Assembly (NCBI GenBank): GCA_963850465.1 | Contig: CAWKLN010000020.1 | Coordinates: 20,538-84,537 of the forward strand | DNA: 64,000 nt | Direction: 5' to 3' | DNA from: an uncultured delta proteobacterium | GTDB lineage: Bacteria > Desulfobacterota > Desulfobacteria > Desulfobacterales > UBA5852 | Shown: piece after piece, positions 1 to 64,000 of the stretch | How positions within the stretch are numbered: the first letter of the stretch is position 1 | How the letters are laid out: each line of letters begins with the position of its first letter | Notes under the pieces: generated by a model | What the model was told of the DNA's origin: nothing | Database searches by the model: none | What the model saw: the letters and a program-made list of their open reading frames with translations, nothing else | Position numbers and translations under genes: made by a program

Positions 1-525
1 AAATAACCCGATATCGAGTTCGGATGCGGCCAGGCTGCGCAGGCAGGCATTGATATTTTCCTGGGCTTTGACCGCATGGATGTCGCCGGGATAATCCCTC
101 ACCAGACGGCCAAAAATCTCCAGCGCTTTGCGGGTCGAAACCTGATCCCGGTCCGGCGTACTGATCTGTTCGAAATAGCACATGCCGGTCTGGTAAATGA
201 CATAGGGAATGGCTTCATTGCGGGGATGCAGGCTCTCAAATTCTTCGTAGGCGAATATCGCCTCTTCGTAGTTGCCCAGACGATAGTTGGCATCCGCAAT
301 TTTAAGTTCCGCCAGTTTGGCGTATTCACTGTAGGGATACCAGTCTTTTAGCTTTTCAAACGCTTCCCTGGCGCCCTCGTAGTCGCCGCTCTCGTAATCG
401 TCGATGCCGTCCCAGGCCAGTGTCTGGGCGGTCTCATCGTCTTCGCCCTCCCAGAAAATATCGAAGATGGCGCATCCCGAACAAATGAAAGGGATGATCA
501 AGCAAAGTGTGAGCAGTCGTTTCAT
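1..525 (-). CDS. bamD: BamD-like TPR outer-membrane assembly lipoprotein; the N-terminal ~175 aa are present and the 3' end runs off the window
   Basis: My own minus-strand translation from the ATG at 523-525 gives MKRLLTLCLIIPFICSGC, a lipobox. It continues with TPR-like YEGAREAFEKLKDWYPYSEYAKLAELKIADANYRLGNYEEAIFAYEEF...RDYPG. The ORF is absent from the ORF track because it has no stop inside the window. Confidence 0.75.
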   Translation of the reverse strand, partial: MKRLLTLCLIIPFICSGCAIFDIFWEGEDDETAQTLAWDGIDDYESGDYEGAREAFEKLKDWYPYSEYAKLAELKIADANYRLGNYEEAIFAYEEFESLHPRNEAIPYVIYQTGMCYFEQISTPDRDQVSTRKALEIFGRLVRDYPGDIHAVKAQENINACLRSLAASELDIGLF

Positions 526-640
526 GGGGTCCTGTCGGGGTCGCGCCCCATTTTCCAGCCCATAGCACGATCAGGCCGAAAACCTGCGGGCGACAGCGCC
601 ACAGGCGCCTGCCCCCCGCACGGGTCTGTCTTCTTCATAT

Positions 641-967
641 TTAAATCAGTTTTCCGAGCGACTCTTCCAGTTTGGTTCTGGCCACCATGCCGGTGATCTG
701 GTCAATAACATCGCCGCCTTTAAAGAAAATCAATGTCGGAATCGCTTTGATGCCGTATTTCCCCGGTGTCGCGGGGTTGTCATCGACATTGCATTTCATG
801 AACTTGACCCGCCCCTGGTAATTGCCGGCCAACTCTTCTACAACGGGTCCAATGGCTTTGCAGGGCCCGCACCAGGGCGCCCAGAAATCCACCATCACGG
901 GGGTATCGGATTGCAGTACTTCGGTCTCAAAGCGTGCGTCATCAATTTCCATTACATTCTCTGCCAT
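641..967 (-). CDS. trxA: Thioredoxin
   Basis: 108 aa with the canonical WCGPC active site and a thioredoxin-length fold. Confidence 0.95.
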   Translation of the reverse strand: MAENVMEIDDARFETEVLQSDTPVMVDFWAPWCGPCKAIGPVVEELAGNYQGRVKFMKCNVDDNPATPGKYGIKAIPTLIFFKGGDVIDQITGMVARTKLEESLGKLI

Positions 968-1177
968 ATCATAGTTTCCTCTCTGGCGATTTTAAAATCA
1001 AATACTGCGAAATTATACGCACACCGCTATTGGTTGTCAACTGTGTAAAAACCCGCTAAGCCAGTACTATTAAGGCTTTTCAAGAACCACAGGCGTTTGA
1101 CAGCCTCGCATGCATCTGTTACCAATTCCGAACACGGCAATCCGCTGTCATCACCTTTAATCCACGGAGGGCTGAGC

Positions 1178-1946
1178 ATGAATCCGAACCTTCGCATCGG
1201 GGCACTTATTTCCGGTGGCGGCACGAATCTGCAGGCCGTCATCGATGCCTGCGAGAACCATTCTATTGGCGGCCAGGTCGTTTTCGTGGGAACCGACAAT
1301 CCGGAAGCCAGGGGCCTGGAGCGTGCCCGCCGCCACGGCATCCCATCCTTCGTGGTGGATTACGGCGCCATCCTGCAAAACTACCGCCATGACCCCGCCC
1401 GCCAACCCCTTCCCGACGATTTCGATTTCGAGGACACGCAGAAAAAATGCGGCCTCTTTCCGCCGGGGACAAAACCGGAGCGTATCCGCCTATTTCTTGA
1501 AACCCGCGCCATCGCCGAGGCCGCTTTAATCGAGGCCATGCAGCCCTACCCCTTACGACCTTCTGATTCTGGCCGGCTTCATGCGCAACCTGACACCCTA
1601 TTTCATCGACCGGGTCAATCACGATCGTGACCGCCCACGCATCATGAACATCCACCCCGCGCTCCTGCCGTCCTTCCCGGGGGTGGACGGCTACGGCGAC
1701 ACCTTCAATTATGGCTGCAAAGTCGGGGGCTGTACCGTGCACTTCATCGATTACGGGGAGGATACGGGACCCATTATCGGTCAGCGGGCCTTTCCCATCC
1801 AACCGGGGGATACGCTGGACACGATCAAGAAAAACGGCCTGATTGAAGAATGGAAACTCTACCCGCACTGCATCGAGCTCTTTGGAAGGGGGAAACTGAA
1901 AGTCGTTGAAACGCCCCGTCGGCGCATCGTGGCCATCGCGCCCTGA
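1178..1946 (+). pseudogene. purN: Phosphoribosylglycinamide formyltransferase PurN, split by an apparent +1 frame change near 1549-1552
   Basis: The ATG at 1178 has a GGAGG 8 nt upstream. The N-terminus reads RIGALISGGGTNLQAVIDA. The second frame carries DLLILAGFMRNL, NIHPALLPSFPG and CTVHFIDYGEDTGPII. The two ORFs (1097..1630 and 1581..1946) join at a C4 run. Confidence 0.85.
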
Positions 1947-1972
1947 ACCCATCCCATCCGAGGCACCGGTGG

Positions 1973-3143
1973 TCAGATCCCCTGCAACACGCGCACAATC
2001 ATGGGAAAAGCCACGAAGGTTCCGATCGAGCTGCCCAGGTTGGTAAACACCACCACCAGCAGGACGCGGGTGACCTTGTTGGTCCAGAACCCCCGGACCG
2101 AACGAATGTCGTCCTGAAGCGACTCGAAATCACGCACCTTGGGTTTGCGGGAAATCGTTTCCACCAGGCCGGACACCCAGCCGGCCGCGATCATCGGGTT
2201 TAAGGACGTCAGCGGTGCCGACAGCACCGACGATAAAATGGTCAGCGGATGGCCCCAGGCAATCAAGGCACCCATTCCGGCCAGCAGTCCGTTGGCGGCA
2301 ACCCACCACAGGATCATGTCGGATCCGGCCTTGGCACCGCCCGCATAGAACCCAGTAGATAAAAAGCCCCAGAATGACCGCCGGAAGCCCCCATTTAATG
2401 ACGCCGGTGAGACGGCTCTTCGGTGGCAAGCCTTCCAGTGCGGCCAGATCCGTATCGGACGACCAGTAGCGTTTGATGCCGGGTACATGGCCGGCGCCCA
2501 CCACGGCAACGATCTGCGATCCGGGGGCTTCCTTGATCTTCTGCGCCAGATAGCGATCGCGCTCGTCGATCAGGATCTCCCGGATCACCGGTTGTGAGGC
2601 ACCGATTTCCTCCAGGAGGGCATTCAGAACATCCTCCTGTTTCATGCGCTCGATGTCTTCCTGACTCAGGTCATCCACCTCTCCCAGGGACAGCAGCAGC
2701 TGGTACAAAAGCTTCACCTTGTCCCACAGCCCCATGCTGCGCCAGGTACGGGACAGGGTCACCCGGATATCGCGATCGGCCAGCCAGACCTGGGCGCCGG
2801 CGGCCTCGGCCGCCTCCACCGCGGTAATCATCTCCTGGCCCGGTTTGATATCCATGCGATCGGCAATCCGTTTCTGAAAACTGGCCAGAATCAGATTCGA
2901 CAGCAGTAAAAAGGCTTTTTTCTCTTTGACAACCTTGATAATGTCCATTTCCTGCCAGCGGGACTTCTGGCGGACGGACTGCAGCCGCGATTCGCAAAGC
3001 TCCACGCAGACCGTATCCGGTTGTTCCGTTTCGATGGTCTGGCGGACAAGGTCGGCACTTTCCTGGGATACATGGGCGGTACCAATCAAGATGACGGTGC
3101 GCCCGTCCCATTCCAGCCGATGAATATGGGTATTGTCAGTCAT
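1973..3143 (-). pseudogene. TraB/GumN family protein, split by an apparent frame change near 2345-2366
   Basis: The N-terminal part (ORF 2130..3197, likely ATG at 3143) reads TVILIGTAHVSQESADLV...VGAGHVPGI. The C-terminal membrane part (ORF 1973..2509) continues GFYAGGAKAGSDMILWWVAANG in another frame. Confidence 0.8.
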
Positions 3144-3301
3144 GATGCTCCTATTCTGGTCACACGAAAGCAATAAAGATATGACATAACCGCGCACGGC
3201 GCAATATGAAAACCATATCCGGCGAGGATGGCGGACCTCTTTTCAAAGTGGATCAAATACGATAGGTTCGCAGGCGTCCGCACACCAAGGAGAGAAATCG
3301 C

Positions 3302-4117
3302 ATGAAGGCAACCATGCCAGCGCTGGCATCACAGCATCTTATCGACGCCCCCCCCTATTACTTGAGTACCAACGACGAGGTTCAGCAGTTTGAGGCCGCT
3401 TTCAGCGCAAGGCTCCCGGTCATGCTCAAAGGCCCCACCGGATGCGGTAAAACCCGTTTCGTCGCCTTCATGGCGCACCGCCTGGGACGTCCCTTGATAA
3501 CCGTATCCTGTCACGAGGACCTGTTTGCCTCCGATATGCTGGGCCGCTACCTCCTTAAAAACGATGAAACCGTTTGGGTGGACGGCCCCCTCACGACGGC
3601 TGTGCGCACGGGGGCCATCTGTTACCTGGACGAAATCGTGGAGGCCCGCAAGGACACCACGGTCGTCATCCATCCCCTGACGGACGACCGCCGGCAGCTT
3701 TCCATCGATAAAAAAGGCGAAATAATCACGGCCCATCCGGATTTCATGATGGTCATCTCCTTCAACCCGGGGTATCAGTCAATCCTTAAAGATCTGAAGC
3801 AAAGTACCCGGCAACGGTTCATCAGCCTGGTTTTTCGCTACCCCGACGAAGCCCGCGAAACCGAAATCGTGGCGCATGAAGGCGGCATCGATCCGGCCAT
3901 TGCCGCCCGCCTGGTGGCCCTCGCGACACGCATCCGGCGTATTCGTGAACAGGGCTTGACCGAAGGCACCAGCACGCGCCTCCTGATCTATGCCGCGTTG
4001 CTGATCCGGGGCGGCATCGACCCTGTCCAGGCATGCCGTTCCGCCATCTGCCAGCCCCTGACAGACGATGAGCGCCTGCAGGAAACCATGGAAGAACTCA
4101 TCCGGGATTTTTTCTAA
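3302..4117 (+). CDS. CbbQ/NirQ/NorQ/GpvN-family MoxR-like AAA+ ATPase
   Basis: 271 aa. Walker A is [10 protein letters not shown] and Walker B is [10 protein letters not shown]. Length and sequence are typical of the Q-type ATPase family. Confidence 0.9.
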
Positions 4118-4123
4118 CCGGTC

Positions 4124-6870
4124 ATGACCACCGACAACACCTTTGACGCGCTGATCGCCTTGGACCCCGAACTGGCCGCCGCCCTTGAGACGGCCGGCGC
4201 GCAATCCGGGACCACCCTTTCACCGGCCACCGTTGCGGACATCATCGACACGCTCTTACGGGGTATCAGCAGGAAATCCACTTCGGCCAGAGCCTGGCCG
4301 AGGGTTACGGCCAAATCCTGAAAGACGGCACCCCCGAAACCGTGGCGGTCTTCGGTCGCGAAATCCGAAAGGCCGCCCACCGCAGCGCCGCCCTGGGACG
4401 CAACCTGGCCATCGTTCTGCCGCCGGTACTGCTGACCCACGACAACGATCTCCTGGCCGCCTTCCAGAAAACCCTGGCGATCCTGTTAGCAAAAGGTGAC
4501 TATCTGGTCAGAGCACCCCTGGAAGGGCTGCTGCCCCTCGTCGCCACCCATGACGACAGCGGCCACGCCTACCTGGAACTCCTGCAGGCCGTTTTTGACC
4601 GCGCCCTTTCTTACAATCGCTGTCAGTACATGGGGCATCTGCTCCCGCGCACGATTCAGCAACTGCCCGCGGCCCGGCGCAACGTCCAGATTCGGCAGAT
4701 GACACGCCTTGTCAACGCCGATCTGAACCTGATCGAGCCCTATCTGGAGGGCTTGTCGCAGGGCTTGGATCTGTTGTCGGCGGCAGCCCTGCAACGGTTT
4801 GTCGATCAGGGGCTGGATCGGTTGGGTCGTGATCCACAGGCGACCCGTCGGTTTCTGTCGCTGCGCTCAGGACACGGTCGGGAAACATGCCGGTCGTTGC
4901 AGACCGCCGTTACGCTGGCCAGTGCGCGGACCCGCTTGAACCGCTATCTGCAGGCCCGGACCGGACAAACCGGTCGTGTCCGTCCCCTTTCCGCAATCCG
5001 CCGTCCTCAGGACAGTCCGGTGCCGGGGGGTATGCAATCCGGTACCGATGGCGTTCATCTTTATCTTCCGGATGCCGTGGACTGTTTTGCATCTCGGACG
5101 GAAAATGCCCGCCTGCTGAATTTTATGGCCAAGTTTGAAGCCGGCCTGATGGAGTTTGACACCTTTGCTTTCGATCTCGAACGGGCCCGGGACCTGGGCT
5201 GCCTGACGGACCCGCAGCCCGTCCCCGCAACCAGGCCCGCCGAAGCGATGTCGGATTTTTCCACGTTCAGCCGGCGTTTTGATAACCCCCGGCTGGCCCT
5301 GGATCTGTTCACCATCTTCGAGCACGCCCGCATCCGTGTGCGTCTGACCCACGCCTACCCCGGCCTCGTCCGCGACGGCCTGCCGCTTTTCCAGGACGCC
5401 CTGCGGTCGCAGACCGAACAGGCAACCCCGGCCCCCTTTCTGGATGTCTGCTACGGGGTCCTGGCCCTAAACCTTCCGATACCGGGCGGAATCGCCAACG
5501 ACCCGACAGCGTCCGCATTGATTGGTGATCTGGCCCGGCGCTTCGCCGCCAACGATCCGCTGACCATGCGGGTCGAGCACTGTGCCGGCCTGGTCACACA
5601 GTGCTACGAGCGGGTCCGGCAGATGCTTGCGACCGGGCCCGTCTCACCGGCCCCCCTGTCCCCACCCTACCGGCGGCCGCTGCAAGCGGAACGCATCGAT
5701 GCGGCCGGCCGTGATGCCGACCAGCAGGCCGGCCGGCTGTTGGAACGTCTCAGGTCCTGCGGGCTGAAAATCTATCGGGGCGATCTGCGTCAATTGCTGC
5801 AGCATGCGGCCGGCCGCCCCACGGCCGCGGCCATTGAAAAGCTTGTATGCCGGCCGCCGGCATCCAGGGACGAAACCGGCACCGACCATATCCCCCCACC
5901 GGTGGTTCCGGTGCCGGCCAATATCCTGGATCCGGCGGAACTGCCCGGTGGCATCGAGGACCCCGCCGATGTCGACCGCATCACCTGGCAAAAAGAATGG
6001 AACGCCCTGATCGGCGATTACCTGCATGATCACGTGCGCGTGCGGGACCGTCGTCTGGGAGGCACGGATACAACTTTTTATGAAACCATTCTGGCCCAAT
6101 GTGATGGGCTGGTGCGCCAGATCAGGAACGCTTTCGAACTGCTGCGCCCGGAAGGCATCAGCATCCTGCGGCCGTGGGTCGAGGGCGATGAATTCGATTA
6201 CCGCGCCCTGCTGGATGTCGCCCTGGACCGCAAAGCCGGCCTTCTGCCTTCCGACCGCGTTTATATCAAACGGGTCAAACAGCGCCGCGATGTCGCCGTC
6301 ATGCTCCTGGTTGACCTTTCCCGCTCGACGTCAAATATTGTGGAAGGCGCCCTTGGGTCGGTGCTCGACGTCGCCAAGGAGGCCATTGTCCTTTTCACCC
6401 AGGCCCTGGAGGTCGTGGGAGACGCCTATGCCCTGGCTGGTTTTTCCGGCACGGGACGCCTGGGGGTGGATTTTTTCCGCATCAAGGGATTTGACGAACC
6501 GCTCAATGCCCGGGTCAAAGGAACCATCGGCGCCTTGACCCCACAGCGCAACACACGCATGGGGGCCGCTGTTCGGCGCGCAACCAGAGAACTGATGGCC
6601 CAGGAAAACCGGGTGCGGCTGCTGATGCTGATCGGTGACGGATTTCCCAACGACATTGAATACAAGGGGCATTATGCCGTGCAGGACACACGCCAGGCCA
6701 TTGCCGAAGCCCGCAGCCACGGCATTATCACCCAGGCCATTACGGTCAATCTGCCGGCCAGTCCCCAGTTGGATGACCTGTATGGTGCGGTACGCCATTC
6801 CGTCATCTCTGAGGTCCGCGAATTACCGGACAAGCTGCTGCGTCTCTATGGGACGCTGACACGCATCTGA
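4124..6870 (+). pseudogene. NorD/CbbO-like protein with a C-terminal von Willebrand factor A domain; the N-terminal 45 aa are in another frame (frame change at the G4 run 4260-4263)
   Basis: The C-terminal VWA domain has the MIDAS motif VMLLVDLSRSTS and LLMLIGDGFPND. ORF 4124..4321 (MTTDNTFDALIALDPELAAALE) runs into ORF 4342..6870, whose frame is already open and protein-like from about 4264 (YQQEIHFGQSLAEGYGQILKDG). Confidence 0.75.
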
Positions 6871-6883
6871 ACAGGAGGCACGT

Positions 6884-7330
6884 TTGGTTGTCTACGACGG
6901 CATTTTCGAGTGGGAAGGCTGGGGGGGGCGGCTCAAGCTGGCCAAGGGCCGCTGCCGTCTGAGGATCTACGACATCAACCGTTCCGGCCACCCAGAAGTC
7001 CTCCATCTGCGGCCAATGGTCGTCGTGGCCTCCAACCTGCCCCGGGAAGGCATGATGAAGGGCGAAGTCTCGGTGAGAAGCGCCGCAAGCCACATTGCCA
7101 CCGTGGTCAGCCGGAAATTCAATATCGACCCTCCACGTATGCAGTTTGTCGAATATACCCCCAGCGAAACCTATGGCAAAAACAAAGAATATCTCATCGC
7201 GGCCGCCTATGACGCGGTGGAATTCACCTGGCAGGACGGGCTGGCGCTGTTTCCCCGAATGAAACCCCTCGACAAGGCGCTCATCGCGACCTTGCAGGAA
7301 TGGGTGGAACAGAGCCCGGCCAACGAATGA
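6884..7330 (+). CDS. Hypothetical protein (148 aa) immediately downstream of the Q/O-type ATPase-VWA pair
   Basis: TTG start with an AGGAGG 6 nt upstream (6872-6877). I recognised no family. Confidence 0.6.
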   Translation: MVVYDGIFEWEGWGGRLKLAKGRCRLRIYDINRSGHPEVLHLRPMVVVASNLPREGMMKGEVSVRSAASHIATVVSRKFNIDPPRMQFVEYTPSETYGKNKEYLIAAAYDAVEFTWQDGLALFPRMKPLDKALIATLQEWVEQSPANE

Positions 7331-7701
7331 TCGCTCGTCCAGTCCAGCAGGGGACCGTGCTTGCGTAAAACCGGCACGATATCGGCTCTGGGCCCTCTCC
7401 CAGACTAAAGCCGCGGCCAAACCATCCATCTCTCCGGCTTGACGAGGGCTTGAAGCACCTCTATTTTAGGTTATACCACCCTATGGTGAATGCACCACCG
7501 GGGCACGCACGATGCGGTCCCTGAATTCGAGCGGAGGACAATCCTCCGATCCCCATGCGCGACACGCCATCGTTTCAATCTGGCCGGCAGACCTACCATT
7601 GCTCTGACATTCCCCCCAACGCCTCGACGGGACGCCATCCCCGCCCCCCCTCGTGCACCCATCGGACCTTTATGCCTTCGGGCATCACGAAAGGAGGGCT
7701 T

Positions 7702-8439
7702 ATGCTAACGAAAAGCCGATCCATCGAACAGATCATCGAAGAGCAGGTGCGCAAATGGCAGCTTTCCCAAACCACGCCTAAAACGGAAGTCCCTTTCCGG
7801 CCGATCGTGACCATTTCACGCGAGCCGGGCAGCGGCGGCAATGTCATCGGAGATCGTCTGGCGCGGCGCCTGGGCCTGGACCTTTTCCATCAGAATGTGA
7901 TCCACGCCATGGCCAAGAGCGCCAAGGTCAGCGCCCGGCTTCTGGAGACGCTGGATGAAAAGGGCTTGTCGATTTTGGACGACTGGATGGCCTACCTGGT
8001 AGACGCCCGCCACATGTGGCCGGATCAGTATATCAAACATCTGATGAAAGTCATCGGGGCCATCGGGCGCCATGGCGGGGCCGTTCTGATCGGGCGCGGA
8101 GCGAATTTCATCCTCCCCCCGGAACGCCATTTCAGCGTCAGGGTCATCGCCCCTTTTGAGATGCGCGCCGCCAACGTGGCCCGCAATCACCAGGTCACGG
8201 AAAAGGAGGCCCGCACCCGCATCACCAAAACCGATTCCCAGCGACGGGCGTTTATCCGCAAGTATTTTAACACCAGCATCGCCGATCCCATCCATTACAG
8301 CATGGTGATCAACACCGGTAGCGCCTCCATCGACGGGGCGGTGGAAGCCATCGCGGCCTTTCTGGGAATGACGGCGGCCGGGAAAACCCCGGAACGGGCC
8401 CGGAAGCACCCCGCGGCGGTTCCTTCGATCAAGTCATAG
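7702..8439 (+). CDS. Cytidylate kinase-like family protein
   Basis: The ATG at 7702 follows AAGGAGG. The ITISREPGSGGNVIGDRLARRLGL motif is typical of the cytidylate-kinase-like (P-loop-like) family. Confidence 0.8.
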   Translation: MLTKSRSIEQIIEEQVRKWQLSQTTPKTEVPFRPIVTISREPGSGGNVIGDRLARRLGLDLFHQNVIHAMAKSAKVSARLLETLDEKGLSILDDWMAYLVDARHMWPDQYIKHLMKVIGAIGRHGGAVLIGRGANFILPPERHFSVRVIAPFEMRAANVARNHQVTEKEARTRITKTDSQRRAFIRKYFNTSIADPIHYSMVINTGSASIDGAVEAIAAFLGMTAAGKTPERARKHPAAVPSIKS

Positions 8440-8464
8440 GCCGCGAGGGCCGAAAGCGCATATT

Positions 8465-8641
8465 TTAAAAATCAAAGTCAAAACGACGCATGTCGCCACC
8501 CAATACCCGCGCCTTGTCCGGATCGACGGTGGGGCAGTTCGCGGCAATATCCTGGTCCCGCCGGGCGATGCAGTGCACCGAAACGAAGCTGAGATTACCG
8601 TCGGCCCGGAAAATATCCCGGGTATAACTTTTGAGCAGCAT
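8465..8641 (-). CDS. Small hypothetical protein (58 aa) at the 3' end of the ars cluster
   Basis: My own translation is MLLKSYTRDIFRADGNLSFVSVHCIARRDQDIAANCPTVDPDKARVLGGDMRRFDFDF. A strong GAGGAGGAGGG lies 4 nt upstream of the ATG. The ORF falls below the 60-aa cut-off of the ORF track. Confidence 0.35.
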   Translation of the reverse strand: MLLKSYTRDIFRADGNLSFVSVHCIARRDQDIAANCPTVDPDKARVLGGDMRRFDFDF

Positions 8642-8683
8642 CGCCCTCCTCCTCGCATCAAACGGCCGGAACCGGCCTCCGTC

Positions 8684-9778
8684 CTATGGCCCCGCCGTCT
8701 TGCGGGTTATGTGGGTGAGACCCGCCGGAGTTTCGATAACCACCGTAAAATACTTGCGCTTGAACCACAGGGCGACATGGACCAGGCTGATCAGGACCGG
8801 CACCTCCACCAGGGGACCGATCACGGCGGCAAAGGCCTGGCCCGAATCAATGCCGAAGACCGCCACCGCCACGGCGATGGCCAGCTCGAAATTGTTGGAG
8901 GCGGCCGTAAAGCTCAAGGTGGCGGATTGCTCGTAGGTGGCGCCGGCCTTCATGGACAGCACAAACGAGACGAAGAACATCACGACGAAATAGATGCCGA
9001 GCGGCATGGCGATCCGCACGACGTCCAGGGGCAGTTGGACGATGTATTCGCCCTTGAGGGAGAACATCACCAGGATGGTGAACAGCAGCGCCATCAGGGT
9101 CATGGGGCTGATTTTGGGGATGAATTTTTCTTCGTACCACTGGCGCCCGCGGGTCTTCAGGCCGATCAGGCGCGAAAGCATGCCGGCGATAAACGGGATG
9201 CCCAGGTAGATAAAGACGCTCTCGGCGATCTGGCCGATGGAAATGTCCACCACCGCCCCCTGGATGCCCAGCCAGCGCGGCGCCAGCGTAATGAAAAAAT
9301 AGGCGTAGACCGAGAAAAAAAGCACCTGGAAGATGGAGTTGAAGGCCACCAGACCGGCGCAGTATTCCCGGTCGCCGCCGGCCAGATCGTTCCACACGAT
9401 GACCATGGCGATGCAGCGGGCCAGGCCGATCAGGATCAGCCCCACCATGTATTCCGGGTACCCGGCAAGCAAGGCGATGGCCAGGACGAACATCAGAACG
9501 GGCCCGATCACCCAGTTCTGGACCAGGGACAGCAGGAGCACTTTCACATTGCGGAAGACCTGGCCCAGCTCCTCGTAGCGCACCTTGGCCAGGGGCGGAT
9601 ACATCATCAGAATCAGGCCGATGGCGATGGGAATGTTGGTGGTGCCCACCTGGAAATGGTTGATGACGGTCTTGATGCCCGGGAAGCGAATAGCCGGCCA
9701 GACCCCGACGAACATGGCCAGAAAGATCCACAGGGTCAGAAAGCGGTCCAGGAACGAAAGCTTTTTGATCTGCGACAC
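8684..9778 (-). CDS. acr3: ACR3-family arsenite efflux transporter
   Basis: [20 protein letters not shown]...[14 protein letters not shown]...[14 protein letters not shown] is typical of ACR3. The likely start is the GTG at 9778, 6 nt after AGGAGG. The ORF track extends to the TTG at 9784. Confidence 0.9.
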
Positions 9779-9916
9779 CCGCAACCTCCTTCAATTTTTT
9801 TCAGGTTCACCGGGCGGCCTCGCCAAGACGCCGACCCTTCCATCAGGCCCAAACCCTTCAAATGGGATCGGTTATGATTGCATCCTTCGTCATCACCAGT
9901 GGATAGGTCGTTGGGG

Positions 9917-11014
9917 TCACCCCAAGACCGCGTTGAAAAGAAAGCCCACAAAAAGAATGCCCGTGGCCACGACGGCAATGAAAATAGCGATCAAGCGGGG
10001 TTTGAGGACCTTGCGCAGGATCACCATTTCCGGCAGGGACAGCGCAATCACCGACATCATGAAGGCCAGGGTCGACCCCAGGGCCGCCCCTTTGCCCAGC
10101 AGGGCCTCCACCACCGGAATGATGCCGGCGGCGTTGGAATACATGGGCACCCCCAGAATCACCGCCAGGGGAACGGACCACCAATCGCCCTTGCCCATGA
10201 CGGAGGCCATGAAGCCTTCCGGTACGAAGCCGTGAATCCCGGCACCGACGGCGATGCCCAGCAGGACGTACATCCACACCCGGCCGAAGATCTCCACCAC
10301 GGCATCCTTGCCGTACACCAGGCGGTCCCACAGGGTCAGGCGGTTTTCCACCGGGCTGTCCCCCACCGCGGTCATCTGCTGCACCCAGTCTTCGACATGG
10401 TGCTCCAATTTCAGGCGGCCGATCACCCAGCCGGCACCGATGGCGATACTCAACCCGGTCGCGGCATACAGGGTCGCCACCTGCCAGCCCACCAGCCCGT
10501 AAAGCAGACCCAGAGCGATTTCGTTGACCATGGGGGCTGCGATCAGGAAGGAGAAGGTCACGCCCAGGGGGACGCCCGCCGTCACGAACCCGATAAACAG
10601 CGGCACCGCCGAACACGAGCAGAACGGGGTGACAATGCCCAGCAGGGCGGCCAGCACGTTGCCGGCCAAGAGGCTGCGGCCGGCCAGCAGCGCCCGGGTG
10701 CGCTCGGGGGAAAAATAGCTGCGGATGACGCCCACGCCGAACACCACCAGCACCAGGAGCATCATCACTTTGGGCGTGTCGTAGAGAAAGAACTCCACCG
10801 AGGCCCCCAGGTGCGAGCCCGGCGTGAACGGCAGCAGGCGGTAGGTGAGCAATCGTGAAAACGCCGCCAGATGCGTGTAGACCAGCCACCAGAGGGCCAT
10901 CCCCAGAGGGGCGGCCAGCAGCAGCATCCAGGTCGGCCGGGAGTGATTCGTCTCAGCCGTCCCGGCAGGCCGCACCTGGCAGGCGCAAGACGTTTCTTCC
11001 ATCGGTTTTAACAT
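9917..11014 (-). CDS. arsP: COG0701/UPF0718 permease, ArsP-like (putative organoarsenical efflux permease)
   Basis: A multi-TM protein with the TPFCSCSAVPLF motif. It sits between the thioredoxin-like gene and acr3. Confidence 0.75.
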   Translation of the reverse strand: MLKPMEETSCACQVRPAGTAETNHSRPTWMLLLAAPLGMALWWLVYTHLAAFSRLLTYRLLPFTPGSHLGASVEFFLYDTPKVMMLLVLVVFGVGVIRSYFSPERTRALLAGRSLLAGNVLAALLGIVTPFCSCSAVPLFIGFVTAGVPLGVTFSFLIAAPMVNEIALGLLYGLVGWQVATLYAATGLSIAIGAGWVIGRLKLEHHVEDWVQQMTAVGDSPVENRLTLWDRLVYGKDAVVEIFGRVWMYVLLGIAVGAGIHGFVPEGFMASVMGKGDWWSVPLAVILGVPMYSNAAGIIPVVEALLGKGAALGSTLAFMMSVIALSLPEMVILRKVLKPRLIAIFIAVVATGILFVGFLFNAVLG

Positions 11015-11070
11015 GGCAACACCTTATTATCAGCCCCCTTTAATACCTTGGGGGAATCGATTCACATCAT

Positions 11071-11301
11071 TTACTTCAGCCAGCCGGCAATCTCGTCTTT
11101 TTTAGGAATCTTGCCGGTGGATTTGATTTCGCCGTCCACCATCACGGCCGGTGTGGACACCACACCGTAGCCGGCGATCTGCATCATGTCGGTCACCTTT
11201 TCCACACGGGCATCGACGCCGGTGTCCGCCACCACCGCCTGCACCAGCTTGGCGGTTTTTTCACAGCGTGCACACCCGGGACCCAAAATCTTGATTTCCA
11301 T
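11071..11301 (-). CDS. Thioredoxin-like small redox protein (MTH895/ArsE-type)
   Basis: 76 aa, MEIKILGPGCARCEK with a CxxC motif. This family is commonly found in ars operons. Confidence 0.85.
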   Translation of the reverse strand: MEIKILGPGCARCEKTAKLVQAVVADTGVDARVEKVTDMMQIAGYGVVSTPAVMVDGEIKSTGKIPKKDEIAGWLK

Positions 11302-11401
11302 CGTGTCTGCTCCTTAGAGAGTAGGGTCGCAACATCACAATTTCTCACCGGACGCATCCCTGCGCCCGCTACCATATTACCATTATTACATATATTGTCG
11401 G

Positions 11402-11749
11402 TTATGAACGGCGGCACAAATCCTCGCGATTCACGAAGGGCAATTGGGCCACCGCACGGCGGATGTCCGGATCGTCCTCCAGCCAGTGCCGCAAATTCCC
11501 CAGCAGGCTGGCCACATAGGGGCTGCTGCTGCCGTCCGATGGCGCGTAATTGACCCACAGGCCGTCCTTGCATGAAGTTACGATACCCGCATCTTCAAGT
11601 ATTTTCAGATGTTTGGATACGGTGGGCTGGGCCAGCCCGAGAACGCCCTGCAGTTCGCAGACGCACATGGTGCGGCGTTGCAGCAATTTGACGATCTTGA
11701 CCCGGTTGGCATCGGCCAGGGCCTTCATGACGCGGGTAAAATGTTTCAT
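11402..11749 (-). CDS. arsR: ArsR/SmtB-family metalloregulator
   Basis: LADANRVKIVKLL...CVCEL...LAQPTVSKHLKIL is the winged-HTH signature with the CVC metal site. Confidence 0.9.
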   Translation of the reverse strand: MKHFTRVMKALADANRVKIVKLLQRRTMCVCELQGVLGLAQPTVSKHLKILEDAGIVTSCKDGLWVNYAPSDGSSSPYVASLLGNLRHWLEDDPDIRRAVAQLPFVNREDLCRRS

Positions 11750-11753
11750 CGAC

Positions 11754-11775
11754 TATATTCCTTTTGAGCAATATA
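11754..11775. promoter_or_regulatory. Inverted repeat TATATT-N10-AATATA just upstream of the arsR start; candidate operator
   Basis: 6-bp arms at 11754-11759 and 11770-11775, which is 5-26 nt upstream of the arsR ATG. The repeat is AT-rich and short, so chance occurrence is possible. Confidence 0.2.
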
Positions 11776-11868
11776 GTGATACAGCGCATGCGGTTGTCAA
11801 CCCCGATCCGGTCGGGAGTCTTAATTCACCTGCACCGCGTCCGCCACCCGGCGGACATCCGCCAGGCA

Positions 11869-12024
11869 TCAGGTGCCCCGGGGATGTTTCTCCCGGCACC
11901 GGCATTGGCCCATCGCCTTGGCCGCCTTTATTTCCGCCAGAATCCGGCTGGTGCCGTGCCGGCGCACATCGTCGATGATATCCTGTTCGGTATGGTTGAA
12001 GCAGTAGCAGATCCGTCGCGACAT
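11869..12024 (-). CDS. Small BFD-like (2Fe-2S)-binding-domain-like protein (51 aa)
   Basis: My own translation is MSRRICYCFNHTEQDIIDDVRRHGTSRILAEIKAAKAMGQCRCREKHPRGT. The CxC...CxC spacing resembles the BFD-like [2Fe-2S] domain. The ORF is below the ORF-track cut-off. Confidence 0.45.
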   Translation of the reverse strand: MSRRICYCFNHTEQDIIDDVRRHGTSRILAEIKAAKAMGQCRCREKHPRGT

Positions 12025-12132
12025 GGCATCGCACCCCTTTCAAAAATATTTGAACGCGTCGCACCCCTTCGTCTCAAGTCATCCGTTAAAAAGGCCGATA
12101 GGAATGATGGCTAACTTAACGGAATCGACACG

Positions 12133-14741
<2,609 letters not shown>

Positions 14742-14745
<4 letters not shown>

Positions 14746-15215
14746 CGGGAAATCAGAAAATCATGGAACGCACCGTACTTGTCATCGAAGACGATCATTT
14801 GAATATGAAACTCATGCGCAGCTTGCTCGGACTGGGGGGCTACCGCATGGTGGAGGCCGGCGACGCCGAAACCGGTCTGCGTTTGGCCGTCGAGCACAAG
14901 CCGGATCTCATCCTGATGGATGTCCAGCTGCCCGGGCTGGACGGTTTGTCCGCCACCCGGCGCCTCAAGGAAAACCCGGAGCTGGCCGCCATACCCGTTA
15001 TCGCCCTGACCGGGCTCGCCATGGAGGGCGATCGTGAAAAAGCGCTGGACGCCGGCTGCCAGGATTATATCAGTAAACCCATCAACACCCGCAGTTTTCT
15101 TGGCAGCCTGGGAGCGCTGCTCGTGCCGGAGGAAACGTACCGCCGCACCCGAACCGGAACCGGGGCCTTCCGCATCATTTCCCCGACCCTACAGTCGCGT
15201 CCTGGTGGTGGATGA
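14742..15215 (+). CDS. Response-regulator receiver domain protein; possibly the N-terminal module of the next gene
   Basis: [13 protein letters not shown]...[14 protein letters not shown]...ISKP receiver signature. The last ~25 codons overlap the beta-1 strand of the following receiver, which lies in another frame. Confidence 0.8.
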
Positions 15216-16584
15216 TGACCCCATGAACGTCAAACTGGTCACCGCCATTCTGAAAAAGGACCGCTACGAATGCTTTACGGCGTTTCACGGGGCCGAAGCC
15301 CTGGAGCAGGTACGCGCGAATCATCCGGACCTTATTCTGCTGGACGTCATGATGCCCGTCATGGACGGCTATGAAGTCACCCGCGAGCTCAAGAGCGATC
15401 CGCTAACCGCCGGCATTCCGATCATTATGATCACCGCCCTGAACGGCTCCGAGGACAAGGCCCGCGGGCTGGAATGCGGGGCGGATGAATTCCTGACCAA
15501 ACCGGTTAATTCGGCCGAGCTGCGGGCACGCGTCAAATCCATGCTGCGCCTCAAGCAATACCGGGACCAGCTTCTGCTGCGAAGTCGTTCGGCGAAGTCG
15601 TTCGACCGACAACCGGCGCCGGCGATTGCCGCGGGTGAGGGCATGCGCCGCCAGCATGTTCTTCTGGTGGAAGACAGCGAAAAAGACCTGCGTCTTCTCT
15701 CCAGCCAGATTCAGAGCCAGACGTATGATATCAGTGTGGTCCAGGATGGCGAAGAGGCCCTGCAGATCATCCTGGCCGGTGAAATCGATCTGGTGCTCCT
15801 GGACATTTTTCTGCCCGGCATGGACGGTTTCGATGTGTGCCAAAAGATCAAGGAAAGTGCCGCAACCCGCGATATCCAGGTGGCGCTGATCACCTGTCTG
15901 AAAGATCTGGAAGGGAAAATCAAGGGTATGGAAATTGGCGCCGACGACTATCTTGTCAAGCCCGTCGACAGCCGCGAACTGACCGCCCGCATCAAGGCCT
16001 TGCTGGCCAAGAAATCCTATCTGGATCGTCTGCACACCCACTACGAAGAGGCCCTCTCCTCGGCCATCAGCGATGGGCTCACCGGTCTTTACAATCAAAC
16101 CTATTTTAAAAAATACCTCGACCTGGAGCTCAAACGCAGCCGGCGCCAGAAATACCCCACCAGCCTGCTCATGCTCGATCTGGATGATTTCAAGGTGCTC
16201 AACGACCGCTACGGTCACCCGGTCGGCGACCACGTGTTACAGGACATCGCCCGGATCATCCGCGACAGCGTTCGGGAAGTGGACCTGGCCGCCCGCTACG
16301 GCGGCGAAGAATTCGCCGTGGTGCTGCCCTATGCCGATACCGAAGGCGCCCTGACCGTGGCCAATCGTATTCTGGAGACGGTGCGCGCCTATCGCCCGGA
16401 GGGTGAACTGGCCGGCGCCATTGAAGGCGTCACCATCAGCATCGGTCTGGCCAGCTGCCCGGCGGATTGCGACCAGCCCGCCACCCTGATTCAGGCGGCC
16501 GACCGCATGCTCTACGCGGCGAAATCATCCGGCAAAAACCGCATCGTCGTGGCTGAAAACCGGCACCACCTCAAGGCGGTTTGA
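15034..16584 (+). CDS. REC-REC-GGDEF diguanylate cyclase; start uncertain
   Basis: Two receiver domains (RVLVVDDDP...LLDVMMPVMDG...TKP and HVLLVEDSE...LLDIFLPGMDG...VKP) are followed by a GGDEF domain (RYGGEEFAVVLP). The only in-frame start upstream of the first beta strand is the GTG at 15034, which overlaps the previous gene by 182 nt. The internal GTGs at 15205 and 15208 would truncate the domain. Confidence 0.85.
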   Translation: MKKRWTPAARIISVNPSTPAVFLAAWERCSCRRKRTAAPEPEPGPSASFPRPYSRVLVVDDDPMNVKLVTAILKKDRYECFTAFHGAEALEQVRANHPDLILLDVMMPVMDGYEVTRELKSDPLTAGIPIIMITALNGSEDKARGLECGADEFLTKPVNSAELRARVKSMLRLKQYRDQLLLRSRSAKSFDRQPAPAIAAGEGMRRQHVLLVEDSEKDLRLLSSQIQSQTYDISVVQDGEEALQIILAGEIDLVLLDIFLPGMDGFDVCQKIKESAATRDIQVALITCLKDLEGKIKGMEIGADDYLVKPVDSRELTARIKALLAKKSYLDRLHTHYEEALSSAISDGLTGLYNQTYFKKYLDLELKRSRRQKYPTSLLMLDLDDFKVLNDRYGHPVGDHVLQDIARIIRDSVREVDLAARYGGEEFAVVLPYADTEGALTVANRILETVRAYRPEGELAGAIEGVTISIGLASCPADCDQPATLIQAADRMLYAAKSSGKNRIVVAENRHHLKAV

Positions 16585-16694
16585 TCACGTCCGCCCAATC
16601 GGCGTCAGTAGGTAAAGAAGTGCAGCGTAAGTGAAGTACGCGGCAACTTGGAATGTACTTCTTAATAGATCGTGCAGGAAAGCTGCCTGCCGCA

Positions 16695-16800
16695 GACCTG
16701 AGGCCGTGAGACGCCCACAGGCAAGGCGGGCATGGGGAGAGAAGTAAGGCGTACACCAGGACGCCGCAGCGACGAACACCGTCGCCCAACGCCGCATGTG
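16695..16800. repeat. Diverged copy (about 106 bp) of the repeat core found at 17011-17116 and 17137-17243
   Basis: It shares GACCTGAGGCCGTGAGACGC-CACAGGCAAGGC...GGCGTACACCAGG-ACGCCGCAGC-ACGAACACCG-CGCCCAACGCCGCATGT with the downstream copies. Confidence 0.8.
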
Positions 16801-16992
16801 AAGTGGTTTCAAAACGCCATCTAACGCCCAATGGCGGCGTTAGGCCGCCTTCGCGGCATTCCTCGTCGTGTTTTATCAACAAAGGTGAGTCGCCCATCGG
16901 CAAAAGGCGCACATAGCAGTGAATATGCTCCCCGTTTTCACAAGCTGCGCCTGCTCTTGAACGCGATCTGAGGTTTTGACACCACTGTCAGT

Positions 16993-17264
16993 CCTTTTCT
17001 CCAGCCGAAGGACCTGAGGCCGCGAGACGCTCACAGGCAAGGCCGGCAAGGGGTGAGGCGCGAGGCGTACACCAGGTACGCCGCAGCAACGACCACCGTA
17101 GCCCAACGCCGCATGTCGCCCTTTTCTCCCGCCGAAGACCTGAGGCCGTGAGACGCGCACAGGCAAGGCCGGCAAGGGGTGAGGCGCGAGGCGTACACCA
17201 GGTACGCCGCAGCAACGAACACCGCCGCCCAACGCCGCATGTGCGCGTCTCACGGCCTCAGGTC
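16993..17264. repeat. Two tandem 126-bp repeat units; the second core is closed by a perfect 25-bp inverted repeat (17137-17161 and 17240-17264)
   Basis: The unit is CCTTTTCTCC(A/C)GCCGAAG plus a 106-bp core. The copies starting at 17011 and 17137 differ at only a few positions. The right arm of the inverted repeat overlaps the stop codon (17263-17265) of the minus-strand CBS gene. Confidence 0.85.
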
Positions 17265-18534
17265 AGGCGGTCTTGAGGATGGCGTCCCTGCTAATCATCC
17301 CCCGAAACCGCCCCCCAGCATCCACTACCGGCAGGCGCTTGAGGCGCTTGTCCACCATCAGGCGGATGGCCTCTTCGATGCTGGTGCTCTCGCCCACGAT
17401 CACCAGGTCGGTTTTCATCACGTCACCGGCGGTCTTTTCCCGCAGGGTTTTGCGCAGCTCCAGGGAACACTCGTGGCTGGTCTTGAAGCTCAGCTTGCAG
17501 CTGAGGTAGTCCCAGAAACCGTGTCCCTTGCCGGCAAATGCGGCCAGCAGGTCCCGATCGGCGATCAAACCCAGGAAACGCCCGTCCGCCGCCACCACCG
17601 CGACACGCTGGATATCGTCCGTGTCGATGATGCGGATGACGTCTTCCACCGAGGTCTCCGCCCGCACGGTCTGGCTGTCCCGGCGCATGATGTCCGACAC
17701 ATAGCGGCGATTCTGCACCTGGACGTTGCGCTGGCGGATGGCGTCCCAGTCCGGCGCTTCCCGGGTGATGGTCCGGAACACGTCCACCCGGGACAGCATG
17801 CCCGTCAGGAGGCCGTTTTCGTCGACCACCGGCAGGCGCTTGACCTTTTTGCGCAGCATGAGATCCACGGCCTCGGTGAGTTTGTGGCCTTCCTGGATCA
17901 CTACGGCGGGACGGGTCATGATGGCTTCGGCCTGCTTTCCGGCCAGGGCGTCCAGCGCGCTGTCCTTGCGGCCGGGCGCCGACTCGGCCAGAAGGCCCAG
18001 GCGCAGCGGCATGCCGGCCCGGTATACCAGGTCGCCCTGGGTGATGATGCCCACCGGCCGCCCGGCCCGGTCCACCACCGGCACGCCGGTAAAGACGGCC
18101 GGCAATAAGAGGCGCACCACCTCGCTGGCCGGGGTTTCCGGCCCCACCCGCTGGGGGTCGGGCGTCATGATATCGCGCACCTTGATCTGCCGGGGAATCA
18201 GGTTCTGCCGGGTTTTGTAGGAGCGCACATCCAGGTCGCGCACCGCCACGATACCGTCCGGCACCCTGCTCTCCAGAGCTGTCAAAACGGCTTCCGCTTC
18301 GGTGGCCGGCAGAATGATCTCGATTTTGACGGGCATGTTGTAGGAAATGGTCAAAAGGCTTTGCGAGGCGATCTCCCCGGTTTCATAGCATCCGGCCGTG
18401 GCGCGGGAAACAAAGCAACGGGCTGCGATTTTCAAACTTTTGACATAGTCCACCACAGCTTCGTGGAGCGGTTTGCCATGCTGGCGGACTTCTTCCGCTG
18501 TATAAATCGTGATCAGACGGTAGTTCATGGCCAT
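17263..18534 (-). CDS. DUF190-domain protein fused to four CBS domains
   Basis: The likely start is ATGGCCATGA at 18534, overlapping the crcB stop. The N-terminus MAMNYRLITIYTAEEVRQHGKPLHEAVVDYV is DUF190-like. Four CBS modules follow (IMTPDPQRV..., IMTRPAVVI..., IMRRDSQTV..., VMKTDLVIV...). Confidence 0.85.
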   Translation of the reverse strand: MAMNYRLITIYTAEEVRQHGKPLHEAVVDYVKSLKIAARCFVSRATAGCYETGEIASQSLLTISYNMPVKIEIILPATEAEAVLTALESRVPDGIVAVRDLDVRSYKTRQNLIPRQIKVRDIMTPDPQRVGPETPASEVVRLLLPAVFTGVPVVDRAGRPVGIITQGDLVYRAGMPLRLGLLAESAPGRKDSALDALAGKQAEAIMTRPAVVIQEGHKLTEAVDLMLRKKVKRLPVVDENGLLTGMLSRVDVFRTITREAPDWDAIRQRNVQVQNRRYVSDIMRRDSQTVRAETSVEDVIRIIDTDDIQRVAVVAADGRFLGLIADRDLLAAFAGKGHGFWDYLSCKLSFKTSHECSLELRKTLREKTAGDVMKTDLVIVGESTSIEEAIRLMVDKRLKRLPVVDAGGRFRGMISRDAILKTA

Positions 18535-18935
18535 GTCGCACCTCCTTTGAACAGGATCTGGACCAGCCAGATACCGGCCAGGACCAGTCCGATGCCACCG
18601 ATGTTGTTGGCCAGAAAAGTGATCGCCGCCACACCAAAGCCCCCGCCGCGAAGGGATTCCACGACTTCCAGGGCGTAGGTGGAAAACGTGGTCAGCGCTC
18701 CCAGGAACCCGGTCATGAAAAACAGCCGCACGGACGGGGTCAGCAGCGGCAGGCGGTCCACCAGGGCGAAGGCCACGCCGATCAGGAAGCACCCGATCAT
18801 GTTGGCTATGAACGTGCCCCAGCTCAGCCCGGTGCCGAACAGGCGGATCGCCCCCAGCGACACCAGATAGCGACCCACGGCCCCCAGGCTGCCCCCGGCC
18901 ATTACGAGAAGTATTTTGGTCAGCATCTCCGTCAT
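18525..18935 (-). CDS. crcB: Fluoride ion channel CrcB/FluC
   Basis: MTEMLTKILLVMAGGSLGAVGRYL...FLGALTTFSTY is the CrcB signature. The start could be 18935 or 18926. The longer ORF-track N-terminus (to 19097) looks non-coding. Confidence 0.9.
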   Translation of the reverse strand: MTEMLTKILLVMAGGSLGAVGRYLVSLGAIRLFGTGLSWGTFIANMIGCFLIGVAFALVDRLPLLTPSVRLFFMTGFLGALTTFSTYALEVVESLRGGGFGVAAITFLANNIGGIGLVLAGIWLVQILFKGGATWP

Positions 18936-19538
18936 CTGTGATGTGTCAATCCGCTCAACGACCGTTGCCGTTAGTCCGGCCCGTATGCCCTCGTCACGAG
19001 GCAGAGTGCTCGGGAAACTGTGCACCATTCGCGCGTCATGGATCCACCTGTCCCGCCATCGCATTTTCTTCATAGGCTGAATGCCGCCTGATTTCAACTG
19101 ATTATAACAAACATACCAGAAGGCATAGACAACGGCTTCAATGGCATATAAAAGGGTCAGTGAAGGGGTCTGCTCCTAACGCATTAACCATCCAATTAAG
19201 TCAAGGGCAGATTTGACCCCTTCATTTTGATCATCATCGACGTCGTATCGAAGTGGCGATTGAGCGCGGTATAAAGAAGCAAAATCATTCTACTTGTGCA
19301 GATCTATTTCCTTGAAAATCAAAATTTTCTAACCAGATGTGAGACAACCATATACCTCGCGTCATAATGATATCTGACAGATCCTCGGTGTTATCCCGTT
19401 AATCAAAAGGATTAGGTTGCAAACTTTATGTAAATAGGTTGAAATCAAGGATCGCCTGTCTCACACCCCTTCGGACGTGATGAGATGATCACCCGCAAGG
19501 ACTGATTTCACAACACCTTCAATGACAGGATGCCATCC

Positions 19539-20012
19539 ATGAAAACCGACACCCGCAATGCTGGCCGCCGGCGATGGTTTTTCCCGGTGTTGATCTTCCT
19601 GCTGTTGTCTCCGGCAGGATGCCTGTCCACCGGTAAAGGGAAAAAGCCTGCGGCCACCCCCCTGACGGACATTACGTGGCAATGGGTCGAATCCGTCGAA
19701 GAGGAGGGCGGCGCCATGACGACCGTGCCGAATCCTGAAAAGTACACCATCGTTTTCCGGGGAGACGGGACTTACCACGGCATGGCCGACTGCAACCGGA
19801 TCAGCGGCAGCTACGTGCAGGTAGAGGGGTTTAAAATTGCCCCCGGGCCATCGACCACGGCCTACTGCGGAGAAGACTCGTTGGATAAGAAATTCCTTGA
19901 GCTGCTTGGTCTGGCCGTCGCAGGCGGGCTCGACGGCAACGGCCGGCTGGTGCTGGAGCCGGCCCGCGGCACCACCCGCATCATATTCCGCAACGGAGGC
20001 GTTGCCCCCTGA
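19539..20012 (+). CDS. META-domain (HslJ-like) lipoprotein
   Basis: The lipobox is LLLSPAGC. ITWQWVES...MADCNRISGSY...STTAYCGEDSLDKKFLELL is typical of the META domain. Confidence 0.8.
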   Translation: MKTDTRNAGRRRWFFPVLIFLLLSPAGCLSTGKGKKPAATPLTDITWQWVESVEEEGGAMTTVPNPEKYTIVFRGDGTYHGMADCNRISGSYVQVEGFKIAPGPSTTAYCGEDSLDKKFLELLGLAVAGGLDGNGRLVLEPARGTTRIIFRNGGVAP

Positions 20013-20023
20013 CAGGCATCGGC

Positions 20024-20575
20024 ATGAAATATCTCCTTGTCCTGCTTATCGTTATGACCGGCAGTGCCGCCCTGGCGGATATCTACAAGTGCGTCGATGC
20101 CGATGGCACCATCACCTACTCCGACACGGGGTGCCCTGAGGGTGCCAAACAAGTCGACCAAAGACCGGAAATCGCTCCGGCCGAAACCAAAAAGCTGAAA
20201 CCCCGCGAGCCACTCACAGATCGCCTGAACCGCCTGTGGACCGTCGACCGGTATCGAACCCTTACATCTCCCCGGGTGGTGATGGGGGTGTACGGCCTGA
20301 TGAGTATCTTCTGTTTCATTGCCACCTATCGCGACAAGCGCAAATCCATGAAGGGGCAATGGCGCACGCCCGAGAGAACCCTGCATCTCCTCGAACTGCT
20401 GGGGGGCTGGCCCGGCGGTCTGGTGGCCCAGCAGGTGTTCCGCCACAAGACCGGGAAGCTTTCCTACCAGCTGACGTTCTGGTGTATCGTGGGGCTGCAC
20501 GGCCTGGTTTGGGCCGACATCTTGCTTAAGCACACGATGTCCCGGGCGGTGCTGGATTTCGCGCGCAGCTTTTAA
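20024..20575 (+). CDS. DUF4124 plus DUF1294 domain membrane protein
   Basis: A signal peptide is followed by DIYKCVDADGTITYSD (DUF4124-like). The C-terminal part, RTPERTLHLLELLGGWPGGLVAQQVFRHKT, is DUF1294-like. Confidence 0.75.
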   Translation: MKYLLVLLIVMTGSAALADIYKCVDADGTITYSDTGCPEGAKQVDQRPEIAPAETKKLKPREPLTDRLNRLWTVDRYRTLTSPRVVMGVYGLMSIFCFIATYRDKRKSMKGQWRTPERTLHLLELLGGWPGGLVAQQVFRHKTGKLSYQLTFWCIVGLHGLVWADILLKHTMSRAVLDFARSF

Positions 20576-20591
20576 TAGGAACCGGATTTGA

Positions 20592-21101
20592 GTGGACCCC
20601 GTCCCCGTGAAAACCAAATGGACCGCCTTTTTCTTCCCTGACATCAACCGCGCCTTTATCTTGCGGTTGCTGACCGTCGCGCTGTCGGCCGCCCTCATAT
20701 TCGGCTTCGTCCTGATCCCCTTCCGCATCCAGGGGCACAGCATGGCGCCCACCTACCGTGACGGGGGGTTCAATTTCTGCAATAAGCTGCGGTTTGTTTT
20801 CAAACGCCCGCAACCGCAGGATGTGGTCGCTATCCGCCTGGCCGGCCAAAGCATCATGCTGCTCAAGCGGGTGGTCGCCCTGGAGCGTGATGTGGTGGAA
20901 TTCCGGGCCGGACAGTTGTTCGTGAACAACCGGCCGGTCGACGAACCCTATGTCCACGATCCGGTCGCCTGGAATCTTCCTCCGCGCACGGTAGACCGAG
21001 GCCACGTCTATGTCGTGGGGGATAACCGCCGTGTGCCGATGCATATTCACCAGTTCGGCCAAACGTCCATCGACCGGATTATCGGAGGACCGCTGTGGTA
21101 G
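20592..21101 (+). CDS. lepB: Signal peptidase I (S26 family)
   Basis: The catalytic Ser motif GHSMAPT, the Lys motif LLKRVVAL and the GDNR box are all present. Confidence 0.85.
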   Translation: MDPVPVKTKWTAFFFPDINRAFILRLLTVALSAALIFGFVLIPFRIQGHSMAPTYRDGGFNFCNKLRFVFKRPQPQDVVAIRLAGQSIMLLKRVVALERDVVEFRAGQLFVNNRPVDEPYVHDPVAWNLPPRTVDRGHVYVVGDNRRVPMHIHQFGQTSIDRIIGGPLW

Positions 21102-21595
21102 CAAACAAGAAATGGGGGATCATCGGTGTTGTTCTGGCCATCGGGGTCGTCCTGTTTTTCATCCTTCAGCCCGGAGACGCCGCCCGCATCAAAAAACAGT
21201 TCGACTTTCTAGCCGCCAACATCGACAAAGCTCCGGATGAAAACCAGCTGATCGGGGCCGCCAACGCCAAACGTATCCGGGACGCGTTCACGGAGACCGT
21301 GAGCATCCATGCGCCGGCCTACCGCTATACCCGCGATCTGGCGGCGGCCGAGCTGCCGGCCCTGGTCCTCAGTGCCCGGATGCCCTATACCGAACTGTCG
21401 CTGGCCTTCTATGACTATACCATCGATGTTCCCCAGGAAGGCCGGGCCGAGGTCCGGGTCACGTCGCGGATGCGGGGACGATTGCCATCCGGTGAGGCCG
21501 TCGAAGATATCCAGGAATTGAACTGCCGCTTGCGGGAAATCGATGGCACCTGGCGATTTGAGGCGATTGAAATCGTCGCGGTTCTCGAGCAATAA
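21095..21595 (+). CDS. Hypothetical membrane-anchored protein
   Basis: The GTG start is 5 nt after GGAGGA. There is one N-terminal TM helix. I recognised no family. Confidence 0.55.
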   Translation: MVANKKWGIIGVVLAIGVVLFFILQPGDAARIKKQFDFLAANIDKAPDENQLIGAANAKRIRDAFTETVSIHAPAYRYTRDLAAAELPALVLSARMPYTELSLAFYDYTIDVPQEGRAEVRVTSRMRGRLPSGEAVEDIQELNCRLREIDGTWRFEAIEIVAVLEQ

Positions 21596-21783
21596 TGCGG
21601 CTTGCGAACGGGCCGGCCGATCCCGTTCCTTGATGACGTTCCCTGCGCCGGGCCTCGCCGCACGACCCATTTCCCCAGGGTTTCCAGGCCGCATGAACTT
21701 GCCAAAACGTTTGATCGCCTTAGCGTAACGTTAGGTTCGCCGCAATAAAGACACGGTATACTGCTCGACTCGGGAGGAAAACC

Positions 21784-22626
21784 ATGCGATGGAGAAACCA
21801 GCGACGAAGCACCAACATCGAAGACCGGCGCCGCAGGCCCATGTCGCGCAAAGTGGCCGGTGGCGGCCTGGGAACCATCGTCCTGGTCCTGGTCGGCCTG
21901 TACTTCGGTATTGACCCGGGCGTCATTTTGCAGAGCACCGGCGCGCTGTCGCCGCCTTCGCAGACCTCCCCGGTCGCGCTGTCTCCGGCGGAAAAGGAGC
22001 TGGGCGAATTCGTGGCGGTGGTTCTGGCCGACACGGAAGACACCTGGCACGCCATATTCCAGCAAGAGGGCAGCCGGTACCGGGAACCCACATTGGTGCT
22101 CTTTTCCGGCGCCGTGGAATCCGCCTGTGGCTATGCCCAATCGGCCACGGGGCCGTTTTATTGTCCCGCCGATGAAAAGGTGTACATCGACCTGAGCTTT
22201 TTCGAGGCCCTGCAAAACCGGTTCGGCGCCCCGGGAGATTTTGCCCAGGCCTATGTCATCGCCCACGAAATCGGCCATCACGTACAGACCCTGGCGGGTA
22301 TTTCTGAAAAGGTGCACGCCGCCAAGCGTCAACGCTCCGAGCGCGAAGCCAACGCCCTGTCCGTCCGCCAGGAACTCCAGGCGGATTGCTTTGCGGGCAT
22401 CTGGGCCTACCACGCGGACCGCACCCGCCAGTTGCTGGAAAAGGGTGATATCGAAGAAGCCCTCAACGCGGCCAACGCCATCGGCGATGACCGCCTTCAG
22501 ATGCAGTCCCGGGGCCATGTCGTCCCGGACTCCTTTACGCACGGATCATCCGCCCAGCGCATTGACTGGTTCAAGCGCGGCTTGGCCACCGGAAGCCTGT
22601 CCTCCTGCAACACCTTCAAGGATTAA
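21784..22626 (+). CDS. Neutral zinc metallopeptidase (YpfJ-like)
   Basis: N-terminal RRSTNIEDRR followed by a TM helix, with the HEIGHHVQ zinc motif. Confidence 0.85.
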   Translation: MRWRNQRRSTNIEDRRRRPMSRKVAGGGLGTIVLVLVGLYFGIDPGVILQSTGALSPPSQTSPVALSPAEKELGEFVAVVLADTEDTWHAIFQQEGSRYREPTLVLFSGAVESACGYAQSATGPFYCPADEKVYIDLSFFEALQNRFGAPGDFAQAYVIAHEIGHHVQTLAGISEKVHAAKRQRSEREANALSVRQELQADCFAGIWAYHADRTRQLLEKGDIEEALNAANAIGDDRLQMQSRGHVVPDSFTHGSSAQRIDWFKRGLATGSLSSCNTFKD

Positions 22627-22716
22627 CCCTTTGACCAACCAGAAAAGAAACGTCGCATCCATCGGCAGGACCGTCTGCAGCGCCGCCATTCCGGCGGATG
22701 CCACAGGAGAATCGAT

Positions 22717-23121
22717 ATGACGAAAATATCCCGCGTACTGGAGATACCGCCGGCCAGCCCCACGGAAGCACACGCCTACTTCCATCACAAGCTGTCGCTC
22801 GAAACCGACCCGGCCGATGTCCATGACGACCTTGAAAACGGTGTCGAGGCCTTTGTCCTGGTGGATGTACGCAGCCCCGAAGCCTATGCGCGGAGCCATG
22901 CCAGGGGGGCCATCAATATCCCGCACGCGACCATGACGGAACAACGGCTGTCCGCCTTCGCGCCGGATACCGTTTTTGTCGTTTATTGCTGGGGGCCGGG
23001 ATGCAACGGCGCCGATAAAGCCGCCTACCGCTTGAGTAAACTCGGCCGGTCTGTTAAAATCATGATCGGCGGCATCGAATATTGGGAACACAAGGAAGGC
23101 TATCCGGTCGAGCAGGGGTGA
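22717..23121 (+). CDS. Rhodanese-like domain protein
   Basis: VLVDVRSPEAYARSHARGAINIP and the active-site loop YCWGPGCNGA. Confidence 0.85.
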   Translation: MTKISRVLEIPPASPTEAHAYFHHKLSLETDPADVHDDLENGVEAFVLVDVRSPEAYARSHARGAINIPHATMTEQRLSAFAPDTVFVVYCWGPGCNGADKAAYRLSKLGRSVKIMIGGIEYWEHKEGYPVEQG

Positions 23122-23125
23122 TCAG

Positions 23126-23618
23126 GTGCGGGAAATTTTCACAAAATCACACGGAACCGCTCTCAGCCTGGGGGTTTTCGTCGGACTGGCCCTTGTCCTC
23201 ATCATGGGTTCGGCGGCCGGCGCCCAGACCGCCGAGCTGGACTTTTTTGTCGAGGAGGTTCGTGAAAATCGCATCGACAAGGTCCGCGCCTTGATTCAGA
23301 AAGGGCGTCGATGTCAACGCGCGCGACGTGTTTGGCAACAACGCCGGGCTGCACTGGGCCGCCAGTTTAGGTCTGGCCGAGATGGCCCGCCTGCTCATCG
23401 ACAACGGCGCCGACCTCGACATCCGCAACGACGACGGCAACACGCCCCTGCACTGGGCGGCCGGAGAAGGTCAAAAGGAACTCGTGGTGATCTTGATCGC
23501 CCACGGGGCCGACATCAACGCCCGCGGCAAAAATGGATGGACCCCCCTGCGCTGGGCCGAAGCTCAGAGCCAGAAAGAAATCGCCCGCATCCTGATGGCG
23601 GCCGGCGGCCGGCGCTGA
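23126..23618 (+). pseudogene. Secreted ankyrin-repeat protein, split by an apparent +1 frame change at 23303-23306
   Basis: The signal peptide and first helix (ORF 23126.., ...RIDKVRALIQKG) continue in ORF 23328..23618 as VDVNARDVFGNNAGLHWAA...GNTPLHWAA...GWTPLRWA, which are ankyrin repeats. Confidence 0.75.
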
Positions 23619-23635
23619 TCTGCAAAGGAGACCGT

Positions 23636-24097
23636 GTGCAACCCCAAGACGCATTCACCGCCATCAGCACGACCGAAAGGGTCGCCGCGTCACTCTTCAA
23701 GTGGGTTACCGGCAACCGGGGCCTAAAGCGCACCGTCGCCATCGAGTTGAAAGAAAATATAGAGCTGGTGCGGCTTTACGTCGCAAGCGGCACCGACCCG
23801 CGCGAGCTCATCCCGAAGCTTAAAGAAGATGCCTTCCGCACCGCCCTGGCGCAGGGCTTTAATTTCAACACGCTGACGCGTTCCAAAATCTCCGCCGCCA
23901 GTACCAAAGACATTCCCCAGCTGAGAGCCTATCACGGCTGGTCCACCCAGAAGCTTTTCGAAAGTGTCTACGCGAAAATCGCCACCCTGAAGCACGCTGC
24001 AACGCTTCGCAGCACCCGCAAACCGGTTCGCATCGGGGTCCGGCTCATCAACGTGTTCAAGCTGATGGTGGTGCTGGCCCACCACATCGGGGAATGA
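23636..24097 (+). CDS. Hypothetical protein (153 aa)
   Basis: The GTG at 23636 is 5 nt after AAAGGAG. The reading frame is the tail of ORF 23126..24097. I recognised no family. Confidence 0.5.
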   Translation: MQPQDAFTAISTTERVAASLFKWVTGNRGLKRTVAIELKENIELVRLYVASGTDPRELIPKLKEDAFRTALAQGFNFNTLTRSKISAASTKDIPQLRAYHGWSTQKLFESVYAKIATLKHAATLRSTRKPVRIGVRLINVFKLMVVLAHHIGE

Positions 24098-24357
24098 CGT
24101 CCTGGCACCTGCGGGACCGTCTGGACTATAAGCGCTAAATATGCGATGCTGGCCGATAAATTATGCTGCCGGCGCATTGTCGCGATCTAACACCCAAGGA
24201 TACGCTTCAACGGCATCGATCCATTCGCCCTATCATGTGGCGTTGTATGCCGAGCCCACATCCGGCGCCGCCAACCATCGGTCCTCGATTTTTCTGCTAT
24301 AGATTGAGCCGCTGATGTCCACTAACCCAATAGCACGAAAGCGAGAACGATCAGGCT

Positions 24358-24639
24358 ATGAATATTTATATCGGAAACTTGGGCCCCGGCATCACCGCCG
24401 ACACCCTGAAAGCGATGTTTGTCGAATTTGGCGAAGTCGAAAGTTGTAAAATTATCAACGACAGGCGCTCGGGACAATCAAAGGGCTTCGGATTTGTCGA
24501 AATGCCCAGCAATTCGGAAGCCGATCAGGCCATTAAAAATTTGAACGGTAAATTCATCGAAGGGCAGAATATCAAAGTCAACCATGCCGATCCCGGTGGC
24601 AAAAAAAAGAAACAGCGCTCACGCCGCAGAAGATATTAG
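24358..24639 (+). CDS. RRM-type (RNP-1) RNA-binding protein
   Basis: RNP-2 is IYIGNL and RNP-1 is KGFGFVEM. The C-terminal tail is basic. Confidence 0.9.
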   Translation: MNIYIGNLGPGITADTLKAMFVEFGEVESCKIINDRRSGQSKGFGFVEMPSNSEADQAIKNLNGKFIEGQNIKVNHADPGGKKKKQRSRRRRY

Positions 24640-25486
24640 CCGCGACGCGCGCGACCATCCCGTTGTACTTATCACCGGCGCCTCATCCGGCTTCGGCCAA
24701 GCTTGTGCCCGGCACCTGAGCACCCATGGCTATCGCGTGTATGGCACCAGCCGCCGGGCAGCCCGGAGCCCGGACGGCGAAAGCGCCTCCCCCGAAAACG
24801 GCCCCTTTCAGATGATCCCCATGGACGTCTGCGATACGGCGTCGGTCCACGCCGGCGTGGACTTCGTTGTAAAAGACGCCGGACGGATCGACGTTGTGGT
24901 CTGCAATGCCGGATTCGGCCTTGCCGGAGCGGTGGAGGACAGCGACGTCGACGAGGTCAAACGTCAATTCGAAACCAATTTTTTCGGCACCTGGCGGGTC
25001 TGCCATGCGACCCTGCCGCACCTGCGGCGGCAGGGTTCTGGTTATCTTGTCATCGTGGGCTCGCTGGCGGGTCTCATGGGCATTCCTTTCCAGGCTGCTT
25101 ACAGCGCGTCCAAATTCGCCCTGGAGGGCATGGCCGAGGCGTTGCGTATGGAGGTCAAACCGTGGGGGGTCCATGTGGTTCTGATCCAGCCGGGCGATTT
25201 TCGCACCGGCTTCACCCGCAACCGCATCAAGACGGCCGCATCCGGCCAAAACCCGGATTATGCCGCAACCTTCGCACGCGCCCTGGCCGTCATGGAGAGG
25301 GACGAACGCCAGGGACCGGCCCCCGCCAGCCTGGCCCGCCTATTGGAGCGCATCATCACCCACCCGGCCCCCCGGCTGCGCTATACCGCCGGGACAATTT
25401 TCCAGCGAATAGGAGCCCTGCTGAAAAGGGCGCTGCCCGGTCGGCTGTTCGAATGGCTCATGATGACGACCTATAAACTGAATTGA
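24584..25486 (+). CDS. SDR-family oxidoreductase; start uncertain
   Basis: VLITGASSGFG Rossmann motif and YSASKFALEG catalytic motif. The ATG at 24584 or the GTG at 24596 overlaps the preceding gene by 44-56 nt. Confidence 0.85.
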   Translation: MPIPVAKKRNSAHAAEDISRDARDHPVVLITGASSGFGQACARHLSTHGYRVYGTSRRAARSPDGESASPENGPFQMIPMDVCDTASVHAGVDFVVKDAGRIDVVVCNAGFGLAGAVEDSDVDEVKRQFETNFFGTWRVCHATLPHLRRQGSGYLVIVGSLAGLMGIPFQAAYSASKFALEGMAEALRMEVKPWGVHVVLIQPGDFRTGFTRNRIKTAASGQNPDYAATFARALAVMERDERQGPAPASLARLLERIITHPAPRLRYTAGTIFQRIGALLKRALPGRLFEWLMMTTYKLN

Positions 25487-25537
25487 CCCCGATGCTTTTT
25501 TTCGGCACACCTTCTGCCGCCCCTGCAGGACAATGCC

Positions 25538-26800
25538 ATGGCCCTCGACCTGACACGGCTCCGGATTAACCAGGACCGTCTTCGAAACCATTTCGAAGCG
25601 CTCGCCCGCATCGGCGCGACCCCGGAGGGCGGCGTCCACCGGCCCGCCCTTGGCGACGCCGACATCGAGGGTCGGAAATGGCTGCGCGAACGGATCGAAC
25701 AGTCGCCCCTGGCGTATACGGATGACCCGGCCGGCAACCAGTCGGCCATTCTCCACGCCGGTGATCGCGACAGCCCGCGCATCATCATAGGATCCCACCT
25801 GGACACGGTGCCGGAGGGTGGCCGCTTTGACGGCGCCCTGGGTGTGCTGGCGGCCTTTGACGTTCTTCTGACCCTGCAGGATGCCGGTTATACCCCGCCC
25901 ATCGGGCTGGAAGCCATCAACTTTACCGATGAAGAAGGCACCCATATCGGCACGCTGGGCAGCCGGGCTCTAACCGGCCGATTGCCAACCGAAGAACTCA
26001 AGCGTCCTTTCCAGGGCCTGCCCGCTCTTGATATCGGGTTGGCCCGCATCGGGCTTTCCCGCAAAAAGATCCCTCAGGCCCGGCGGCCGCCAGGCGCGCT
26101 CGCCGGATATCTGGAACTCCACATCGAGCAGGGGCCCATCCTGGCGGAAGACGGGGTCGCTATCGGGATCGTGACCGCCATCGCGGGCATTGGTCGGCGG
26201 ACCCTGCGGTTCCGGGGGCGTGCCGACCACGCCGGCACCACGCCCATGGCACTGCGCCAGGATGCCGGAAGAGCCGCCGGGACGTTTACCGTCAAAGCAT
26301 GGAGCACCCTTCGTGCAGACTTTCCGGATTGCGTCATCAATGTCGGCGGTATGCGCTTTCACCCCGGCACGTTCAACGTTGTGCCGCACACGGTGGCCCT
26401 GGACCTGGAATATCGCGCCCCGAACGACCGGCAATTGGAAGATCTGCAGCAAACACTGACCGGTTTGGCCCAGGCCGCCGCCCGGGAATGCCGGGTTGAA
26501 CTGGAGACCGGGCCGGTCGAGACATCACCGGCGGCCACAATGAGCACCCGCATGCAGGGCATGCTCGCCCACGCGGCGGACCGGCTCGGGCTGCCGCACC
26601 GCCGGATGCCTTCCGGCGCCGGCCACGATGCCCAGAGCTTTGCGGACCTTTGTCCGACCGGTATGATCTTTATCCCATCGGTGGGCGGGAAATCCCATTG
26701 CCCTGACGAGTACTCCCGCTGGAATGATTGCGTTAACGGTGCCAACCTGCTGCTCCAGGCCACCCTGGCACTGCTGGAGACATTCCGGGAAGGCCGATGA
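25538..26800 (+). CDS. M20-family Zn-dependent amidohydrolase (allantoate amidohydrolase / N-carbamoyl-amino-acid hydrolase type)
   Basis: IGSHLDTVPEGGRFDGALGV and LELHIEQGPILE-like motifs, in a 420-aa protein. Confidence 0.8.
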   Translation: MALDLTRLRINQDRLRNHFEALARIGATPEGGVHRPALGDADIEGRKWLRERIEQSPLAYTDDPAGNQSAILHAGDRDSPRIIIGSHLDTVPEGGRFDGALGVLAAFDVLLTLQDAGYTPPIGLEAINFTDEEGTHIGTLGSRALTGRLPTEELKRPFQGLPALDIGLARIGLSRKKIPQARRPPGALAGYLELHIEQGPILAEDGVAIGIVTAIAGIGRRTLRFRGRADHAGTTPMALRQDAGRAAGTFTVKAWSTLRADFPDCVINVGGMRFHPGTFNVVPHTVALDLEYRAPNDRQLEDLQQTLTGLAQAAARECRVELETGPVETSPAATMSTRMQGMLAHAADRLGLPHRRMPSGAGHDAQSFADLCPTGMIFIPSVGGKSHCPDEYSRWNDCVNGANLLLQATLALLETFREGR

Positions 26801-26925
26801 TAAAAAGACGTCATTGCGCCAAAGCCCGATGCCCTTTCACACGGCGGCTACCCGATGGGCGCACCCGGGGGCAGCAAGCCCCCCCTCCGGCATGTCATAA
26901 CCTCAAGACGAAAGGAAACCATGCA

Positions 26926-27159
26926 ATGGCCACCCGAAAGAAAAAATCCAACCGCGATATTGAAAAAGGTTATCCCGCCCGTCAATTTGTCGCCAAGCTG
27001 CGCCGTCTGGCCGATTGTATCGAACGCGGCCAGCGCTTCCGCATTCAGGTCGCCGGAGAGCGCATATCTATCCCTCCCGATGCCCTCATCAACATCGAGC
27101 ATGAACGGGAAGCAGGGCAAGAGGAAATCGAATTCCAGATTAAATGGACCGCGCCTTGA
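26926..27159 (+). CDS. Amphi-Trp domain protein
   Basis: 77 aa from the ATG at 26926. FVAKLRRLADCIERGQRFRIQVAGERISIP...EIEFQIKW matches the pattern of this small family. Confidence 0.65.
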   Translation: MATRKKKSNRDIEKGYPARQFVAKLRRLADCIERGQRFRIQVAGERISIPPDALINIEHEREAGQEEIEFQIKWTAP

Positions 27160-27502
27160 TCCATTGAAGCGGCGCGCCGATGGCGCGGCGGGGTTAACCG
27201 CACCGACATGCTAATCGACAAAGAAGACCTGCGATGGACTAGTGAACAAGGCATCCTCACGCCGGCGTCGGCCGATCAGGTCTGGGGGCCGTTAAAACGC
27301 CCAAAAAGATACGCTCCGCATGGCCATCGTCCATGTGGCCGACGACTGCGGAGCCTTATCATGGCGGCCGGGATTTACTACTTCGGGTACTATCTGGATA
27401 TTGAAGCGGCCCTGATGGGTGTCAATCCCGGCGAGGTGCAGCGCCTCCTGCCGCCCCGGCGCACCGGATTGATTTTCGTCCGGTGCCCGCGACCCCGGCC
27501 AC

Positions 27503-27988
27503 TTATTTAAAGCGTTTGTCGGCCCTGGTTTGTCGAACGTCCGCGCCCGCCTTTTCCAACCAGCCCAGCCGTTCCGGCTGGCGATGATCAAATGCCGGCA
27601 CATAGGGCTTGATGTCCAGCAGCGGCGTGCCATTCACAATGTCCACATCCTCGATCTCCAGAACGGTTTCCCGGATTTCTATCAAGCGGACCGTGGAAAG
27701 ACCGATGGCATTAGGATGATTGGGCGAACGGGTGGCAAAAACGCCGCGCGGCGTCGTGTCCAGGAAGGGTGTGACCACCAGGCGGGTTTCCCGGGTCAGA
27801 TGAAAATGATAGAGAAGGATGATATGCGAGAAACCTGCCAGGTCCTGCAGCCCCTGCGCATATTCAGGTAAAAGCGTAATACAGCCCCTCACGCCCTGGC
27901 CGCCTTGAGCCTGTATCGGCATCCCCTCCCGGGTGGTAAAAGGCGTCTCAATAATTCCGATCGGATTATAACTTACCGGTTTCATCAT
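27503..27988 (-). CDS. trmO: TsaA/YaeB-family SAM-dependent methyltransferase (TrmO-like)
   Basis: PIGIIETPF...GFSHIILLYHFH...RSPNHPNAIGLSTVRL...GTPLLDIKPY. Confidence 0.85.
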   Translation of the reverse strand: MMKPVSYNPIGIIETPFTTREGMPIQAQGGQGVRGCITLLPEYAQGLQDLAGFSHIILLYHFHLTRETRLVVTPFLDTTPRGVFATRSPNHPNAIGLSTVRLIEIRETVLEIEDVDIVNGTPLLDIKPYVPAFDHRQPERLGWLEKAGADVRQTRADKRFK

Positions 27989-28111
27989 GATTCTTCTCGG
28001 TCAGCGTCTGGCCACGGCATTGATGCTAAAGCCTTTGGTAAAAGAGCCGATAAGGTCTGATGGTCTTTAGTGTTTCATTAACATTTTCAATTCACAACGG
28101 AGGTATCCTAA

Positions 28112-29251
28112 GTGACCGGACGATTACTTGCAATGATAGTTGTCGGCATCGTGTTTTATTTTCTATTGAGTGTAACCATGCGCATGATCTACGGGAAGTC
28201 GATGGTCACACGTTTGTGGACGTTGCTGGCACCCGGAGTTATCCTGGCCTCCCTTCTGTCCGGGTTTGCCGCCAAACTTGGCGAGATGGGCATTGCCCCG
28301 TGGATCACGCGCGGCGCGATACCCCTGGCAGCAGCGGTAGTGCTGGTGTCAAGTTTCATCCTGGTGGCCCGCAAACTTGCCACGCCCCTGCAAAAATCCA
28401 TCGTTGCTTTGAATCGAGGCTCCGACCAGATTGCCGATGCTTCAGGTCAGATTTCATCGGCCTGCCAAGCGCTCGCCTCCGGCGCGACCGAACAGGCCGC
28501 CTCCATCGAAGAGACATCCTCCTCCCTGGAAGAAATGGCCAGTATGACCCGGCAAACGGCCGACAATGCCGGCCAGGCGAACCAGATCATGCAGACGACC
28601 AATAGCATGGTCATCCAGGCAAATCAGGCCATGAACGATTTGACGCGCTCCATGCAGGAAATTTCACAGGCCAGCGAAGAAACCCAGAAGATCGTTAAAA
28701 CCATCGATGAGATCGCCTTTCAAACCAACCTGCTGGCCCTCAACGCCGCCGTCGAGGCCGCCCGGGCCGGTGAAGCCGGTGCCGGTTTTGCGGTCGTGGC
28801 CGACGAAGTACGCAATCTGGCCCTGCGGGCCGCGGAATCCTCCCGCAACACCGCCGCCCTGATTGAAGGAACCGTATCCCGCATAGGAGAGGGCGTGCAA
28901 TTGGTTTCGGCCACCGGTAAGGCGTTTGAGGCCGTAAAAAACAACTCTGAAAAAGTCGGCGACCTGATCAGTGAAATCGCCGCGGCCTCGGGTGAACAGG
29001 CCCAGGGGATCGAACAGGTCAACCGTGCGGTTTCCGAAATGAGCCATGTCACCCAGCAAAATGCCGCCATTTCGGAAGAATCGGCTTCCGCATCGACCGA
29101 AATCCATTCCGAAATCGTGAACATCCGTGGCCACGTCAGGGACGTTGCCGAATTGGTGGACGGCAACCCATCGACAGCCCAAAAAGGAGTGGCGCGGCCC
29201 AACCGCCCCCAGCCGGGAATTAGCGCGGAGGCTAACGCAATAGCGCTTTGA
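28112..29251 (+). CDS. Methyl-accepting chemotaxis protein (short sensor region)
   Basis: Two N-terminal TM helices, then the conserved signalling hairpin [37 protein letters not shown]. Confidence 0.9.
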
Positions 29252-29573
29252 TGCAACCAAAAAAGACGGGGCTGCGGGCTGCCGGGAACGGTTGCCGTAA
29301 GTCCAGTGTGCCTGGGCGGCCTGGCTTTACAACCCGCCAGACCGTCCTTAAAATATGACTGGCAGCGTGGCTATCGGACCTGTCGCTACACCCCATATTG
29401 CCGCATCGCGCTTTGAACGACCCGGCCCACGACACGATCCGCTTGATCCCTCCACGAAGCCCGACCCATGATACATCTGACGGCAGGCGCTCCCGGACCG
29501 ACCCGACAATGACATCCGCCGCACAACAGCCTGTATGCGGCCCCATCATTTTCAGTCAAAAGGAGGTGCGTCG

Positions 29574-30509
29574 ATGAACACGCCCCGCAAGCGCGTCCTG
29601 TTGGCCGTTGACGGTTCCGATTCATCATTGGCAACCGTACGCTATGTCGCCAAAATCTTTCCGCCCGCCCGCAGCGAGGTGGTCCTGTTTCACGTGGCCG
29701 CCAATATCCCCGGGGTTTTCTGGCACATCGGCAAGGAATTTCGCGACCGCACCGCCCCTGCCCGGGCCTGGGTCCATGAAACGCACCGCGCCATGAGCGC
29801 CTTCATGCGCGAGGCCACCCATGAATTGACCCATGCGGGTTTTGCCCCCGGAACAGTCACCGTTAAAATTGAAAAACAGCACAACAGCATCGTTCACGAT
29901 ATTGTCGACGAGGCGAGCCGCGACTATGATGCCGTTGTGGTCAGCCGCCACGGCCTCAGTCGCACCAAAGACACCCTGATCGGCAAGACCGGCAACCACC
30001 TCATGACGCGATTGCGCGATATGCCCATCATCGTCGTCAGCGGCGCCCCATCCACGCAGAAGGTCATGATCGCAATGGACAGCACGGATGACGCCGCCCG
30101 TGGTGTCGCCTGTGTCGCGCAGCTGCTGGCCGAGACACCGGCAAGCTTCACGCTGTGCCATGCGATCAAATCCCGCATGGTCTATTATCTGCCGGCAAAC
30201 CTGTACTATGCCGAGAGCCAGGACGAGACCTGGGCGACGCGCAGCCGCAAACGCATCGGCCCGTGGATCGAAAAAGCCCAGGGCCGTCTCGTCGGCGCCG
30301 GCGTGGCGCCGGAGCGAATCAGCATATCCATTCTGGAGGACTGCGCCAGTCGCGCCTCGGGCCTGCTGGAGGAAGCCCGCAAAACCGGTATCGGCACCAT
30401 CGTTACCGGCCGCCGCCACCTGTCCGGGCTGGAATCATTACTCTTGGGAAGCGTCAGCCGCCAGATCGTCAACTGGGCCCGCGGCATGGCCGTATGGGTG
30501 GCTGCCTGA
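29574..30509 (+). CDS. Tandem universal stress protein (two UspA domains)
   Basis: The ATG at 29574 follows AAAGGAGG. VLLAVDGSDSS...VVSRHG and VMIAMDSTDD...TGRRHLSGLESLLLGSVS. Confidence 0.85.
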   Translation: MNTPRKRVLLAVDGSDSSLATVRYVAKIFPPARSEVVLFHVAANIPGVFWHIGKEFRDRTAPARAWVHETHRAMSAFMREATHELTHAGFAPGTVTVKIEKQHNSIVHDIVDEASRDYDAVVVSRHGLSRTKDTLIGKTGNHLMTRLRDMPIIVVSGAPSTQKVMIAMDSTDDAARGVACVAQLLAETPASFTLCHAIKSRMVYYLPANLYYAESQDETWATRSRKRIGPWIEKAQGRLVGAGVAPERISISILEDCASRASGLLEEARKTGIGTIVTGRRHLSGLESLLLGSVSRQIVNWARGMAVWVAA

Positions 30510-30550
30510 ACCACCGGCACCAAAACGGATATAGAGCAGGGAGAGAGCGT

Positions 30551-30841
30551 TTAATCGTCGTCGGAAAGGACTTCCCGGATCATCTTGGCGGCAATCTGGT
30601 CACTGTCGATGCGATAGGTACCATCGGCAATCCGGGCTTTGATTTCTTCAACCTTATCCTCCCGGACATCCGGTATCGCCGCCAGCACTCTCTGGGCTTT
30701 AAGGAGTTCCCGCGCCTGGGGAGAAAGGGATACCCGATCCCTCCGACGCGCCGGCGATGAATCTTTCGGGTGAGATTCAGCCGCGCGGTTATCAGAAACC
30801 TTTATAAGTTTGGCCGGCGTTTGACTGTCAGTAATTTTCAT
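30551..30841 (-). CDS. flgM: Anti-sigma-28 factor FlgM
   Basis: 96 aa with the C-terminal FlgM signature VREDKVEEIKARIADGTYRIDSDQIAAKM. Confidence 0.8.
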   Translation of the reverse strand: MKITDSQTPAKLIKVSDNRAAESHPKDSSPARRRDRVSLSPQARELLKAQRVLAAIPDVREDKVEEIKARIADGTYRIDSDQIAAKMIREVLSDDD

Positions 30842-30866
30842 AGCGTGCTCATCCTCGTTAAAATGG

Positions 30867-30896
30867 ATTATACTCTTTTTTTATCGGGGATTGCAA
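30867..30896 (-). promoter_or_regulatory. Candidate sigma-70 promoter for flgM (TTGCAA-18 nt-TATAAT on the minus strand)
   Basis: The -10 TATAAT is the complement of 30867-30872 and the -35 TTGCAA is at 30891-30896. The -10 lies about 25 nt upstream of the ATG. Confidence 0.35.
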
Positions 30897-31158
30897 GCCT
30901 GCCCAGTACCGGTGTGGACAATTGATCCGCGATCTGAAAACCGGTTTAATTAAAATTGAGACCGCCACCGCACCCCCGACCCGCACCGTGTCCATCTCCC
31001 ATTGTAACCAAAAAAAAGCCGGCGAGGAAGACAGGCTGCGCCCTTCGCACAGAGCATGGCCGTAACGCGCACCACGACATTCCAGCTTTACCTCCGGGAC
31101 GACAGGCGGTAGAGTGTGAGGGTCGACATCAATCGAAGCATAAACAAGCCACCCTGAC

Positions 31159-32553
31159 GTGACAGGACATCCGGCCTTGAGACCCTCTCTCCAGCAAATC
31201 ACCCTGGCGGTAACCACACTGACCGGGTTCATGGGCCCCTTCCTGATTTCGTCGGTCAACATCGCGTTGCCGGATATTCAACGGGCCTTCGGCGTGGACG
31301 TCGTGCTGCTCAGCTGGATTGCCACCGCCTATCTGTTGTCCGTCGCCGCCGTCCTGGTACCGGCCGGAAAAATTGCCGACCATTGGGGCCGGACCCGTAT
31401 CTTTGCTCTGGGGCTGGCCATTCTGACCATCGCCTCGACAGGCTCGGCGCTGGCCCCTTCCATAAGCATTCTCATCGCCACTCGGATTTTTCAAGGGATG
31501 GGCGCCGCCATGGTGGTCACCACCGGAATGCCTATTTTGATAGCTGTATTCCCGCCCGCAAAACGTGGTCGCGTCATCGGTCTGTATGTTGCGGCGGTAT
31601 ATCTGGGGCTCTCCATCGGGCCTCTGGCAGGCGGCCTGCTGACCCAACACGGCAGCTGGCGTCTCATCTTCGTTGCGGTTGTGCCGCTGAACGTCCTGGC
31701 CCTTTTCCTGACGCTGCGCTATCTTCCCCGCGAGCCCGTGGCGACCGCAAGGCCGCCCTTCGACATCCTGGGAACGCTGCTTTACGCCATCTCGCTGGTC
31801 ATGGTCGTTTACGGTGCTTCGCGCCTGCCGGCAATCATGGCCTGGGGGCTCATCGGGGGCGGTGCGGCGGGTCTTCTAAGTTTCGTGTTCTGGGAACTGC
31901 GCGTCCCCCATCCTGTTTTCGAAGTCCGCCTTTTTGCAACCAACCGGGTCTTTGCATTTTCCAGCCTGGCCGCCCTGATCAATTACAGCGCGACCTTTGC
32001 CGTCACCTTTCTGCTGAGCCTTTATCTTCAATATGTCCAAAGCTTTCCCCCCCAAAGCGCCGGACTGGTTCTGATGGCCCAACCCATTGTCCAAGCATTG
32101 TTTTCGCCACTTGCCGGCCGCCTGTCCGATCGCGTCGAACCCGCTATCCTGGCCTCCTTCGGCATGGCAATCACGGCCGCCGGCTTGCTGGCGCTGACCG
32201 TGCTGGCACAAACCACCTCACTGGCCTATATCTTAGGTGTACTAATCGCCCTGGGCATGGGTTTCGCGCTTTTTTCCGCCCCCAACATGAACGCCATCAT
32301 GGGTGCCATCGACCCACGACACTACGGGACGGCCTCCGGCGTCGTTGCCACCATGCGCCTGTTGGGTCAGATGACCAGCATGGCCATGGCGACATTGGTG
32401 TTCGCGCTGATCATCGGCCCCCGTGAAATCGTACCCGCCCTTTACCCGCGTTTTTTAACAAGCGTTCGTATTTGTTTTATTATATCCGCGTGTCTGTGTC
32501 TCTCAGGCATCTTTTTTTCGGTGTATCGCGGTCGCTTGCGGCACGTCCCCTGA
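31159..32553 (+). CDS. MFS transporter (14-TM DHA2/EmrB-like)
   Basis: 464 aa, highly hydrophobic, with the motif-A-like GKIADHWGRTRIF. The start is GTG. Confidence 0.9.
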   Translation: MTGHPALRPSLQQITLAVTTLTGFMGPFLISSVNIALPDIQRAFGVDVVLLSWIATAYLLSVAAVLVPAGKIADHWGRTRIFALGLAILTIASTGSALAPSISILIATRIFQGMGAAMVVTTGMPILIAVFPPAKRGRVIGLYVAAVYLGLSIGPLAGGLLTQHGSWRLIFVAVVPLNVLALFLTLRYLPREPVATARPPFDILGTLLYAISLVMVVYGASRLPAIMAWGLIGGGAAGLLSFVFWELRVPHPVFEVRLFATNRVFAFSSLAALINYSATFAVTFLLSLYLQYVQSFPPQSAGLVLMAQPIVQALFSPLAGRLSDRVEPAILASFGMAITAAGLLALTVLAQTTSLAYILGVLIALGMGFALFSAPNMNAIMGAIDPRHYGTASGVVATMRLLGQMTSMAMATLVFALIIGPREIVPALYPRFLTSVRICFIISACLCLSGIFFSVYRGRLRHVP

Positions 32554-32648
32554 CGCTTTCCGAACCTTATGCCAATCGCCCGGAACTCAGGCCCTCGATT
32601 AAAAATGCATTTGGCACCTTGACGCCCATCGAATCCTTCTTAATATTC

Positions 32649-32685
32649 GAACAGGAAACAACAAGTTGTTTCCTGTTCTTTCTCC
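32649..32685 (+). terminator. Intrinsic-terminator-like hairpin downstream of the MFS gene
   Basis: GAACAGGAAACAAC-aa-GTTGTTTCCTGTTC is a perfect 14-bp stem, followed by TTTCTCC. Confidence 0.55.
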
Positions 32686-32755
32686 ATCAAACGGAAGGTC
32701 GGAAACCCTGCCATCGTATTCGGCCTTCTAAAATCCTAAATACCTCCTGCTCAAC

Positions 32756-32792
32756 GAGCCGGGAAGTTGCCCGCTTCCCGGCTCTTTCTTTA
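32756..32792 (+). terminator. Second terminator-like hairpin about 70 nt after the first
   Basis: GAGCCGGGAAG-ttgcccg-CTTCCCGGCTC is an 11-bp stem, followed by TTTCTTTAT. Confidence 0.45.
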
Positions 32793-32913
32793 TCCGCTGC
32801 CGCCCCCTATGGACATATTTGACCTCTTCGATAGAAAAGATTAGCATGGAAAAATAATTTTTCTTTGCAGAGGCCGGATACCTTTGTGGATCAAACGACA
32901 ACAAGGAGATACC

Positions 32914-33117
32914 ATGAACGACACCATCGTGATCTATGGCAAGGACAGGTGACCCTATACGCAGCGGGCCAGGGAGGCCCACAAGGACCATATCTATATC
33001 GATGTCCAGCACGACCCGGATCAGATGGCGGAGATGCTTCGATTTTCAGAAGGACAGCGCAAAGTGCCCGTCATCGTCTCCGGCAGCTCGGTGCAAGTCG
33101 GCTATAACGGTGCCTGA
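32914..33117 (+). CDS. Glutaredoxin-like protein with an in-frame TGA (32950-32952) at the first active-site Cys position; candidate selenoprotein (67 aa)
   Basis: An AAGGAG sits 5 nt before the ATG. My own translation is MNDTIVIYGKDR-TGA-PYTQRAREAHKDHIYIDVQHDPDQMAEMLRFSEGQRKVPVIVSGSSVQVGYNGA. This aligns by eye with the glutaredoxin pattern (IxIYxKxxCPYC...VPxIF), placing the TGA at the first Cys. The ORF track misses it because of the TGA. Confidence 0.65.
32966..32980 (+). promoter_or_regulatory. GC hairpin 13 nt downstream of the in-frame TGA; SECIS-like candidate
   Basis: GGGCC-AGGGA-GGCCC is a 5-bp all-GC stem with a G-containing 5-nt loop. The stem starts 16 nt from the U of the UGA. 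Confidence 0.35.
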
Positions 33118-33392
33118 CGAATATAGCCGTCGGCCGTGTGCCGACAATTATAATTGCCGTCTTGGGTGACCCCACGGTGGCCGATGGATGCGACTATCTC
33201 CGCCATCCGTCTCCGTGGGCCAGCATCCTTGCCGGTGGTTTCGACAAAGAAAAATTCTTCGACTTCGTGAGGCCCCTCTCGCACGACTTAATGTAGCGGG
33301 TCGGAACAGGACGAATATCTTCTATGGCCCTCCGGAGATGGCGTCAGAAGCGCCTCGTCCGCGCCACCCTTCAAGTAAAGAGCGCTAATGTC

Positions 33393-34385
33393 ATGAAAGC
33401 GATCGTTGTCCATACCGACAAGAGTACCATCGATTTATCATGGGAAGAAATTCCAGGGGTTTCGCCCGGCCCGGATGACGTCCTGCTGGACATCCACGCC
33501 ACCGCCGTCAACCGTGCGGATCTGCTGCAGGCGCGTGGACTTTACCCCGCCCCCCCGGGGGATTCCCCCATTCTCGGTCTTGAAGTGGCCGGGCAAATTC
33601 AGGCGGTGGGTACCGCTGTCGAAGCCTGGGTTCCGGGGGACCGCGTCTGTGCCCTGGCGCTCGGCGGGGGATACGCCGAGCAGATCGTCTTGCCGCAGGG
33701 GCTGCTGATCCCCCTGCCCGACCAGTGGTCTTATGTACAGGGGGCCGCCGTTCCCGAAGTCTGGCTGACGGCCTACACCAACCTCTGCTTGGAAGGATCG
33801 ATGCAGGCCGGTGAGACGGTCTTGATTCACGCCGGTGCCAGTGGTGTCGGTACGGCGGCAATTCAACTCGGCCGGGAATTGGGCGCCCGGATCGCCGTCA
33901 CGGCAGGATCCGACGAAAAGCTGGCCCGCTGCCGGGAACTCGGCGCCGCGATAACAATTAATTATAGAACGGACAATTTCGGCGAAGCCATCATGTCCCT
34001 CACAGACAATCAGGGGGTCGATCTGATCTTAGATTGTATCGGCGGGCCTTATCTGGAGCAGAATCTCTCGATACTTAAACCCTACGGCCGCCTGATCACG
34101 ATCGGCGTCATGGGCGGAACCCAAGCCCCTCTGGATATGGCGGCCGTTCTTATGAAAAGTCTGACGCTGAAAGGGACACGATTGCGAGCACGATCGCGGG
34201 AAGCAAAAGCACAGATCACCCGACAATTCCGGGATCGCATCTGGCCTCTCTTGGTAGCCGGCAAAATCGCCCCTGTGGTGGATCGTGTTTTCCCCATTAC
34301 CTCCGCTGGCAGCGCCCACCAGTACCTAAAGGACAATCGCAATATCGGCAAGGTGGTTCTCGAGGTAGGCCCGGGAATCCGATAA
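33393..34385 (+). CDS. qor: NAD(P)H:quinone oxidoreductase (zeta-crystallin/PIG3-type MDR)
   Basis: AVNRADLLQARGLYPAPPG, ILGLEVAG and VLIHAGASGVGTAAIQL. The likely start is the ATG at 33393. Confidence 0.85.
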   Translation: MKAIVVHTDKSTIDLSWEEIPGVSPGPDDVLLDIHATAVNRADLLQARGLYPAPPGDSPILGLEVAGQIQAVGTAVEAWVPGDRVCALALGGGYAEQIVLPQGLLIPLPDQWSYVQGAAVPEVWLTAYTNLCLEGSMQAGETVLIHAGASGVGTAAIQLGRELGARIAVTAGSDEKLARCRELGAAITINYRTDNFGEAIMSLTDNQGVDLILDCIGGPYLEQNLSILKPYGRLITIGVMGGTQAPLDMAAVLMKSLTLKGTRLRARSREAKAQITRQFRDRIWPLLVAGKIAPVVDRVFPITSAGSAHQYLKDNRNIGKVVLEVGPGIR

Positions 34386-34470
34386 TACTCGGCAGGACTC
34401 CCGCCAAAGCCCATTTATCCATGTCGCGAGGGCGCGTTGATCGCGGTGAACAGGGGTGGGGGTAGGACCG

Positions 34471-35730
34471 TTATTGATCAGGAGCAGGGCGTTTAAAAAC
34501 GATCGAAGCGTTATGGCCGCCGAAACCGAATGTGTTGCTCAGGGCGATATTCACGGTTCGTTCCTGGGCCTGGTTGAAAGTAAAATTGAGCCCGGCATCG
34601 ATGCGCTCGTCATCCGCGAAGTGGTTGATGGTCGGCGGCACGCGATGATGGTGAATGGCCAGAATGCACGCAATGGCCTCAATGGCCCCGGCGGCACCCA
34701 GAAGATGGCCGGTCATGGATTTGGTGGAACTGATGTTCAGTTTTTCAGCATGCTCGCCGAACACACGGCGGATGGCCAACGCCTCGCTGATATCCCCGAG
34801 AGGTGTGGATGTCCCGTGGGCATTGATATAATCCACATCCTGGGGTTGAATCCCGGAACATTGCAGGGCATTGCGCATCACCTTTTCGGCCCCTAACCCC
34901 TCAGGATGGGGTGCGGTGATGTGGTAAGCGTCGGCCGACATGCCGCCACCAATGATTTCCGCATAGATGCGGGCCCCGCGTTTTTTAGCATGGGCTTCCG
35001 CCTCCAGTACGAGCGCGCCGGCGCCTTCACCAATGACAAAACCGTCCCGATCCCGGTCGAATGGCCGGGAAGCCTTATCCGGCGCATCGTTCCGTGCCGA
35101 GATGGCTTTCATCGAGCTGAACCCGCCCAGGCCACACTCCGTCACCGGGGCCTCCGATCCACCTGTTATAAACAGATCCGCATACCCTGATCTTATATAG
35201 GTGTATGCATCCAGAATGGCGTTGGTCGAAGAGGCGCAGGCGGACACGGTAGCAAAATTGGGCCCACGGAAACCATAACGAATGGACAGATGCCCGGCGG
35301 CAATATCAGCAATCATTTTAGGGATAAAAAACGGGTTGAAGCGCGGGCGCCCATCACCCCGAGCGTACTTGCCCACCTCATCTTGAAAGGTCTGCAATCC
35401 GCCAATGCCCGAGCCCCAGATCGCTCCGGCACGATCTTTATCTAACCGGTCCAGTTCCAGACCCGCATCCCGGATCGCCTCGTCCGCAACCACCAAGGCA
35501 TATTGGGTATAAGCATCCATCTTGCGGGCATCTTTGGGCCCAAAATAGGCCTCACCATCAAATCCTTTGATTTCACAGGCAAAGCGTGTCTTGAAGTGCT
35601 CGGCGTCAAATCGCGTTATCGGAGCCCCGCCGCTGCGCCCGTCCATAAGACCGCCCCAATACTCCTCGAGAGTGTTGCCGATAGCCGTCAAAGCGCCCAT
35701 TCCCGTGACCACGACACGCCGAGATTCCAT
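34471..35730 (-). CDS. fabF: Beta-ketoacyl-ACP synthase II
   Basis: RRVVVTGMGALTAIG, the active-site ACASS, HGTSTPLGD and NTFGFGGHN. The start is the ATG at 35730 (MESRR). Confidence 0.9.
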   Translation of the reverse strand: MESRRVVVTGMGALTAIGNTLEEYWGGLMDGRSGGAPITRFDAEHFKTRFACEIKGFDGEAYFGPKDARKMDAYTQYALVVADEAIRDAGLELDRLDKDRAGAIWGSGIGGLQTFQDEVGKYARGDGRPRFNPFFIPKMIADIAAGHLSIRYGFRGPNFATVSACASSTNAILDAYTYIRSGYADLFITGGSEAPVTECGLGGFSSMKAISARNDAPDKASRPFDRDRDGFVIGEGAGALVLEAEAHAKKRGARIYAEIIGGGMSADAYHITAPHPEGLGAEKVMRNALQCSGIQPQDVDYINAHGTSTPLGDISEALAIRRVFGEHAEKLNISSTKSMTGHLLGAAGAIEAIACILAIHHHRVPPTINHFADDERIDAGLNFTFNQAQERTVNIALSNTFGFGGHNASIVFKRPAPDQ

Positions 35731-36159
35731 TAAAACATCCTTTTCCTCAGTGCGGATTGACGCATCAAACAAAACCAGATGCCACCAATCGATTTTTAGC
35801 AGGCCTAAAGCATAAAAGTGATCGCATCGGGTGTCAAGCCTTCCCTCCCGCCGAAGCACTGCGACAGTAGTGGGCTGCGCTGTCGCGCGCGGCGATCGGA
35901 TCTTCGATCCGGGTGTTCTTGGACTCCGATGTGTTTTTCAGTGAAACACGATATCGACAGGGGAACCGCGCGAACAAAGTGTGGAGCAAGCGGCCCATTC
36001 AGCGATCGCAAGGCCGGAGGGACGTTCCCGTCGGGCGACATTCCTCATCGTTTTTACACTAGCGTGCGTGACCACCGGCTCCAAACGCCGAGATACGACG
36101 TTCAGGCGCCCTATTGCGCCGTTTAGCACTTTATCAAGCGGTCAAGGCAGATTCACAAA

Positions 36160-36423
36160 TCAGCATTTAAAGGGGTAAAAATGATGGTAGCAATAAGATC
36201 CTTTATCGCCGTATAGAATCTCCGTTTCCGCCATACACTGGCCGATCATGCCCTGGGAGACTTGGGCATAGTCCGCCTTTTGTTCCTCTGTCTTTTTGCA
36301 GTCCATGCATATGGGATGGTGGGTGTAGGATGATAGAATGCGGAGATCCTGCGGACCAATGGCCTTTTGGCATGCCGAGCACGCGACGGCGCAGGCCAAT
36401 TTTTCTTCCCAGTTGTCTTTCAT
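36160..36423 (-). CDS. Cys-rich small hypothetical protein (87 aa; two CxxC pairs)
   Basis: It contains CSAC and CMDC pairs plus four further Cys. I recognised no family. Confidence 0.55.
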   Translation of the reverse strand: MKDNWEEKLACAVACSACQKAIGPQDLRILSSYTHHPICMDCKKTEEQKADYAQVSQGMIGQCMAETEILYGDKGSYCYHHFYPFKC

Positions 36424-36509
36424 TTTAGATTCCTTTGGTGCTCCATTCTGTTTGGCAGGACGATCCGACCCAAATAGATTGAGCTTTTGACCCGTTTTTA
36501 TGGAAAAGC

Positions 36510-36998
36510 TTACTTCTTCTGGGAAAGTTCTTCCCTGGATCGAAGCAGTTCTTCTGAAGTCATGCGTAACCGCGTGGCCAAAATTTGAGCGAAGCCGCGG
36601 AAAATCGTATAGCGGAATGCGAGCTTAGAGTCACCGTAAAGTGATTCCACAGTAGACATGTCGGTTTGCAGGCAGACCGTTTTTTCAATGGCAAATACGG
36701 AGGCTGACCGCGCAGAGCCGTCAATAACACCCATTTCACCAAAAACATCGCCCGTGCGCTGTATCGTCGCAAGCTCTTTGCCATTTTTGACGATGCGGGC
36801 TTTCCCGGAAATCAGATAAAAAATGCTCCGCTCAAATTGGCCTTCTTCCAGGATCTGCTCACCGGGTTCAAACTCTATGATTTGGCTCATCTCCAACAAG
36901 GCCTGCAGATGGCGCTTTTCGAGTGCACGCATGGCTGGAATCTTCATCAGCTTCTGAATAATGATTTCGCTATCTTTTAGAAAATCCGCATCAATCAT
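36510..36998 (-). CDS. Stand-alone cyclic-nucleotide-binding domain protein
   Basis: The phosphate-binding cassette FGEMGVIDGSARSASV is present and there is no effector domain. The start is the ATG at 36998 or the GTG at 37007. Confidence 0.85.
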   Translation of the reverse strand: MIDADFLKDSEIIIQKLMKIPAMRALEKRHLQALLEMSQIIEFEPGEQILEEGQFERSIFYLISGKARIVKNGKELATIQRTGDVFGEMGVIDGSARSASVFAIEKTVCLQTDMSTVESLYGDSKLAFRYTIFRGFAQILATRLRMTSEELLRSREELSQKK

Positions 36999-37177
36999 GA
37001 TATCCACCTATTGCGCTTGGTAACTCCTGTAATCGCTCGCCCGGCAATCGCTACACCCATGAATGATTCCGCCCGGACGCCTAAGAAATCAAAATTACCA
37101 TTAAAAACCAAAGAGTTATATGTATAACTGAATTAGTATAAAACTGGCCGACAACCATGTCAACCACGGCTTGATTC

Positions 37178-37206
37178 TTGACACACCGTGTTGGTTTTTA
37201 TATGAT
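37178..37206 (+). promoter_or_regulatory. Candidate sigma-70 promoter (TTGACA-17 nt-TATGAT) for the 37260 gene
   Basis: The -35 TTGACA is at 37178-37183 and the -10 TATGAT at 37201-37206, about 54 nt upstream of the ATG. Confidence 0.45.
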
Positions 37207-37259
37207 TTGCACGCAGTAGACAATAACAAGAGTGGTGAGCCTGTTGAAAGAGGTGTAAA

Positions 37260-37787
37260 ATGGCCGAAACAGTGGATATCAGTATATATCTGGACCAGGT
37301 CCGTGAGGTCGAAATTCTCTACCATCTCAAAGAGGATGAATTGAACCGATTTCTGACGGTATCTGAAGCGGTCCTCTATAGTAAGGGAGAAAAAATCGTT
37401 GCCCAGGGCGACAGCGGTAATTTTCTCTATGCCATTGTGACTGGCACGGCCGATGTCAGCTTCCGAGATCTCAACGACGACGAAATGTTCGTTTCATCCG
37501 TCGATGCCGGCGACATGTTCGGGGAAGCGGCTTTTTTCACCTCCGAAACACGAACGGCCAGCGTGACCTGCGCTGACGATACGGTGGCCTTGCGAATTCA
37601 CAAGGGCGACCTGCTGCAATTCATCAAGGACAATCCCCGATCGGGCAATAAGGTCTTGATGATGATCATCCTTAGCCTGCTAAAAAAACTGAAGCAAACC
37701 AATCAGGAACTGGCCTACGAAAAACAGTCCGAAATAGACTTCAACTACGCCGACACGCTTATCCAGGATTTTTTGAACGACATTTGA
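37260..37787 (+). CDS. Stand-alone cyclic-nucleotide-binding domain protein
   Basis: The phosphate-binding cassette FGEAAFFTSETRTASV is present and there is no effector domain. Confidence 0.85.
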   Translation: MAETVDISIYLDQVREVEILYHLKEDELNRFLTVSEAVLYSKGEKIVAQGDSGNFLYAIVTGTADVSFRDLNDDEMFVSSVDAGDMFGEAAFFTSETRTASVTCADDTVALRIHKGDLLQFIKDNPRSGNKVLMMIILSLLKKLKQTNQELAYEKQSEIDFNYADTLIQDFLNDI

Positions 37788-38075
37788 CGCACGCTGAAGC
37801 TAAGCCACCGCAAGGATTTCGTATTTTCATTCAATAGCACCCGCTCGTTTTTTCACACCATCCAGCGGGAACATCCCCCACGGACACCGGCCGGGGAAAG
37901 ATTGATCGCGATCACCCCCGCCGCCACCGGCGATGCGTCCCCCTCTTGTCTATACATCGTTTCAAAACCTCCAATCGCATTCAAGGACCAGGCACAGACG
38001 GAAAAAAGCGTGCCGCACAGGCAGGATGTGTGGTCACCTTAAAGGCGTTGTGACTCACCCGTTTACCCAAATGAC

Positions 38076-38098
38076 ACGAAACGGCCGGCTCGCGGCCG
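38076..38098 (-). terminator. Weak terminator-like hairpin downstream of comM/yifB
   Basis: On the minus strand this reads CGGCCG-cgagc-CGGCCG followed by TTTCGTGTCATTT. Confidence 0.3.
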
Positions 38099-38142
38099 AC
38101 ACCGCCATTGAACGTTGGGAGAGGTTCGGAGATCACATACCG

Positions 38143-39666
38143 TCAGGACCGATCCATACTTCGATACTGAATCGCCTCCGCGATATGCTGTCTGTCGATC
38201 GTTTCGACCCCGGCCAGATCCGCCAGCGTACGCGCAATTTTCAGAATACGGTGGTAGGCACGCGCCGATAGTGCCAATTTTTCAATAGCCGATTCAAGCA
38301 ACCGCATGCAGTCCGCATTGATGGAACAGAAGGTTTTGATTTGCCGGCTGTTCATCTGGGCGTTGCAATGAATCTTGGAGCGCCGGAAACGCTGATTCTG
38401 AATGGCACGCGTGCGCGTCACACGTTCCCGGATATCCTGCGACGGCTCTGCGCCCGGCCGATCGGTCAAATCGCGATAGGGCACCGCGGGAACCTCCACA
38501 TGGATATCGACACGATCTATGAGCGGGCCCGAAATTTTAGAGCGATAACGATGAATCTGAGGGGCCGAGCAGGAGCAGGCATGGTTCGGATCCGAAAAAT
38601 AGCCGCACGGGCACGGATTCATGGCTGCCACCAACATGAAGCCGGCCGGATAGGTCAGCGTCGAAGCGGCTCGCGATATGGTCACCCAGTGATCCTCCAG
38701 CGGCTGGCGCAGAACCTCCAACACGTGCTTTTTAAACTCCGGCAGTTCATCCAGAAACAACACCCCGTTATGCGCCAGACTGACTTCCCCTGGGCGTGGC
38801 ACATGGCCGCCGCCGATCAACCCTGCATCGGAAATGGTATGATGCGGCGACCGAAATGGTCGCTGGACGACCAGCGCCTGGTCTTTGGCCATCATGCTCA
38901 CAACACTGTATATTTTGGTCGTTTCAATCGCCTCTTCAAAAGTGAGCGTGGGCAAAATCGTTGGTATGCGTCGGGCCAGCATTGTTTTGCCAGAACCCGG
39001 CGGCCCGATCATCAGGATATTGTGACCACCGGCCGCCGCCACCTCAATGGCCCGTTTGGCATGCTCCTGACCCATGACGTCGGCAAAATCATCTTCTTGT
39101 CCTTCGACACGCGACAATAGCTTCTCCAGGTCTGGGTCGACAGGCACCAGTGTCGATTCCCCTCTCAAAAAAGATACCACCTGGGCCAGACTCTCCGCCG
39201 GCAGCACCTCAATCCCATCGACCACCGCGGCTTCCAACCCATTATCGACCGGTACGATAATCCCCGCATAACCGGCTCGGCGGGCCTCCAGCGCCATGGG
39301 CAGCGAGCCGGCCACCGGTTTGATGCGGCCATCCAGTGAAAGCTCGCCCAGGACAAGATAGTCCGTCAGGCTTTCGACAGGTATATGCCGGGTTGCCGCC
39401 AGAATGCCGATCGCCATGGGCAGATCGAAGCCTGTCCCGTCTTTCTTAATGTGAGCGGGGGCCAAATTGACGGTAATCCGGTCGTCTGGAAAGCGGTAGC
39501 CGGAATTCTGGATTGCGGATTTAACCCTTTCACGGCTTTCCTTGACGGCCGTTTCCGGCAACCCAACCGTTGTAAAGCACGGAAGACCGGAAGCAATATC
39601 CACTTCAACTTCGACCATATAGGCATCGATACCGATGACCGCGCTGCTGAGAACCTTGGCTAGCAA
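38143..39666 (-). CDS. comM: YifB/ComM-family Mg-chelatase-like AAA+ ATPase
   Basis: 507 aa with N-terminal [18 protein letters not shown], the Walker A GPPGSGKT and C-terminal [18 protein letters not shown]. The TTG start follows AAGGAG. Confidence 0.9.
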
Positions 39667-39918
39667 AAGGACTCCTTATTTTTTGTGGGAATATTCCAAA
39701 ATTTTTTGGGTCGATGGATACGAACGGAGAATCCCGTTATGGAGTCATTCGGTGGGTCAGTGTTGCCGGAATTAGGCCATTTGTTGACATTTTAACAAAC
39801 TTGACGACCAAAGGCAATCCCACCCATCTGTTTCCTATGGAGGACAGGTGTGATATGGATACACATAGATAATTACTGGTCCATGCCTCTTTGGCATAAC
39901 CAATAGAGATCAACTTGT

Positions 39919-39946
39919 TTGACAGTTCTGCCTAATGTTATAAAAT
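39919..39946 (+). promoter_or_regulatory. Candidate sigma-70 promoter (TTGACA-16 nt-TAAAAT) upstream of lpxC
   Basis: The -35 is at 39919-39924 and the -10 at 39941-39946, about 118 nt upstream of the lpxC ATG. Confidence 0.35.
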
Positions 39947-40063
39947 TTAGTAAGTTACGCAACCAGCGCCCATTCGGCACCCTCTGCTGGTACGCTATTT
40001 GCTTAGTGATACCGGCAACATGACGGAAGACTGGTGTCAATATGTAACAAGGATTCAACACAT

Positions 40064-40987
40064 ATGAATATATCGACTTGCCCCATAAAGCAGCGAACAA
40101 TCGCACATGCCGCCACTTGTTCCGGTATCGGCGTACACTCCGGCAAAAAAGCCCGCTTAACGATCAAACCTGCTTCAGCCAACCGCGGCATCCGATTTGT
40201 CCGCACCGATCTGCCCGGCACACCCATGATTTCAGCCCTTTTCAATCAGGTTGTCGATACGAGCCTGGCCACTGTCATTGGTAGCGATGGATGCATTGTA
40301 TCCACCATCGAGCATTTGATGGCCGCTCTCTCCGCGCTCTCCATCGACAACGCGATAATTGAAATTGATGCTTACGAAATGCCGATTATGGATGGCAGCG
40401 CACGCCCCTTTTTTGACCTGATTCAAACGGCCGGCATTGAAGAACAAGACGCGGACCGTTGTTTCTTTATCATCAAAGAAGCCATTGAACTGCGTGATGG
40501 TGATAAATTTGTGAGGGCTTATCCCGACGCCGGTCGCAAACTTTCATGTACCATTGAGTATGACCACCCTCTGATCCGAAAGCAATCCATCACGGTAGAC
40601 CTTGACGCCCATGTATTCCGAGAAGATATTTCTACTGCCCGCACTTTTGGATTCATGCATGAGGTAGAAATGATGAAGCGTTTCGGGCTCGCCCGGGGAG
40701 GCTCGCTGGACAATGCCATTGTGATTGATCAGAAGGATATCGTCAACCCCGGCGGTTTGCGGTTTGCCGATGAGTTTGTTCGACACAAGCTGTTGGACTG
40801 CATCGGGGACTTCTCTCTACTAGGCATGCCGATTGTCGGCCACATAGAGACGCATCGTTCCGGCCACGCATTCAACCACGCCTTCCTGGAAAAACTTTTC
40901 CAAAATAAATCCACATGGCAAGCCAGCCCGATCCACACAAAGGTCGAACCGACTTTGCCTGCCCCTCCGAAAGCACTTGCCATTTAA
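40064..40987 (+). CDS. lpxC: UDP-3-O-acyl-N-acetylglucosamine deacetylase
   Basis: GIGVHSGKK, STIEHLMAAL, EMPIMDGSA and HKLLDCIGD are typical LpxC motifs. Confidence 0.9.
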   Translation: MNISTCPIKQRTIAHAATCSGIGVHSGKKARLTIKPASANRGIRFVRTDLPGTPMISALFNQVVDTSLATVIGSDGCIVSTIEHLMAALSALSIDNAIIEIDAYEMPIMDGSARPFFDLIQTAGIEEQDADRCFFIIKEAIELRDGDKFVRAYPDAGRKLSCTIEYDHPLIRKQSITVDLDAHVFREDISTARTFGFMHEVEMMKRFGLARGGSLDNAIVIDQKDIVNPGGLRFADEFVRHKLLDCIGDFSLLGMPIVGHIETHRSGHAFNHAFLEKLFQNKSTWQASPIHTKVEPTLPAPPKALAI

Positions 40988-41171
40988 CCGCCAATCCGCT
41001 ATTACCTTGAAAGGTAATCAGGGAATTATGTAATATTTTTTGGGGGTTGAAACGCCTCAGGGCCGAGGGATCGCCAACGGTATTACCCGGGAAAACCGGG
41101 GCGGCAACAGACGGCCGTTGATGTAAAGGACAATGCTCTAAACAGGCGAATTTCTTTCCAGGCAATTGCGA

Positions 41172-41747
41172 ATGCTATTATCTTCTCCTTTTCAGCGCGG
41201 TATATGGTTCGCCTTTCTTTTGGTGCTATCCATGATGCCCGGAATCGCAGGCGCTCAGGAAGCACGCCTGAAAAACATCACGATTTCAAGCACAGAAGAA
41301 AAGCTTCTCGTGTCCATGGAAATTGAGGGGGCATTCACACAGGATGTCATGGAAGCCATCCTAAAGGGGGTCCCTGCCGATTTTTCCTTCCTTGTCAAAC
41401 TCGATCGATCCCGCAGCTGGTGGGCCAACGAAGAACTCGCTGATATTGAAGCCACCCACACCATCAAATACGATAACTTGAAAAAGGAATTTTCCGTTTT
41501 CCGATCGTGGATTGATAAAAAGCCAATCCTGACCCAATCATTGGCAGAAGCCCAGGCGTTGATGACCCAGATCGAAAGATTGACCATAATCGATATCAAC
41601 CGGATGCAAAAGAACCAACAATACGAACTACGGGCCAAAGCGGAATTGAGTAAGATGACCCTTCCGTTCTATCTTCATTATGTGTTCTATTTTGTTTCCT
41701 TGTGGGACTTCGAAACCGATTGGCATTCGGTCGTGTTTGTCTATTAA
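41172..41747 (+). CDS. DUF4390-domain protein
   Basis: A signal peptide is followed by RLKNITISSTEEKLLVSMEIEG...TIKYDNLKKEF...YELRAKAEL. It sits directly upstream of an NtrY-type kinase, as is usual for this family. Confidence 0.75.
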   Translation: MLLSSPFQRGIWFAFLLVLSMMPGIAGAQEARLKNITISSTEEKLLVSMEIEGAFTQDVMEAILKGVPADFSFLVKLDRSRSWWANEELADIEATHTIKYDNLKKEFSVFRSWIDKKPILTQSLAEAQALMTQIERLTIIDINRMQKNQQYELRAKAELSKMTLPFYLHYVFYFVSLWDFETDWHSVVFVY

Positions 41748-41772
41748 ACACGCATCACTCCGGCGGCAGGCC

Positions 41773-44022
41773 ATGACCAGCAAATCTTCGCATTTATTCC
41801 GGGAACCCGATCCGGAAAAAGAGCGGCAGCGACGCAAACGTGAGCTTCTATTGATCCCCTGTGTCCTGGGAATCGTCGGCCTGCTGACGTTTATCGAAAC
41901 CCGCCTGATTCGATTTGGTGCCGATATCCCGGTGTCCAATACGATTCTGATGTTTATTTTGATAAACATCAATTTGTTGCTCCTGGTCCTCTTAATTTTC
42001 CTTGTTTTCCGCAACCTGGTTAAGCTGCTTTACGATCGACGGCGCAATGCCGTGGGCGCCAACCTGCGTACGCGACTAGTGGTGGCGTTTGTCGCTCTGA
42101 CCTTGCTTCCGACAACGATCCTATTCTTTTTCTCCATCAATTTCATCTCCACGAGCATCGAATTCTGGTTTAATGTGCCTGTCGAGCAAGCCTTGCAGAA
42201 ATCATTGAATGTCGGTCGCCTGGTATATGACCGCATAGAAAATAACAATCAGTTCTTCCTTGAGCGGGTAGCCTTTCAAATTGACACCAACAAGCTTTTC
42301 CAGGAAAAAAAGCTTAAAGCCCTGTCCCGTTATATCAAGGTCGTTCAACGTGAATTTCATATCGATGGCGTGGAGGTTTATGACCGGGAACTACAACGAA
42401 TAACCTTCGCGGTATCCTCCCGACTAGAAAACGAGACACTGCCCACCATCTCCGCGGAGGTGTTTGGTAAGGATGACGTGTTCAAAAAAGTCAGAACCCT
42501 AACCGAGTTCTCGCAGACAGGAGAACGTGTGCGGACTGTGGCAACGGTCCCTTTCGGTGTCAAAAGCCAGGAAGCGGATGGGTTTGTCGTGTTGTCCATC
42601 GTCGTCCCGCCGGCACTCGCAAACGATATGCAAGCGATTTCCCACGGTTTTGAAGAATATCAGCAGATTAAACTGCTAAAAAAACCCATCCAGATCACCT
42701 ATTATATTTCCTTGTCGATTGTTGCGTTATTGGTCGTTTTCTGTGCGGTCTGGTTCGGTTTTTACCTGGCGAAAAGTATTACCATCCCCATTATGGAACT
42801 GGCCGAAGGCACCCGACGTGTGGCGGATGGAGACTTGCAGGTTCACCTCGATCTGACGGCAAACGACGAGATCGGCATCTTGGTCAACTCTTTCAACAAG
42901 ATGACACGCGATCTTCGGACAGGCCGTGACCAGCTTGAACTTTCCGCCGATATGCTTAGCCAGCGCAACATTGAAATTGAAGCTCGGCGCCGATATATGG
43001 AAATCGTCTTGAAAAATGTATCGGCGGGCGTCATTTCACTTGACGCCCGTGGGATGTTTTCCACCATGAATACCTCCGCTGAAAGAATGCTCAACCTCAA
43101 CGCCGACGACATAATCAATCATAACTATTCGGAACTTTTAAAAGGACATTATCTCGAATTGGCGGGGGAAGTATTGCAAGAACTCAACTCCAGCAAGCGT
43201 GATACCGTCGAATTCCCCATCCGGCTTAACGTTCATGGACGTCCACGAAGCTTTCTTGTGAATTTGAACGCGCTGAAAGATGATACCGGGCACCACATGG
43301 GCGTGGTAATGGTTTTTGATGACCTGACGGAGTTGGAGAAAGCGCAACGCATGGCCGCCTGGCGTGAGGTCGCCCGCCGTATCGCACACGAAGTGAAAAA
43401 TCCACTGACACCTATCTCTCTTTCGGCCCAGCGGCTGAAACGGAAATATGCCAGCCAGATCGATGACCCTGTCTTTGACGAATGCACGCGTATGATCATC
43501 GATCACGTCGATCTCATCCGTAATCTGGTGAATGAGTTCTCGGCTTTTGCCCGCTTCCCCACGGCCGACCTGGCCGCCTGCCATCTACCGCCTATTATTG
43601 AAGAAACGGTTGCCCTTTTCAAAGAGGGCCATGAACATATACAATTCGAGACTAAAATTGAGGGCGATTTGTCAATCCCCCAGATGAATCTCGATCGTCA
43701 GCAAATCAAACAGGCCATGATCAATCTCGTTGATAACGCCATTGCCGCTGTGAAGGGTCGCGGCAAGGTCGAAATCAAACTGGCATATTTTCAAACGTGG
43801 AATCGATTGCGCATTGAAGTGTCCGACAACGGGCCAGGAATCTCTGATTCCGACAAATCCAGACTTTTTGAACCCAATTTTTCAACCAAAAAGGCCGGAA
43901 CCGGGCTGGGCCTGACCATTGTTAACACGATTGTTGCAGACCACCAGGGCACCATCAGTGTGGAAGATCGCAAACCCCACGGGGCTTGTTTTGTGATTGA
44001 ATTGCCCGTGCAGCCCGTGTGA
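41773..44022 (+). CDS. ntrY: NtrY-like sensor histidine kinase (TM-HAMP-PAS-HisKA-HATPase)
   Basis: HAMP (ELAEGTRRVADGDL), PAS, the H-box IAHEVKNPLTPI and G-boxes DNGPGI and GTGLGLTIV. Confidence 0.8.
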   Translation: MTSKSSHLFREPDPEKERQRRKRELLLIPCVLGIVGLLTFIETRLIRFGADIPVSNTILMFILININLLLLVLLIFLVFRNLVKLLYDRRRNAVGANLRTRLVVAFVALTLLPTTILFFFSINFISTSIEFWFNVPVEQALQKSLNVGRLVYDRIENNNQFFLERVAFQIDTNKLFQEKKLKALSRYIKVVQREFHIDGVEVYDRELQRITFAVSSRLENETLPTISAEVFGKDDVFKKVRTLTEFSQTGERVRTVATVPFGVKSQEADGFVVLSIVVPPALANDMQAISHGFEEYQQIKLLKKPIQITYYISLSIVALLVVFCAVWFGFYLAKSITIPIMELAEGTRRVADGDLQVHLDLTANDEIGILVNSFNKMTRDLRTGRDQLELSADMLSQRNIEIEARRRYMEIVLKNVSAGVISLDARGMFSTMNTSAERMLNLNADDIINHNYSELLKGHYLELAGEVLQELNSSKRDTVEFPIRLNVHGRPRSFLVNLNALKDDTGHHMGVVMVFDDLTELEKAQRMAAWREVARRIAHEVKNPLTPISLSAQRLKRKYASQIDDPVFDECTRMIIDHVDLIRNLVNEFSAFARFPTADLAACHLPPIIEETVALFKEGHEHIQFETKIEGDLSIPQMNLDRQQIKQAMINLVDNAIAAVKGRGKVEIKLAYFQTWNRLRIEVSDNGPGISDSDKSRLFEPNFSTKKAGTGLGLTIVNTIVADHQGTISVEDRKPHGACFVIELPVQPV

Positions 44023-44192
44023 TGATTTTCGCAGGAGTACCCTGGCAGATCAATCGACACAAACGCCGTCCCGGCTGACCCGCTCCGTCCACCGGCTACC
44101 AACTGGGTACCACCGTTTGCCGGAATGACCGTGATAGGGTATTTATTCTTCGGATTAATGATTAACCCCGCGTACCCGGAAGTTGAGGCGAT

Positions 44193-45554
44193 ATGTTCCC
44201 TTCAATACTAATTGTGGATGATGAACCCTCCATCGTGCAGTCCTTGAAAGGTCTTTTAAGAGATGAGGGCTTTGATGTGATGACCGCCCCGAATGGCTAT
44301 GAGGCGCTTAAGACAATCGAGAGCGACTCTCCTGACTTGGTGCTGCTGGACATCTGGATGCCCGGCATGGACGGTATTGAAACCCTGAAAGAAATCAAAG
44401 CCAACAATCCCTATATCCAGGTTATCATTATTACCGGCCATGGCAATGTTGAAACTGCTGTGAAGGCGACTAAGCTCGGCGCATTCGATTTAATCGAAAA
44501 GCCACTTTCCATCGATAAAGTGATTGTGGGCATTAATAATGCGCTCAATTTCAGGCGCTTGGAGGAAGAGAACCGATATCTTCGCAAAAAGACACTGGCC
44601 AAAAATTCCATTGACGGCAACAGCCCCAGCATAATGGCCTTAAAGCAGAACATCGCTGCCGTGGCTCCCACCGACACCTGGGTCCTAATTACCGGAGAAA
44701 ACGGCACTGGCAAAGAACTCGTAGCCCGGACCATTTATCAGCTTGGTCATCGCGCTGAAAAGCCTTTCGTGGATGTTAACTGTGCCGCCATCCCGGAAGA
44801 ATTGATTGAAAGTGAGCTATTCGGGCACGAAAAAGGGGCCTTCACCGGTGCCACGACCAAAACGCGCGGTAAATTTGAAATTGCCAGCGAAGGAACCATT
44901 TTCCTTGATGAAATCGGCGATATGAGCCTTAAAACCCAGGCCAAAATATTGCGTGTCCTGCAGGAACAACAGTTTCAGCGCGTCGGGGGCAGCCGCGTCC
45001 TCAAGGTCGATGTCCGTGTCATCGCGGCCACCAACAAAGATCTCGCCTTGGAAATCAAACAAGGCACCTTCCGCGAAGACCTTTACTATCGCCTTAACGT
45101 CGTTCCGATTGAAGTCCCCACGCTCCGGGAAAGAAAGGATGATATTCCCCTGCTGGTGGACCACTTTCTGGATGACTGCGCCATTCAAACCCGCGCCCGT
45201 CGAAAAAGCATTGATCCAGAAGCGCTGACCATTCTGTCAGCATATGGATGGCCGGGAAATGTCCGTGAATTGAAAAACCTGATTGAGCGATTGGGAATCC
45301 TTGTCCCGGGGGAACGCATCACGGCGGACGACATTCCCTCCAGTTACAGGGCGAAGGATCCGTCCCCATATTCAATCGAGAACGATTATCTTGCCATTAC
45401 CAATTTCAAGGATGCCAAAAGAACTTTTGAAGAAGCCTATATCCGTATAAAGCTGCGGGAGAATGACGGGAATGTCTCCCAGACGGCCCGACATATTGGC
45501 GTTGGCCGGAGTTATCTGCACAAAAAGCTCAAACAGTTCAATGTCCAGGATTGA
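44193..45554 (+). CDS. ntrX: Sigma-54-dependent response regulator (NtrX/NtrC-like: REC, AAA+, Fis-type HTH)
   Basis: ILIVDDEPS...LLDIWMPGMDG, the Walker A GENGTGKE, GAFTGA, and the C-terminal HTH NVSQTARHIGVGRSYLHKKLK. Confidence 0.85.
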   Translation: MFPSILIVDDEPSIVQSLKGLLRDEGFDVMTAPNGYEALKTIESDSPDLVLLDIWMPGMDGIETLKEIKANNPYIQVIIITGHGNVETAVKATKLGAFDLIEKPLSIDKVIVGINNALNFRRLEEENRYLRKKTLAKNSIDGNSPSIMALKQNIAAVAPTDTWVLITGENGTGKELVARTIYQLGHRAEKPFVDVNCAAIPEELIESELFGHEKGAFTGATTKTRGKFEIASEGTIFLDEIGDMSLKTQAKILRVLQEQQFQRVGGSRVLKVDVRVIAATNKDLALEIKQGTFREDLYYRLNVVPIEVPTLRERKDDIPLLVDHFLDDCAIQTRARRKSIDPEALTILSAYGWPGNVRELKNLIERLGILVPGERITADDIPSSYRAKDPSPYSIENDYLAITNFKDAKRTFEEAYIRIKLRENDGNVSQTARHIGVGRSYLHKKLKQFNVQD

Positions 45555-45556
45555 GC

Positions 45557-46102
45557 ATGCGCGTTATTGCCGGACATTTCAGGGGCACCCGACTCTACGC
45601 TCCGTCGGGTATGGACATTCGTCCAACAGCGGATCGCTTGCGTGAATCGATATTCAATATCATCGGACCCCGGATACGTGGGAAACAGGTGCTGGACCTT
45701 TTTGCCGGCACCGGCGCCATGGGGATCGAAGCGCTGAGCCGGGGCGCGGCGCACGCCGTCTTTATTGACAACCATCCTCAGGCACTGGAATTGATTCGCC
45801 GCAACATCACCAAAGTGAGGGCCGGTGAACGCACGACCGTCATTTCCTGGGACATTGCCCGGAATCTTCAGTGCCTCCGCGATCACTCGCTCAGCGATAT
45901 AATTTTTATGGACCCGCCTTACCGCCGGGGCCTTATCCAGAACACGCTTAATTATTTACAAGCCAACACAACCGGCGTTAAAATGATTGTCGTGGAACAT
46001 GCCGCTAAAGAATCGTTGCATGATCTGCCGGAGCGATTGCTTCTGGTAGATCAGCGCCGGTATGGGAAAACGCTTGTTTCCTTTTTGAGCAGTATGGTAT
46101 AG
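45557..46102 (+). CDS. rsmD: 16S rRNA (guanine966-N2)-methyltransferase RsmD
   Basis: MRVIAGHFRGTRL, IRPTADRLRESIFNI, DLFAGTGAMGIEALSRGA and DPPY. Confidence 0.85.
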   Translation: MRVIAGHFRGTRLYAPSGMDIRPTADRLRESIFNIIGPRIRGKQVLDLFAGTGAMGIEALSRGAAHAVFIDNHPQALELIRRNITKVRAGERTTVISWDIARNLQCLRDHSLSDIIFMDPPYRRGLIQNTLNYLQANTTGVKMIVVEHAAKESLHDLPERLLLVDQRRYGKTLVSFLSSMV

Positions 46103-46183
46103 CCGGAACGATTTCACCAACACAGTGGTGGCCCGAAAAAACGTTTACTATTTGTACAACCATTCTGGAGGGTTTCCATTCGA

Positions 46184-46675
46184 ATGCCTAAACTGGCGAT
46201 CTATCCCGGCTCCTTCGACCCTGTCACCAACGGTCATGTTGATATCATCGTCCGCGGCCGCAAAATCTTCGACCACATCATCGTTTGTATTCTGAACAAT
46301 CCCACAAAAAATGCCCTCTTCACGGTCGATGAGCGTATGGACATGCTCAACGCGAGTCTGAACGGCATTCAAAACGTCGAGATAGCAACGTATGACGGCC
46401 TATTGGTGGATTTTGCCGTCCAGCGCAAAGCCAACGCGATCCTTCGTGGCATGCGCGCCGTATCCGATTTTGAATATGAATTCCAGATGGCGCTCATGAA
46501 TCGTCGTCTCAACCGAGATATCCAAACGGTTTTTTTAATGACCGGGCTGCGGTGGATTTTTACCAGTTCATCCATCATCAAAGAAGCCGCCCGGTTTGGT
46601 GGCAACATCACTGGCATGGTTCCCAAAATCGTCCAAAACAAACTTAAAGAAAAATTTTCTACGGCTCGTCTCTGA
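46184..46675 (+). CDS. coaD: Pantetheine-phosphate adenylyltransferase
   Basis: AIYPGSFDPVTNGHVDII and ILRGMRAVSDFEYE. Confidence 0.95.
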   Translation: MPKLAIYPGSFDPVTNGHVDIIVRGRKIFDHIIVCILNNPTKNALFTVDERMDMLNASLNGIQNVEIATYDGLLVDFAVQRKANAILRGMRAVSDFEYEFQMALMNRRLNRDIQTVFLMTGLRWIFTSSSIIKEAARFGGNITGMVPKIVQNKLKEKFSTARL

Positions 46676-46682
46676 AGCGATT

Positions 46683-47588
46683 ATGGATCTTTGGCAGCTT
46701 CAAATTTTTTGCAAAGTCATTGAATTGGCAAGTTTCAGTAAAGCCGGTCAAGCCATTCACCTTTCCCAGCCAACGGTCAGCAGCCACATCAAAGATCTGG
46801 AGCAGCATATCGGATGCCCTCTCATTGACCGCCTGTCCCGCCGGGCAGTTCCCACCAAAGCGGGTGAATTGCTCCACGCCTATGCTCTTCGGATTCTGGC
46901 ATTGCGTGATGAAACCGAAACCGCCCTGGCCGCATACCAAGGTCATTATAAAGGACGATTGCAGGTTGGCGGCAGTACGATTCCCGGAGGATATCTTCTG
47001 CCCAAAATCATCGGAGGCTTTAACCAGGTCTATCCCAACATACGGATTGCGCTGATGATTGGGGACTCGAGGAGCATCGTACACAAAACCCTGGCGGGGA
47101 AAATAGAAATGGGGGTTGTCGGGGCGCGCTTTCCCGAACGCCACTTATCTGAAACCGCCTTGACGCACGACACGCTGAAGCTGATTGTCCCCCGGAATCA
47201 CCATTGGTCCGAAAGATCTTCCATCGAAATCGATGATTTGCGCCAGCAACCCATGATTGTCCGGGAAAAGGGTTCCGGAACACTTCAAGCATTAAAAAAC
47301 GCCCTCCAAGCAAGGGGCCTGAGTCTGCATGACCAGTTTCATATTATTGCCGAAATAGGAAATACGGCCGGGGTCATCGCGGGAATAAAAAGCGGACTGG
47401 GGGTGTCCATCCTGTCGACAAGAGCGATCGAGGATGATCTCAAACATCAGAGGTTAGTCGCCCTGGATATCAAGGGCATCAAGCTTCAACGGCAATTTTA
47501 TCTCGTTTCGGACCAACGTCGAACGCTTTCACCGCTTGCACGCGCTTTTCAGAAATATATCATGCAACACGTACGCGACGATCTGTGA
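46683..47588 (+). CDS. LysR-family transcriptional regulator
   Basis: The N-terminal HTH is LQIFCKVIELASFSKAGQAIHLSQPTVSSHIKDLE, followed by a substrate-binding domain. The start is the ATG at 46683. Confidence 0.9.
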   Translation: MDLWQLQIFCKVIELASFSKAGQAIHLSQPTVSSHIKDLEQHIGCPLIDRLSRRAVPTKAGELLHAYALRILALRDETETALAAYQGHYKGRLQVGGSTIPGGYLLPKIIGGFNQVYPNIRIALMIGDSRSIVHKTLAGKIEMGVVGARFPERHLSETALTHDTLKLIVPRNHHWSERSSIEIDDLRQQPMIVREKGSGTLQALKNALQARGLSLHDQFHIIAEIGNTAGVIAGIKSGLGVSILSTRAIEDDLKHQRLVALDIKGIKLQRQFYLVSDQRRTLSPLARAFQKYIMQHVRDDL

Positions 47589-47849
47589 GAATTTTCCATC
47601 AAGACCGCAAACCGCCGGGTGACCCAAAGAATAGGGCTGGAAACGTTTTCCATTAACGCGTCGGATACCCGACCTCACGAGACCCAGCATTGTTTGAACA
47701 CATTCTAGCGATATATGAAATACACTGGGAATCCGTGTTGCCGCGCGGGGTTCGACACCGCCGGTGGACAGCCCCTATTAAAGATAATGAATCTCGCTTT
47801 TCATTATGAAAAACCATGAAAAGCCGGATAGCGATAGGTTTGTAACCTG

Positions 47850-48509
47850 TTAAAGCCCGCCCCAGCCTTCCTCACCAACCAGTTTGACAAAACGGCATCC
47901 ACCCAGGCTGGATTGATGCCATCCCCGTTCGTCTTTGATGATTTTAATCAAATCCTGAGTATACTGGTTGCCGACGGGAAGAATCATTCGCCCCCCCACG
48001 GAGAGTTGTGACAATAAAATATCAGGTATGCGTGGGGCGCCCGCCGTCACAATGATCGCATCAAACGGGCTTTCTTCCTTCCATCCCATGGTGCCGTCCG
48101 AATACCGCGTCACAATATTGTGATACGGCATGGCGTCGAAAAGTTTTCGTGCGCGGCGATAAAGCGTATGCAAACGCTCAACCGTGTATACCCGATAGGC
48201 AATTTCTGCCAGAACCGCAGCCTGGTATCCTGAGCCGGTGCCAATTTCCAGGACACGATCATTCGGAGTGAGTTCAAGCGCCTGAGTCATTTCCGCGACG
48301 ATAAATGGCTGCGAAATGGTCTGCTGTTCACCGATCGGCAACGGATGATCCTCATAGGCTTTGTGCCGAAGGGCTTCGCTGACAAATAAGTGGCGCGGCA
48401 CCCGGCGCATGGCCGCAAGTACCCGAGGGTCGGATATATTACGCGCTTCGATCTGCCGCTTGACCATCTCCTCGCGTCGGCGATCATATGTGTGTCCGAA
48501 ATCTGCCAT
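47850..48509 (-). CDS. pcm: Protein-L-isoaspartate O-methyltransferase
   Basis: RVPRHLFV, QTISQPFIVAEM, VLEIGTGSGYQAAVLA and IIVTAGAP. The start is the ATG at 48509, or 48545. Confidence 0.9.
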   Translation of the reverse strand: MADFGHTYDRRREEMVKRQIEARNISDPRVLAAMRRVPRHLFVSEALRHKAYEDHPLPIGEQQTISQPFIVAEMTQALELTPNDRVLEIGTGSGYQAAVLAEIAYRVYTVERLHTLYRRARKLFDAMPYHNIVTRYSDGTMGWKEESPFDAIIVTAGAPRIPDILLSQLSVGGRMILPVGNQYTQDLIKIIKDERGWHQSSLGGCRFVKLVGEEGWGGL

Positions 48510-48748
48510 GGAGTGGTGTTTAGCAGTGGACCTCGGTTTCGTCAAGAATCACGGCATGAACGCGTATCACCTCTCCGGTGAATAGGACACACCATCTCGC
48601 GGTATCGATTGTCCTATCATTCCTTATCCCCGGTTTTGGAAACGATCGGCGATATGGTCTGAGGGCGCGGGCTTCATGGACGCTTTGACAATGGCTGAGA
48701 ATCACCCTATCGACGGTCGATTATAGCAAAGTTCGCTCAGTCGATGTT

Positions 48749-49064
48749 ATGGGGCACATCTTTACCCTGTTCATCGTCCTGATCGGTGTTGGATTAAACC
48801 TGCACCTAGCCAGAGCAGTTGTACAGTTCATGGTGAAAGGTCGAATTGATCAAATTCTCGGGAGACAACGGTTGGGCAGAAAAATCACCCCATCGTTTGT
48901 GGGTACGATCGCATCGGCTGGGTGCTGACTCGGAATTTGGCAGGGAGACACCCTAGTTGCCGTTGGTGAGGAACACAACCTTTTGGCTTTAGCAAACGAG
49001 CTCAATCATGGCGTCGGATAGCCCCCATGATATCGGAATCCGCCACATCCGCTATATTTTATAA
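48749..49064 (+). pseudogene. Decayed fragment of a K+ transport/channel protein with an RCK (TrkA-N) domain
   Basis: My own three-frame reading gives ...IDQILGRQRLGRK / NHPIVCGYDRIGWVLTRNLAGRHP / LVAVGEEHNLLALANELNHGV / SDSPHDIGIRHIRY. The pieces lie in successive frames and are separated by stops. This resembles a Rossmann-type RCK N-terminal domain. Confidence 0.35.
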
Positions 49065-49639
49065 ATGATCCGTTTGTCAGTTATAATAATGTCCACGTGC
49101 TTGTCATGTGATTCGGCAGGAATTTGAGGAACGACCTGTTCCTCCAGGGCCAGCGATACCTTGCGTGTCGTAATCGGCAATTTCGGAATCAGGCGATCAT
49201 AGTAGCCATCTCCCGCCCCCAGGCGCCCCCCCTTTTCATCCACGGCAACGCCGGGGATGATTGCGATATCGATACATTCCATCGGCACTTCACGACAGCG
49301 CTGCAGGTTCGGTGTTAATAGGCCGCCAGGGCCTACGACCAAATCCCGGCTGGAATCGTCGACCTTCAATAATCGAACGCTTCCCTTCTCCGGCTTAAAA
49401 ACTGGCAAAATAATGATTTTCCCGTAATCGTGCGTTTTTATGAGTATATTCTGGGTATCGACTTCATTCTTGTCGCTCACATACAGCAGCACAATGCGAG
49501 ATTCCAGAAAATTAGCGAAATCGAACAACCGTGTTTCAATTTCGGTGATTCTGGCCCGGTGTTCTTCTTCTGAGAGGGCACTAATTGATTTCTCGATTGT
49601 TTCGCGCAGTTCCCGCTTTGCTTCCCGAATCTCCTCCAT
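49052..49639 (-). CDS. 5-formyltetrahydrofolate cyclo-ligase
   Basis: KRELRETI..., IPGVAVDEKGGRLGAGDGYYDR. The start is the ATG at 49639 (MEEIREAK). Confidence 0.85.
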   Translation of the reverse strand: MEEIREAKRELRETIEKSISALSEEEHRARITEIETRLFDFANFLESRIVLLYVSDKNEVDTQNILIKTHDYGKIIILPVFKPEKGSVRLLKVDDSSRDLVVGPGGLLTPNLQRCREVPMECIDIAIIPGVAVDEKGGRLGAGDGYYDRLIPKLPITTRKVSLALEEQVVPQIPAESHDKHVDIIITDKRIIYKI

Positions 49640-49813
49640 GGTAACCCCCGGCTTTATTCTTGGCACCGACCCGCTGCTGGAATACTGTGTAATCGATTCA
49701 ACCAGCAATAATAATTGACTATTTTAACGACAGGTGTTAGCCTTCGCATTCGGTTTGCAGGTCGTCTGAGTCGATATGCGATATTTGAATAACTATAGAT
49801 AATAGGTATTAAT

Positions 49814-51088
49814 ATGCTCGGAATCAAGTTCGTCCGCCAAAATTTGACGAACGTCCAAAAAGCGATTGAAAACCGTGGCGACCGCATTGATTGGGAGGCC
49901 CTGATCAATGCGGATGATATGCGAAAAAATATTTTGCTTGAAATCGAAGCATTGCGCCATAAGCGCAACGTCGTGTCGGATCAAATCGCTGAAATGAAAA
50001 AAAAGGGCGAAGCGGCAGAAGAGGCGGTTGCCGAAATGCGTGAAGTGTCCGGCCGGATAAAGACGCTTGACAACACCCTGTCCGAAAACGACGCAATCAT
50101 ACAAACGATCCAGATGCAAATCCCCAACATGCCGCATGAATCGGTCCCGATTGGTAGGGATGAAAATGACAACCCTGTCATCCGTACGGTCGGAACGCTG
50201 CCGGATATGAATTTTGAACCCAAAGCCCATTGGGATATCGGCGAACTTCTTGGCATCCTTGATTTTAAACGCGCCGCACGGATCACGGGCGCGCGTTTTC
50301 CGCTTTATCTTCGTCAGGGCGCCTTGATGGAACGGGCGCTGATCAATTTCATGCTTGATCTCCATGTAAACCACCACGGCTATCAGGAAATCCTGCCCCC
50401 TTTCATTGTCAATCGCAACAGCCTGACACATACGGGTCAGCTCCCCAAATTTGAAGCGGATCTGTTCAAACTTGAGGGAACGGATTATTTTCTCATCCCA
50501 ACAGCCGAAGTGCCTGTCACCAATATCCATCACAGCGAAATCCTGCAGGAAGAGGATCTACCGCTCTACTACACCGCGTATACCCCTTGCTTTCGATCGG
50601 AAGCCGGATCGCATGGCAAGGATACCCGGGGACTGATTAGGCAGCACCAGTTCAACAAAGTCGAATTGGTGAAGTTCACTAAGCCTGAGAATTCCTATGA
50701 TGAACTTGAGCAACTTCTGCAAAATGCGGAAGCGGTTCTCCAGCGACTGGAACTCCCTTATCGTGTCATCACCCTGTGCACAGGCGATCTTGGTTTCTCA
50801 TCCGCCAAAACTTACGACATTGAAGTATGGATGCCGGCTCAGGGGGTCTACCGCGAAATATCATCTTGCAGTAATTTTGAAGATTTCCAGGCCCGTCGAG
50901 GGGATATTCGTTTCCGCCGGAATGGGCGCAAAGGAACGGAATACGTCCACACGCTGAATGGCTCAGGACTGGCCGTCGGACGAACTTTCGCAGCCATCCT
51001 TGAAAACTGTCAGCAGGGCGATGGGTCTGTCGTGGTGCCGAAAGCGTTACGTCCTTACATGCGGAACATGGAAAGCATCTCACATTGA
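49814..51088 (+). CDS. serS: Serine--tRNA ligase
   Basis: 424 aa with an N-terminal coiled coil and class II motifs ([34 protein letters not shown]). Confidence 0.95.
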
Positions 51089-52587
51089 AACTTCACGATT
51101 TTCCTGAAGCTATCCAGCCTTATTTGATCCCCCGACCCGGGGGTGAAATGGTGTATCGCTGCCTTGGGTGTGAAGAAACTTTCGGAATCGACGAACTACA
51201 CTATGTCTGCCCTCGCTGTCATCAGGTGCTATTGATCGAAGACCTCCAGGCCGATCGTCTGCATGATCTCCCCGGTTCGACCTGGCACCAGATTTTTGAT
51301 TACCGGAAGATGCTGACCGACCCTGCCCTCAGGGGAATTTATCGCTACCACGAATTTGTCGGCCCCATGCTGCCGCTAAACAGCATCGTTTATCTGGGGG
51401 AAGGCCATACCCCCATGATACAAAGCAACGCCCAGCTCCGCGAACGCGTCGGTGTCAACTTGTACTTCAAAAACGATGGCCAGAACCCCAGCGCATCCTT
51501 CAAGGACCGGGGCATGGCCAGCGCATTCAGCTATTTGTCCTACATGATCGGAACCGGTCAACTATCCGATGTCCTCGCTATTTGTGCTTCTACCGGCGAC
51601 ACCAGCGCCGCGGCAGCACTCTATGCCGCCTACTTGCAGAAGGATATCAAGTCCGCTGTTTTGCTGCCTCACGGGAAAGTTACCCCACAGCAGCTGTCCC
51701 AACCTCTGGGTAGCGGTGCACAGGTTTTTGAAATCCCTGGAGTATTTGATGATTGTATGAAGGTTGTGGAAAAACTCTCCGAAAATTATCGCGTTGCCCT
51801 GCTTAACTCCAAAAATGCCTGGCGGATTCTTGGTCAGGAATCCTATGCCTATGAAATTGCCCAGGATTTTGACTACGCTTTGGAACAAATCGTAGTGGTT
51901 ATTCCCATCGGCAATGCCGGTAATATTACGGCCGTCATGCGCGGCTTTCTTAAATTCTTGGATGCCGGTATAATTTCCAGGCTGCCGAAAATCATCGGCG
52001 TCCAGTCCGAACATGCCAATCCGGTGTATCGCTATTACCGTGAACCGGAACCTGACAAACGCCGCTTTGAACCGGTCACGGTGCGGTCCAGCGTTGCGCA
52101 GGCCGCAATGATCGGCAACCCGGTCTCCATGCCGCGCGTCATCCAACTGGTGGAACAATACCAACAGCGCTCAGCGAAACCGAATGTGTTTTTTGTCGAG
52201 GTGACCGAACAGGCCATCATGGACTGGGGATTGTCGGCCAATCGAAACGGCCACATTGCCTGCACCCACGGGGGCGAATGTCTGGCCGGGCTGGTGGCGG
52301 CCATCAAGGCCGGTCACGTAACGGCGGATGAAACCGTCGTTTTAAATTCTACCGCCCACGCATTGAAATTCGCCGGATTTCAAGACCTGTATTTTCAAGA
52401 TCGATTTCCCCCTGAATTCCAGGTAAAACCGAAATCAGCGCTGCAAAATGCTCCCTTCCTGGTCTCTCCAAAAGACATCGATCGCTTGCCTGAAGCCGGC
52501 AAACCCTTGGAAGGAAAAGACTTTGAGCGGTTTGTTGACCACGTCGCGCAGGACATTGCCTTGGCTTTGCATTTAAAAAGCCGCTGA
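51085..52587 (+). CDS. thrC: Threonine synthase (long form with an N-terminal Cys4 zinc-ribbon-like segment)
   Basis: The PLP lysine motif [12 protein letters not shown] is present, and the N-terminus has CLGC...CPRC. The TTG at 51085 overlaps the serS stop. An alternative ATG lies at 51148. Confidence 0.85.
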
Positions 52588-52670
52588 ACGATCAAATCCG
52601 AGGCGGATGAATTGCCGCCGCTGCGGAACACAAATCATTCTTTTTAAATTTGTCCTATGAGGAATGCCTA

Positions 52671-53465
52671 ATGAAAAAAGCAATTCGATTCCTTTTTTGG
52701 GGGGCTTTCTTGATATTGCCGCTGATTGCGTGTGCCACGACGGATTACGACATCGAAAAGAAAAAAGCCATATCTGAAGACAATCGTCGGTTGGGCGATG
52801 CCTATGCCCGGCAGGGCGACTACACTCGGGCCTTGCGGTACTATCTTGATGCGGCCAAGCATTATGCTGACGACCCGGACTTGCAATACAGTATGGGGAT
52901 GGCCTATCAGGAAAAAAAGAATTACGGACGCGCCATTGAACATTTTGAGCGTACGTTGGAGCTCAAACCCGATATGGCACCCGCTAAAAACAGCCTGGGC
53001 GTGGCCTATATCAAGAATCAAAATTATGACCAGGCCATCATTGTATTGAAACAGATGATTGAAGACCAAGCCTATGAAATATATATGACACCTCAGTACC
53101 CGAAGTATAACCTTGGATGGGCGTACTATCAAAAAGGCCAGTATCTCGAATCCGAGCACTATTTGCAGGAAACGCTCGATTATTACACTTCAGGTATCCC
53201 CAAAGACGGCATCTATATCAAAGCCTTGCGGGCCATGGGGTTGAACGCCTTGGCACAATCCAGGCCTGAACAATCCCTTTCCTACCTGGAGAAAGCCATT
53301 CCCTTCGCCCCCAAATGGCCGGATCTGTATCTCGATATTGCCCGCGCCCACCGCCTATCCGGCGCCGCGCCACAGGCTCGGCAGGCATACAATCGCGTCA
53401 TCGACCTGGCACCAGGCACTGATCTCGCGCTTACCGCGGCCAAAGAGGCGGCTGGCCTTAAATAG
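52671..53465 (+). CDS. TPR-repeat lipoprotein, PilW/PilF-like (tentative)
   Basis: The lipobox is LPLIAC. Several TPR units follow (LGDAYARQGDYTRALRYY, MGMAYQEKKNYGRAIEHF, LGVAYIKNQNYDQAI). It lies close to the pil cluster. Confidence 0.7.
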   Translation: MKKAIRFLFWGAFLILPLIACATTDYDIEKKKAISEDNRRLGDAYARQGDYTRALRYYLDAAKHYADDPDLQYSMGMAYQEKKNYGRAIEHFERTLELKPDMAPAKNSLGVAYIKNQNYDQAIIVLKQMIEDQAYEIYMTPQYPKYNLGWAYYQKGQYLESEHYLQETLDYYTSGIPKDGIYIKALRAMGLNALAQSRPEQSLSYLEKAIPFAPKWPDLYLDIARAHRLSGAAPQARQAYNRVIDLAPGTDLALTAAKEAAGLK

Positions 53466-54117
53466 CCACTTTGCTTTGGTCTCCAGGCGAAACCTTCGCC
53501 GGGCCAGATAGCGTAATTCCAAGCCTGCCACTTCTAACCGACCAGCCTTCTAAAACAGGGCTAACGCAATCGGCCATATGTAACCATCCCCTATAATAGT
53601 GCCATTGATAAGTAGAGACTTCTTGGGCAAAACAATGGTCCCAATGGAGCAACAATGCCGCTCTCCCTGCGACCTTTGGCCCCTAAGGATAATCATACTT
53701 CAAGCCACGCGCCTTCCCTCAGAACAGGAAAGATGACGATCCCACGTTCAGGTCTTTCTCTTAACACCTTATGATGCGAAAGTTCTATTTTCCCCATGTA
53801 AACCCGATAGCATCGCTAAGGTATGTGTAAATTGCTCAGCGGAAATCTGAGCAAACTAGTGGCACGATGGATAGAACCGCTAACAGCCAGCCGATCCCCA
53901 TCGAAAGCCTCATCCAAATTGCCTATCAAAAATTGGAAGGGTTTTTGATCCGAACAACCACCTGCTTTCCACCGGCATGTTTGGCCGTAGGATGAAATCG
54001 ACGTAAAAATTATAAATAAGCCTTGTTTGCAATTTATTGATGGCACCCTGTCATTCAGCTTGACGTTGATCAATCGGGAAAACGCCCTGCGTATACATAT
54101 AGTGCGCTAGTTCATCC

Positions 54118-54161
54118 ACAAAAAAGGCACCCCCCTCAATAGTGATTGAGGGGGGTGCCTT
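54118..54161 (-). terminator. Rho-independent terminator of pilQ
   Basis: On the minus strand this reads GGCACCCCCCTCAAT-cact-ATTGAGGGGGGTGCC, a perfect 15-17-bp stem, followed by a T6 run. It lies 26 nt after the pilQ stop. Confidence 0.8.
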
Positions 54162-54186
54162 GGGGGAGCTTGAGCAATGCTTGCGA

Positions 54187-57017
54187 TTAGAATTTAGTGC
54201 TTTGCACTTCCTTCTGTTCCAATTTGATGATTTTGGGGGTGAGGAAAATCAGCAGTTCATTTTGTGCGTCCTGCTTGGTGCTGTATTTAAAGAGCATCCC
54301 CAGCCCCGGGATCTTACGCAACCCGGGGATGCCGGATTCCCCTTCGGACACCGTGGCCTTGATGATTCCGCCGATGACGATGGTCTCGCCGTCTTCCAAC
54401 AACAGTTCGGTCGTGGCGGAGTTGGTTGAAATGGGCGGCTCTTCGGCCGTGATGTCGAGGACATCGTCTTTTTTGATATGGACGGCCAGCATCACGCGAT
54501 TATCTGGTGTGACCTTGGGCCGTACCCTCAATTCCAAATCGACTGGTTTAAACTTAACAGAAGAGCCGCCGGCCGAATCCCGCTCGATGTATGCGACTTC
54601 AAAGCCTTGCTTGATGACGGCCAACTTGCCGTCAAGGGTAAGGATTTTGGGCGCGGAAATAATGCGGGTTTTACCCTCTTCCTCTCCTAACTGGAGTCGG
54701 GCGTCGATGATGTCGAACGGTGTCCCGGAAAGCTTACTGAGACCAAAGCCGATGGCACCGGAGTCCAGCGCGCTGGTAGGAATATTATTGGCAGTCATAT
54801 CGATCCCGGTGACCTCAAAAACATCTCCGAGGTCGAAGCTGCCAATGCTGACCGTTCCCCAGTCAAAACCGAGGTCACGCCGGAAGTCTGTATTGGCTTC
54901 CACAATTCGTGATTCGATCAATACTTGTGGCGTCACCTGATCCAGAATACGAATAATTTCACGTACCCGCTCGATGGCCTTAGGCACGTCGTTGACAATA
55001 ATCATGTTCTTGGCAATATCCACCGAAACATTTCCGCGGGGGCTGAAACGGCTGTCCCAGCCCACTTCCGTGACTTCTTCACATTCTCGCGCAATATGGG
55101 CACACGCCGTGTCCCTGGCATCGATGTAGCTGCACAGAAAGAACTCCGTTATCAGTTCCTCTTCTTCGTCGGCTTTGCGGGACGCTTCCAGTTTTTCAGC
55201 TTGCAGTTTTTCTTCGCGTGCCAGGGTGGCCTGGGTGGCAATCCGGTAGATGCCCTGCTCTTCCTTGAGGCCCAGCTGGTTCATTTTAAGAACCAGTTCC
55301 AACACCTGATCCCAAGGTACGGGTTGCTCGAAATTCAGGGTAACTTTTCCAGTGACATCCTTATCAATGGCAAAGTTTTCACCAGAAATTTCTCCTAGTA
55401 TGCGAAAAACATTTTTGATATCCGTGTCATAAAAATTGAGCGCAATTTTTTCGCCCGTATAGATTTTCTTGGGTGATAAAATCGTTTCGTCAACCCGCTT
55501 TACGACGTCTCCCTCGTCTCTCAAGTACTTCAGATGCGGCACCCCATTTTACAGAATCGCCAACAGGGCTTTCACTCTGAGTGGCCTTCTCCTGAGGTTG
55601 GCCGGCAGTATCGCTGGGCGCTGGCACACTGGCAACTTCAGTAGCTTCAGCCGTTTCACCTTCAAGGGATTTCTTCCACTCGGGAACGGCCGTTGCTTCG
55701 AGCGGCTTGGGAGGAACCGTTGAGGCGGCAAATCGGACAAAGATGAAGTTCTCTTCCTGCTCGATTTCAAATGGGACCGACTCGCGGAGCTCAAATACCA
55801 CCACCGCATCATCACCCATCTGAGCTGTCTGCACGGGTGTAATCCGGTCCACCGCACTTTCAAATCGCGTGGTAATCAGGGGCCGCTTGCGATACTGCGG
55901 CACCTGGGTACCGAAAAGTTTCAGCTGCAGCTTGCGATCACTGACGCGCTGCATATCATACCTGACGACATCGGTCGTTCCAATGCTGACAAGCGACGCG
56001 CCCCCTTCGGCCCCGGTGAATTCTATTTTATTCAGCCATGCCGTCTTTTTGCTCTCACTGGATTCAGTTGGCGCCTCTGAAGGTTCTTGGGCGGCGACCT
56101 GCTCTACGACGACGGGAACTATCAAGTCCTCCCGGATAATTGGCTTCTCTTCGCTAACGCTGATAACCAGACCGTTCTTAACCGGTTTGGAGGCAAACGC
56201 CGTCATATAGGCGTGGTCCGTATCCAGAACGATTCGCAATTTGTCCGGATAGCAAAAATGCCTGATACCGGTTACCCATTTGGAATCAACGACGACTTTC
56301 TGCAGGCCTTTAAATGGACTGTTCATGTTAAATATATCGAAAACAATCCTTGGTGGATTATTAACGGTAAAAGCCGTATATTCCTGAATCGTTCCGTCCG
56401 CTAAAATGACGATATCAATCCCGTCGATACGCTCTTCGACATTAACGGTTTCGATACAGGTTCCCTTGGGGGCCACTTCGAGATCGTTGGAATTTGTCGT
56501 GTTCTGTGCTTCTGAAAAATTTTCCTCTTCTTTAGGCAACGCATCTTCAACGATGGCGTCGCGTGAAAATGCTATGATAATTCCCTGTTCATTCTGATCG
56601 ACACTGTATGCGGCATCCTTCGTAAGAGATACCACAATTTTGGCCGTATGTCCGTCCGCCACCACTTCAGAGGTCTCTATTCTGGTCACCGGATCCATCG
56701 CTGACATCGTACTGCTCTTCAATCCCTGACAGTTGAGTAGCGGGAAAGTAAAAGGTAACTTCGGCGGGCGATGCCTTCCGGATATCCGAAAACAGTAGCC
56801 CCTGGCTGCCTTCCACCATTAGATAGACACCATTCTCATCTTCGGAGACAGCAAGTTTAGAGATCTGTTTCAGATCGCTGGTGGTTATTCCGGTATTTTC
56901 AACCGGGTTGACCGCCGGATTGCCGGCACAACCGGAAATTACCAAGGACAGCATGATAAGGCTGCTGATAAAAGCGGCTTTGCGATATTTAACAGGGTAT
57001 AGACCTATAAAGCGCAT
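54187..57017 (-). pseudogene. pilQ: Type IVa pilus secretin PilQ with three AMIN domains, interrupted by two apparent frame changes (about 55542-55545 and about 56690-56712)
   Basis: Three ORFs join to form the gene. ORF 56667..57017 carries the lipobox VISGC and the first half of an AMIN domain. ORF 55490..56722 carries the rest of AMIN-1 and two more AMIN domains. ORF 54187..55542 carries the N0/N1 and secretin domains (GIPGLRKIPGLGMLFKYS...LLIFLTPKII). Confidence 0.85.
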
Positions 57018-57022
57018 TCTTT

Positions 57023-57643
57023 TTAGTCTCCAGGCGGTTTCTGAAGTTTTAGTTCACGTTTTTGGCTTGAAATTTTTCCGAAATCGTCCTCGCCCTGGTG
57101 CTCGATAACGATGCGATCTTGATCGATCTCCACCACCGCGCCACGCTCCAGACCGATTCTGGTGCCCATCATTACTACATAGCCCTTACCCGAGGCCTCT
57201 TCAACCAAAGCCCGTTTGAGTCCCTGGGTGGTAACAATCGCCGTTAGCTTAAGTTGACCAAGGTCAAGTTTCTCCAGTGGCGTTCGCGGCCGTTCGGGAC
57301 CCTTGGGTTTTACTGCGACGTTTACCGCCTTCTTCTCTGTTTCTTCTTTATAAAGAGGCGTAAAGGGATCGACTTTGCCTACCGGGTTATAGGGTAACCT
57401 CGCCGCTACTACCTCCGGAGCCACCTCTGTCGTGAGATTCGCCGTCGTGGCCGCGGCGGTTTCCCCCTCGGGAATTACTTTTTCCTCAGGAGATACTTTC
57501 TTGGGGTTTGCCGCTATCTGCTTTGTCACAACGGGGTCTTTAGCAGAGCCATTACCCTTCTTGCTCTCACATCCCGAAAGACCGAGAGATAGGCTTATCA
57601 AAAGAACCATTGCTATTCTGCGTGCGGCTATCAATTTTCTCAT
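57023..57643 (-). CDS. pilP: Pilus assembly lipoprotein PilP
   Basis: The lipobox is LGLSGC. The C-terminal PilP fold pattern is DPFTPL...LKLTAIV...ALVE...GYVVMMGTRIG...VVEID. Confidence 0.85.
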   Translation of the reverse strand: MRKLIAARRIAMVLLISLSLGLSGCESKKGNGSAKDPVVTKQIAANPKKVSPEEKVIPEGETAAATTANLTTEVAPEVVAARLPYNPVGKVDPFTPLYKEETEKKAVNVAVKPKGPERPRTPLEKLDLGQLKLTAIVTTQGLKRALVEEASGKGYVVMMGTRIGLERGAVVEIDQDRIVIEHQGEDDFGKISSQKRELKLQKPPGD

Positions 57644-57691
57644 CTTTAATCGCTTTGTAGTCTTTTTTACAAAATTATTGCCATGAAATTA

Positions 57692-58324
57692 TTACTTCTT
57701 CTTTAGCTTTTTATCTTCCGGTTTGGCTTTATCGGGTGTTGGTTCTATAAATTTGTAGGTCACTGCCTCACAAGATGTCGTTAGCCCTCCGGACTTATCA
57801 TGTGACATTTGGATATTGCGTATATTGACTATGCGTGACAAATTGGCCACTTTGTCAAAAAACTGTGCAACATTATGATACCCACCCCTGACGCGTATCG
57901 ATACAGGGATTTCCGCATAAAAATTCCTATTGACATCTCCCTGGGGCTGAAAAAGCAGAAATTCAAGTCCCGCTTGCTGGCCCGACTGTGACACACCCGT
58001 AAGCAAAGAAGAAATCTCTTCTTTTTCTGGCAAAGATTTCATAACCAAATTAAAATCACGTTGTTTGGAGTCGAATTCTTTCCGTAATGCTTCAAGTTGT
58101 TGTGCATTCTTCTTGGAGCGTGTCAGATCAGCTGTAAGTCGTTTATGTTCAGCGTCCAGTTTTCCAATACTTTGCCATCTTGGCCAATAGGATAGAAACC
58201 AAAAAAGGACAAAAATGACGATGAAGACACCAATACATATCATGATTCGCTGAATCTTCGAAAGCTCGCTAACACGATCAAAGACCGCATCCAGTTGTTT
58301 CGATGTAATACCTAGTTTCTCCAT
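57692..58324 (-). CDS. pilO: Pilus assembly protein PilO
   Basis: One TM helix, a coiled coil, and a C-terminal IPVSIRVRGGYHNVAQFFDKVANLSRIVNI pattern. Confidence 0.85.
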   Translation of the reverse strand: MEKLGITSKQLDAVFDRVSELSKIQRIMICIGVFIVIFVLFWFLSYWPRWQSIGKLDAEHKRLTADLTRSKKNAQQLEALRKEFDSKQRDFNLVMKSLPEKEEISSLLTGVSQSGQQAGLEFLLFQPQGDVNRNFYAEIPVSIRVRGGYHNVAQFFDKVANLSRIVNIRNIQMSHDKSGGLTTSCEAVTYKFIEPTPDKAKPEDKKLKKK

Positions 58325-58340
58325 TGTGGCTACTCGTCAG

Positions 58341-58949
58341 CTACTTTCTTTTGGATTTTTTGTCATCCGGTTCTTCAGGGAGTTTCACCAATTTAAGCGC
58401 CGAAATTTCAAATTTCTTCATGTTGAGATTGCGAATTTCTTCCTGCTGCAGCTTGTTTAGGCGAACCTTTTCATACATTTGTGCCTTTGGGTCGTTTAAC
58501 TTAGAAAGGCTTTCAAGATTGTCAATGAAATCTGCTACCGTCTTATTATCTAACGCGATTCCATCGACATCCATTTGGTTTCCTTGAATATTCAGCCTTA
58601 TCAACCACATTCGTTCCGGCACGATTTTATTGGTCAATTCATCCATGATATGGACGGGTTCAAATCGTTGTTTCTCAAGGTCCTGAATGACATTTTGGCG
58701 CATCTCTAAGTCTTGTAGCTTTTTCCGGATTTCATTAATCTCAGCGTTTTTCGCTTGGTAGAGCGCCAACTCTTTTTTGGTATCGGACACGTTCGTGGTG
58801 AGGCGCTTCTGTTTACTGCCTAAAAAGAAATGCACCCAAACCAGAACAACCATGACAAGCAATAGACAGAGAAAGAAGACCGATACCTGTCGGCGAATAT
58901 TTTCCTTCTTGCGGGCAGCTCTAAACGGTAGTAAATTTATGCGTATCAT
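58341..58949 (-). CDS. pilN: Pilus assembly protein PilN
   Basis: The N-terminal signature MIRINLLPFR is followed by a TM helix and a coiled coil. Confidence 0.9.
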   Translation of the reverse strand: MIRINLLPFRAARKKENIRRQVSVFFLCLLLVMVVLVWVHFFLGSKQKRLTTNVSDTKKELALYQAKNAEINEIRKKLQDLEMRQNVIQDLEKQRFEPVHIMDELTNKIVPERMWLIRLNIQGNQMDVDGIALDNKTVADFIDNLESLSKLNDPKAQMYEKVRLNKLQQEEIRNLNMKKFEISALKLVKLPEEPDDKKSKRK

Positions 58950-60001
58950 TTATCGTCAACTCTTCTGATTGCCAGTCCCATGCAAATCGCAGCCTGTGGA
59001 GCAATCTGCTGAATGTAGGCCGAATCAAATGCATCATCGTCTATACGTAAGTTCTGAAAGGGGTTGATCATTTCGACATGGGCCGACGTTTCCGCGCCGA
59101 GCAACTGCCGAAACTCCGCGATATTGGCCCCTCCACCACTTAAAACAATACGTGTTATTTGATCTTCTGGATACGTCGAATAAAAAAAGTCCAAGGCACG
59201 ACGAATTTCAGTACACCAATCCGCCACGACCGTGGATATTATATTTTTAAGATCTTCGCTGGAAATCTTATCCAGTTGATCGCCTTGTTTCAGTTGCTCA
59301 GCCTCTTCCACCGAACAACCAATCAACGATACAATCTTCTGGTTAATTTGCCCGCAACCCAATGCCACATCCCGCATAAAAACAGACGCCATTCCTTTAA
59401 GAATATTTAGCGATGTTTTGCCGGCTCCGATATCGATCAATGCGATATTTTCTTCCTGTGCATCATAATTCATTTCAAAAATATTCTGTAACGCAAACGC
59501 TTCAACATCGATTATGCATGGATTCAGACCAGCCATGTTCACCAGGTTGATATAATCATTCACCATTTCCTTCTTAGCCGCAACCAAAAATACATTCATC
59601 TGATTCGGGTTATGTTCACTTTCCCCTAAGATTTGAAAATCCAGATTAACGTCGGAAATATCAAACGGGATATACTGCTCCGCTTCAAACTGGATGGTTT
59701 CCTGCAACTGTTCTTCCGGCATTGTCTGGACATTGATCTTTTTTACAATAACCGAATAGCCGCCGATTGAGACAGCAACGCTGTTCTCCTTAATATTATA
59801 TGTCTTGAACAATTGCTGAATAGCTTCAGAAACCGCCTCGGGATCATTGATGGCACCGTCTTCGATAGCACCTGCGGGAATATCAATCATCCCGAATTTC
59901 TTGAGCACCAAGCCCTTTTTGCCCTCAACGACCTCTCCCGCCTTTATGGATCGGGATCCAATGTCAAGACCAACCAGATGATTCTTTTTACCAAACAGCA
60001 T
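58946..60001 (-). CDS. pilM: Pilus assembly ATPase-like protein PilM
   Basis: VGLDIGSRSIKAGEV and IDIGAGKTSLNIL match the actin-like fold, and the gene overlaps pilN by 4 nt. Confidence 0.9.
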   Translation of the reverse strand: MLFGKKNHLVGLDIGSRSIKAGEVVEGKKGLVLKKFGMIDIPAGAIEDGAINDPEAVSEAIQQLFKTYNIKENSVAVSIGGYSVIVKKINVQTMPEEQLQETIQFEAEQYIPFDISDVNLDFQILGESEHNPNQMNVFLVAAKKEMVNDYINLVNMAGLNPCIIDVEAFALQNIFEMNYDAQEENIALIDIGAGKTSLNILKGMASVFMRDVALGCGQINQKIVSLIGCSVEEAEQLKQGDQLDKISSEDLKNIISTVVADWCTEIRRALDFFYSTYPEDQITRIVLSGGGANIAEFRQLLGAETSAHVEMINPFQNLRIDDDAFDSAYIQQIAPQAAICMGLAIRRVDDK

Positions 60002-60010
60002 GGAGTTCTC

Positions 60011-60211
60011 TTATTCTTTAAAAATTTTTTCTTTTTCGGATAGATTCAGGCCCAATGCCAATAAAATCTTCCGCTTTGTCTCCATCCGACAAGGTAACCC
60101 TTGTTCAATCCGCGAAATCGTAATTGGTGAAACGTTTGCATCCCTAGCTAATTCAGCTTTGCTCATCAGAAGGGACTCGCGTACTTTTTTTAAAGAGTTT
60201 TTGCCGCCCAT
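60011..60211 (-). CDS. Small XRE-family helix-turn-helix protein directly upstream of pilM
   Basis: 66 aa with the HTH segment LLMSKAELARDANVSPITISRIEQG. Its stop lies 9 nt before the pilM start. Confidence 0.8.
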   Translation of the reverse strand: MGGKNSLKKVRESLLMSKAELARDANVSPITISRIEQGLPCRMETKRKILLALGLNLSEKEKIFKE

Positions 60212-60985
60212 ATATTTTCTGCACAGTTTGATGTAATTAATGAATTCTTTTTTTTTCCTCTTTTATTTTCATACACCCTGTCCCTTTGAAGTCAAGTGAA
60301 TTATACAAAATTTATATATAATTATATGTAGTTACCCTATATTGTACAATGTTGTCTATAAATTCACTATATGTAGTGTCAATGATGGCAAAACCCTTCA
60401 CTTAATCCAATTTTTCCACCGCAACCGCTCTTTTTTTTCACCTATCGGCCATTTTAACCGAATAGTTTATTGAATTTTGTGCTTGTTCCGGCCATCGGTT
60501 TTACCAATACCTTTAAACTGAGAGTGGACAAGCTTTTTTTTTCAGGATAAACAATAACAAAAATATGGCATTTTCCCAAAAAAAGCTGAACAGGATCGCT
60601 TATATCTCCGGACCAACCCGTTTTGAATGGCTATCACTTGTATGTCGACCTGTTGTTAAACAACCAAAGAATGCGAACAAGAACCTTCAATCTATCTGAA
60701 GTTTGGTCTAAAAGAAGCGACAATCGGCTATCAATGATCTCAGTGTAGCGGTGCCTTGCTCCCGGCGACCAGCCAACGGGCACATTGCGGCACCATTTTT
60801 TACGGGTCGATGATCCAAAAAGGACAAATCCATGTGGCGCTTTGAAAAAGCTTCAAATATAGGCCCTTGCCAAGGATCCCGAGTCCTGTGCAAACCGCTG
60901 TATATATGACTTAAAGTTCACTAAGATTTTTTATAGGTTATCGGCTCGATTTTTTTAATCTCAGCAAACAAACTATCATTTCATA

Positions 60986-62413
60986 ATGCATCGTTATCAA
61001 TTAATTCGACAGGAACCCAGCAAGCCTTTCAGACTGGTGAAATATTTCACAATGACCAGTCTCATTGTTATTTTCGCTGGCGCAATCATCCTTTCCGCCC
61101 TCAATATACACTGGGCCCGGCAAATGCAGATTGAAAAAAGTGAGGATTACGCCCTCTTGCTAATTGAAAACCTGAACCATCAAATTTTTCTGCAATTTAT
61201 TATTCCAACAATTTTGACGCATGGCAAAATACAATTACGCGAAAGCGCTCAATTTGAATTGATGGACAAGGTCGTGCGAAGCACGCTGCATAGCTTCAAT
61301 ATCGACGGGGTTAACATTTATGACCTGAAAAATACGATCTCCTACAGCCTTGATCGCGAGGTCATAGGAAAAAGAAACGCGGGAGGAACTTATTACCACG
61401 ATGCACTGGAGGGCCAGCGCCGAACACGCTTGGACCAAAACGGCAATTTTATTCAACTTTTATTTGGCATCCCTGATGAAAGCAGAATTATCACTTACGC
61501 TCCGTTAAGGGCGGAAAAGCCGCTGTCTCTCATTCCCGGCCCGGTGTTGGGCGTTGTTGAACTGGTGCAAGACATCTCGTCGGAATACCAGGCCATTTAC
61601 CGTGTGCAAACCCGCGTCATACTGACCTCTACAGCGGTAATGCTCACACTGTTTTTGATCCTTCTGCTGGTGGTCCGGAGGGGAGAAGACATTATTGAAA
61701 AACGGGCGCTGGAACGGCTGAAGCTCGAAGAACAACTTGCGCGCGCCAAACACTTAGCAAATCTCGGTGAAATGACAGCTAGTATTTCGCATGAAATCCG
61801 TAATCCATTAGGAATTATCAAAAGTTCTGCTGAATTACTGAAGAAAAAAGTCCATCAGCTTGATCCGTCCAATCCCATACCGGGAATTATTGTTGAAGAA
61901 GCTTCGCGGCTGAATGGAATTCTTACGAATTTTCTCAATTTTGCAAGACCCTACCAACCTGATTTGCGCCCCGGACACGTTAAACCCGTTATTGATAAAA
62001 CACTGCAACATCTTGCATCAAAGCTCGAGGAGCGGCGCATTACTGTCAGAAAACAGTTTAGGAAAACCATAGGCGAGATTTTGCTCGATAGCGATATGCT
62101 CTATCAAGCCCTGCTTAATTTACTGATAAATGCCATGCAGGCCATAAAGGCCGACGGCCATATCGACATTGCTTTAACGGAACAGAATTCTCAAGTTCAA
62201 CTCCTCCTGCACGACTCGGGGCCTGGCATTGACAGCCTCATTCTCGAAAAAATCTGGGATCCTTTCTTTACCAATAAAGAAAAAGGTACCGGCTTAGGGC
62301 TTGGCATTGTAAAAAAGATTATCGAAGCCCATGATGGTCAGATTACAATCGCAAATGCAGCATCAGGTGGGGCGACGGTAACAATCCTCTTACCGCTCTA
62401 CCAGGGGACTTGA
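60986..62413 (+). CDS. Sensor histidine kinase (two TM helices with a periplasmic loop, HisKA, HATPase_c), PilS/AtoS-like
   Basis: The H-box is [13 protein letters not shown], the N-box [11 protein letters not shown], and the G-boxes DSGPGI and GTGLGLGIV. Confidence 0.85.
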
Positions 62414-63783
62414 TGATGGAATCCATACTTGTCGTTGATGACGAAAAAAACTACACGGCGGTATTGAGCGCCGTTCTGGAAGAAGAAGGTTTTGAAACCT
62501 TCATAGCCAACAGTGGCGCGCAAGCCCTTGAGGTACTTGGGCATGAAGAGATCAATCTCGTTATTTCCGATATGAAAATGCCCGCCATGGACGGACTGAC
62601 CTTGCTGGAGAAAATAAAAAGCCGCATCCCCGACATGCCGGTTATTATTATGACCGCGCATGGTACGGTCGATAAGGCCGTAGAGGCCATGCAAAAGGGC
62701 GCCTATACATTTATCCTCAAGCCTTTCGACAACGAACGACTCGTGATGTATGCGCACAAGGCCATTGAACTCCACCGTCTTGTCAAAGACAACCAGCGCC
62801 TCCAGTATGAAGTCGAATCTCAATACAACTTTGACAACATCATCGGTAAAAGCCCACCGATGCAAAACGTCTTTAAAACCATTAGCAAAGTCGGCCCGAC
62901 ATCAGCCACCGTGCTCATTTTAGGTGAGAGCGGCACCGGGAAGGAATTGGTAGCAAAATCCATTCATTTCAACAGTCCGCGACGGAACAAACCGATTGTG
63001 GCCGTAAACTGTGCCGCCCTGGCGGAGAACCTTCTGGAAAGCGAGTTGTTCGGTCATGAAAAAGGGGCATTCACAGGGGCTGTCGCCCGTAAGAAAGGAC
63101 GGTTTGAGCTTGCCGATGGCGGCACCATTTTCCTTGATGAAATTGGCGAGTTGCCGCCCAGCCTGCAGGTTAAGCTCTTAAGAGTGCTTCAGGAAAAAAC
63201 GATAGAGCGTGTCGGCGGCACCTTGCCCATCCCCGTAGACATTCGCATCATTGCGGCCACCCATCGCAGCTTGAAACAGGAAATTGAAGAGGGTCGGTTT
63301 CGAGAAGATCTGTTTTATCGGCTAAATGTGGTCAAAATTCAGTTGCCCCAACTGAAACAGCGCCCGGAAGATATCCGCCTGCTGACTGACCACTTTCTTC
63401 GCAAATACGGTGCCGAACGCCCAGCCGGTAGCCCCATTACTCAGGTTGATCCGGCGGTAGAGCGACTCTTTCATGACTACCACTGGCCCGGCAATGTGAG
63501 AGAACTGGAAAATGTCATTGAAAGGGCAATGGTGCTATCCTCGGGGCCAACCGTAACAGTAGCAGACCTGCCGACGGAATTGCGGGATCATGTCCGTAAC
63601 ACGCTGCATCTCGAAGGTATCCCGGCGGATGCCACCCTGTATGAAACGCTGGCGATGGTGGAACAGAAAATGATCATGCGTGCCATGAAAATGGCAGGCA
63701 ATATCCAGACCAAGGCCGCTGAAATTCTCGGTATCGGTAAAAGCGGCTTGAATCAAAAATTGAAAAAATTTGATTTAAGTTGA
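62410..63783 (+). CDS. Sigma-54-dependent Fis-family response regulator (PilR/NtrC-like)
   Basis: REC (ILVVDDEKN...[12 protein letters not shown]), the Walker [15 protein letters not shown], and the C-terminal [26 protein letters not shown]. Confidence 0.9.
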
Positions 63784-64000
63784 GCGATTTGAGGAAAAAC
63801 AACGGGCCGGAATCTTGATGCCTTCAATTTAGGGGGAGTAAAGATCGACCCATGTGGATGAAAGAAATATTTCGCAAACCCACGATGCACAGAGGACCTT
63901 TGCTGATCGAGCTGGAAACCACCCTTTTGCGGTTCAAGATTGATATGGCGCATGCCCCATGAAAAGCAACGGCGGCGCTTGGCCGCCGCCTAATCAATCA

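What the first reader, a model, noticed from the sequence alone, without database searches (positions are those of the whole stretch)
32914..33117. Candidate selenoprotein: glutaredoxin-like ORF with TGA at the first active-site Cys position and a downstream SECIS-like hairpin
A well-placed AAGGAG and ATG open a 67-codon frame that reads as a typical small glutaredoxin. It has beta-1 IVIYGK, then the active site, then ...YIDV...EMLRFSEGQRKVPVIV...VGYNGA. The codon where CPYC/CPYT-type glutaredoxins have their first Cys is TGA (32950-32952), giving U-P-Y-T. Sixteen nucleotides downstream begins a GC hairpin, GGGCC-AGGGA-GGCCC, with G residues in the loop. That is in the position range where bacterial SECIS elements sit. 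Cys-to-Sec replacement in thiol-oxidoreductase folds is well established, especially in Deltaproteobacteria. ORF finders split or miss this gene, and the ORF track shows only off-frame ORFs here.
Basis: partly seen in the sequence, partly recalled or inferred. Interest (0 to 1): 0.7.

Follow-up and report, generated by a model that had tools for sequence, protein, structure and literature searches.

The report
Two-selenocysteine glutaredoxin-like gene, known family
This is a real small glutaredoxin-like selenoprotein gene, but it has two selenocysteine codons, not one, because the supposed stop codon is the second, and it belongs to a family that is already catalogued, so it is a sound but ordinary find.

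Summary
An RBS and ATG at 32914 open a glutaredoxin-like frame with TGA at 32950-52, where relatives have the active-site Cys, followed by the hairpin GGGCC-AGGGA-GGCCC.

The frame continues U-R-I-TAG (true end 33126), with a second SECIS-like hairpin (33129-45) just past the stop.

Read this way, the 70-aa protein matches NCBIfam NF041114, "UXX-star selenoprotein family 1", end to end (102 bits, cutoff 72). A 2026 review lists that family with motif UxxT and two Sec.

Family-wide evidence:
- Over 120 metagenome loci carry TGA at the active site, and 115 of 123 also show TGA-x-x-stop.
- Seventeen relatives with Cys at the active site, and about five with Cys in the tail, give Cys/Sec pairs at both positions.
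- Hairpin 1 shows compensatory changes at wobble positions.
- Hairpin 2 has a fixed UGA-to-loop spacing (15-24 nt in 98%) and G-containing loops in 120 of 121.

No selA, selB, selD or tRNA-Sec lies in the window. A second TGA-containing known-type selenoprotein gene (11821-12024, minus strand) suggests the genome decodes Sec.

Verdict: genuine, a new member of a known kind, biochemical function untested.

The parts
32756..32784 (+). Intrinsic-terminator-like hairpin (12-bp stem plus T-run) that ends the upstream MFS transporter gene and separates it from the selenoprotein gene
   Evidence: the MFS assignment comes
32819..32847 (+). Sigma-70-like promoter candidate, TTGACC-17 nt-TAGCAT. The same motif is seen in the homologous locus L001.
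   Evidence: consensus match only; L001 sequence
32903..32908 (+). Shine-Dalgarno AAGGAG, 5 nt before the ATG
32914..33126 (+). Complete coding sequence: 70 codons plus the TAG stop. It encodes a UXX-star family 1 glutaredoxin-like protein with Sec at residues 13 and 68.
   Evidence: (NF041114, 102.2 bits, profile 1-70/70); dN/dS 0.09-0.36
32950..32952 (+). TGA-1, the Sec codon at the first active-site position (U-P-Y-T). It aligns with Cys in CP[YF]T relatives.
32966..32980 (+). SECIS-like hairpin 1, inside the coding sequence: 5-bp stem GGGCC/GGCCC, loop AGGGA, loop starting 18 nt after the UGA
   Evidence: covariation; Sec-type against Cys-type
33115..33117 (+). TGA-2, the Sec codon three codons before the true stop (U-R-I-stop). 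This is the family's defining UXX-star feature.
33124..33126 (+). True stop codon, TAG
33129..33145 (+). SECIS-like hairpin 2, wholly in the 3' UTR: 6-bp stem GTCGGC/GCCGAC, loop CGUGU, loop starting 17 nt after the UGA

Best explanation
The locus 32914-33126 (+) encodes a 70-residue glutaredoxin-fold protein of the UXX-star selenoprotein family 1 (NCBIfam NF041114). Both in-frame UGA codons are decoded as selenocysteine by the bacterial SelB pathway.

Each UGA has its own SECIS hairpin at the standard distance. The first hairpin lies inside the coding sequence. The second lies just past the real stop codon, because only two sense codons follow the tail UGA.

The product is a minimal beta-alpha-beta-alpha-beta-beta thioredoxin-type fold. 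Sec13 sits at the N-terminal cap of helix 1, in the motif U-P-Y-T, so there is no second active-site Cys. Sec68 sits on a short flexible C-terminal tail that replaces the last helix of classical glutaredoxins.

Inferred, not shown: the tail Sec acts as the resolving partner of the active-site Sec. The two would form a reversible intramolecular diselenide, or a selenenylsulfide in relatives with Cys at the active site. This would parallel the way the GG-Cys residue resolves the active-site Cys in monothiol Grx5, and the way the GCUG tail works in thioredoxin reductase. Joint metal or metalloid binding, as the literature suggests for this family, is the alternative chemistry.

Shown here: family membership, the fold, Cys/Sec pairs at both positions, conservation of both hairpins, and purifying selection on the whole frame. 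Not shown: actual Sec insertion, the presence of the Sec machinery in this genome, and the redox or metal chemistry.
For: Family and fold:
- NF041114 scores 95.6 bits for the 67-aa reading and 102.2 bits, profile 1-70/70, when read through TGA-2. The cutoff is 72.
- Pfam Glutaredoxin is passed.
- A PDB profile search aligns CP[YF]T onto the CPYC of Grx3, other Grx and NrdH.
- The AF2 model has pLDDT 83.6, topology b-a-b-a-b-b and a coil tail. The nearest solved folds are Grx, NrdH and mycoredoxin, with TM 0.66-0.76.

TGA-1:
- Three close homologues (76-85% identity) keep it.
- At least 120 metagenome loci have V-I-Y-G-K-x-x-TGA-P-[YF]-T.
- Seventeen relatives from named genomes have Cys there.

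TGA-2:
- All 17 Cys-type relatives and 115 of 123 Sec-type loci show TGA-x-x-stop.
- Rare representatives end in C-x-x (P0021 ...GTCGV, P0083, P0101, P0145, P0148), which gives Cys/Sec pairs in the tail as well.
- Tail codons 69 and 70 change only synonymously within the clade.

SECIS 1:
- 86.3% of cells are paired, against 77.7% in shuffles and 22-54% in slid controls.
- There are 44 double-sided changes against 10.6 expected, reached by 0 of 500 shuffles. Pairs 39-51 and 42-48 covary at wobble positions.
- Sec-type sequences average 4.26 of 5 pairs, Cys-type 2.71 of 5, p = 6e-6.

SECIS 2:
- The UGA-to-loop distance is 15-24 nt in 98% of 121 loci, against 29% in shuffles.
- G occupies loop position 1 or 2 in 120 of 121.
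- Mean energy is -11.2 against -6.0 kcal/mol in shuffles.
- Only 3 of 120 are followed by a T-run, and 115 of 120 start after the stop codon.

This genome:
- TGA is the ordinary stop of 20 of 33 Pfam-supported ORFs, so the genetic code is standard.
- dN/dS is 0.09-0.36 across the frame.
- A second known-type TGA-containing gene with a strong SECIS-like hairpin lies at 11821-12024 (-).

Literature: the review PMC13188914 lists the family with motif UxxT and 2 Sec.
Against: - No selA, selB, selD or tRNA-Sec is in the window, so Sec decoding in this particular genome is inferred and not shown.
- No Rfam family matches either hairpin.
- On the single sequence, neither hairpin region folds significantly better than shuffles (z = -0.36 and -0.98).
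- In hairpin 1, two of the five pairs are fixed by two conserved Ala codons (GCN...GCN). The Cys-type relatives closest to the Sec-types (L003, L019) still form the hairpin, so part of the signal comes from amino-acid constraint and shared ancestry.
- The shuffle control does not correct for relatedness of the sequences.
- The diselenide mechanism is inferred from topology only. No model coordinates were available to measure the distance between residues 13 and 68.
- No conserved gene neighbourhood points to a substrate.
Confidence: 0.88

Rival explanations
1. One reading: a single-Sec protein. Only TGA-1 is Sec. The TGA at 33115-17 is the genuine stop, and the hairpin after it is an ordinary terminator or a chance structure.
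For: TGA is the commonest stop codon in the window, used by 20 of 33 ORFs. The consensus scan flags 33129-33145 as terminator-like because of the AATTATAATT tail. Most database gene calls of relatives end at this codon.
Against: - The family profile extends through C-R-I, and the score rises by 6.6 bits to full-length coverage.
- TGA followed by exactly two sense codons and a stop is present in all 17 Cys-type and 115 of 123 Sec-type loci.
- Rare relatives have Cys at this position followed by two residues and a stop.
- The two tail codons vary only synonymously.
- The hairpin sits at a fixed distance from this UGA with G-containing loops in 120 of 121 loci, and only 3 of 120 have a T-run.
Confidence: 0.06
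2. Not a selenoprotein in this organism. The gene is a decaying pseudogene, or TGA-1 is a true stop and only a short downstream peptide (for example from ATG 33025) or nothing is made, because the genome lacks Sec machinery.
For: No sel genes or tRNA-Sec are in the 64-kb window. Gene callers produce only a 30-aa in-frame fragment.
Against: - dN/dS of 0.09-0.36 over all 70 codons, against relatives 76-85% identical, includes synonymous changes upstream of TGA-1.
- The RBS, ATG, both TGAs and both hairpins are intact and conserved in four syntenic relatives.
- A second, unrelated TGA-containing gene of a known selenoprotein type with a strong SECIS-like hairpin lies 21 kb away.
Confidence: 0.04
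3. TGA is read as a standard amino acid (Trp or Gly) under an alternative genetic code, as the JGI translations with W at both positions imply.
For: P0001, P0002 and about 15 cluster representatives are deposited with W at these codons.
Against: - Twenty of 33 Pfam-supported ORFs in the window terminate at TGA with full-length domain matches, so TGA is a stop here.
- The two positions align with Cys, not Trp, in homologues.
- SECIS-like hairpins follow specifically these UGAs.
Confidence: 0.01

Closest known systems
UXX-star selenoprotein family 1 (NCBIfam NF041114), listed as 'Distant Grx-like protein 1' in the prokaryotic selenoproteome review PMC13188914
   Same: The HMM match is full-length and above the cutoff. 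The protein is a glutaredoxin-like fold of about 70 aa with a U/C-P-[YF]-T active site, Sec three residues before the stop, and two Sec in total. The SECIS for the tail Sec lies beyond the stop codon.
   Different: Only sub-clade details differ. The tail is N-G-A-U-R-I instead of the predominant G-G-T-U-G-V; R-I occurs in 5 of 106 unique genes. The gene sits in a lineage-specific MFS / Grx-like / MDR-dehydrogenase arrangement.
Sec-containing glutaredoxin of Clostridium (Alkaliphilus) oremlandii, motif UxxC (Kim et al. 2011, cited in PMC13188914)
   Same: Glutaredoxin fold with Sec at the first active-site position, and a bacterial SECIS inside the coding sequence.
   Different: The second active-site residue here is Thr, not Cys. 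The C-terminal helix is missing. There is a second Sec on a C-terminal tail. The protein scores far below the cutoffs of the classical Grx models (TIGR02181, 31 bits against 90).
'-star' C-terminal selenoproteins and tail-Sec enzymes: SaoC and KCU-star (Haft & Gwadz, bioRxiv 10.1101/2022.07.06.499078) and the thioredoxin reductase GCUG tail (own knowledge)
   Same: Sec lies at or next to the C-terminus on a flexible tail, and the SECIS lies after the real stop codon. For SaoC, a 7-bp stem with a GGU loop is described.
   Different: The protein folds are unrelated. TrxR uses the eukaryotic 3'-UTR SECIS with SBP2. Here the tail Sec is paired with a second Sec in a Grx active site.
Monothiol glutaredoxin Grx5 with its GG-Cys resolving cysteine (own knowledge, not tested here)
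   Same: The active site lacks the second Cys, and there is an extra redox-active residue just after the conserved Gly-Gly turn following beta-4.
   Different: The resolving residue here is Sec and lies 2-3 residues further along a tail that ends the protein. There is no CGFS motif and no Fe-S or glutathione evidence.
E. coli fdhF-type bacterial SECIS (bSECISearch model of Zhang & Gladyshev, as described in PMC13188914 and PMC2398784)
   Same: The hairpins start 11-13 nt after the UGA. The apical loop starts 17-18 nt after the UGA and has G in loop position 2.
   Different: The stems are short (5-6 bp) and there is no evident bulged U. One of the two elements is entirely untranslated.

Membership tests
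[quoted passage not shown] | Whole-protein HMM score at or above the curated cutoff (72 bits), with end-to-end coverage | tested here: met
   102.2 bits, residues 5-70 onto profile 1-70/70. It is the best-scoring NCBIfam model, ahead of the subfamily model NF041212 (73.4 bits against 66).
[quoted passage not shown] | TGA followed by exactly two sense codons and then a stop (U-X-X-star) | tested here: met
   TGA-CGA-ATA-TAG at 33115-33126. The same layout occurs in all 17 Cys-type and 115 of 123 Sec-type relatives.
[quoted passage not shown] | Glutaredoxin/thioredoxin fold with a U/C-x-x-T motif at the N-terminal cap of helix 1 (the review lists 'UxxT, 2 Sec') | tested here: met
   U-P-Y-T at residues 13-16. 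Support comes from Pfam Glutaredoxin, the PDB alignment to the CPYC of Grx3, the AF2 topology, Foldseek neighbours and the review table.
[quoted passage not shown] | SECIS-compatible hairpin after each Sec codon | tested here: met
   Hairpin 1 shows covariation. Hairpin 2 shows conserved position and loop statistics. Both lie in the top 1.1% of all TGA triplets in the window.
[quoted passage not shown] | Selenium actually incorporated at both positions | not testable with these tools
   This needs 75Se labelling or mass spectrometry.
Any bacterial selenoprotein | The host genome encodes selA, selB, selC (tRNA-Sec) and selD | tested here: inconclusive
   None was found in the 64-kb window (ARAGORN; Pfam scan of 40 large ORFs). 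The rest of the genome is not available. Indirect support comes from a second TGA-containing selenoprotein-type gene at 11821-12024 (-).
Classical dithiol glutaredoxin (Grx1/Grx3, CPYC; TIGR02181) | C-P-Y-C active site, a C-terminal helix after the GG motif, and a score at or above the cutoff | tested here: not met
   31.2 bits against a cutoff of 90. The fourth motif residue is Thr. The protein ends 7 residues after beta-4 with no helix 3.
NrdH-redoxin (TIGR02194 / NF007657) | Score at or above the cutoff, a CxxC motif, and the nrdHIEF context | tested here: not met
   17-18 bits against cutoffs of 86-131. The neighbours are an MFS transporter and an MDR dehydrogenase.
Rfam-curated SECIS families | Covariance-model hit at the gathering score | tested here: not met
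   There was no hit at the gathering score in the window. At E<=10 in 32800-33300 the only hit was a spurious 17.5-bit sRNA match. Short bacterial SECIS hairpins may simply have no model among the curated families, so this test carries little weight.

The most novel reading that the evidence does not exclude
Sec13 and Sec68 form a reversible intramolecular diselenide in a 70-residue minimal glutaredoxin fold. That would make this a natural bacterial diselenide redox protein with a very low potential. Alternatively, the two selenols act as a pincer that binds a metal or metalloid. In either case the family would carry out a chemistry that no characterised glutaredoxin performs. No member has been studied experimentally, and the family has no conserved gene neighbourhood to hint at a partner.
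Probability: 0.35. Interest if true: 0.55.

Novelty: new member of a known kind. Interest (0 to 1): 0.3.

Why it matters
For annotation: this is a gene that standard ORF finders break. They produce a 12-codon stub, a 30-55-aa fragment, or a protein lacking its last three residues. The correct model has two recoded UGAs and a SECIS in the 3' UTR.

It is a compact natural case of two Sec insertions in 70 codons.

In most members there are two UGAs only 9 nt apart, where the first is read as Sec and the second as stop. That makes it a neat system for studying how SECIS spacing decides the fate of a UGA.

None of this is new in kind. The family, its UxxT motif and its two Sec residues are already in NCBIfam and in a 2026 review.

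Tried and rejected
- Rfam. No match at the gathering score over the whole window. In 32800-33300 at E<=10 the only hit was a chance 17.5-bit match to a Burkholderia sRNA model with a gathering score of 80.
- Single-sequence folding z-scores. Neither hairpin region was significant, so comparative evidence was needed.
Its automatic pattern admitted only Cys or Trp codons at the active site, so it could not find TGA variants in named genomes and could not identify the window's organism. It did yield the Cys-type controls.
- Overall folding energy after the active-site codon. It does not separate Sec-type from Cys-type genes, because GC-rich Cys-type genes fold anyway. Only the register-specific pairing does.
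- Gene-neighbourhood clustering over about 123 loci. No family-wide conserved neighbour emerged; the largest cluster covers 15 loci. The MFS and MDR-dehydrogenase neighbours are conserved only in the window's own clade.
- Pfam scan of 40 large ORFs for SelA, SelB and SelD. None was found.
- Structure prediction of the Cys-substituted window protein. I used P0002 instead, which has W at both Sec positions. No coordinates are returned, so the distance between residues 13 and 68 could not be measured.
- Primary literature. The paper on UXX-star families (Haft & Tolstoy 2025, mSystems) is not held. The GOS and Olavius papers that the review's reference list gives as refs 61 and 60 do not describe a UxxT two-Sec Grx-like protein in their main text. 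The literature statement therefore rests on the review's table.
- Other high-scoring TGA-plus-hairpin sites in the window (for example 25052-, 35034+, 5752-, 2830-, 27157+). Their frames are stop-ridden, or the TGA is a normal gene end, so they were dismissed.

Full report
**1. What is in the sequence**

Positions 32903-32908 read AAGGAG, and an ATG follows at 32914. The frame reads MNDTIVIYGKDR-TGA-PYTQRAREAHKDHIYIDVQHDPDQMAEMLRFSEGQRKVPVIVSGSSVQVGYNGA-TGA. The first TGA is at 32950-52 and the second at 33115-17.

Standard ORF listing shows only a 30-aa in-frame fragment (33025-33117) and off-frame ORFs.

With Cys in place of the first TGA, the protein passes the Pfam Glutaredoxin threshold (33.8 bits against 22.9).

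**2. The supposed stop is a second Sec codon**

NCBIfam gave an above-cutoff hit to NF041114, "UXX-star selenoprotein family 1" (95.6 bits, cutoff 72). The name describes Sec followed by two residues and a stop.

The sequence after the second TGA is CGA ATA TAG. Reading through it (C-R-I as a stand-in) extends the match to the whole profile, 1-70/70, and raises the score to 102.2 bits.

Directly after the TAG lies a second hairpin, GTCGGC/CGUGU/GCCGAC, at 33129-33145. The gene is therefore 32914-33126, 70 codons, with Sec at residues 13 and 68.

**3. Homologues give Cys/Sec pairs at both positions**

The word-indexed protein search found eight relatives. The two closest, at 85% and 76% identity, were deposited with W at both positions. 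Their DNA shows TGA in frame at both places, the same U-R-I-stop ending and the same two hairpins.

The reference-genome scan returned 17 relatives with TGT/TGC at the active site. They come from Desulfotomaculaceae, Pelotomaculum, Syntrophales, Thermodesulfobacteriaceae, Acidobacteriota and Anaeromyxobacter. All 17 end in GG[T/S/V]-TGA-x-x-stop. All of those tested score above the NF041114 cutoff.

Counting the window, L001 and L002 as well, 115 of 123 loci carry both TGAs and the U-x-x-stop ending, which gives 106 unique genes. Six of the other eight are cut by contig ends.

The exhaustive search of 1.84 billion cluster representatives found 752 relatives. Among the best 150:
- 86 stop at the tail codon.
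- 15 are read through with W.
- About 35 are N-terminally truncated fragments of the kind a caller makes when TGA-1 interrupts the frame.
- About five end in a genuine C-x-x (for example P0021 ...GTCGV).

The tail position therefore also has Cys/Sec pairs.

**4. The two hairpins**

Hairpin 1 lies in coding sequence in a fixed register, so 101 distinct sequences align without gaps (A2). For its five pairs:
- 86.3% of cells are paired, against 77.7% in column shuffles and 22-54% when the partners are slid.
- There are 44 cells with changes on both sides, against 10.6 expected (0 of 500 shuffles reach this).
- The covariation score is 0.303 against 0.143.
- Pair 42-48 (CG 78, UA 16) joins two codon wobble positions. 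In pair 39-51 (GC 60, CG 12, AU 7, GU 7, UA 2) at least the Ala-codon wobble position is involved.

Sec-type genes keep 4.26 of the 5 pairs on average and Cys-type genes 2.71 (p = 6e-6). The Cys-type genes nearest the Sec-types still have the hairpin, and overall folding energy does not differ.

For hairpin 2, across 121 loci with very different stem sequences:
- The best local hairpin has its loop 15-24 nt after the UGA in 98% of loci (29% in shuffles).
- The stem is 6-7 bp in most loci.
- G occupies loop position 1 or 2 in 120 of 121, and GUC and GGUC loops predominate.
- Mean energy is -11.2 against -6.0 kcal/mol in shuffles.

Only 3 of 120 are followed by a T-run, and 115 of 120 start after the true stop. 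They are therefore not terminators, and they lie in the 3' UTR.

In the window, the two loops start 18 and 17 nt after their UGAs. Only 1.1% of all 2,187 TGA triplets in the window have a hairpin as good. This geometry matches the bacterial SECIS description used by the selenoprotein-prediction literature (PMC13188914; PMC2398784, methods).

Rfam has no matching model.

**5. Is the gene alive in this genome?**

TGA is the normal stop of 20 of 33 Pfam-supported ORFs, so the code is standard.

Within the window's own clade (window, L001, L002, L043, L045) the MFS / Grx-like / MDR-dehydrogenase order is conserved. dN/dS over the 70 codons is 0.09-0.36. Synonymous changes occur upstream of TGA-1. 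The two tail codons change only synonymously (CGA/CGG, ATA/ATT).

The gene has its own signals. A strong terminator closes the upstream MFS gene at 32756-84, and a promoter-like TTGACC-17-TAGCAT lies at 32819-47.

The window holds no tRNA and no SelA, SelB or SelD domain among 40 large ORFs.

Indirect support comes from a second gene found in passing at 11821-12024 (-). It encodes a 67-codon BFD/CopZ-N-terminal-like [2Fe-2S] protein with an in-frame TGA in a G-T-U-C motif. NCBIfam alignments run across that TGA. An 8-bp hairpin with a GGGU loop starts 19 nt downstream. The review lists "GxUC" for exactly this selenoprotein type.

**6. Fold and likely mechanism**

The AF2 model was built on P0002, which has W at both Sec positions, because the Cys-substituted window sequence was not admissible. 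It is confident (pLDDT 83.6, pTM 0.72). The elements are E5-9, H14-22, E26-30, H35-44, E53-56 and E59-62, followed by a lower-confidence coil at 63-70.

Residue 13 sits at the N-terminal cap of helix 1, the canonical thioredoxin-fold active site. The nearest solved structures are glutaredoxins, NrdH and mycoredoxin. The sequence profile aligns CP[YF]T with the CPYC of Grx3, and also aligns the cis-Pro VP motif.

The protein lacks the second active-site Cys (Thr instead) and lacks helix 3. In place of helix 3 it has a Gly-rich tail that carries Sec68.

From established glutaredoxin and thioredoxin-reductase chemistry (my own knowledge: Grx5's GG-Cys resolving cysteine and TrxR's GCUG tail), the most likely mechanism is that Sec68 resolves the adduct formed at Sec13, giving an intramolecular diselenide. 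This step is inferred, not shown.

The review instead suggests metal binding or unknown substrates for the family.

Gene context gives no family-wide clue.

**7. Comparison with what is known, and verdict**

The gene meets every sequence-level defining feature of NF041114. [quoted passage not shown] The concept of "-star" selenoproteins with a SECIS after the stop is described by Haft & Gwadz for SaoC and KCU-star.

The window's gene is thus a new member of a known kind. It belongs to a minor sub-clade with an N-G-A-U-R-I tail (5 of 106 unique genes).

Interest is modest. The call is correct, it is useful for annotation, and the family has no experimentally known function. A specialist would not be surprised.

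Noticed in passing
window 11821-12024 (-), TGA at 11871-11869: A second candidate selenoprotein gene: MSRRICYCFNHTEQDIIDDVRRHGTSRILAEIKAAKAMGQCRCREKHPRGT-U-CLADVRRVADAVQVN. It is BFD/CopZ-N-terminal-like [2Fe-2S], with a G-x-U-C motif as listed in the review for '(2Fe-2S)-binding protein, CopZ family, form 1'. An 8-bp hairpin with a GGGU loop starts 19 nt after the UGA (-14.4 kcal/mol). NCBIfam partial matches (41-45 bits, below the cutoffs of the longer models) run across the TGA.
   Followed up: partly
window 9917-11749 (-): Downstream of that gene, on the same strand, lie an ArsR-type HTH regulator (11402-11749), a 76-aa thioredoxin-like CxxC protein (11071-11301) and an ArsP_1 permease (9917-11014). 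This is a small redox or metalloid-type cluster headed by the candidate selenoprotein.
   Followed up: partly
L021-L140 (family-wide); in the window the true stop is TAG, 33124-26: In 64 of 106 unique double-Sec genes the real stop after U-x-x is itself TGA. Two UGAs 9 nt apart then have opposite fates, presumably decided by their distance to the single hairpin.
   Followed up: partly
window 32959-32982 and alignment A2, columns 31-54: Sec-type genes almost always encode x-x-A-R-[E/S]-A-[Y/F/H] after U-P-Y-T, whereas many Cys-type genes read A-A-R-D-D-Y. The SECIS appears to constrain the protein sequence: two Ala codons form the core of the stem.
   Followed up: partly
P0001, P0002 and about 15 of the 150 best cluster representatives (e.g. 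P0014, P0019, P0030): Public gene calls translate these TGAs as W, and some run on into the 3' UTR. About 35 other entries are N-terminally truncated fragments of 42-56 aa. These are database artefacts of unrecognised Sec codons.
   Followed up: yes
window 33129-33145: The tail SECIS hairpin is also flagged as terminator-like in this window because of the AATTATAATT that follows it. Family-wide, only 3 of 120 such hairpins have a T-run, so a terminator role is unlikely, but it is not excluded for this clade. The next gene starts about 250 nt downstream.
   Followed up: partly
L113 and L077: Two odd family members. In L113 the frame continues after the tail TGA (U-R-S-E-D-F...) with no stop at +3. 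L077 has a frameshift or stop in mid-gene. These may be sequencing errors, pseudogenes or a longer-tail variant.
   Followed up: no
window 33393-34385 (+) and 31159-32553 (+): The MDR/zinc-type dehydrogenase downstream and the MFS transporter upstream are syntenic with the selenoprotein gene in the four closest metagenome relatives. A distant MDR homologue (33% identity) also lies near the gene in an unrelated clade (L064, L080, L100).
   Followed up: partly
window 33077-33260 (+): A weak Rfam match to the Burkholderia sRNA model Bp1_781 (17.5 bits against a gathering score of 80, E = 0.024). Part of it is driven by the tail hairpin. I judged it a chance match.
   Followed up: yes
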